Origin: a virus
Taxonomy: Duplodnaviria; Heunggongvirae; Uroviricota; Caudoviricetes
IMG/VR virus record: IMGVR_UViG_3300033067_000504
Span: 1-31,202 of that record
DNA: 31,202 bases
Reading direction: 5' to 3' (one strand)
Shown: positions 1-31,202 of the stretch, piece by piece
Numbering within the stretch: the stretch's first letter is position 1
Layout: each line of letters begins with the position of its first letter
Position numbers and translations under genes: made by a program
The notes under the pieces: generated by a model
Databases searched by the model: none
Told to the model about the DNA's origin: nothing
The model's input: the letters and a program-made list of their open reading frames with translations, nothing else

Positions 1-1
1 T

Positions 2-121
2 GCTGCTGCTGATGCTGCTGCTGCTTATGCTGCTGCTGATGCTCGGAGAAAAGCAAGAGAAGAAAACCAACAAATGACAGCCGATATAGTCCGCGCCACA
101 ATTAACCCCACCTGGATATGA
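2..121 (+). CDS. 3' end of an Ala-rich repeat protein (partial, 5'-truncated)
   Basis: Frame 2 reads AAADAAAAYAAADARRKAREENQQMTADIVRATINPTWI-stop. The GCT/GAT/TAT repeats are typical of phage AAYAAADA-repeat proteins; the TGA overlaps the ATG at 118. Confidence 0.8.
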   Translation, partial: AAADAAAAYAAADARRKAREENQQMTADIVRATINPTWI

Positions 122-468
122 ACCCAACAAAAGAAGAACTGGACGAGGCGATTGCATTTCTGAAAGATGGATTTCGTCAAGATGCCAGCATGATAAAAAC
201 AGCCCTCACCATCCTCACCCGTTACAGGGACGGAGAGCTGGTGGAGAAAGACCGATGGATAAGCGTTAAAGACAGGTTGCCGGAATTAGGCGAGGAGTTC
301 AATGTTATTGTTGATCTGAATGACGGAATGGAACCACTTGCCTCATGCGCTGACTGGAATGCTTTGAAAAAAGAATGGTTTTACATCGGTACCGAAATGA
401 AAATGACCGGAGTCACCCACTGGCAACCGTTACCGACCCCACCAACTAACCAAACAGAGAAGTCATGA
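118..468 (+). CDS. DUF551-like phage protein
   Basis: WISVKDRLPE ... VTHWQPLPTPP signature. Confidence 0.8.
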   Translation: MNPTKEELDEAIAFLKDGFRQDASMIKTALTILTRYRDGELVEKDRWISVKDRLPELGEEFNVIVDLNDGMEPLASCADWNALKKEWFYIGTEMKMTGVTHWQPLPTPPTNQTEKS

Positions 469-689
469 AAACCATAACGATACCGGAATACATTTTTGAT
501 AATCTTGCTGAGTCTATTCGACTAACTTGTAACATACACGCCTGCCGAAAAAGAGAAACAGCCTACGATAGACAGGTCGAGTATTCGGAGCGATTGACTA
601 AATGGATAAAGGAAGGACAAATTGGCGATCCTCCATTATACGTGGCTGGCAGTCTATCCACCGTCCTACGCATTAAAGACAAACAATAA
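465..689 (+). CDS. hypothetical protein
   Basis: 74 aa ORF with ATGA overlap to the previous gene. Confidence 0.65.
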   Translation: MKTITIPEYIFDNLAESIRLTCNIHACRKRETAYDRQVEYSERLTKWIKEGQIGDPPLYVAGSLSTVLRIKDKQ

Positions 690-701
690 ACCAAACGACC
701 T

Positions 702-1121
702 ATGGAAATTGAACAAAAAGAGAGGGAGAGGATTGAGGCTGATATTGATGCTTACATAAAAGATTTATGGCATGATGTCAATTCTCCAAATAAAAATTCT
801 CCAAAAATTGTCGAGGCAATAACGCATTTCAGGTCCGGTAAACAATCCGAACACCTGCACCTTCAAAAGGAAGTCATTCAGCCGTTGAGGAAACAGTACA
901 ATGACTTGGGTGTAAAGTTTGACAAAGAGGTTGAACGATGGCATGAGCGTGACGAAAAGGAAAGGGAAATTCGTTATAAACTCGAAGCGAAGAACAAGGC
1001 TTTGATGGAGGCGGCTAAAACACTGAGGGCATGGTTAGACCCTGATGTAGATGAATCCGAAAACAAAACTTTTCTTGATGACATTGCAAGAATCGACCAA
1101 CTACTAAAAAATGAGGGCTAA
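702..1121 (+). CDS. hypothetical protein (coiled-coil rich)
   Basis: 139 aa ORF, A-rich leader, helical E/K/R-rich composition. Confidence 0.7.
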   Translation: MEIEQKERERIEADIDAYIKDLWHDVNSPNKNSPKIVEAITHFRSGKQSEHLHLQKEVIQPLRKQYNDLGVKFDKEVERWHERDEKEREIRYKLEAKNKALMEAAKTLRAWLDPDVDESENKTFLDDIARIDQLLKNEG

Positions 1122-1126
1122 CAGAC

Positions 1127-1261
1127 ATGGGAAAGACTAAGGAACAAGTGAGAATAGATGGCAAGCCGGTATTCAATGCGGTGCTGTACGAATCTATGCG
1201 TAAGGCCGCGCTTGATTCGGTAGATTTATACCCTATCAATCATGGGTTCTTGGCATATTGA
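1127..1261 (+). CDS. small hypothetical protein (44 aa, not in the ORF track)
   Basis: MGKTKEQVRIDGKPVFNAVLYESMRKAALDSVDLYPINHGFLAY-stop; fills the gap between two + strand genes. Confidence 0.5.
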   Translation: MGKTKEQVRIDGKPVFNAVLYESMRKAALDSVDLYPINHGFLAY

Positions 1262-1292
1262 TCTAAGCGTTATACCACCTAAACTGTAATTT

Positions 1293-1532
1293 ATGGGAAA
1301 GACTGAAAGGAAGGAGCGAATTAAGATGCCACGCGATAGCAATGGTGAGTGGTTTAACAAGCTAAATATTCTCGCTCAACACTACGGACTTAAACCCAAT
1401 CGCGTTAGGTCGCTTACGATTGACCTAATGGACCACCAAAACTGGACAGCAGTAACAAGGGCCAGAAAAGTAATTGATACTGAATACCGAAAAGCCCTAC
1501 ACCTGACTCGGCCCCCGTATTCCAGAGTATAA
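1293..1532 (+). CDS. hypothetical protein
   Basis: 79 aa ORF; last gene of the GC-richer block. Confidence 0.6.
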   Translation: MGKTERKERIKMPRDSNGEWFNKLNILAQHYGLKPNRVRSLTIDLMDHQNWTAVTRARKVIDTEYRKALHLTRPPYSRV

Positions 1533-1543
1533 ACCTAAAAAAA

Positions 1544-1654
1544 ATGAAAACTAAATTATTAATCATGTGTATATCAATATTGCTTTTATCATGTAATCAA
1601 AAGTTATATGATGGTACACATAAAAGAATACCTAATCAAAAAGTAGGACATTAA
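1544..1654 (+). CDS. micro-lipoprotein (36 aa, not in the ORF track)
   Basis: MKTKLLIMCISILLLSC-NQKLYDGTHKRIPNQKVGH: basic N-terminus, hydrophobic core, LLSC lipobox; A-run leader. Confidence 0.6.
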   Translation: MKTKLLIMCISILLLSCNQKLYDGTHKRIPNQKVGH

Positions 1655-1665
1655 AACAAAAAACA

Positions 1666-1971
1666 ATGACACAAATTTCTAATAGAATTGAAAGAAGGTG
1701 TAGTAATCCAAGCTGTAAAAAAGAGTTAAAATCTTGGGAAGCAGTTCAATGTACATCTTGTAAAGACTCATTTAATGTTGAGGGCTTTGAAAAAGCAATA
1801 AATGAAAATGCAAAATCATATACAAATTATTTGGCTAACCAGGAGGCAAGATCACAAAGTGGAGCACCCACAAATCATGCAACTGGACAACCCAAACCAC
1901 CCGAAAATAAAAGAGTTCCTACAGCGCAAGAGTGGTACGACGAGATGTACAACGGGATCGGAGCTGATTAG
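1666..1971 (+). CDS. hypothetical protein with Cys4 zinc-ribbon-like N-terminus
   Basis: CSNPSC ... CTSC, A-rich leader (aaaaaaca ATG), genome-typical A/T-ending codons; overlaps the polA ORF. Confidence 0.65.
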   Translation: MTQISNRIERRCSNPSCKKELKSWEAVQCTSCKDSFNVEGFEKAINENAKSYTNYLANQEARSQSGAPTNHATGQPKPPENKRVPTAQEWYDEMYNGIGAD

Positions 1972-4015
1972 GTTTGGTCACGATATAGAAAATAGAATAA
2001 GTTTTCCTTGTAAGGAGGCATTACTTCTCTCTTCATTTTGTAATGAGGATGGTGATATTCTAACAATAGATAATACATCAGTTAACAATAATGAGGTATT
2101 TGATGAGCAATTACTTAAGAGATGTTGGTTTATTGCTCATAATGCAGACCATGAAAAGCGTTGGGGAATTGCTACCAACTTTAATCCAATGCGATATGGT
2201 TGTACTATGGTTAATAGTAGAAGGCTTGTTGCTGGAGAAGATGGTTGGAGGAATGATCTCATTTCTGCAATAGTCAGGTATTTGGGGTTTGACGCTATAC
2301 CTGAGTGGATGAATAAAGATGTTAGAAATACTTTTGAGAATTGCAATTACTTTGTAACTGATCAAATTCTTTATAATGCTGCAGATACAATAAGATTACT
2401 TGCTTTGTATGACAAGCAAATGGAAGTAGCAGCCACACAAGGAAGAGTATTTGAACTTAATTCTCTACGTGGAAGATTAATTAGTGAGTTAGCATCTACA
2501 GAAATGTTAGGTATAGCTCATAACAAAGACAAATGGCTTGAAGTAGCCAATAATAGACAAATAAAAGCAGATAGAATATGTCAGGAACTAAACGAGTTAG
2601 TAAAAAATCAGTATCAGGTAGATCTGTCACTGGTAAACCCAGAGCTAAAAAAGAAACAAGAAAGCCTGGAAAAAAGACTACAAAAGCAAAATCTACGGTT
2701 AGAAAAATTACTCTTGCAACTGAAGAGGCTGGAAGAAGCTTCCAAAACTCATCTCAAGAGCTATCAACTAACCAAAACCCAAATAGACAAAATCACGAAT
2801 TCCCAGGAAACTCAAGAGGATTCCTTGGATACAGATTCTGGAATTAACTGGAGTAGTCCTAAACAGGTATTGACATTAATGAATATAGTTAATTGTCCTT
2901 TACCTGTAGGAAAAGATAAGAAAACAAAGAAAGATGTACCAAAAGTAAGTAAAGAAGCTAGAAATAGTTGGTTTACTAATCACAGTGATACACCTTTCTT
3001 TGATTTCATGACTAAGTTTGATAGCTACAAAAAGTTAATACACAATGTAAATTCTTTTGGAGCTAAATGGATAGACAAATATACTAACCCAGTAACAGGT
3101 AGAATACATACGTACTATAACCAGACTGGTACTACTACAGGTAGGTTTAGTTCTGGTGATAAAGCAAATGGTTATCCTAACATGCAACAAATACCTAAAG
3201 GTAAAGAGTATAGAGAATGTTTTGTTGCTGATCCAGGAAGGACTATTATTACAATAGACTTTAAGAATTGTGAGGGTATTATCATGATAGCTTTGTCTGG
3301 TGATTTAAACCTAAAAGCTATTACAGAATTAGAAGATAGTCACAGTTATTTAGGAACTAAATGCTGGAGAAATGTTTATAGACATAGGGGTAGTCCTTTA
3401 GCTGACACCTATGAAATGAATAAGTCTACTCCAGAAAAAGAGAAGGAAAGAGATATATTTAAGAACAGTGGTGGATTGTTTCCCGTTGCTTATGGAATAC
3501 ACGCTAGTAAAGTAGCAGCATCTGCAAAGGTATCTCTTGAAGAGGGACAAATCTTTATAGATACAATTAAAGCTGAAATACCAAAAGTAATATCTTTCTT
3601 AGATGGTAAATCAAGAGAGGCTGTGCAAACAGGATATGTGTTGCATAACTCTAGAACTAATTCAAGAAGAGGTTTTACTTCTGTACTTGATCACCTGCAT
3701 TATGGCTTTCCTCTGGATAAGTCTAATAAAGTAGAGGTTGAGATGGCAGCTAGAAATAGTCCTATACAAGGTTCAAATGCTGATATAATAGTTGAATCTA
3801 TTGTATCAGTAGCACTGTGGTCTAAATTATTTAAACAGGATGTAAGGTTGTTGTTACAGGTACATGATGAACTTGTGTATGACTGTAAGACAGAAGAGGC
3901 TGATTTTATTGCTGGTAAGATAGCTTCTATAATGAAAAGAACAGCACAAAAGTATTTAATCCCTGAAATATCAATGGGTGTTTCAGTACAAACAGGAGGA
4001 ACGTGGAAGAAGTAA
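1802..4015 (+). CDS. polA: family A DNA polymerase with 3'-5' exonuclease domain (start uncertain: 1802, 1877 or later)
   Basis: ExoI DIE, ExoII HNADHE, ExoIII YNAAD, TTTGRFSS..PNMQQIP, motif A DFKNCE, motif B RDIFK...F...YG, NSPIQGSNAD, motif C QVHDEL. Confidence 0.93.
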   Translation: MKMQNHIQIIWLTRRQDHKVEHPQIMQLDNPNHPKIKEFLQRKSGTTRCTTGSELIRFGHDIENRISFPCKEALLLSSFCNEDGDILTIDNTSVNNNEVFDEQLLKRCWFIAHNADHEKRWGIATNFNPMRYGCTMVNSRRLVAGEDGWRNDLISAIVRYLGFDAIPEWMNKDVRNTFENCNYFVTDQILYNAADTIRLLALYDKQMEVAATQGRVFELNSLRGRLISELASTEMLGIAHNKDKWLEVANNRQIKADRICQELNELVKNQYQVDLSLVNPELKKKQESLEKRLQKQNLRLEKLLLQLKRLEEASKTHLKSYQLTKTQIDKITNSQETQEDSLDTDSGINWSSPKQVLTLMNIVNCPLPVGKDKKTKKDVPKVSKEARNSWFTNHSDTPFFDFMTKFDSYKKLIHNVNSFGAKWIDKYTNPVTGRIHTYYNQTGTTTGRFSSGDKANGYPNMQQIPKGKEYRECFVADPGRTIITIDFKNCEGIIMIALSGDLNLKAITELEDSHSYLGTKCWRNVYRHRGSPLADTYEMNKSTPEKEKERDIFKNSGGLFPVAYGIHASKVAASAKVSLEEGQIFIDTIKAEIPKVISFLDGKSREAVQTGYVLHNSRTNSRRGFTSVLDHLHYGFPLDKSNKVEVEMAARNSPIQGSNADIIVESIVSVALWSKLFKQDVRLLLQVHDELVYDCKTEEADFIAGKIASIMKRTAQKYLIPEISMGVSVQTGGTWKK
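2578..2847 (+). CDS. candidate overprinted Lys/Ser/Thr-rich small protein in the -1 frame inside polA
   Basis: 89 aa ORF with genome-typical codon bias, while polA codons over the same span are atypically G/C-ending; the ATG has an AT-rich leader. Confidence 0.5.
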   Translation: MSGTKRVSKKSVSGRSVTGKPRAKKETRKPGKKTTKAKSTVRKITLATEEAGRSFQNSSQELSTNQNPNRQNHEFPGNSRGFLGYRFWN

Positions 4016-4341
4016 AAGAATTTAATGGCTACCAAAAGGAAGCTATGAAAAATAAGATATATGGTTATGGAGACAAAATCATATATCCTGTGTTAGGTCT
4101 TGGTAATGAGGCTGGTGAAGTGCAGGGGAAAGTAAAAAAAGTACTACGAGATAATGGTGGTAACTTTGATGGAGTATCTAGAAATGCTATTGCTGATGAA
4201 CTTGGTGATGTATTATGGTACTTAGCTGCTACAGCTGAAGATCTTGGATTTACTTTGCAAGAAATTGCAGAGATAAATATTAAGAAACTAACAGATCGTA
4301 GGATGCGTGGAGTTATACAAGGTTCAGGAGACAAGAGATGA
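4003..4341 (+). CDS. MazG-like nucleotide pyrophosphohydrolase
   Basis: LGLGNEAGEVQGKVKK ... ADELGDVLWY (ExxE/ExxD); GTG start preceded by AGGAGGA. Confidence 0.9.
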   Translation: MEEVKEFNGYQKEAMKNKIYGYGDKIIYPVLGLGNEAGEVQGKVKKVLRDNGGNFDGVSRNAIADELGDVLWYLAATAEDLGFTLQEIAEINIKKLTDRRMRGVIQGSGDKR

Positions 4342-4538
4342 ATACTATAGAGCTAGCAGGATTTGCTTCATGGTTAGCAGAAAAAGGGGCTAAAAGTATC
4401 TATAGTGGTCCATATGCATTATGGACAATACCAGATGCTAAAGATAGACCACTAATCTACAACACTGAGCAACTAGCTGAAATGTTTGTAAAGGATGTAG
4501 CTGATGGACAGACGAGAATCAATACAACAAGAAGCTAA
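4338..4538 (+). CDS. hypothetical protein
   Basis: 66 aa ORF, ATGA-coupled to the MazG gene. Confidence 0.6.
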   Translation: MNTIELAGFASWLAEKGAKSIYSGPYALWTIPDAKDRPLIYNTEQLAEMFVKDVADGQTRINTTRS

Positions 4539-5775
4539 AACAGCTTATCTTAATTCTAATGGAACAGCTTCCACAATTATTGTAGGAACTGGTGGTGGAA
4601 AGTCTAAGATAGCTATTGACATAATAAAAGAATTAAAACCAAATACGATACTATTACTCTCTAACTCTGAGAATCTGAGAGATAATAACTGGAAAGCTGA
4701 ATTTGAAAAGTTTGGATTGGGATCTGTGTGGGAGTCTAATGTGACTTCAGAGTGTTATCAAACTGTCCATAGATGGAATGATAAGTACTTTGATCTGGTT
4801 ATTGCAGATGAAATAGACTTTTCATTAAGTCCAGTTTATAGTAAATTCTTTGAGAATAACAGTTGGGGTAAGTTATTAGGACTTACTGGCTTCTGTACAG
4901 AAGAGAAGAGAGTATTACTTAGTTTTGTAGCACCTATTTGCTATGAAGTAAGTACGCAAGAAATGCAAGAACAGGGATTACTAAACAAATCTAAATTCAT
5001 ATTTGTAGAATTTGATCTGGATATATCTCGTAATATAAAAGTACCAATGAAGAAAGGTGGTGAGTTTTTGTCATCAGAAAATGACTTGTATAAGTATTAT
5101 GATGCACAACTAACTCAGGCTATGATAAGTAAATCAAATGCAGAAAGAGCATTTGCCTTAATGCCAACACCAGAGAATAATAAGAAATTTACATCTGCAG
5201 AGTTCAGATTTAAAATGATGGCTGCAAAGCGTAAATCTATTCTTAATAATCTTGATTCTTCTATAAAAGTGACACAAACAATATTAAATCATATAAATAG
5301 TAAACCCAATAATAAAACATTGGTGTTTAGTGCTTTGGTAAAACAAGGGGCTAAATTAAATCAACCAATGTATTCTGGTGATGCTGATATATCAGTACTT
5401 AAAAAGTTTGATGAATCAGAATCAGGAGTATTGTGTGTTTGCAAGAAGTTAAATAGAGGAGTTAACCTACAAGGTGTAAATTATTTAATCAAGGAATCAT
5501 TTGATGGTAGTGAGACAGACTTCCAACAACAGCACGGAAGATTAATGAGGTTAAAACCTGATGAAGTAGCTAAAATTATTGTGCTAGTTCCTTACTACAA
5601 AGCATTAGTAAAAACTGAATCTAAAGATTTATTCGGTGGAACAGTAGTTACTACTAAAATGCAAAGAATGCCTACACAAGCAAGAAAGTGGGCTGAAAGA
5701 ATGATGGCTAGCTTTGATAATATTAGCGGTGAAACAGTTACAGTTTCAAGGGATTATAAAACTATAACTAAATAA
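4504..5775 (+). CDS. superfamily 2 helicase
   Basis: Motif I GTGGGKS, II IADEID, III LGLTG, V LNRGVNL, VI QQHGRLMR. Confidence 0.9.
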   Translation: MDRRESIQQEAKTAYLNSNGTASTIIVGTGGGKSKIAIDIIKELKPNTILLLSNSENLRDNNWKAEFEKFGLGSVWESNVTSECYQTVHRWNDKYFDLVIADEIDFSLSPVYSKFFENNSWGKLLGLTGFCTEEKRVLLSFVAPICYEVSTQEMQEQGLLNKSKFIFVEFDLDISRNIKVPMKKGGEFLSSENDLYKYYDAQLTQAMISKSNAERAFALMPTPENNKKFTSAEFRFKMMAAKRKSILNNLDSSIKVTQTILNHINSKPNNKTLVFSALVKQGAKLNQPMYSGDADISVLKKFDESESGVLCVCKKLNRGVNLQGVNYLIKESFDGSETDFQQQHGRLMRLKPDEVAKIIVLVPYYKALVKTESKDLFGGTVVTTKMQRMPTQARKWAERMMASFDNISGETVTVSRDYKTITK

Positions 5776-5782
5776 TGAACAG

Positions 5783-6313
5783 ATGACATTAAAGGATTCA
5801 ATTGAATTCCTTGTAAATAACAACTATCTTGTAGTATTAGAGGGTGATGTAAGAATAACTAGCAAGTTATACAAAGCTTTATCAATAAAGAAGGTAGTTG
5901 AAGAGCCTGTAATGACTGTAGCACATGCTACTGAACTTATTAAAACTCCATCAGAGGTCGTTAAAAGTATTAAATCAGTAAAGAAACTAACTGATGCTGA
6001 GCTAAGAGCTGTGTGGAATAAGTTTGTAGAAGATACAGGAATACCTTGGAAGGTAACTACACCACAAGGTGCTGTGTATACAATAAGACACTTTGGACCA
6101 ACAGCTGCAGCCCATCTACATAAGGTAATAAGTAGTACTGATGTAGATTATAACACTTTAGTTGAGGCAACAAAGAGTTACTACAGGAATGTAACTTACA
6201 AGGCTGTACTTTCTAATTATATCATTAAAGATATTTGGAAAGATGCTTACAATGATTACTTAACAAATCATGGTAAGATAGATATGGGTAGTGAAAATAG
6301 ATTTGAGGATTAA
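5783..6313 (+). CDS. hypothetical protein (possible replication initiator or helicase partner)
   Basis: 176 aa ORF between two helicases, coupled to the DnaB-like gene; function inferred from position only. Confidence 0.6.
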   Translation: MTLKDSIEFLVNNNYLVVLEGDVRITSKLYKALSIKKVVEEPVMTVAHATELIKTPSEVVKSIKSVKKLTDAELRAVWNKFVEDTGIPWKVTTPQGAVYTIRHFGPTAAAHLHKVISSTDVDYNTLVEATKSYYRNVTYKAVLSNYIIKDIWKDAYNDYLTNHGKIDMGSENRFED

Positions 6314-7368
6314 TGAGTATAGTAAGAAGAACTCTTGACTTGGTAAATGATGGTATGTCGAGTCGAGTACTTGCTATACCAACAGGAATACCTAAGTACG
6401 ATGAGTATGTGTTTGGAACAAGGCAAGGTACTTATTATCTGTATGGTGGTGAAACTGGTACAGGTAAAACTACTTTTGTTAGGGAAAAGCATATGCATAT
6501 TCCTTATGAATTTTATAAACAAGTAAACGACATCAATAAACTGGATGTGCAGTTCGTAGACTTCAGCCTGGAAATAACTCCAGAAATAAATATGGCTGCT
6601 GCTATGACTAGAAAGTTATGGATGGAGTATGATAAAATATTACCTGTAAATAAACTATTAGGTTGGGATAGGTCTAGTGGATCACCAAGTGAGGCTGATC
6701 TTCAAATACTACACAGCTATGTAGAGTACTTTGAAGATTTTGAAAGGAAACTAGTTGTGGTGGATGAGGATCTAACACCAATAAAATTTCATGATACTCT
6801 TATGGAGGTAGTGAAAAGACATGGCAGGTTTACAAGGGAAGCAAGATATATTAGTGAATGTGGTACTTACATTCCCAATAATCGTGCGTTATTCCTAATA
6901 GTATTACTTGATACTGTCAACCTTGCTGAGGGTGATGATGTAATTAAGATAATTATTGACAAGATCTCAAGAATAGCTGTATGGTATAGAAATAAGTGTA
7001 ATATCACATTTATCAATCTTCAACAGTTTAATGCTGAAATATCAGCTGTAGATCGTTCCAGATATGGAATAACTACACCATTATTGAGAGATTTTGAAGA
7101 TAGTAAGAGAACAGTTAAAGATGCAAATGTGGTTTGGGGTTTATACGATCCTCAAAGACACATGAAAGAAGGTAGTGATTTATTCAAGGGTTATGATATA
7201 ACAATGTTAAAATCCTGGTTTAAGTCTATTCATTTATTGAAAAATCGTAATGGAGAAACCAACAAATTTGTACCATTAAAGTTTGATGGTGCTGTGGGAA
7301 CGTTTGAACAACTACCAGACGCCATGAATATGACTCCAGAAGAATACATAAACGCCACAAGGCATTAA
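6313..7368 (+). CDS. DnaB-like (SF4) replicative helicase
   Basis: IPTGIPKYD, Walker A GGETGTGKT, FSLEI, LLDTVNL, LQQFNAE, DFEDS...DANVV, KNRNG arginine finger. Confidence 0.88.
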   Translation: MSIVRRTLDLVNDGMSSRVLAIPTGIPKYDEYVFGTRQGTYYLYGGETGTGKTTFVREKHMHIPYEFYKQVNDINKLDVQFVDFSLEITPEINMAAAMTRKLWMEYDKILPVNKLLGWDRSSGSPSEADLQILHSYVEYFEDFERKLVVVDEDLTPIKFHDTLMEVVKRHGRFTREARYISECGTYIPNNRALFLIVLLDTVNLAEGDDVIKIIIDKISRIAVWYRNKCNITFINLQQFNAEISAVDRSRYGITTPLLRDFEDSKRTVKDANVVWGLYDPQRHMKEGSDLFKGYDITMLKSWFKSIHLLKNRNGETNKFVPLKFDGAVGTFEQLPDAMNMTPEEYINATRH

Positions 7369-7379
7369 AATATTAAACA

Positions 7380-7415
7380 ATGTGTTTATCTAAAAGAATG
7401 TGTTTATCTAAAAGA
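7380..7415 (+). repeat. exact 18-nt tandem duplication
   Basis: ATGTGTTTATCTAAAAGA x2, encoding MCLSKR twice. Confidence 0.95.
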
Positions 7416-7907
7416 AATATAGGCAACCTTGCAGCAGCAGATAAGTATGAATTGGGTAAAGCTTTGTTACCTGTTGTTACAGAAGTATCATCTTTACCTA
7501 CTAAATGTTATAAAATATTTATTAAGAGTAAAGAAGGTTATAGAACTCCATATAAAAAGTATTTATGGTCTATAACTGGACAAGAAAGTGTAAAAAACTT
7601 TACTTGTTATAGTAATACTTTTTCTTACAACACAAATAATGGTATTAACTATTTTACTGCACATATTAATGTTGAGCAAGGATTACATGCTTATGTAAGT
7701 AGACCAATTGCACAGCGTTCTGGTGATTGTCACTGGAATAATTTTGTTATTATAGAGATGACAATACCAGCTGGTACACCATTTATCCGTAACGATAGAG
7801 AAATCGTAGCATTAAAAATGATTGCTAAGTTTCCTAAGAGTAAAAAGAGAGTAGTTAAGAAAACTACTAAAAAGGTTGCAAAGAAAACAACTAAAAAGAA
7901 GAAATAA
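7380..7907 (+). CDS. hypothetical protein of an MCL/CYK/GxH/IPxG phage family, with Lys-rich tail
   Basis: MCL start, KCYK, GLHAY, IPAG; C-terminus KSKKRVVKKTTKKVAKKTTKKKK. Confidence 0.75.
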   Translation: MCLSKRMCLSKRNIGNLAAADKYELGKALLPVVTEVSSLPTKCYKIFIKSKEGYRTPYKKYLWSITGQESVKNFTCYSNTFSYNTNNGINYFTAHINVEQGLHAYVSRPIAQRSGDCHWNNFVIIEMTIPAGTPFIRNDREIVALKMIAKFPKSKKRVVKKTTKKVAKKTTKKKK

Positions 7908-7908
7908 T

Positions 7909-8361
7909 ATGTGTTTATATGTAAATAAGGTGGTATCACCAGTAAGAATAACACAAAATCAGTTAGTAGACCATGTAAAGCAGATTGCTACTAAACCAAT
8001 AATTTGTTATAAGAGACTTAGACCAAATGGTATTAGAAATCAAGGAACTAGTTATGGAGATTTTGTTTGGCATAAAGGTAAGTCAAGTAAATCAGCTTTA
8101 AGTTATGCTGGTTTTGCTTGTAATAAAGTTTCTAAATATGGGGAAAGAAGTAGATACGAGGCATCTTTGGAAGTTGAAGAGGGACTACATGCTTTTCTAA
8201 AAGTTGAGGATTGTAAAAAAAGTGGTTATCAAGGTGTAATAAGAAAAATGATGATTCCAGCTGGAGCAAAGTTTATATTAGGGCATCAAGGTAATCTTCC
8301 ACAAATTGTTTCAACTGAGATGATCTTTGTTGAAAACTATATAGTAAAAAAGAAGAAGTAA
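7909..8361 (+). CDS. paralog of 7380..7907 (start corrected from 7876)
   Basis: MCL start one base after the upstream stop; ICYK, EEGLHAF, IPAG. Confidence 0.78.
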   Translation: MCLYVNKVVSPVRITQNQLVDHVKQIATKPIICYKRLRPNGIRNQGTSYGDFVWHKGKSSKSALSYAGFACNKVSKYGERSRYEASLEVEEGLHAFLKVEDCKKSGYQGVIRKMMIPAGAKFILGHQGNLPQIVSTEMIFVENYIVKKKK

Positions 8362-8363
8362 CA

Positions 8364-9038
8364 ATGCCAGCAACACAGATTTTAGTAATTGGAAGACAGG
8401 GTAGTGGTAAGAGTACTGGATTTAGGAATGTAGACCCAGCAAAAACAATTATCATAACACCTAATGCTAAACCCCTCCCTTGGGAAGGTTCAGCAAAGAA
8501 GTACGTAGTAGGAGTAAATAGAATACAAACAAACAAGTTAACAGATCTACCTGCAACATTGAAGTTAATTAATGACACAATGCCGCAGATAGAAATCATT
8601 TTAGTTGAAGACCTAACACATTATATGAGTGCAAGAACACTCAGCCCTGAATTTACTTCTCGTAAGTTTGGTGGTGACGCATTTGCTAAGTGGGGAGAAT
8701 TTGGTGCAGATGTAGCAAGCGTTATAATGGGAGCAGAAAATTTTAGAGATAACCTCACCATTGTTTATCATGGTCATACCGAGATAGATGATGAGGGTCA
8801 GGTTGTATTACAGACAGCAGGCAAACTGTTGGATCGTGATATAAAGTTGCAATCATATTTTACTTATGTATTGCATTGCCTGATTATAAAACAAGACACA
8901 AACATACAACACAAATATTTAACAAATAACGATGGTGTACATGAAGCTAAAACTCCTATGGGTTGTTTCCCAGATAGATTAATAGACAATGACATCAAAG
9001 TGGTGATTGAAAGAATACACCAATATCAAGGAACTTAA
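8364..9038 (+). CDS. P-loop AAA ATPase (AAA_24/Sak4-like, crAss-type)
   Basis: Walker A GRQGSGKST, Walker B ILVED, EAKTPMG. Confidence 0.85.
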   Translation: MPATQILVIGRQGSGKSTGFRNVDPAKTIIITPNAKPLPWEGSAKKYVVGVNRIQTNKLTDLPATLKLINDTMPQIEIILVEDLTHYMSARTLSPEFTSRKFGGDAFAKWGEFGADVASVIMGAENFRDNLTIVYHGHTEIDDEGQVVLQTAGKLLDRDIKLQSYFTYVLHCLIIKQDTNIQHKYLTNNDGVHEAKTPMGCFPDRLIDNDIKVVIERIHQYQGT

Positions 9039-9047
9039 ACATAATAT

Positions 9048-9701
9048 ATGGCATTAGATTGGTTGAAAAACTTAGTCCTGGTGGACACAGGTAGAATTAG
9101 GGCACCTAAAGATAAGAACCCTAAAGGAAACAGTATAAGAATATTCTCAGACGGTAGTGTTTATCCTGGAAAAGAGCTTGTAGACAATTTTAATCTTGAG
9201 TACAAGACTCGCGGTGAGTTGACTGGAAATGGTATTGATTTGATTAATAGTAAGGAATGGGATCTTGAAATATTCCAAAATCAGCCAGCAGTAATTATTG
9301 TTGGTTTTACTAACAAGAATAACCCTAAGGTTGACTTGTTTGGTACTTGCCGTTATAATGATGATAATACTCCTAAATCCAGTGTTCTCACTCAAGGAGC
9401 AAAATCGGAAAAACTTCTGGAGTTAGTAAAGGAGTTTGGTTATTTGAATGATGAGCAGGCGTATTGTGATTTAGTAGTTCTTACTGATCACAGCATTGCT
9501 TTTCAGGATGGAATAGCTAACATACCTAAGGTATATGACAGGGGAACCATGAAAGGTACTAAAACTTATCAAAGAAGAGAAAATGAAACATTTTATGCTT
9601 TGATAACACAAGAACAGTTTAATGAAATGAATAGAGACAAAACAGTTACTTTACAACAAGAAGTTGAAGAAGCTGGAGAATTAGTAGTAACCAACAATTA
9701 A
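9048..9701 (+). CDS. hypothetical protein
   Basis: 217 aa ORF with strongly biased codons, in the replication module. Confidence 0.8.
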   Translation: MALDWLKNLVLVDTGRIRAPKDKNPKGNSIRIFSDGSVYPGKELVDNFNLEYKTRGELTGNGIDLINSKEWDLEIFQNQPAVIIVGFTNKNNPKVDLFGTCRYNDDNTPKSSVLTQGAKSEKLLELVKEFGYLNDEQAYCDLVVLTDHSIAFQDGIANIPKVYDRGTMKGTKTYQRRENETFYALITQEQFNEMNRDKTVTLQQEVEEAGELVVTNN

Positions 9702-9715
9702 ACCAATACATATAT

Positions 9716-10414
9716 ATGGCGTTACCAGTAGGAATTCACGAGAACGTAGTAGTAAGTAAGACAGTAAAGAACGAGAAAGGGAGTCTCGTAATTACTATCA
9801 AGAAAGTAGTTGAGGTAAATCCAATGGATGTGTTGAACAGTGGTTCAGCAAACTCATCCTTTGAACAACCTGAACAAGATTTTTTAATCTATCCTCCTAA
9901 ATTGGAAGGTAAAGTTGCGGGAACACCTGATACCCCAGCCAACCTGATGTTGAAAATAGCAGAAGTTAAAGACCCACTTACTCACATTTTGTTGCAATAT
10001 ACAACGGAAAATAACCTTAAGTGGGATATTTTCAAGGGGACTGGTGTTACTTCACCTGAAGATTTGAAAACAAAGTTGACTAACCAAGCAACATTGTCTA
10101 AAATCTATGACAACATTGTGGATCAGTTTATTGCCTTTATGAAACCTTTTGTAGGTGACAATGGTAAAAAACTCAGAATGTTGTTTGTTCGTCAATCTGC
10201 AGCTAAATTCTATCCAAGATTTAGAAGCAGATACCTCCAAAGCCAACCTTTTGCAGAACCCATGACAATTCCTACTTCAGCATCGAAGTTGGCATTTAGT
10301 GATTATGACAAAAAGAATGGTTATGACAACCCTAACCCAGCTGGTGGGGCAGCAACAGTAAGCAAGAATGATGCAGCAAGTGCAGCATCTTTGTTTAAAG
10401 CACCAGCCGCCTAA
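9716..10414 (+). CDS. hypothetical protein, possibly single-stranded DNA-binding protein
   Basis: Lies between the AAA ATPase and primase; beta-rich N-terminus, flexible C-terminal tail, high-expression codon bias. No diagnostic motif seen. Confidence 0.5.
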   Translation: MALPVGIHENVVVSKTVKNEKGSLVITIKKVVEVNPMDVLNSGSANSSFEQPEQDFLIYPPKLEGKVAGTPDTPANLMLKIAEVKDPLTHILLQYTTENNLKWDIFKGTGVTSPEDLKTKLTNQATLSKIYDNIVDQFIAFMKPFVGDNGKKLRMLFVRQSAAKFYPRFRSRYLQSQPFAEPMTIPTSASKLAFSDYDKKNGYDNPNPAGGAATVSKNDAASAASLFKAPAA

Positions 10415-10421
10415 TTTAAGT

Positions 10422-10564
10422 AAGGGTGGTTCTAGACGATCAATAAAAAATACTTGAGTTGGTACTCTCCTAAAGGGTGACAATGCAATATAACATTCGA
10501 GTTATTGGGATGTCACACTCTCAAGTAGTACGTGGAAAATCGGGAATCGTACCCACCCTTTTTT
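10422..10564 (+). ncRNA. candidate structured RNA (rod with central bubble, T-tract)
   Basis: Nested stems AAGGGTGG/CCACCCTT, ACGAT/ATCGT, TACTTGAG/CTCAAGTA, GTGACA/TGTCAC, ATAAC/GTTAT. Confidence 0.55.
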
Positions 10565-10573
10565 AATTAAACT

Positions 10574-11563
10574 ATGGATTTTGATGCAGCCTACAAAAGC
10601 ATCATTCCATCCGACATATCAATATTAGAACAGGTAGATGAATATACTCTATACTGTTATTATACTGGTATTGATCCTATTATTCTAAGTAAAGCATATC
10701 ACGCTCCTTATCGTATAGATAAATTTCCCAGTTTCAGCATATTCAAAACGAATAGGTCTACTTCAGGGATTGATTATCTGTGGAAAGATCATATGACAGG
10801 AGAGTCAGGAACAATCTTTAAACTAATTCAAAAGATAGAAAATTTAAGCAATAGCCAACAGGTATATGCAAGAATAAACGAAGATTTTGGATTAGGTTAT
10901 GAGCTTGATCCTTTAAAACCAAAAGGTAAGATAGTACTAAGCTTACCACCAGAAACATCAGACATAAAGATCAGAGTAGCTAACGTTCCTCTCACGGAAG
11001 CTGGTTTGAGATTTTGGAAGCAATTTGATATAGATAAGGATAGATTAGATAAGTATTTTACAACTCAGATAAAGTGGTACTGGTCATATATGGAGCAATT
11101 GTGTCCGACTAGTGTATTAGATCCCACATTTGCTTATCGAGTAGGTAATTATTATCAAATCTATAGCCCTTACGCCCCTAAGTTATACAAATTTAGAAAT
11201 GATTTACCAGAAAATTACTTTTTTGGCTACTTGCAACTTCCTAAAACAGGAGACAAGTTAATTATTGACAAGTCAGCAAAGGATGTTATTTTTTGTGATC
11301 GAATTGGATATAACGCTGTATCGGGTAAAAGTGAAACCACAATGATTCCGCATCATAAAATGTTGGAATTAAAAGAACGTTTCAAAGAGATATATTTAAT
11401 GCTAGATCCTGATGAGGCTGGTAAAAGACAAACAGAAAAGTATATGCAAAAGTATGACTTTCTGAAACCAAGGTTTTTAAGTGAAGCAAAGGATAAAACA
11501 GATCTATGTTTAAAAGTAGGAATAGATGAAGCAACAAGAATCATTAAAGAACTCATCAACTAA
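10574..11563 (+). CDS. DNA primase (DnaG/TOPRIM, crAss-type)
   Basis: N-terminal APYRIDKFPSF..WKDHMTGESG (Cys-less CHC2-like), IIDKSAKDV, LDPDEAG DxD, KDKTD. Confidence 0.85.
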   Translation: MDFDAAYKSIIPSDISILEQVDEYTLYCYYTGIDPIILSKAYHAPYRIDKFPSFSIFKTNRSTSGIDYLWKDHMTGESGTIFKLIQKIENLSNSQQVYARINEDFGLGYELDPLKPKGKIVLSLPPETSDIKIRVANVPLTEAGLRFWKQFDIDKDRLDKYFTTQIKWYWSYMEQLCPTSVLDPTFAYRVGNYYQIYSPYAPKLYKFRNDLPENYFFGYLQLPKTGDKLIIDKSAKDVIFCDRIGYNAVSGKSETTMIPHHKMLELKERFKEIYLMLDPDEAGKRQTEKYMQKYDFLKPRFLSEAKDKTDLCLKVGIDEATRIIKELIN

Positions 11564-11876
11564 GGCTGATAGATTTAATAGTGGTAAGTTGCGTTGGTCG
11601 TTAGTGGATTTTGAATCACTATCTCCTATGGTTAGAGTATTAGAATTTGGTGCAAATAAGTATAGTGTTGATAATTGGAAGAAAGGCTTAAACGAGAAGG
11701 AGACTTTGGAATCGTTAGCAAGACATCTATTTGCACTAATGAGTGGTGAGTATATTGATAAGGAAAGTGGATTGCCTCATATAGGCCACATAATGTGTAA
11801 TTCCATGTTCTTTTCATATCATCAAAAGAATAATAGTTTTACTGATAGGAATGATTCACTAATAAGAAAAGAATAA
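11526..11876 (+). CDS. dATP/dGTP diphosphohydrolase-like protein (DUF5664)
   Basis: GKLRWSL, FGANKYS..NWKKG, SLARHL, DKESGLPHIGHIMCN. Confidence 0.88.
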   Translation: MKQQESLKNSSTKADRFNSGKLRWSLVDFESLSPMVRVLEFGANKYSVDNWKKGLNEKETLESLARHLFALMSGEYIDKESGLPHIGHIMCNSMFFSYHQKNNSFTDRNDSLIRKE

Positions 11877-11879
11877 GAT

Positions 11880-12122
11880 ATGGATTATAGAGATCAATTG
11901 AAACAGTTGGATAGTGTTGTTGCTTTAGACAAAAGTATTGATAAAGTTGTGAAGTGTTATGTGGAGAAAACTTATGTTCCTACTAGTGCTATCACAGGTT
12001 CTTTCACTGGAGAAACAATACAAACAACTATGCCAATAAGAACGGGGAGAAATCTTTTAGCCCCAGGAAGACGTATTTTTGACGTTGAACAAGTAAAAGA
12101 TAATCAAAAACAAATAAACTAA
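11880..12122 (+). CDS. hypothetical protein
   Basis: 80 aa ORF in operon-like context. Confidence 0.6.
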   Translation: MDYRDQLKQLDSVVALDKSIDKVVKCYVEKTYVPTSAITGSFTGETIQTTMPIRTGRNLLAPGRRIFDVEQVKDNQKQIN

Positions 12123-12128
12123 ATACAC

Positions 12129-12401
12129 ATGTCGTATTTGAACCGGATCTCCGCATCCAAAGAAGAAAGAAGTGCAGCAGCAAACAAGCGTGTTGCAAAA
12201 GAAGCAGAGCAACAATTGAGTGTTGATATTATGACCACTGAGCGTCGTATCTCTGAAACTGAAGGTTATATTGAAGAAGCTAAGGGACAAGTTCCTTTTA
12301 ATGCTGGAAACATCATTAAATTGCAACGCCAATTGGCTGCTTACAACGAGGACTTGGCTTCTTTGAAAGAATTGAAAGAAACTGAATTTTCTGCTGAGTA
12401 A
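12129..12401 (+). CDS. small coiled-coil protein
   Basis: 90 aa, all-helical E/K/A-rich, strong codon bias, 2 nt upstream of the Ubl gene. Confidence 0.8.
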   Translation: MSYLNRISASKEERSAAANKRVAKEAEQQLSVDIMTTERRISETEGYIEEAKGQVPFNAGNIIKLQRQLAAYNEDLASLKELKETEFSAE

Positions 12402-12403
12402 TC

Positions 12404-12649
12404 ATGGGAGCACAACGTAGAGTAACCTATGCATCAGTTCAGGATAATATTCCTGGATCAGTAATTACTGGTGTAGAAACCTGGGGACAGTTGAAAAACG
12501 AGTTCCCAGCAATTGCTGCAAAAGCAAGTGGTATGAAAGTGTACATTAAGGAATCATCTGCGGATGTTACTAGTGACTCCACATTCTTACCAACTGGAGA
12601 TTTTACTATCTATTTCTTGCTTGAGAAAAACAAATCAGGCAATGAGTAG
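12404..12649 (+). CDS. ubiquitin-like (beta-grasp) protein precursor
   Basis: Pattern beta(RRVTYAS)-beta(GSVIT)-alpha(TWGQLKNEF)-beta(MKVYIK)-DSTFLPTGD-beta(FTIYFLL)-tail KNKSG|NE; directly upstream of E2/JAB/E1 genes. Confidence 0.7.
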   Translation: MGAQRRVTYASVQDNIPGSVITGVETWGQLKNEFPAIAAKASGMKVYIKESSADVTSDSTFLPTGDFTIYFLLEKNKSGNE

Positions 12650-12734
12650 TAGTAGTGAAATTATAAAAGCATTTCTTGAAGAGCAGATACTACCTAATCT
12701 AAAAGAGATTAAGGTTGTAACTCCATCTAAATAG
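12642..12734 (+). CDS. micro-ORF (30 aa) overlapping the end of the Ubl gene
   Basis: MSSSSEIIKAFLEEQILPNLKEIKVVTPSK-stop; amphipathic helix pattern; 8-nt overlap with the Ubl gene. Confidence 0.45.
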   Translation: MSSSSEIIKAFLEEQILPNLKEIKVVTPSK

Positions 12735-12753
12735 AAAGCATATAAATACACTT

Positions 12754-12796
12754 TATGATTATGGGAGAGGGATTAATTCCTTCTCCCTAAATCATA
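12754..12796 (+). terminator. strong hairpin between Ubl and E2 genes (terminator or mRNA stabiliser)
   Basis: TATGATT/AATCATA plus GGGAGAGGGA/TCCTTCTCCC stems; no T-tract after the stem. Confidence 0.6.
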
Positions 12797-12811
12797 TAAA
12801 CAAAGGAATAA

Positions 12812-14155
12812 ATGATTACTGTAAAAATAATTAAAAAATCAGAATTACTTGAAGTGTATGAGGGTAAAAACTTACCATTATTTGATGAGGAGAGTGGTAA
12901 TAGGAGTGTAAGGGCAAGAAAGCAAGTAGATTCAGTAATTACTGAGAATGAAATTGCTATAAAGATAATACAGGATTTAGATCCTTTTGCAATAATATCC
13001 TTACTACACCTTCCAAGAAATAATGGTAACTCTATTATTTATCCTAAAAGTAAGATTTATACCAAAGAATTACCTGATGCGTTGGATGCCTATAAACCTA
13101 TTTTAGATAGGCTTCACCCAAAGCAGTGGTGGTACGATGCAGATCACGGGGATATGTATATACTATATCCCGAAATAATAATTAGTAACACTGTTGGTCG
13201 TAAACACGTAATCACTAATCTAGTCGTTAAGTTTACTTTAACTAACCACTATAATTTAGTAGGGTCTGATGCTCTTTGGGGAGGTAGATTGACGTTTACA
13301 AAACGAGAAATTGAAAAAGGCTATATCCACTCACATCTACACACAAGAAATTATCGCATAGATAACTTTTGTTTAGGTGGTAGTAGTAGTGCTTTTTATG
13401 TTTTGTTATCTACAATGCCAAAGTTCCTAACACCAGAACAATTTGAGTTTTTCTTAGTACAATTAAAGGCTTATTTGTCTTGGGAAAGTTTGGAAGGAGT
13501 ACCACACATAACAATTAATAGTTTATACTCTACAGATATTAATTCAGTTACTAGTCCTTTAGATAATTCAGTTTGGCTAAGTACTAATCTGGAGCCTCAT
13601 AGAAAAGCTATTGAAGTTTTAGGTGAAAAAGTGCTACAAAAACTTAATGAAAAGGAGTATGACGCACTATTAATAAAAGTAGGTGATCGTTATATTTTTG
13701 GGCCTTATAGTCCGCTTGTAAGTAATAAACTATTACAATTTGAGAGAGAATTTATAGCACCATTACTTAAAGCTGATGGTCATTTAATGGGTGTAAGTAG
13801 TGACTATAATGATGTTACTGGTGTATACACAACATCAAATACACAAGTAGACTCTAATGGAGCAGTACCATTTCCATTTCCTGCTCTGGATAGTTTCCTA
13901 CTAAAGCTAGCTAACAGATTTAATGTTACTCCTGGAGTTGTAACAACAGTAAATCTTAATGAATCAACTACCTTACAAGACAATAATTGCTTTGTCAGAC
14001 TTAGAGGACAAGCTTTAGCATATTTATATAATTATGTAAATATGAGATTACTCGATGGTTTTAAAACTAAAATAAATGAAAGAAATAATGGCTCAACACA
14101 GAGCACAAGTAGTAATAACGCAACAGTTGGCGTCGCAGATCTCATGCCTGCATAA
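12812..14155 (+). CDS. E2/UBC-like conjugating enzyme with N- and C-terminal extensions
   Basis: GYIHSHL...DNFCLG resembles the E2 HPN...CL motif (putative catalytic Cys187); followed by SWESLEGVP; adjacent to JAB and ThiF genes. Confidence 0.7.
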   Translation: MITVKIIKKSELLEVYEGKNLPLFDEESGNRSVRARKQVDSVITENEIAIKIIQDLDPFAIISLLHLPRNNGNSIIYPKSKIYTKELPDALDAYKPILDRLHPKQWWYDADHGDMYILYPEIIISNTVGRKHVITNLVVKFTLTNHYNLVGSDALWGGRLTFTKREIEKGYIHSHLHTRNYRIDNFCLGGSSSAFYVLLSTMPKFLTPEQFEFFLVQLKAYLSWESLEGVPHITINSLYSTDINSVTSPLDNSVWLSTNLEPHRKAIEVLGEKVLQKLNEKEYDALLIKVGDRYIFGPYSPLVSNKLLQFEREFIAPLLKADGHLMGVSSDYNDVTGVYTTSNTQVDSNGAVPFPFPALDSFLLKLANRFNVTPGVVTTVNLNESTTLQDNNCFVRLRGQALAYLYNYVNMRLLDGFKTKINERNNGSTQSTSSNNATVGVADLMPA

Positions 14156-15230
14156 CCAATGTCCAGCTAATAATGAGTGGAGTGGAATACTTATTTATGA
14201 AGTAACTGCTGGTAATATTGATGAATTGGAAAAATTATCAATAAAAGCTCATGCTGTTTTCCCTATGGATTTTGGTAATGGAGCTTATACTGAGTATGAA
14301 AGTAGCCCTCAAATGTTAAAAATATTTGAGATTTATCCACAAATAGACCCAGTTAAGAAAGATCCAAAATGGTTTATTGGTCACATACATTCTCATCATA
14401 ATATGAGTACGTTCTTTAGTGGTACTGACCAAAGTGAACTATTAACAAATGTCAAGAACTTACCTATTTATCTATCACTTATAGTAAACTATGCATGTAT
14501 GCCATGCGCTAAAATTGCTATAATGACAGATGCTGAGGAAAGCAAGATAAGCATACTACATTACAAGCTTAGAGGTTCTGAGAAGAAAAAGAAGAGAAAA
14601 AATAGAGTTATAGAAACAAGCCCGGAATCGGCTTATGTTATTGACTGTGATGTTACTTTTGAACAAGTAAGTTGGTTTATTGATCAAGTAAAAGTAGTAA
14701 AGTCAATAGTAAAAACTGTACCTATTCATAACAGTCAGTACAACTACGGGGGTGGTTATGGTTATGGTTATGGTAGTGGTTACTATAATGATAACTATAA
14801 ACCTACACTTGGTTTTAAACCAGCAGGTGAAACTGTAAAAAAGGCAGATCATGACTACGAGTATATGGGTCTTGCTGGTAAGTACAGAGCAACAGACCCT
14901 ATTTACATTGCAGCACTTAATGGTGCAACAGATTTATTTACTCTTGGACAAAAAGAAGGAAGTACTTTAAGTGCAGCAAAAGCCTTGCAGGTTGTAAACT
15001 TACAAGTTAAAGCGGAGGATAAAGAAAAGTATCAAAATGCCATAAAGGGTTACTTTGTAGATGATTGGTTTCCAAGTAACTATTATAAGCTTGATAATGC
15101 TACTGAAGAAGATGCTATTGACGCTTTACTACAACTTTTAAAGTACAACGAGAAAGTTTGGATAAGTGCAATTTTAACAAAAGCTTTAAATGATTTGAAA
15201 AATGAGTTACCAAAGTTACGAGAGGTTTAA
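14076..15230 (+). CDS. JAB/MPN+ (JAMM) metallo-isopeptidase
   Basis: NEWSG catalytic Glu and exact HxH-x7-S-x2-D motif (HSHHNMSTFFSGTD). Start may be 14088. Confidence 0.9.
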   Translation: MKEIMAQHRAQVVITQQLASQISCLHNQCPANNEWSGILIYEVTAGNIDELEKLSIKAHAVFPMDFGNGAYTEYESSPQMLKIFEIYPQIDPVKKDPKWFIGHIHSHHNMSTFFSGTDQSELLTNVKNLPIYLSLIVNYACMPCAKIAIMTDAEESKISILHYKLRGSEKKKKRKNRVIETSPESAYVIDCDVTFEQVSWFIDQVKVVKSIVKTVPIHNSQYNYGGGYGYGYGSGYYNDNYKPTLGFKPAGETVKKADHDYEYMGLAGKYRATDPIYIAALNGATDLFTLGQKEGSTLSAAKALQVVNLQVKAEDKEKYQNAIKGYFVDDWFPSNYYKLDNATEEDAIDALLQLLKYNEKVWISAILTKALNDLKNELPKLREV

Positions 15231-15930
15231 AGAGCTTCCTTGGTTTAAAGGGCTATCTAACTGTGCAGTATTTATTGGTGGTGCAGGTGGCATAGGCTCA
15301 CATTTAGCATTTATGCTAGCTAGAACAGGAGCTAACATAATCATTGTAGACAATGATACAGTAGATAAAACTAATTTAGCTGGTCAATTATTTGGCCCAG
15401 AAGAAGTTGGTCTTAAGAAAGTTACAGCAGTAACTACAGTAATTAAGAAGCTATGTGATCCTTACTTTGTAACACCTGTAGACGAGTTCATAGATGAAAA
15501 AGAGGGTGGTTGGAAACAACATTTTGGGTTTTGTGATATTGTTTGTGCAGTATTTGATAATATAAAAGCTAGAAAAATACTGTATGATGAATGGGTAAAA
15601 AGATTTCATAAAGAATCTAATCCACCAACTTTGTTTGTAGATGCAAGAATGTCAGCTGAAAATGGTCAGGTATTTGTTTACACAAAGCCAATGTCTGAGG
15701 ATCTCTACAAAGAACGTTTCTTTAATGATAGTGAAGTAGTTGATCAACCATGCACAATGAAGGCTACTACACATTGTGGAAGCTTGATTGCTAGCTTGTG
15801 TGTGGCTCAAATAACAAATTGGTGTACTAATCTTAAATCAGATTCTATTATTAGTAGATCACTACCTGAGGTAATTGAATTTCATTTACCTGTAATGTAC
15901 TTAAAGACTGGTAAAGAAGGTGGCACGTAG
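15202..15930 (+). CDS. ThiF/E1-like Ubl-activating enzyme
   Basis: GAGGIG Rossmann motif, DNDTVDKTNLAGQ, VDARMSAE, candidate catalytic Cys184 in QPCT. Confidence 0.92.
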   Translation: MSYQSYERFKELPWFKGLSNCAVFIGGAGGIGSHLAFMLARTGANIIIVDNDTVDKTNLAGQLFGPEEVGLKKVTAVTTVIKKLCDPYFVTPVDEFIDEKEGGWKQHFGFCDIVCAVFDNIKARKILYDEWVKRFHKESNPPTLFVDARMSAENGQVFVYTKPMSEDLYKERFFNDSEVVDQPCTMKATTHCGSLIASLCVAQITNWCTNLKSDSIISRSLPEVIEFHLPVMYLKTGKEGGT

Positions 15931-16876
15931 TACTTGGGAAGACTATAATGATCCCAAGGAGGATCATTATCTATATGAAGAAGGTCATATTGAAATAACA
16001 AGTGAGGAGCAATTTGTTCCATTATTTGTAGCACTTAGGTCTTCTGACAATATTACTAGATTTTGTAAGGAGACTATAACAATGCCCACATTGGACTGTC
16101 TCAATACTTCTTTAGACGATTTTGGTATTAGGATACCAGTTAGGTTCTCTAAAATATCTAATCTCACAATAAATAAGTATGTTAATCAAGTTAAAAGTGG
16201 TGAAATAACCTTTGAGAACTATAAGCAAAAAGTTAGTGAACTGTTGGAAAAAGAAATAGTAGACAGGTATTGTTTTCCTCCACCAAAAAGCTACAGTCTT
16301 AGGGTTCGTAAAGATTTACAATTACCGCAAATAAACAATGCGGGAACGTTCAATAGGTTTCTTAGAAGATCTGGTGTTGGTACTACTGATAATGTTACAA
16401 GATTTATGGGAGACTTTACAGACTGTAGGACTGTACAGGTTACTGATTTTGGTTTTTATGGGGTTATGGTAGGAGGACATCACAGTGCATATGCAATGAA
16501 AGGTTATGAAAGTAATAGTTTCTACACTAATGTACAAACAAGCTCTTTTCTTAAAACTATATTTCCTAACATGTTAATTGTTGTAAAAGCAAAACATCTT
16601 GTAAATGTTAGATTAAGTGTTATACTAGAACAGCCTATGTCAGTACCATTAAGTGACATGAAAGTACTAACTAGGGTAGGAGCATCATCTAACGAACTTA
16701 CAAATCTTTTTTATAATCATGGAGTAAGGCACTTAATAGATAATGGTGTAAAGCATTATTATTTACCAGCTGAAGAAATCAATAAGTATTTATTTAACAC
16801 AGAAAACTACGGCATTAGTAAAGAGGAATATATGAAAAATGTATTGAATAATGCCCCAGCGTATGACGAATGGTAA
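15920..16876 (+). CDS. hypothetical protein
   Basis: 318 aa, GTG start overlapping the ThiF stop; no motif recognised. Confidence 0.7.
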   Translation: MARSTWEDYNDPKEDHYLYEEGHIEITSEEQFVPLFVALRSSDNITRFCKETITMPTLDCLNTSLDDFGIRIPVRFSKISNLTINKYVNQVKSGEITFENYKQKVSELLEKEIVDRYCFPPPKSYSLRVRKDLQLPQINNAGTFNRFLRRSGVGTTDNVTRFMGDFTDCRTVQVTDFGFYGVMVGGHHSAYAMKGYESNSFYTNVQTSSFLKTIFPNMLIVVKAKHLVNVRLSVILEQPMSVPLSDMKVLTRVGASSNELTNLFYNHGVRHLIDNGVKHYYLPAEEINKYLFNTENYGISKEEYMKNVLNNAPAYDEW

Positions 16877-17336
16877 AAGAAATAGATCGGCAGGTAATGG
16901 TTGGGAGAGGGAATTGGCGGAGTTGTTTAGAACTCTTGGATTTCCTTATGTAGTTACAACAAGAAGTGAATCAAGATCAAGAGACGCACAAAAGATTGAT
17001 TTAATGAATCGGGATGAAAGAGTGAATGGTAGGTTTCCTTACAATATTCAGGCAAAGAATACTACTAATCACTTAAAATATGGTAAAGTTATGGCTGAAA
17101 TGGCCACAACACCAGGTATCATTAATGTCATTCTACACAAACAAACAGAAAAAAGTGGAACAAGGTTTATATGTAAGGATAAGTTTGCTATTTTAAAAAT
17201 GGATGACTTTATAAACATTGTGAAAAGATTAAAGGGTTATGAAGAACTAATAAAAGGTACAACAGTTAATCTTGCTGAAGAGGAAGATGATGATGAGGAC
17301 GATGATGTGCCTGATATGGATAACTCATTCTTATGA
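16851..17336 (+). CDS. PD-(D/E)XK Holliday junction resolvase-like nuclease
   Basis: RSAGNGWERE, KIDL, NIQAK; acidic C-terminal tail. Confidence 0.8.
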   Translation: MPQRMTNGKRNRSAGNGWERELAELFRTLGFPYVVTTRSESRSRDAQKIDLMNRDERVNGRFPYNIQAKNTTNHLKYGKVMAEMATTPGIINVILHKQTEKSGTRFICKDKFAILKMDDFINIVKRLKGYEELIKGTTVNLAEEEDDDEDDDVPDMDNSFL

Positions 17337-18052
17337 CAGCTGAATTACTAGGAGAAGAGTGGTATAATGTTTTGAAGGAGGAGTTCGATAAGCAGTATTT
17401 TAAAGATCTTATGAGCACAGTAAGTGCTGAGTATGGGTCTTATAAGATACTTCCAAAACCCTTAGAGGTATTTAGTGCTTTTAAGTTAACTACTTTTACT
17501 AATGTGAAGGTAGTTATTATTGGACAAGATCCTTATCCTAATGATCATGCACATGGACTATCTTTTTCAAGCCAGAAAAAGGAAACACCACCATCTTTAA
17601 GAGTAATACTCAGAGAAATAGATAGAAGTATCTGGAAAACAACAACTAAAGAAGAGTATCTTCAGAAAGTAAGCTCTAATAATTTAACTTGTTGGGCTAA
17701 ACAAGGTGTTTTACTATTAAACTCTATTTTAACTGTACGGGCTGGTGTTCCAGGTTCTCACGATAATATTGGTTGGCAGAAGTTCACTAGTAAAGCTCTT
17801 GAAACTTTATGGAATGATGCTTCTCCTAAGGTATTTGTCTTGTGGGGACATTATGCTCAGCTAGTCTTTGATAGTATTCTTAAGATTGATGAAAGAAATC
17901 ATGTTGTATTAGTAGCAGGACACCCTGCAACTGCCGCACATGGTAATGATCTTTTCTCTGGTAATAATCACTTTTTGAAAATAAATAAATTTCTGGGTAA
18001 TATAGGTCAGGATCAAATAAACTGGGAAGTACATGAAAGTAGCAGTAATTGA
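17333..18052 (+). CDS. ung: family 1 uracil-DNA glycosylase
   Basis: VVIIGQDPYP, AHGLSFS, PPSL, WAKQGVLLLN, VFVLWG, HP motif. Confidence 0.93.
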   Translation: MTAELLGEEWYNVLKEEFDKQYFKDLMSTVSAEYGSYKILPKPLEVFSAFKLTTFTNVKVVIIGQDPYPNDHAHGLSFSSQKKETPPSLRVILREIDRSIWKTTTKEEYLQKVSSNNLTCWAKQGVLLLNSILTVRAGVPGSHDNIGWQKFTSKALETLWNDASPKVFVLWGHYAQLVFDSILKIDERNHVVLVAGHPATAAHGNDLFSGNNHFLKINKFLGNIGQDQINWEVHESSSN

Positions 18053-18797
18053 TCTGGATAGTGTTGCTTATTCTATAGGTAATGGTAATAAGGTTTTAAA
18101 TCCCGATGGAACCCCATTAAGAATAGATAACAAGTTTGTATATACAGATAAATCTGAGGAGGAACTAAGATCTTCTGCAGATTTCTATATGAAACAAATT
18201 ATGTTATCTGGTGGATTTACTCATTACATTGCTTATATAAAAGGTCAGGATACAACTAACAGACGGTTAGCTGTAAATCCAGACTATAAAGGAAATAGGT
18301 CAAATATACCCCCTACTTGGTGGGGTTTTGTGTGTAATGATCTATTTAACAGATGGAATGCTCATTATGTGAACAACATGGAGGTTGATGATATGGTTAA
18401 TATAACCAGATTAAAAACTCCTGATTCTCATATTGTAGCTATTGATAAGGATTTACTAAGTCTTGAAGGTAAACACTTTAACTGGAGAACTTGTCAATGG
18501 ATACAAAACACTAAGTTGGATGAGGATATAAAGTTCTGGACAGACATGATTGTTGGTCAAGTTGGAGATAACATCAAAGGCTTAAAAGGTAAAGGCCCAG
18601 CATATGTAAAGAAACTCTTTAGTAGTGAGTTTTTCGAGGTAGAATCCAGAACCTTTGCAGAAATAGTATTAAAAGTTTATATTGATAATTTGGGTGAATT
18701 TGAGGGTATATCACAATTTCACATGAATTACGTGTGTCTTAAAATTCTTGAGGATGCACAGGTTACTATTCCTCAGGTAACCCCTTTTACAGTATAA
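18033..18797 (+). CDS. 5'-3' exonuclease / flap endonuclease
   Basis: IDLDS, YKGNR, EVDD, IDKDL, GQVGDNIKG (H3TH) motifs. Confidence 0.9.
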   Translation: MKVAVIDLDSVAYSIGNGNKVLNPDGTPLRIDNKFVYTDKSEEELRSSADFYMKQIMLSGGFTHYIAYIKGQDTTNRRLAVNPDYKGNRSNIPPTWWGFVCNDLFNRWNAHYVNNMEVDDMVNITRLKTPDSHIVAIDKDLLSLEGKHFNWRTCQWIQNTKLDEDIKFWTDMIVGQVGDNIKGLKGKGPAYVKKLFSSEFFEVESRTFAEIVLKVYIDNLGEFEGISQFHMNYVCLKILEDAQVTIPQVTPFTV

Positions 18798-18880
18798 AGC
18801 AAATTTTATTGAAAGTAAGTTATTTTATTGAATATATTGTTAGAATTAATTATCTTGCACTTCTCAACAAACAGTAGTAA

Positions 18881-19414
18881 ATGGAAATTAAGAGAAGTAC
18901 AAATCTATGCAGTGCTTATCTCCTTCCACTTCTAGACCTTAACAAGTTTAGTTTTGGAGAGCCAAGCAACTTTATTAACAGCTATTTAAATGAGGATAAT
19001 TCTCTTCTTGTAGTTCAAGTCGTAAATTCTTGGCCTAGTGTAACCAATCACACCAATTTTAGATTTGATTTTACAAGGGATAATAACACATTTTACGTGT
19101 TTGAATTACCTGAAAAATATCAGGGGGTTGTGAAGACTTTCAGAGAGGGAAAGTACTCTAGATTTCCTGACGATGTTAAAGCTTTAATAAAGAAAAAGTC
19201 TGGTTTAAGTTGGAGAGTCCCTGTCAGTGGTGGTGGGGTGAAAACTGCTAAAGAACTATTAGCATTAGATAAGGATAAAGAACTAAAGGAACATTTAGAG
19301 AGAAGTTTGGCAGTTAAGTTGCCTAATGATGCTGAATTGATTAGTATTCCTAGCGAAGACAATTTTTTCAAGCTTAATCTAATGAAGTCCTCAGACCTGA
19401 CAATAATTCAATAA
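18881..19414 (+). CDS. hypothetical protein
   Basis: 177 aa ORF after an AT-rich intergenic gap. Confidence 0.75.
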   Translation: MEIKRSTNLCSAYLLPLLDLNKFSFGEPSNFINSYLNEDNSLLVVQVVNSWPSVTNHTNFRFDFTRDNNTFYVFELPEKYQGVVKTFREGKYSRFPDDVKALIKKKSGLSWRVPVSGGGVKTAKELLALDKDKELKEHLERSLAVKLPNDAELISIPSEDNFFKLNLMKSSDLTIIQ

Positions 19415-19422
19415 AATAACTT

Positions 19423-19767
19423 ATGAGTAAGATAGAAGAAGTGAAGCTAATTAATCCTATCACTGGTTTACCAGTTGATGAGATTATAACAGAAGACGAG
19501 GCAACAAAAAGAGGATATTTTGAGTATGAGTTTTTACTCAGGTATCTTGAAGACGACAATGAATTTATAAAGTACTTTGTTGTAGATGGTAAAAAGATAG
19601 TAGTTGATCTTAAAAAACCTTATTTACAATACAGGAAACCAACACAAATTAACCACGAGCGTGTTCACAATACAGAGCCTGAGATTATTGTGGTTGCAAG
19701 ACCTGTAGAATTAGCTGTGCAAGCTTGTTCTATTGATAATCCAGATTGTGAAAGCTGTGGTGCATAA
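19423..19767 (+). CDS. hypothetical protein with C-terminal CSIDNPDCESCG motif
   Basis: 114 aa acidic ORF ending ACSIDNPDCESCGA. Confidence 0.75.
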   Translation: MSKIEEVKLINPITGLPVDEIITEDEATKRGYFEYEFLLRYLEDDNEFIKYFVVDGKKIVVDLKKPYLQYRKPTQINHERVHNTEPEIIVVARPVELAVQACSIDNPDCESCGA

Positions 19768-19776
19768 CCACACAAA

Positions 19777-20298
19777 ATGAATTGGAGAAAGTATTATCAA
19801 GCCAGAAGCTATGCTTACTGGCTATCACCAAATGAATATTTGGATATAGTTCACAATGCTTGGCTAGCTTGGTATGATAAGAAGAAGACAGATTTGTTTG
19901 AAGAAGATTTTAGGCTTATTTCCAGGGTAGTGAAATTAAAGTTCTTAGCTAGTTTGCAACAGAACATGTTTCATTACCAAGGAAATAGGTATCCTAGACA
20001 ATTTAGATCTGTAAGTGCTGATGATTCACCAGCACTAGATGCTTACATAGGTTCTGATACCAGACTCCATAATACAGTTACTCCAGAAGTAATTTATATG
20101 GATAAGGAGCAGAATGAAGTCTATGATAAAATACTGTTTAAAGTAAGTAAAGAACTTACAAAAACACAAGCAAAAATTCTTAAGCTTATTAGAGAAGACT
20201 TAAGCCAAGTAGAGGTTAGTGGTGAGTTAAATCTAACTCCACAAGCCATTAATTATCATATGAAGGTTATTCTATCAAGAATTGAAAAGGTAAAATAG
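19777..20298 (+). CDS. ECF-like sigma factor / HTH regulator
   Basis: Region-2-like YLDIVHNAWLAW; C-terminal region-4/LuxR-like HTH LTKTQAKIL..LSQVEVSGELNLTPQAINYHM. Confidence 0.6.
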   Translation: MNWRKYYQARSYAYWLSPNEYLDIVHNAWLAWYDKKKTDLFEEDFRLISRVVKLKFLASLQQNMFHYQGNRYPRQFRSVSADDSPALDAYIGSDTRLHNTVTPEVIYMDKEQNEVYDKILFKVSKELTKTQAKILKLIREDLSQVEVSGELNLTPQAINYHMKVILSRIEKVK

Positions 20299-20370
20299 AC
20301 CCTTAGCTCAATTGGATAGAGCGACAGCCTTCTAAGCTGTAGGTTACCAGTTCGATCCTGGTAGGGTCTA
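20297..20370 (+). tRNA. tRNA-Arg (TCT)
   Basis: Acceptor AGACCCT/AGGGTCT, D stem GCTC/GAGC with A20, anticodon arm ACAGC-CTTCTAA-GCTGT, T arm ACCAG-TTCGATC-CTGGT; CCA not encoded. Confidence 0.95.
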
Positions 20371-20383
20371 CTTTATGTTTAAT

Positions 20384-20457
20384 TGACCCTTAGCTCAGAT
20401 GGTTAGAGCACTTGACTCATAATCAAGGGGTCACTGGATCGTTCCCAGTAGGGTCAA
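20384..20457 (+). tRNA. tRNA with CAT anticodon (Ile2 more likely than elongator Met; not initiator)
   Basis: TGACCCT/AGGGTCA, CTTGA-CTCATAA-TCAAG, T loop ATCGTTC. C4:G69 and C5:G68 as in Ile2; no C1:A72 mismatch and no GGG/CCC anticodon stem. Confidence 0.88.
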
Positions 20458-20785
20458 CATGGTTCTACGTAAGATCTTATCCATTCTCTTTTAACTTGTC
20501 GCTCCTGAGGGAACCGTAAAAACTAAAGAACTAAAGATCTACCTGCTCTGGGTAATGCTAGAGAAATTAATATAACAATAGTAATAAAATGTGTATGGCT
20601 AAAAGGGAGATGACTGACCAGGGCTCCTGGAGAGGTTCTCAGATTTTACCCCAGCACTACTAAAAACTTTTGTTGTTAAACGAAAAATACACTGTAGTAG
20701 GAATAGGAGATCAGAGTGTAGTAGTGTGTATAGACACTATGCTTACCTAGGTAAGACTGTAACTCCTTTATTTTAAATTGATAAA

Positions 20786-21022
20786 ATGCGAGTTAAATTA
20801 ATAAGATCAGTAGATGGTAAGTTTGGTACTTATCCATCTGATACTTGGTTAGATGCTTTTGAAGATGAAGGATTTATCTTTGTAGGTATGCCTGGGGTTC
20901 CTCAGATGAAAGGTAAAAGAGTGGCTAGAAGTAACATAAAAGAATATGACAAAACAAATAATAGCCAACAGGTTAATGTGCCTGAATTGCGGCCAAGTGA
21001 TACAGTCATACTACAGACATGA
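20786..21022 (+). CDS. hypothetical protein
   Basis: 78 aa ORF; last 77 nt overlap the next gene. Confidence 0.55.
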   Translation: MRVKLIRSVDGKFGTYPSDTWLDAFEDEGFIFVGMPGVPQMKGKRVARSNIKEYDKTNNSQQVNVPELRPSDTVILQT

Positions 21023-21356
21023 TTATGTAACTTGTAGTTGTGGAATGTGTAGTATTGATGGTGGTACTGAATACCTAAGTAGAGTATTAAAGAACGATTT
21101 TCTAGCTCTGGATTGTACTATTTACTCTGATTACCCTTATATAATTCTTAGAGATTATCTTTATAGGTTAGGTCATGGTAAACCTGGGGCTACAGATTAT
21201 GGTAAGTTTCGAGTTACTATATTTAGTAAGATGACAAATGCACATCTGGAAGCATCTTTAATTTATCCAACTGTTACAAAAGGAGCAAGACATTGGCAGT
21301 ACTTACTAGAAGAGAAATTATACAGGATAGAGAATGAAATCTTTATACCTGATTAG
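20946..21356 (+). CDS. phage zinc-binding protein
   Basis: CLNCGQVIQSYYRHDYVTCSCG..SIDGG.EYL, a common phage Zn-ribbon family. Confidence 0.8.
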   Translation: MTKQIIANRLMCLNCGQVIQSYYRHDYVTCSCGMCSIDGGTEYLSRVLKNDFLALDCTIYSDYPYIILRDYLYRLGHGKPGATDYGKFRVTIFSKMTNAHLEASLIYPTVTKGARHWQYLLEEKLYRIENEIFIPD

Positions 21357-21489
21357 AAATTAGTCCCTGGCCAGGAATCGTAGGCACGAGAGTCAGCACA
21401 AGGTAATGTAAATTACTTTTGTTGCCACTAAAGGTCTGGATCGTAAGCCAGCATAGTTACAGGATTCTAGCGGCAGAAAAAATCCTAAC

Positions 21490-21563
21490 GCCGTGGTAGC
21501 TCAGTTGATCAGAGCATCGGTTTTGTAAACCGAGGGTCGAGTGTTTGAATCACTCTCACGGCT
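21490..21563 (+). tRNA. tRNA-Thr (TGT)
   Basis: GCCGTGG/TCACGGC, GCTC/GAGC, TCGGT-TTTGTAA-ACCGA, GAGTG-TTTGAAT-CACTC. Confidence 0.92.
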
Positions 21564-21585
21564 CAATAAAACTAAACTAACTATT

Positions 21586-22908
21586 ATGAAATTCTTAGAA
21601 AAACTAGAGGGCAGTGAGAATTATACTGCAACCGTGGTTAGACTACCACCCAAACAAAAAGTTGAAGGTCTTGATAGACTAATGAAGGTAACAGTCTTTG
21701 GTAATGACGTACTAGTTGGTAAAGATAGTGATGAAAATTGCTTGTATCTATTCTTTCCTGCTGAATGTGTACTTTCTGAAGACTATTTGAGCAGGAACAA
21801 TGAGTATCGACATTCTGAAAAGAATATTGATCGTTCTAAAACAGGATTCTTTGAGGACTCTGGTAGAGTAAAAGCTATTAAATTTAAAGGAGTAATCTCA
21901 ACAGGTTATCTTGCTCCAATAACATCACTTCCTGCAGAGGTACATACCGTAGATGGTCTTGTAACCAAGTTACATGCTGGTGATGAGTTTAACGTTATTA
22001 ATGGTTATGCTCTTTGTAAAAAGTATAAACCAGCTAGAATGCAAGCTTCTGGTAATGCAGAATCAAGATTTAACAAGAAGTTGCGTAGATTTGATAAACT
22101 TGTAGCTAATCAATTCAGGTTCCACGTATCAACTCCTCCACTTGCTAAATGTATGAATCAAATTCATCCAGAAGACAGATTGGTAATTACCCATAAGTGG
22201 CATGGTACCTCAGCTGTATTCTCTAATGTACTTATTAAAAAGGAACTTAGCTGGAGAGGTAAATTAGCGCAATTTCTTGGTATTGATGTAGTAACTACAG
22301 CCTACGATAACTTGTATTCAAGTCGTTCCGTAATTAAGAATCAGTACATCAACAAAGAAGCTACTGCTGGTTATTACAATGAAGACATTTGGGGAATTGT
22401 AAACAATGAAATCAAAGATAAGATTGAACAAGGTATTAGCCTTTATGGTGAAATTGTTGGTTATCTTACTACTGGTAAGCATATACAGCATGGCTACGAT
22501 TATGGTTGTGGAGAAAATCAGCACAAATTTGTAGTTTATAGAGTTACTTATACTAAACCTGATGGTACAGTAATTGAGTACAACTGGGATCAGTTGAGAG
22601 CTTATTGTGCTAAGTATCAACTTGAGACAGTTAAGGAAATTCCTTTTGTTGGAGCTGATAAACTTGCAAAAGATGAGCATTGGCATGAAAACTTACTAGC
22701 TCAACTTCAGATGACTTATCTGGAGGAGGATTGTCCGTTTTGTCATAACAAAGTGCCAGCAGAGGGTATAGTGTTGAGAGTAGACAATCGTGATACCTTC
22801 ACAGCATTTAAGTTAAAGTCAAAACGTTTTCTTGAAAGAGAGACAAAGCAAATAGATGCTGGAACAGTAGATATTGAAGAGGAACAGTCAGTATCAGAAG
22901 TAGCATAA
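21586..22908 (+). CDS. ATP-dependent RNA ligase (Rnl2/DRB0094-like with N-terminal domain); start corrected from 21541
   Basis: Motif I HKWHGTS, III LYGEIVG, IIIa FVVYRV, IV EGIVLR, V AFKLKS. The track start at 21541 lies inside the tRNA. Confidence 0.88.
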   Translation: MKFLEKLEGSENYTATVVRLPPKQKVEGLDRLMKVTVFGNDVLVGKDSDENCLYLFFPAECVLSEDYLSRNNEYRHSEKNIDRSKTGFFEDSGRVKAIKFKGVISTGYLAPITSLPAEVHTVDGLVTKLHAGDEFNVINGYALCKKYKPARMQASGNAESRFNKKLRRFDKLVANQFRFHVSTPPLAKCMNQIHPEDRLVITHKWHGTSAVFSNVLIKKELSWRGKLAQFLGIDVVTTAYDNLYSSRSVIKNQYINKEATAGYYNEDIWGIVNNEIKDKIEQGISLYGEIVGYLTTGKHIQHGYDYGCGENQHKFVVYRVTYTKPDGTVIEYNWDQLRAYCAKYQLETVKEIPFVGADKLAKDEHWHENLLAQLQMTYLEEDCPFCHNKVPAEGIVLRVDNRDTFTAFKLKSKRFLERETKQIDAGTVDIEEEQSVSEVA

Positions 22909-22912
22909 AGAT

Positions 22913-23035
22913 AATAAGCCTGGGGATTGATGGAGAATATTTAACTAGACAGTTGCAAGCATCAATAGGTCACAGTACATGGTCTGTGGAGAAAGGGTTA
23001 AGTACTTGTAGAAGTCATGAAAGGGCTTATTTTTA
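22913..23035 (+). ncRNA. candidate multi-stem structured RNA / regulatory element
   Basis: Closing stem AATAAGCC/GGCTTATT, inner stems ATTGATG/CATCAAT, AACT/AGTT, CACAG/CTGTG, followed by a T-run. Confidence 0.5.
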
Positions 23036-23056
23036 ATTTTAAACTAACAAAAACAC

Positions 23057-23488
23057 ATGTCAAAATTTAAAAACGTAAAACCTGGAGAGTTCTTGTCAAG
23101 TACTATGTATATGCAAGTCCTTTCCAAAACTCAGAATGGTGTTAAGGTAAAAGATGCCTTAAATGGTAATGAGTTTGAAGTACGTGGTGCAAGTCTTATT
23201 GAACAAATGAGATCATCACAACAATTTGAGAAAGAGGAGAAAGTTAGCCGTACAGATTTGGCTAATAACTTGACCTCTGCTGGTGATGCTGTCTTTACTG
23301 TTGTTTTCGACAAGCAAGATGGTACTGAAAGAACATTGGTTGGTAAGCTGATTAATGCTGAAAATCAAATGGGAAGAAGTAATGTTGAGGATCTTGAGAT
23401 AGCTACTGGAAGTAGACTCAGACAAGTCGATCACAGAACACTCAAGTCTCTTATTCTTAATGGTGTTAAATATACCGTAAAGAAATGA
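23057..23488 (+). CDS. hypothetical protein
   Basis: 143 aa, strong codon bias, FTVVFDKQ...GRS.V.DLE..RQVDHRT pattern. Confidence 0.8.
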   Translation: MSKFKNVKPGEFLSSTMYMQVLSKTQNGVKVKDALNGNEFEVRGASLIEQMRSSQQFEKEEKVSRTDLANNLTSAGDAVFTVVFDKQDGTERTLVGKLINAENQMGRSNVEDLEIATGSRLRQVDHRTLKSLILNGVKYTVKK

Positions 23489-24231
23489 GTTACCACAACA
23501 TTCGTAATAGCAAGGGGCAGTTTGCTAAGAAGAAAGCTAAAACTGCAAAAACTAAGAAAGTAACCCCAGAACCTAAAAAGTTTATTGTTAATGCTTTCTT
23601 ACTTGATGATAGTGGAAGTATGCGAGGCAAAGAGATCGCTACAATCTCAGGTTTTAATGAGGTTTTAGATACCTCAAGAGTTGAAGCTAATAAGAACGGT
23701 ATTGTAGCCCTAGAGCTATTTAGTGTATTTTCTACTTACTATCGTAGTATTGGTAAAATAAATAGGTTGATAGTTGGTGATAGTAATACTCTAAATTTGT
23801 TGGTAGATAATAACTATGCTTATTCTGCAAATGGTGGATCTACTGCACTTTATGATGCTATTGCTCTTATGATAGCTGATATTGATAGGAATGTACGTAC
23901 CTTACCTATAAACTCTAAAGTTGTATTTACTATTTTTACAGATGGTGAAGAGAACTCTAGTAGAATTACTAATCTATCTAAAGTAAGACAACTTATTGAA
24001 AGTAAACAAAAAGATGGTTGGGTAATTAACTTTATTGGAGCTGGTGAGAAGTTTACCATTGAAAGAACAGCTCAGTCAATGGGTATCTTTGCTTCTAATG
24101 CCCTGAGTTATCAAAACAACTCGGTTGGAACAAGAGATGCATTTACTACTATGTCTAGTTCATTGTCTAACTACACTAAATCTGTAGCTGATAATACCTC
24201 CAGCAATATAGGTTTCTTTTCTAATAAATAA
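23485..24231 (+). CDS. von Willebrand factor A domain protein with basic N-terminal arm
   Basis: MIDAS DDSGSM, GSTALYDA, IFTDGEENSS. Confidence 0.9.
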   Translation: MSYHNIRNSKGQFAKKKAKTAKTKKVTPEPKKFIVNAFLLDDSGSMRGKEIATISGFNEVLDTSRVEANKNGIVALELFSVFSTYYRSIGKINRLIVGDSNTLNLLVDNNYAYSANGGSTALYDAIALMIADIDRNVRTLPINSKVVFTIFTDGEENSSRITNLSKVRQLIESKQKDGWVINFIGAGEKFTIERTAQSMGIFASNALSYQNNSVGTRDAFTTMSSSLSNYTKSVADNTSSNIGFFSNK

Positions 24232-24241
24232 CTAACTATTT

Positions 24242-24281
24242 ATAAGGGTAGATAGGTATTTCCTATTTACCCTTATTTTTT
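24242..24281 (+). terminator. intrinsic terminator
   Basis: 15-bp stem ATAAGGGTAGATAGG/CCTATTTACCCTTAT (one G:T), 5-nt loop, T-tract. Confidence 0.85.
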
Positions 24282-24284
24282 ACT

Positions 24285-24758
24285 ATGAGAAAAACAATTT
24301 ACATATTGGTAGGAATACCATGTGCAGGTAAAAGTAGCTGGTTAAAAGCTATTTTTAAGAAAAACAGTATTGGTAGCGAGGTAGTTAGTCGTGATGATTT
24401 AAGGTTACATGTATACGGTAAAGGTTATATTCCTAATAAAGAAAGGGAGGAACGTATAACTAATCTTTATAATATCCAGTTGGAGCTTTGTATTAAAGAT
24501 CCATTGGTAACTACTATCTATCTTGATAATACCCACTGTAAAGAGAAGTACATAAATGAAATACTAAACAAGTTTAAGGATAGGCATGATATTAAGATTA
24601 AGTTCTTTGAAGTTCCACTATGGTATGCAAATATTAGGAACGTTATAAGAAGGATTAAATCTGGTAAGTGGATTCCTTTCTCTGTTATGTCTAGTATGTT
24701 CAAGAATTATAACAAATTAAACAAGGAGAAGTATGTCCAATATTTGGTTCGGGAGTGA
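24285..24758 (+). CDS. P-loop kinase (polynucleotide 5'-kinase-like, AAA_33)
   Basis: LVGIPCAGKSSW, SRDDLR, LDNTH. Confidence 0.85.
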   Translation: MRKTIYILVGIPCAGKSSWLKAIFKKNSIGSEVVSRDDLRLHVYGKGYIPNKEREERITNLYNIQLELCIKDPLVTTIYLDNTHCKEKYINEILNKFKDRHDIKIKFFEVPLWYANIRNVIRRIKSGKWIPFSVMSSMFKNYNKLNKEKYVQYLVRE

Positions 24759-25332
24759 TTTTCATCTAGGTCATGCTAATATAGCTGGACCTAAAACCTC
24801 TAAATGGAAAGAGGGATACAGAAATTTTGATAGTGTTGCTGAAATGAATGACGAGATAATTAACACTATTAATAAATATGTAAAACATGATGATGTTCTA
24901 TATTTCCTTGGTGACTTTTGTTTTGGTGGACATAGGTATACGCCTGATTATCGTAATAGGCTTGCTTGTAGAACTATACATGTTTGTAGAGGAAATCATG
25001 ATGGTCACATAAAGGACTATGCTACAAGTTTTACTTCTATACAGGATGTATTAACTATTGATCTTGATCGTGGTGATCCTAAGGATATGATCTTTATGTC
25101 ACATTATGCACATAGGATCTGGTTAGGTAGTCATAAAGGTGTGATACATCTATATGGTCACTCACATGATTCTATTCCAGACTTTGGAAAAAGTATGGAT
25201 GTTGGTATTGATGTGGCATATAGAATGTTTGGAGAGTACAGGCCATTTGAACTGAGTGAAATACGTAAGATTATGGATAGTAGATCAGTAACCTTGGTAG
25301 ATCACCATAATCCTAAAACAAACTTTAAATGA
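24733..25332 (+). CDS. calcineurin-like metallophosphoesterase
   Basis: SDFHLGH, LGDF, GNHD, SHY, LYGHSH. Confidence 0.92.
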   Translation: MSNIWFGSDFHLGHANIAGPKTSKWKEGYRNFDSVAEMNDEIINTINKYVKHDDVLYFLGDFCFGGHRYTPDYRNRLACRTIHVCRGNHDGHIKDYATSFTSIQDVLTIDLDRGDPKDMIFMSHYAHRIWLGSHKGVIHLYGHSHDSIPDFGKSMDVGIDVAYRMFGEYRPFELSEIRKIMDSRSVTLVDHHNPKTNFK

Positions 25333-25997
25333 AAATACTAGCAATAAGTGATACTCATGGTTTTCATGAACAATTAAAGATACCTGAAGATATTGATGTA
25401 ATAATTCATGGTGGGGACTTTTCAAATTATAGGGATGTTGCCAGAAATACTAACGAATGTTCCCTATTTTTAAACTGGTATGAATCCTTAAATATAGCTC
25501 ATAAAATTGTAATAGCGGGTAATCATGACACAGCTATTCAAGCTAAAGCTATCAACCCCAGAGATTTTAAATCATTAACTTATCTTGAGCACGAACATCA
25601 TACAATTAATAATATCAAATTTTTTGGTAGTCCTTACACACCATCTTTTGGTATTGGTTGGGCTTTTAACAAGGATAGGTCTAAACTACAAGCTTACTGG
25701 AATGAGATAGAGGATGATACTGATGTTATTATTACTCATGGCCCTCCCCAAGGATTTCTAGATGTATCATTAAACATGGAGGGACATTATGATATGTGTG
25801 GTTGTAAGGCTTTGAAAAATAGAATACAATTAGTAAAGCCTAAGTATTCTATCTTTGGTCATATACACAACTATCGAGAGTGTGTTAATCAGGGTATACG
25901 AGTACATGACAATATTACGTATATGAATGTATCTTCAGTAGAAGATGGTAAATTTGATAGAGGTTTAATCTCACAAGGAATAGTTTTTGAAATATGA
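25329..25997 (+). CDS. metallophosphoesterase (MPPED/239FB-like)
   Basis: ISDTHG, HGGDF, IAGNHD, ITHGPP, FGHIH. Confidence 0.92.
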   Translation: MKILAISDTHGFHEQLKIPEDIDVIIHGGDFSNYRDVARNTNECSLFLNWYESLNIAHKIVIAGNHDTAIQAKAINPRDFKSLTYLEHEHHTINNIKFFGSPYTPSFGIGWAFNKDRSKLQAYWNEIEDDTDVIITHGPPQGFLDVSLNMEGHYDMCGCKALKNRIQLVKPKYSIFGHIHNYRECVNQGIRVHDNITYMNVSSVEDGKFDRGLISQGIVFEI

Positions 25998-26236
25998 CAG
26001 AATTAGAAAAGTACCAAAGGGTTAATGCTTGTGAAACCATAGAGGAGTTACAACAATGTATTCTTGATTTTGCTGGTGAGGATGGTATGATTCAAGGTAG
26101 AACCAGAAAATTTGATGCTTTTGAAATGGCAAATAATTTAGAGATATATGTAAATGGTAGAAATGAAACTCCAAATGTACTCACTAGAGAATTTGGAATA
26201 AGACAACAAGCCATGTATTTGAAATATTACAAATGA
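25994..26236 (+). CDS. hypothetical protein
   Basis: 80 aa, ATGA-coupled on both sides. Confidence 0.7.
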   Translation: MTELEKYQRVNACETIEELQQCILDFAGEDGMIQGRTRKFDAFEMANNLEIYVNGRNETPNVLTREFGIRQQAMYLKYYK

Positions 26237-26856
26237 CAGTAATTGATAATTTTGAACAGATAAAAAAGCTGTTAGTGTTCCCAAATGCTAACAGCTTTTA
26301 CTTTATTCAGATACTACAAAGGAAAAAGGATCATCCTGGAGAAAGAATAGGAGGTAGTAACAATAACAGTAGAGTTATTAAATGTTACTACATTACTAGC
26401 ATAGAACAGCTAGAACTACACAGAGAAGAGATGATAAAGCTTTCACAAGTTTTTAATGCAAGAGTTAGCATTAGCCTTAATCCTAGGAACTTTGAGAAAG
26501 TAGCATTCAGGCTATTACAGAAGATAGCAGATCAAATGAGTAATAAGGATTTCTACAATGTTAGAAAGTCTTATGAGTCAGTTTGTGGTTTATATTCTTC
26601 TGAAATGGATAAACGATGGCTATTAGATATAGATACTAAAGACAGTGAATCAATACAAAAGATTCAACTAGCTGTAAGTGAGTTACAGGAAGAGATAAAG
26701 AATAGGGAATACTCTATTTTAGCTTTAATTCCTACACCACATGGGTATCATATTATCACTAATCCATTTAACTTGGACAGATTTAGTAAGATCTATCCTG
26801 AAATAGAAGTACATAAAAACAATCCAACAATATTGTACTATGAAAACAAATCTTAA
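26233..26856 (+). CDS. AEP/prim-pol-like protein
   Basis: WLLDID (motif I DxD) and IPTPHGYHII (motif II T-x-x-G-x-H). Confidence 0.55.
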   Translation: MTVIDNFEQIKKLLVFPNANSFYFIQILQRKKDHPGERIGGSNNNSRVIKCYYITSIEQLELHREEMIKLSQVFNARVSISLNPRNFEKVAFRLLQKIADQMSNKDFYNVRKSYESVCGLYSSEMDKRWLLDIDTKDSESIQKIQLAVSELQEEIKNREYSILALIPTPHGYHIITNPFNLDRFSKIYPEIEVHKNNPTILYYENKS

Positions 26857-27100
26857 AGCTGGAGATACTGTAGTTTGTATCAATAGTGAGAAGTTTAGTG
26901 ATAAAGAGGTTGGTCCACCTTTAACAAAGGGTAATAATTACGTGATTAAGGAGGTTATAACAACTACTGGTGGTAATGACCACATTGATGTAGGTTTAAA
27001 ATCTATGTATAATTACGTATCGTGTCAGGCTACAGGTATTCGTATACCAAGAGGGGAGGAGATACATTGGTGTCACCCATCAAGATTTGAAAAGGTATGA
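26840..27100 (+). CDS. hypothetical protein
   Basis: 86 aa; LKAGDTVVCI SH3-like start. Confidence 0.7.
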   Translation: MKTNLKAGDTVVCINSEKFSDKEVGPPLTKGNNYVIKEVITTTGGNDHIDVGLKSMYNYVSCQATGIRIPRGEEIHWCHPSRFEKV

Positions 27101-27939
27101 TAACACTTGATTTAACAAAAGGGTTTGGGGATCACCCCCACTATAAACTATTTAAGTTTCCTGGTGGAGAAATCCACTTTAAACTTAAGATAGAGATAAA
27201 GGAGAGTGTAAGGATAACTACTAGACTTAATACGTCTGATGATATTCTTGCTCTTTGTGTTGTAGTAGATACACTAGCAAAAGATGATTTAGGGATAGGT
27301 TGGATTGAGGTCTTTATACCTTATTTTCCATACCAACAAGCTGACAGGAATTTTGGAGAAGGTGAATGTTTTAGTCTCAAGACTATTACCAAGATCCTGA
27401 ATAATCTAGAGGTTGATAAGTATACTATATACGATCCTCACTCAGACGTTACTCCAGCCTTACTCAAGAACTGTGAGGTAATTGATAATAGTCAGTTTAT
27501 AAAGTGGGTAATGTCCGAGAATAAGATAAACTTTTGGAATAATAGTGTCTGGTTATCTCCTGACTCTGGAGCTTATAAGAAAATCTTTAAACTAGCGGAA
27601 AAGATAGGGTTTAAAGGTGAGATACTATGTTGTCAGAAGAATAGAGATATTAAAACTGGAGAAGTAAGTGTAGTAGTACCTACTTTACCAGCTAAAGATA
27701 TTCTTATTATTGATGATATCTGTGTTGGTGGTAGAACTTTTGTGGAGATTGCAAAAAAGGTAAAAACTCCTGATGAGTGTAAACTTTATCTTGCTATATC
27801 TCACGGTATTTTTAGTAATGGATTTGAAGATTTAATACTAAGATTGGATCACAGAACGTTTGATCACATATTCACTACTAATAGTAGAAAAGAGTATGGT
27901 GATGTAGGTAATTTTTTAACGGTACATAAAATAATTTAA
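27097..27939 (+). CDS. prs: ribose-phosphate pyrophosphokinase-like protein (PRPS, or ADPR-PP synthetase Adps)
   Basis: FPGGEIH, PYFPYQQADR, DPHS, SPDSGAYKK, IIDDICVGGRTF PRPP-binding loop. Confidence 0.9.
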   Translation: MITLDLTKGFGDHPHYKLFKFPGGEIHFKLKIEIKESVRITTRLNTSDDILALCVVVDTLAKDDLGIGWIEVFIPYFPYQQADRNFGEGECFSLKTITKILNNLEVDKYTIYDPHSDVTPALLKNCEVIDNSQFIKWVMSENKINFWNNSVWLSPDSGAYKKIFKLAEKIGFKGEILCCQKNRDIKTGEVSVVVPTLPAKDILIIDDICVGGRTFVEIAKKVKTPDECKLYLAISHGIFSNGFEDLILRLDHRTFDHIFTTNSRKEYGDVGNFLTVHKII

Positions 27940-27942
27940 AGT

Positions 27943-28350
27943 ATGTGTTTACAACTAAATGGAGCATCAGTATTAGCTCCTATAAAAAAGAATACTATTG
28001 TATATAAATATGGATCTGTTATTATTCCTTGGGTTGGTTTTGCTCCTGGAATACAAGGCCGCCATGGATTTATTTATGACTACAAGCTTTCAGAGCTTGT
28101 AAAGATAGATCCTAATTCATTTAATGAAGTAGAGGAGGGTTACCATTCATTTCCTAGCTATCTTCGTGCTAGAGTAGAGGCTGGCCGTTATGAGGAAGTT
28201 GGAGTGTTCTTAATACCTAAAGGAGTCAATTATATTATTGGAACTTATGGTGGTGCTGTTTGTTATGCATCAGAACAGATTCAATATCTTGGCTGGTTTT
28301 GGAACCCTATAACTTGGTTAAAAGTACTTTACTACAAAATTAAAAAATAA
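27943..28350 (+). CDS. third member of the MCL/YK/GxH/IPxG family
   Basis: MCL, IVYK, EVEEGYHSF, IPKG, YASEQI. Confidence 0.75.
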   Translation: MCLQLNGASVLAPIKKNTIVYKYGSVIIPWVGFAPGIQGRHGFIYDYKLSELVKIDPNSFNEVEEGYHSFPSYLRARVEAGRYEEVGVFLIPKGVNYIIGTYGGAVCYASEQIQYLGWFWNPITWLKVLYYKIKK

Positions 28351-28880
28351 TGGGAAGCTATAAAGAAGTAACTGGTAATCTTATCACTCTTGCTAAACAA
28401 GGAGAGTTTGATGTTATTGCTCATGGTTGTAATTGCTTTTGTACTATGGGGGCTGGATTAGCTCCTCAAATGGCAGATGCATTTGGTTGTGATAAGTTTA
28501 ATATGGAAGGAGAATCTTATCGTGGTGAATTTGGTAAACTTGGTAATATAGACTTTGAAGATGTTTATATTAATCCTACCACAGGTCAAGTAGTTCCTTT
28601 CAATGAAACTAGTGGTGATGCTCACGTACTAACCGTAGTAAATTGTTACTCACAGTTTGGTTTTGGTAAAAATCATAAGAACGGTTCTGTAGCTCCTCTT
28701 GATTATGCAGCTCTTGAGTTGTGTTTAAAGAAGATTAATTATGAATTTTCTGGAGAACGTGTAGGACTTCCTCAAATTGGTTGTCACCTTGCTGGTGGAG
28801 ACTGGAACATTGTAAAAAAGATGATTCAGGATCATGTTAGTGATTGTGACGTAGTTGTTGTAATTTATGACGGTAAGTGA
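28350..28880 (+). CDS. macrodomain (ADP-ribose binding/hydrolase, Tk.4-like)
   Basis: IAHGCNCFCTMGAGLA, NCYSQ, GLPQIGCHLAGGDW. Confidence 0.9.
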   Translation: MGSYKEVTGNLITLAKQGEFDVIAHGCNCFCTMGAGLAPQMADAFGCDKFNMEGESYRGEFGKLGNIDFEDVYINPTTGQVVPFNETSGDAHVLTVVNCYSQFGFGKNHKNGSVAPLDYAALELCLKKINYEFSGERVGLPQIGCHLAGGDWNIVKKMIQDHVSDCDVVVVIYDGK

Positions 28881-28896
28881 TTTTATTTACCTATAT

Positions 28897-28964
28897 AAAT
28901 ACCCTTCTAAGAACTCAAGGTGTGATAATAAATTAATCGTTATTGGGTTTCTTAGGAGGTATTT
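28897..28964 (+). other. long imperfect intergenic hairpin
   Basis: AAATACCCTTCTAAGAACTCAA pairs imperfectly with TTGGGTTTCTTAGGAGGTATTT. Confidence 0.6.
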
Positions 28965-28994
28965 TAAGTTTAAACTATTTATGTATATAAAACT

Positions 28995-29390
28995 ATGAAG
29001 AAAATAATGTATGTATTACTTCTAACTACTTTGGTTAGTTGTTGTAAAAAGGTTGACTGTCCTCCAGGAAGTCGTTTTGAGTGTGGTAAGGGTTGTGTTG
29101 CTAATACTCTAATTGACACTTTAAAACAAGAAGTTAAGCCTAGAGTTGAACAACTTATCAGAGAAAAACTGAATCAAAAGAATAAGCCAATACCAAGCTA
29201 CACTAAGTTTAAGGTATCTGACGTTGTTTGTGTTTGGGGTAAGCAAACTGGTGTAATTGTGGAGATAAGTTGGGGACGTGTCCCTGATGGACATGATCCT
29301 GTACTTGTTTATACAGTAGAGTTTGAGGATAGTAGCTACAGTAATGAGGAGTATTATGATACACAATTAACCTCCGGATCTTGCCGATGA
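28995..29390 (+). CDS. lipoprotein with Cys-rich N-terminus and SH3/KOW-like C-terminus
   Basis: MKKIMYVLLLTTLVSC lipobox; FKVSDVVCV...GVIVEI...YTVEF. Confidence 0.7.
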   Translation: MKKIMYVLLLTTLVSCCKKVDCPPGSRFECGKGCVANTLIDTLKQEVKPRVEQLIREKLNQKNKPIPSYTKFKVSDVVCVWGKQTGVIVEISWGRVPDGHDPVLVYTVEFEDSSYSNEEYYDTQLTSGSCR

Positions 29391-30922
29391 ACCCACTATT
29401 ATTAACAGATTTTTACAAGGTACATCACAATAAGATGTATCCTGATGGTATGACTAAACTCTACTCCAACTTAACTGCTCGTAAGAGTAGAATACCTGGA
29501 GTAGATAAAATTGTCTTCTTTGGTTTGCAGCATTTTGTACTAACTTATCTAATTGAAGCGTTTAACAAAGACTTCTTTCTTAAGAGTTATTATAAAGAAG
29601 GTGATAGTGTTGTTATAGGTAACATTGACACTAGCTTGGGTAGAGAAGCTATTAAAAAAGCTATGAGTATTAATTACTCAAAACATATTGGTGTAGACAC
29701 AAAGCATATTGAAGCATTGTGGGATTTAGGTTATCTTCCTATTGAGATTAAAGCTGTTCCAGAGGGTTCAAGAGTTCCTATAGGAGTACCTTGTTTAACC
29801 ATTACCAATACTCATCCAGACTTTGGTTGGCTTACAAATTATCTTGAAACATTGATGTCCTGTATGCTTTGGCAGCCTATAACGTCAGCAACAATTGCTT
29901 ATGAATATAAGAAACTACTTACAAAATATGCGCTTGAAACTACAGGATCAGCAGACTTTGTACAATGGCAAGGTCATGATTTTTCAATGCGTGGAATGTC
30001 TTCTGTGGAGTCTGCCATTCTTTCTGGTATGGCTCATTTGCTCAGCTTCACTGGGACGGACACTATCCCAGCCATCTACCAGTTGGAATCTAGTTATGAC
30101 GCTACAGGCCTTATTGGTGCTTCTGTTCCCGCAACTGAACATTCGGTTATGTGTATGGGAGAAAAAGAAAGCGAAATCCAAACATTTAGCCGTTTGCTTA
30201 AGCTGCATCCTATTGGTATACTATCTGTTGTTTCTGACACATGGGATCTATGGAGAGTATGTACTGAATATCTTCCAGCTTTAAAGAATGAGATCTTAGC
30301 AAGAGATGGTAAACTTGTTATCAGACCTGATTCTGGTGATCCTGTAGATATTATTTGCGGTACCAATAGTAATCCTGCTAATAAATATCATGAAGAAGTA
30401 ACACCAGAAAGCAAGGGAGTAATAGAACTTCTTTGGGATATATTTGGAGGAACAATTGTAAAAGGAAATGATGGAAAAGAATACAAACAACTGGATAGCC
30501 ACATTGGAGCGATTTATGGTGATTCTATCACCCTCGAAAGAGCTGATCAAATCTGTAGACGACTTCAAGCAAAAGGTTTTGCTTCTACCAATCTCGTGCT
30601 TGGGATTGGGTCTTATACTTATCAGTATAATACTCGTGATACTTTTGGGTTCGCGGTAAAAGCTACCTATGGTGAAGTTACTAAAGATGGTAATGTAGAA
30701 TCCAGAGAAATCTGGAAAGATCCAGTAACTGATGATGGTACTAAAAGAAGTAAGAAAGGCTTACTTCAAGTAATTGGTGATTCTGAAGGGAATATTATTG
30801 GAGTTAAAGACCAGTGTATACCAGCAGAAGAACAACTTGGAATGCTACAAACAGTATTCAAAGATGGTAAACTAGTGAAAAAGACCACACTAGAGGAAAT
30901 TAGGTCTAAACTTAAAGTTTAA
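29387..30922 (+). CDS. nadV: nicotinamide phosphoribosyltransferase family protein (NAMPT or Namat); ATG at 29387
   Basis: LLTDFYKVHH, HDFSMRG, SVPATEHSVM, SVVSDTWD, VIRPDSGDP, IYGDSIT, GIGSYTYQ, KDPVTD..K.SKKG. Confidence 0.95.
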   Translation: MNPLLLTDFYKVHHNKMYPDGMTKLYSNLTARKSRIPGVDKIVFFGLQHFVLTYLIEAFNKDFFLKSYYKEGDSVVIGNIDTSLGREAIKKAMSINYSKHIGVDTKHIEALWDLGYLPIEIKAVPEGSRVPIGVPCLTITNTHPDFGWLTNYLETLMSCMLWQPITSATIAYEYKKLLTKYALETTGSADFVQWQGHDFSMRGMSSVESAILSGMAHLLSFTGTDTIPAIYQLESSYDATGLIGASVPATEHSVMCMGEKESEIQTFSRLLKLHPIGILSVVSDTWDLWRVCTEYLPALKNEILARDGKLVIRPDSGDPVDIICGTNSNPANKYHEEVTPESKGVIELLWDIFGGTIVKGNDGKEYKQLDSHIGAIYGDSITLERADQICRRLQAKGFASTNLVLGIGSYTYQYNTRDTFGFAVKATYGEVTKDGNVESREIWKDPVTDDGTKRSKKGLLQVIGDSEGNIIGVKDQCIPAEEQLGMLQTVFKDGKLVKKTTLEEIRSKLKV

Positions 30923-30927
30923 ATAAT

Positions 30928-31202
30928 ATGTCAAAATTTAAAAATGCGTCTGAAATAGTTGAGGCTGTTAGTCGTGGAGCTAAATTAAAAATACTCTCAG
31001 GCAATTTTGGTGGTAGAAAGAAAGGCGATTTGTTTTATCCTGATAAAGGTACAGCTTTTTTGTCAGGTGTTTATGCTCAGTTTCAAATTGGTGGTGTTTC
31101 CTATAATTTTTCAGTAGCAAATGTAGAATTAGCTGTGGTCACTGTTGGTGATCTTAATGCAGATATTCACGAAGCTGAGGAAACAATAGCAACAGCTAAA
31201 GC
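30928..31202 (+). CDS. hypothetical protein (partial, runs off the window)
   Basis: Open frame MSKFKNASEIVEAVSRGAKLK...EAEETIATAK with no stop before the window end. Confidence 0.75.
   Translation, partial: MSKFKNASEIVEAVSRGAKLKILSGNFGGRKKGDLFYPDKGTAFLSGVYAQFQIGGVSYNFSVANVELAVVTVGDLNADIHEAEETIATAK

Follow-up and report, generated by a model that had tools for sequence, protein, structure and literature searches.

An open reading frame (ORF) of 89 codons that lies entirely within the DNA polymerase gene of an uncultured crAss-like phage is most probably an overprinted gene with its own start which, judged from sequence, would encode a fast-evolving disordered protein with lineage-specific tails. 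In the window (the whole analyzed stretch of DNA, 31,202 nucleotides), this ORF with its TAA occupies positions 2578–2847 of the plus strand, on which all features described here are located, in the -1 (= +2) frame of polA (1802–4015); position, length and frame are exactly as the original prediction had given them. Frame-specific selection against stop codons, a conserved start codon and a restricted phylogenetic spread could all be demonstrated. Both the frame and its ATG are kept in 20 of 20 relatives carrying the nested ORF, and sister lineages with the same PolA insert show the expected number of stops, which bears out the proposal of an overprinted gene inside polA. From the 20 distant relatives that keep the frame open and retain the start codon, we infer that the nested ORF is translated from ATG 2578.

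The host gene polA encodes a family A DNA polymerase with a 3'-5' exonuclease domain (Pfam DNA_pol_A, E = 1e-48). Its longest ORF comprises 737 codons, and the real start is perhaps located further downstream. The AF2 model of PolA had a pLDDT of 90, and in structural alignments solved PolA structures matched the window protein only from residue 329 or ~395 onward. A lineage-specific helical hairpin insert, consisting of two long helices (residues 280–312 and 319–341; positions 2639–2824), was predicted by AF2 with pLDDT values of 83–92. In the alignment of the polA frame, R299, K315, K319 and Y321 of this insert are invariant, and the insert is also carried by relatives without the nested ORF. 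The PolA linker beneath the tail of the nested protein is poorly conserved and was modeled with a pLDDT of 66–72. An intein with an overprinted homing endonuclease was considered and rejected, since the polA frame is a conserved helical hairpin that is also present in ORF-less relatives; neither the polA frame nor the nested frame gave matches to intein or nuclease families, and no endonuclease motif was found in the nested product.

Within polA, the nested frame is open from stop to stop over 2575–2847, and it is the second-longest off-frame open stretch on the same strand of the window. Its ATG (2578–2580) is formed by the last base of the PolA Ile259 codon (ATA) and the first two bases of the Cys260 codon (TGT). 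The leader (2553–2577), itself polA coding sequence, is A-rich and without a Shine-Dalgarno sequence, like the leaders of 36 other genes of the window, and the ATG thus has the leader type usual for this phage, as had been claimed. This region appears unstructured, as folding of 2540–2620 yielded only -4.6 kcal/mol (z = -0.11). A point against a nested gene is that initiation at an internal site has to compete with ribosomes already elongating along polA. The C-terminal tail of the nested protein (residues 74–89, EFPGNSRGFLGYRFWN; 2797–2844) is encoded over the PolA linker. The stop codon TAA (2845–2847) is derived from ATT|AAC of the conserved I-N-W motif of PolA, and most relatives end at this motif or a few codons away from it. 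Termination at the nested stop followed by reinitiation, resulting in a polymerase-only PolA, was rejected, because the polA alignment shows no conservation of the in-frame ATG ~30 nt past the nested stop. A recount of four-fold degenerate codons ending in A/T matched the earlier hand count, with 39 of 42 in the -1 frame vs 16 of 30 in the polA frame; in polA outside the overlap, 199 of 227 such codons end in A/T. The odd codon usage within polA can be attributed to the overlapping nested ORF.

The probability that the frame is open by chance was calculated with the PolA protein held fixed. When codons were drawn from the genome usage, the nested frame was open in 0 of 5000 resamplings. An exact calculation with polA's own codon usage gave 8.2 expected stops, compared to 0 observed (P(open) = 1.4e-5). 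As about eight stops are expected from the PolA protein and its codon usage at this probability, it is concluded that the nested ORF is not due to chance. All 21 wobble sites of the window at which a T-ending synonym is available and T would create a -1 stop avoid T, often by means of rare codons (such as CTG, CTC, TCC, ACC, ACG and GAC).

Stop avoidance in aligned polA homologs, which had been suggested as a check, could clearly be observed. PolA homologues numbered 127, roughly 75 of them belonging to this phage group, and the orthologous frame is open for 84–121 codons in 20 of 20 distinct relatives with a PolA identity of 41–68%. In the first 17 carrier genes, a single stop-making wobble T was found where 117 were expected (ratio 0.01). 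At harmless wobble sites within the overlap of the same genes the T ratio was near normal (0.85), at wobble sites of the stop-making type elsewhere in polA it was 1.03, and at the corresponding sites of relatives without the nested ORF it was 1.07. Per carrier gene, 5–11 stops were expected and none was seen, apart from one near an end in three genes, and P(open) ranged from 8e-7 to 2e-3. The avoidance extends over the full length of the overlap: for PolA residues 260–296, 296–333 and 333–345, the expected numbers of stops were 57, 45 and 15, and the observed numbers 1, 0 and 0. Ten more distant or ORF-less relatives contain 5–15 stops, in agreement with expectation, which indicates that the null model is calibrated. 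Three further carriers, beyond the first 17, behave alike. In one relative (L045) a stop is present at codon 2 (ATG TGA), yet the remaining frame is open.

The start codon is conserved independently of the residues that PolA has at this position. The polA codon preceding TGY/TGG has A as its last base in 17 of 17 carriers (14 times ATA, and GTA, CTA and TTA) and in the three additional ones, so that ATG is retained in 20 of 20 carriers, even across PolA exchanges of Ile to Val or Leu and of Cys to Trp. An A-ending codon was expected in 7 of the 17 carriers and seen in all 17, with a product of probabilities of 2e-7. The ORF-less relatives L047 (CTG TCT) and L049 (ATT TGT) have no ATG at the start position.

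The spread of the nested ORF is narrower than that of polA. A single branch with a support of 98/100 unites the first 17 carriers. The ORF is absent from L047, L049 and L024–L031, among which L047, L049 and L024–L026 have the same PolA insert. Its absence from L047 and L049 suggests that the nested ORF can be lost, and the placement of L054 means that either the ORF arose earlier and was lost twice or the tree is resolved only weakly. Eleven near-identical contigs (L003–L013) differ from the window by 0–1 base in polA, barring indels in two long-read-like assemblies, and they provide no synonymous-site information. Searches of the GenBank phage set with blastn, and with tblastn at E <= 1e-30, were negative, and this set thus contains no cultured relative. 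None of 10 orthologous nested products was present among 15 billion called proteins, and a literature search found no description of the nested ORF.

Over most of its length, the nested product has no more residue identity than the conservation of PolA imposes (0.242 seen vs 0.231 expected). A general excess of synonymous-site conservation over the overlap, the other check suggested for the homologs, was absent (0.446 vs 0.465). Between most pairs of carriers synonymous sites are saturated, because the terminal branches are long (0.06–0.84 substitutions per site, median ~0.4); in the closest pair, synonymous differences in the overlap were reduced, with 0.17 vs 0.33 (p = 0.007). A tail motif picked post hoc, [YF]NAR[VT]GxxGxW, was identified in seven relatives from five sublineages. 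In the tail segment of these seven, likewise a post hoc choice, the -1 frame is 54% identical vs 31% for the polA frame. Of the three codon positions of polA, the wobble base is conserved best in this segment (0.67 identical vs 0.46 for position 2), and this pattern is more extreme than that of any of 586 polA windows, for a motif that was chosen post hoc. Cysteine-rich tails are found in other lineages, with CxxC-x10-CxxC in L055 and others in L046, L043 and L052.

The tail motif, the cysteine-rich tails and the constraint in the closest pair argue for a functional protein. They weigh against the idea that only translation of the nested frame matters and not the peptide, translation serving to tune polA mRNA stability, mRNA structure or PolA output in the manner of a long regulatory ORF. 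This idea is improbable, even if it agrees well with selection that is seen mainly on the start and on openness, and over most of the length not on residues, charge or composition. Regulation needs no frame of 84–121 codons with one conserved end, and neither a C-terminal motif with higher conservation in the -1 than in the polA frame nor the recurrence of cysteine-rich tails or the reduced synonymous change would be expected from it; moreover, we know of no mechanism in which an in-gene ORF on the same strand regulates by its translation only.

The original prediction had further proposed two slippery heptamers, and both were found at the claimed positions in the polA frame, i.e., A_AAA_AAG (CTA AAA AAG) at 2647–2653 and A_AAA_AAT (GTA AAA AAT) at 2602–2608, the latter in the window only. 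Programmed -1 frameshifting from polA at these sites would result in an exonuclease-only PolA with a -1-frame tail, and the ATG would be incidental. It would be consistent with the location of both heptamers downstream of the last upstream -1 stop and with L045, where the frame is open though the ATG directly precedes TGA, and openness selected in the absence of residue constraint would fit a mere tail. Yet at the position of the 2647 heptamer, A_AAA_AAG is present in 2 of 17 carriers and A_AAA_AAA in a third, A_AAA_AAG also occurs there in the ORF-less L047, and in 5 of 17 carriers any X_XXY_YYZ heptamer is wholly absent from the region. As it is not conserved, the heptamer at 2647–2653 probably just represents Lys-Lys codons. 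Folding of 2654–2733 (-8.3 kcal/mol, z = +0.29) confirmed that a stimulatory hairpin is lacking, as had been stated, and direct reading of 2630–2646 revealed no GGAGG-like or Shine-Dalgarno-like stimulator upstream. E. coli dnaX has a -1 frame that ends one codon further on, and its slippery site is accompanied by a Shine-Dalgarno-like element upstream and a hairpin downstream. The window resembles the tau/gamma case in having the same A_AAA_AAG within a replication gene and an open -1 frame beyond it, and differs in that it has neither stimulator and in that the heptamer is not conserved among relatives. Frameshifting also leaves the ATG in 20 of 20 carriers (P = 2e-7) unexplained, and the -1 frame is closed 1–18 codons upstream of this ATG in every carrier. 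A dnaX-type frameshift as the conserved mechanism could therefore not be upheld, with heptamers that are not conserved, no hairpin and a start codon that is kept, and this explanation is very improbable.

That openness is a chance by-product of a K/E/Q/L-rich coiled coil and local base bias is refuted by the per-gene null and the wobble-T test: K, E and Q codons, which cannot end in T, do remove 16 of 37 possible stop sites in the window, and the A/T endings of -1-frame codons necessarily follow from PolA second codon positions, but the null was already conditioned on the PolA protein and still predicts 5–11 stops per gene, relatives with the same insert and no ORF carry 5–15 stops, T is scarce only at stop-making sites (0.01 vs 0.85 at harmless ones) and the +1 frame contains 8–15 stops.

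The nested protein had been described as basic and histone-like. Its net charge is +16 in the window; among 20 homologues it ranges from +6 to +19 in 16, and the other four are neutral or acidic (L040 -6, L052 -4, L055 -2 and L054 0). K+R is not enriched compared to the null, with 361 residues seen and 400 expected. In Pfam and PHROG searches, the nested products had no match that rose above noise. The absence of a family match, the lack of K+R enrichment and the four neutral or acidic homologues speak against basicity as a selected property, and "histone-like" would describe the composition only. An identity as HC2 or H1-like nucleoid protein found no support, as no family profile matched and conservation of the high positive charge is lacking. 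The best ESM Atlas score, 0.83 with low recognition, is uninformative, and the nearest cluster with a named family was HC2 with 0.75, which is within the chance range. The best PHROG match was that of the cysteine motif of L055 to phrog_19644 "DNA binding protein" (E = 1e-3), which is a lead only. AF2 modeling of the nested protein from a 16-row alignment resulted in a pLDDT of 56, with one low-confidence helix (residues 37–64).

According to the preferred reading of an overprinted gene, the -1 frame over a pre-existing PolA helical-hairpin insert would have become an ORF in the common ancestor of an uncultured crAss-like phage group, and selection would have maintained it ever since. Ribosomes would initiate independently at the conserved internal ATG 2578 within the A-rich, unstructured leader that lacks a Shine-Dalgarno sequence, read 84–121 codons and terminate at the PolA I-N-W motif. 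The product would be a small intrinsically disordered protein, strongly basic (+16) in the window phage, whose body may evolve about as quickly as the PolA frame permits. Its tail motifs would be lineage-specific, aromatic-Arg-Gly-Trp in some lineages and four-cysteine, zinc-knuckle-like in others. In three wastewater metatranscriptome runs, short contigs over parts of polA, including 2428–2758, were identified, which as contigs cannot show frame, ends or transcription. Overprinted viral genes are known to be marked by fast-evolving disordered products, odd codon usage and a limited phylogenetic range (PMC3494269, PMC8227390).

Several known overlaps can be compared with the nested ORF. Like Rz/Rz1, the spanin genes of lambda-like phages, it is a complete out-of-frame gene nested on the same strand in a tailed dsDNA phage. 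Rz1 has its own internal start, as the nested ORF would have, is read in the +1 frame and is a lipoprotein with a signal sequence that works with Rz in lysis. In the window, the host gene instead encodes a DNA polymerase, and the nested product is a putative disordered protein. In phiX174, B (in A) and K and E (in D) are likewise shifted-frame genes wholly within another phage gene, however, this is a 5.4-kb ssDNA phage and the products have known roles (scaffold, lysis). In hepatitis B virus (HBV; polymerase spacer/pre-S1) and apple stem grooving virus (movement protein over the replicase-coat linker), the second gene is located on the least constrained, linker-like part of the polymerase or replicase and both frames vary considerably; disorder is believed to ease the opposing demands of the two frames (PMC8227390, PMC9093120). 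The window gene likewise lies over a polymerase gene and a linker-like part of it. In contrast to these small, size-limited genomes, where overlap is the rule, the window phage has 95 kb of dsDNA, and its overlap mostly covers a folded helical hairpin (pLDDT 83–92), with only the last ~15 codons over the linker.

Tentatively, the nested protein could be a replication accessory that binds nucleic acids and is made from the polA message, although this is doubtful; a complex prediction of PolA with the nested protein gave a score of 0.01, an outcome that says nothing about binding. In large dsDNA phages, long nested genes in a shifted frame are considered rare, and gene callers disallow them; annotations of this phage group would miss a conserved gene in the replication module. 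The comparative case is unusually clean, with a calibrated null, ORF-less sister lineages and a conserved start codon, and the birth of the nested gene on an already existing polymerase insert can be dated. It may serve as a natural system for the birth of a new protein within an essential enzyme gene and, as an ORF that has long been open with almost no residue-level constraint, for the meaning of "function".

A further reading, which is rather unlikely, is that a de novo gene on the PolA insert now partly drives this stretch, its product being a composition-driven, disordered nucleic-acid-binding cofactor of the replisome. If so, the nested tail would carry the PolA linker sequence along as a passenger, and the dose of the nested protein would be tied to that of polA via the shared mRNA. 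In L055 and L040 the PolA linker has 20–40 extra residues, and it is there that the nested CxxC-x10-CxxC knuckle or a helical extension was gained.

The nested ORF runs on the plus strand from an ATG at 2578 to a TAA at 2845-2847 (89 codons), one base behind the frame of polA (1802-4015, plus strand), whose product is a family A DNA polymerase (Pfam DNA_pol_A, E = 1e-48). The four-fold degenerate codon counts reported for this region were exact, with 39/42 ending in A/T in the -1 frame and 16/30 in the polA frame; outside the overlap, A/T is the third base in 199 of the 227 four-fold codons of polA. A -1 stop requires a T at the polA wobble position before a codon starting with AA, AG or GA. 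When the PolA sequence was kept constant and synonymous codons were sampled at the frequencies of polA itself, the frame was expected to contain 8.2 stops, and the probability of finding none was 1.4e-5. Resampling with the codon usage of the window left the frame open in 0/5000 cases. T was found at 0/21 stop-making wobble sites having a T-ending synonym, and rare codons (CTG, CTC, TCC, ACC, ACG, GAC) occupy several of the T-avoiding sites. In this genome, chance does not account for the openness of the nested ORF. Only one same-strand off-frame stretch in the window stays open for longer: it lies at 29883-30284, inside 29381-30922, and spans 133 codons, read in the +1 frame of a nicotinamide phosphoribosyltransferase gene.

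Near-identical contigs showed zero variation in polA and were uninformative, so polA DNA from diverged relatives was compared. The orthologous -1 frame was open for 85-115 codons in 17/17 distinct genes (47-68% PolA identity), and the +1 frame of the same stretch contained 8-15 stops. Three added genes, one at only 41% PolA identity, behaved in the same way. A null calculated for each of the 17 carriers expected 5-11 stops; none was seen in 14 carriers and one, near an end, in 3. In ten more distant or ORF-less relatives 5-15 stops were present, as the null expects, and this agreement indicates that the null model is calibrated. Five of these relatives (L047, L049 and L024-L026) share the PolA helical insert yet lack the nested ORF. 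In this comparison of aligned polA homologs, a check named in the original prediction, wobble T at stop-making sites inside the stretch was seen once versus 117 expected (ratio 0.01) in the 17 carriers. The corresponding seen/expected ratios were 0.85 for harmless sites of the same stretch, 1.03 for stop-making sites elsewhere in polA and 1.07 for the stop-making sites of the stretch in relatives without the ORF. Avoidance extended along the full length (57, 45 and 15 stops expected in three segments; 1, 0 and 0 seen). Such a pattern would be producible only by a frame-aware process, i.e. translation.

The ATG is composed of the last base of one polA codon and the TG of the next. The codon supplying the A ends in A in 17/17 carriers (ATA in 14, GTA, CTA and TTA in one each), compared to 7/17 expected from codon usage (product of probabilities 2e-7), and the ATG survives PolA changes from Ile to Val or Leu and from Cys to Trp. 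It is also kept in the three added genes, and no ATG is found at that place in ORF-less L047 and L049. Genes of the window phage have A-rich leaders without Shine-Dalgarno sites; the leader of the nested ORF is like these and unstructured. An exception is the carrier L045 (1077-1340), in which the ATG is directly followed by TGA; 85 codons beyond it are open, and codon 27 is the next ATG. A recent lesion or a sequencing error may explain this TGA, or the product may be shorter; at its end, the L045 frame retains a form of the Arg-Gly-Trp tail.

A dnaX-type -1 frameshift had been proposed as another entry route, and both heptamers are present in the polA frame exactly as reported (A_AAA_AAG at 2647-2653, A_AAA_AAT at 2602-2608). 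No slippery heptamer is common to all carriers and 5 carriers lack any in the region; A_AAA_AAG or A_AAA_AAA occurs at the window's place in only 3 carriers, plus ORF-less L047. Nothing folds 3' of the heptamer in the window, in line with the reported absence of a stimulatory hairpin. The frameshift proposal is thus not upheld. With the ATG conserved and the frameshift signals not, independent initiation at the ATG is the best-supported entry route. Stop avoidance and the kept ATG are strong comparative evidence arguing that the prediction of a gene overprinted inside polA is right. The RNA data covered were assembled contigs from wastewater metatranscriptomes, a kind of data that carries no information on translation.

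The description of the product as histone-like stands for its composition only, not as a family or as selected charge. No family match was identified for the nested products, nor anything useful in Atlas, and K+R were no more frequent than the null predicts (361 seen versus 400 expected). Net charge is +6 to +19 in 16 homologues, and -6, -4, -2 and 0 in L040, L052, L055 and L054, respectively. Because the first base of each -1 codon is the polA wobble base, the product is basic or acidic according to whether polA codons end in A or G. The AF2 model of the product was poor (pLDDT 56), with one tentative helix and the remainder disordered. Whole-length product identity between relatives was 0.242, compared to 0.231 imposed by PolA conservation alone. 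Synonymous-site conservation, also named as a check in the original prediction, showed no excess over the whole length (codon identity at identical PolA residues 0.446 in the overlap versus 0.465 elsewhere). Together, these values suggest that most of the nested protein is nearly free to vary, as has been described for overprinted viral genes that are young or under weak constraint (PMC3494269) and for overlapping proteins that are disordered (PMC8227390).

Three local signals were found. The tail motif [YF]NAR[VT]GxxGxW is present in 7 genes of 5 sublineages, over the variable linker of PolA. In these genes, identity in this segment was 54% in the -1 frame versus 31% in the PolA frame, and the polA wobble was the best-conserved codon position (0.67 versus 0.46 for position 2), more extreme than in any of 586 windows along polA. 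Wobble exceeds position 2 at one other place only, the polA 5' end; another ORF overlaps polA there, and the region acts as a positive control. Since the motif was picked post hoc, after data inspection, it is counted as supportive only. Four lineages have Cys-rich tails instead (CxxC-x10-CxxC in L055, others in L046, L043 and L052). In the closest pair, the synonymous difference fraction was 0.17 inside the overlap versus 0.33 outside (p = 0.007); in two other close pairs the difference was not significant. The tail motif, the Cys-rich tails and the closest-pair signal point to a real protein. In L055 (1101-1466) and L040 (1322-1666), the low-complexity PolA linker has 20-40 extra residues and the nested proteins are extended to 121 and 114 aa; a CxxC-x10-CxxC motif has been gained in one of them, a helical, coiled-coil-like extension in the other.

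The PolA insert is present in all relatives and conserved in the polA frame, with invariant R299, K315, K319 and Y321. AF2 predicted helices at 242-270, 280-312 and 319-341 (pLDDT 83-92) and a low-confidence linker at ~342-352. The insert is older than the nested ORF, and it is not an intein. As it occurs in all relatives and solved PolA structures are alignable only from residue 329 or ~395 onward, the nested frame is laid over a pre-existing, lineage-specific part of the polymerase. The 17 first-tested carriers form one branch with 98/100 support (IQ-TREE), with terminal branches mostly of 0.3-0.8 substitutions per site. In a quick FastTree including the three added genes, carrier L054 adjoins ORF-less L049; either the ORF would have arisen at the base of a wider group and been lost in L047 and L049, or this part of the tree is not resolved.

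The 10 orthologous products looked up were all missing from a set of 15 billion called proteins, and a literature search returned no description of the nested ORF. Overprinting as such is well known (Rz1, phiX174 B/E/K, HBV spacer/pre-S). Given a basic disordered body, a small aromatic/Arg/Gly or Cys4 tail and the polymerase message, the best-fitting guess, and a doubtful one, is a nucleic-acid-binding replication accessory made from that message.

The window (GC 35%) covers the opening 31.2 kb of a phage contig of 95.2 kb; polA is followed by MazG, helicase and primase genes, and a 14.4-kb ORF is found on the opposite strand. An upstream ORF of 101 codons (1666-1971) runs into the start of the longest polA ORF, which it overlaps over 1802-1971. 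There, the polA wobble base is conserved at 0.63 versus 0.37 for position 2 (alignment columns ~43-50, 7 relatives) and PolA residues 45-53 are modelled poorly (AF2, pLDDT below 50), which makes the other frame the probable coding frame there; the real polA start may be later, or the 5' stretch dual-coding. In the near-identical genome L005 (ENA ERZ1714334 contig), 11 small indels break polA (2119-4334) into several called fragments, which looks like long-read assembly error and no real split polymerase. The first ~190 bases (window 1-190), which begin with a (GCT)n-like repeat, are repeated at the contig end (genome 95012-95202), which would fit a complete genome, either circularly closed or terminally redundant. 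The 34 bases at 1508-1541 are unique in the genome; each of four runs yielded them as short contigs of their own, at a depth of 60-130x, and ~1512 is the start or break point of several long assemblies of this phage, which suggests that a conserved part is joined here to a variable part common to many related phages.
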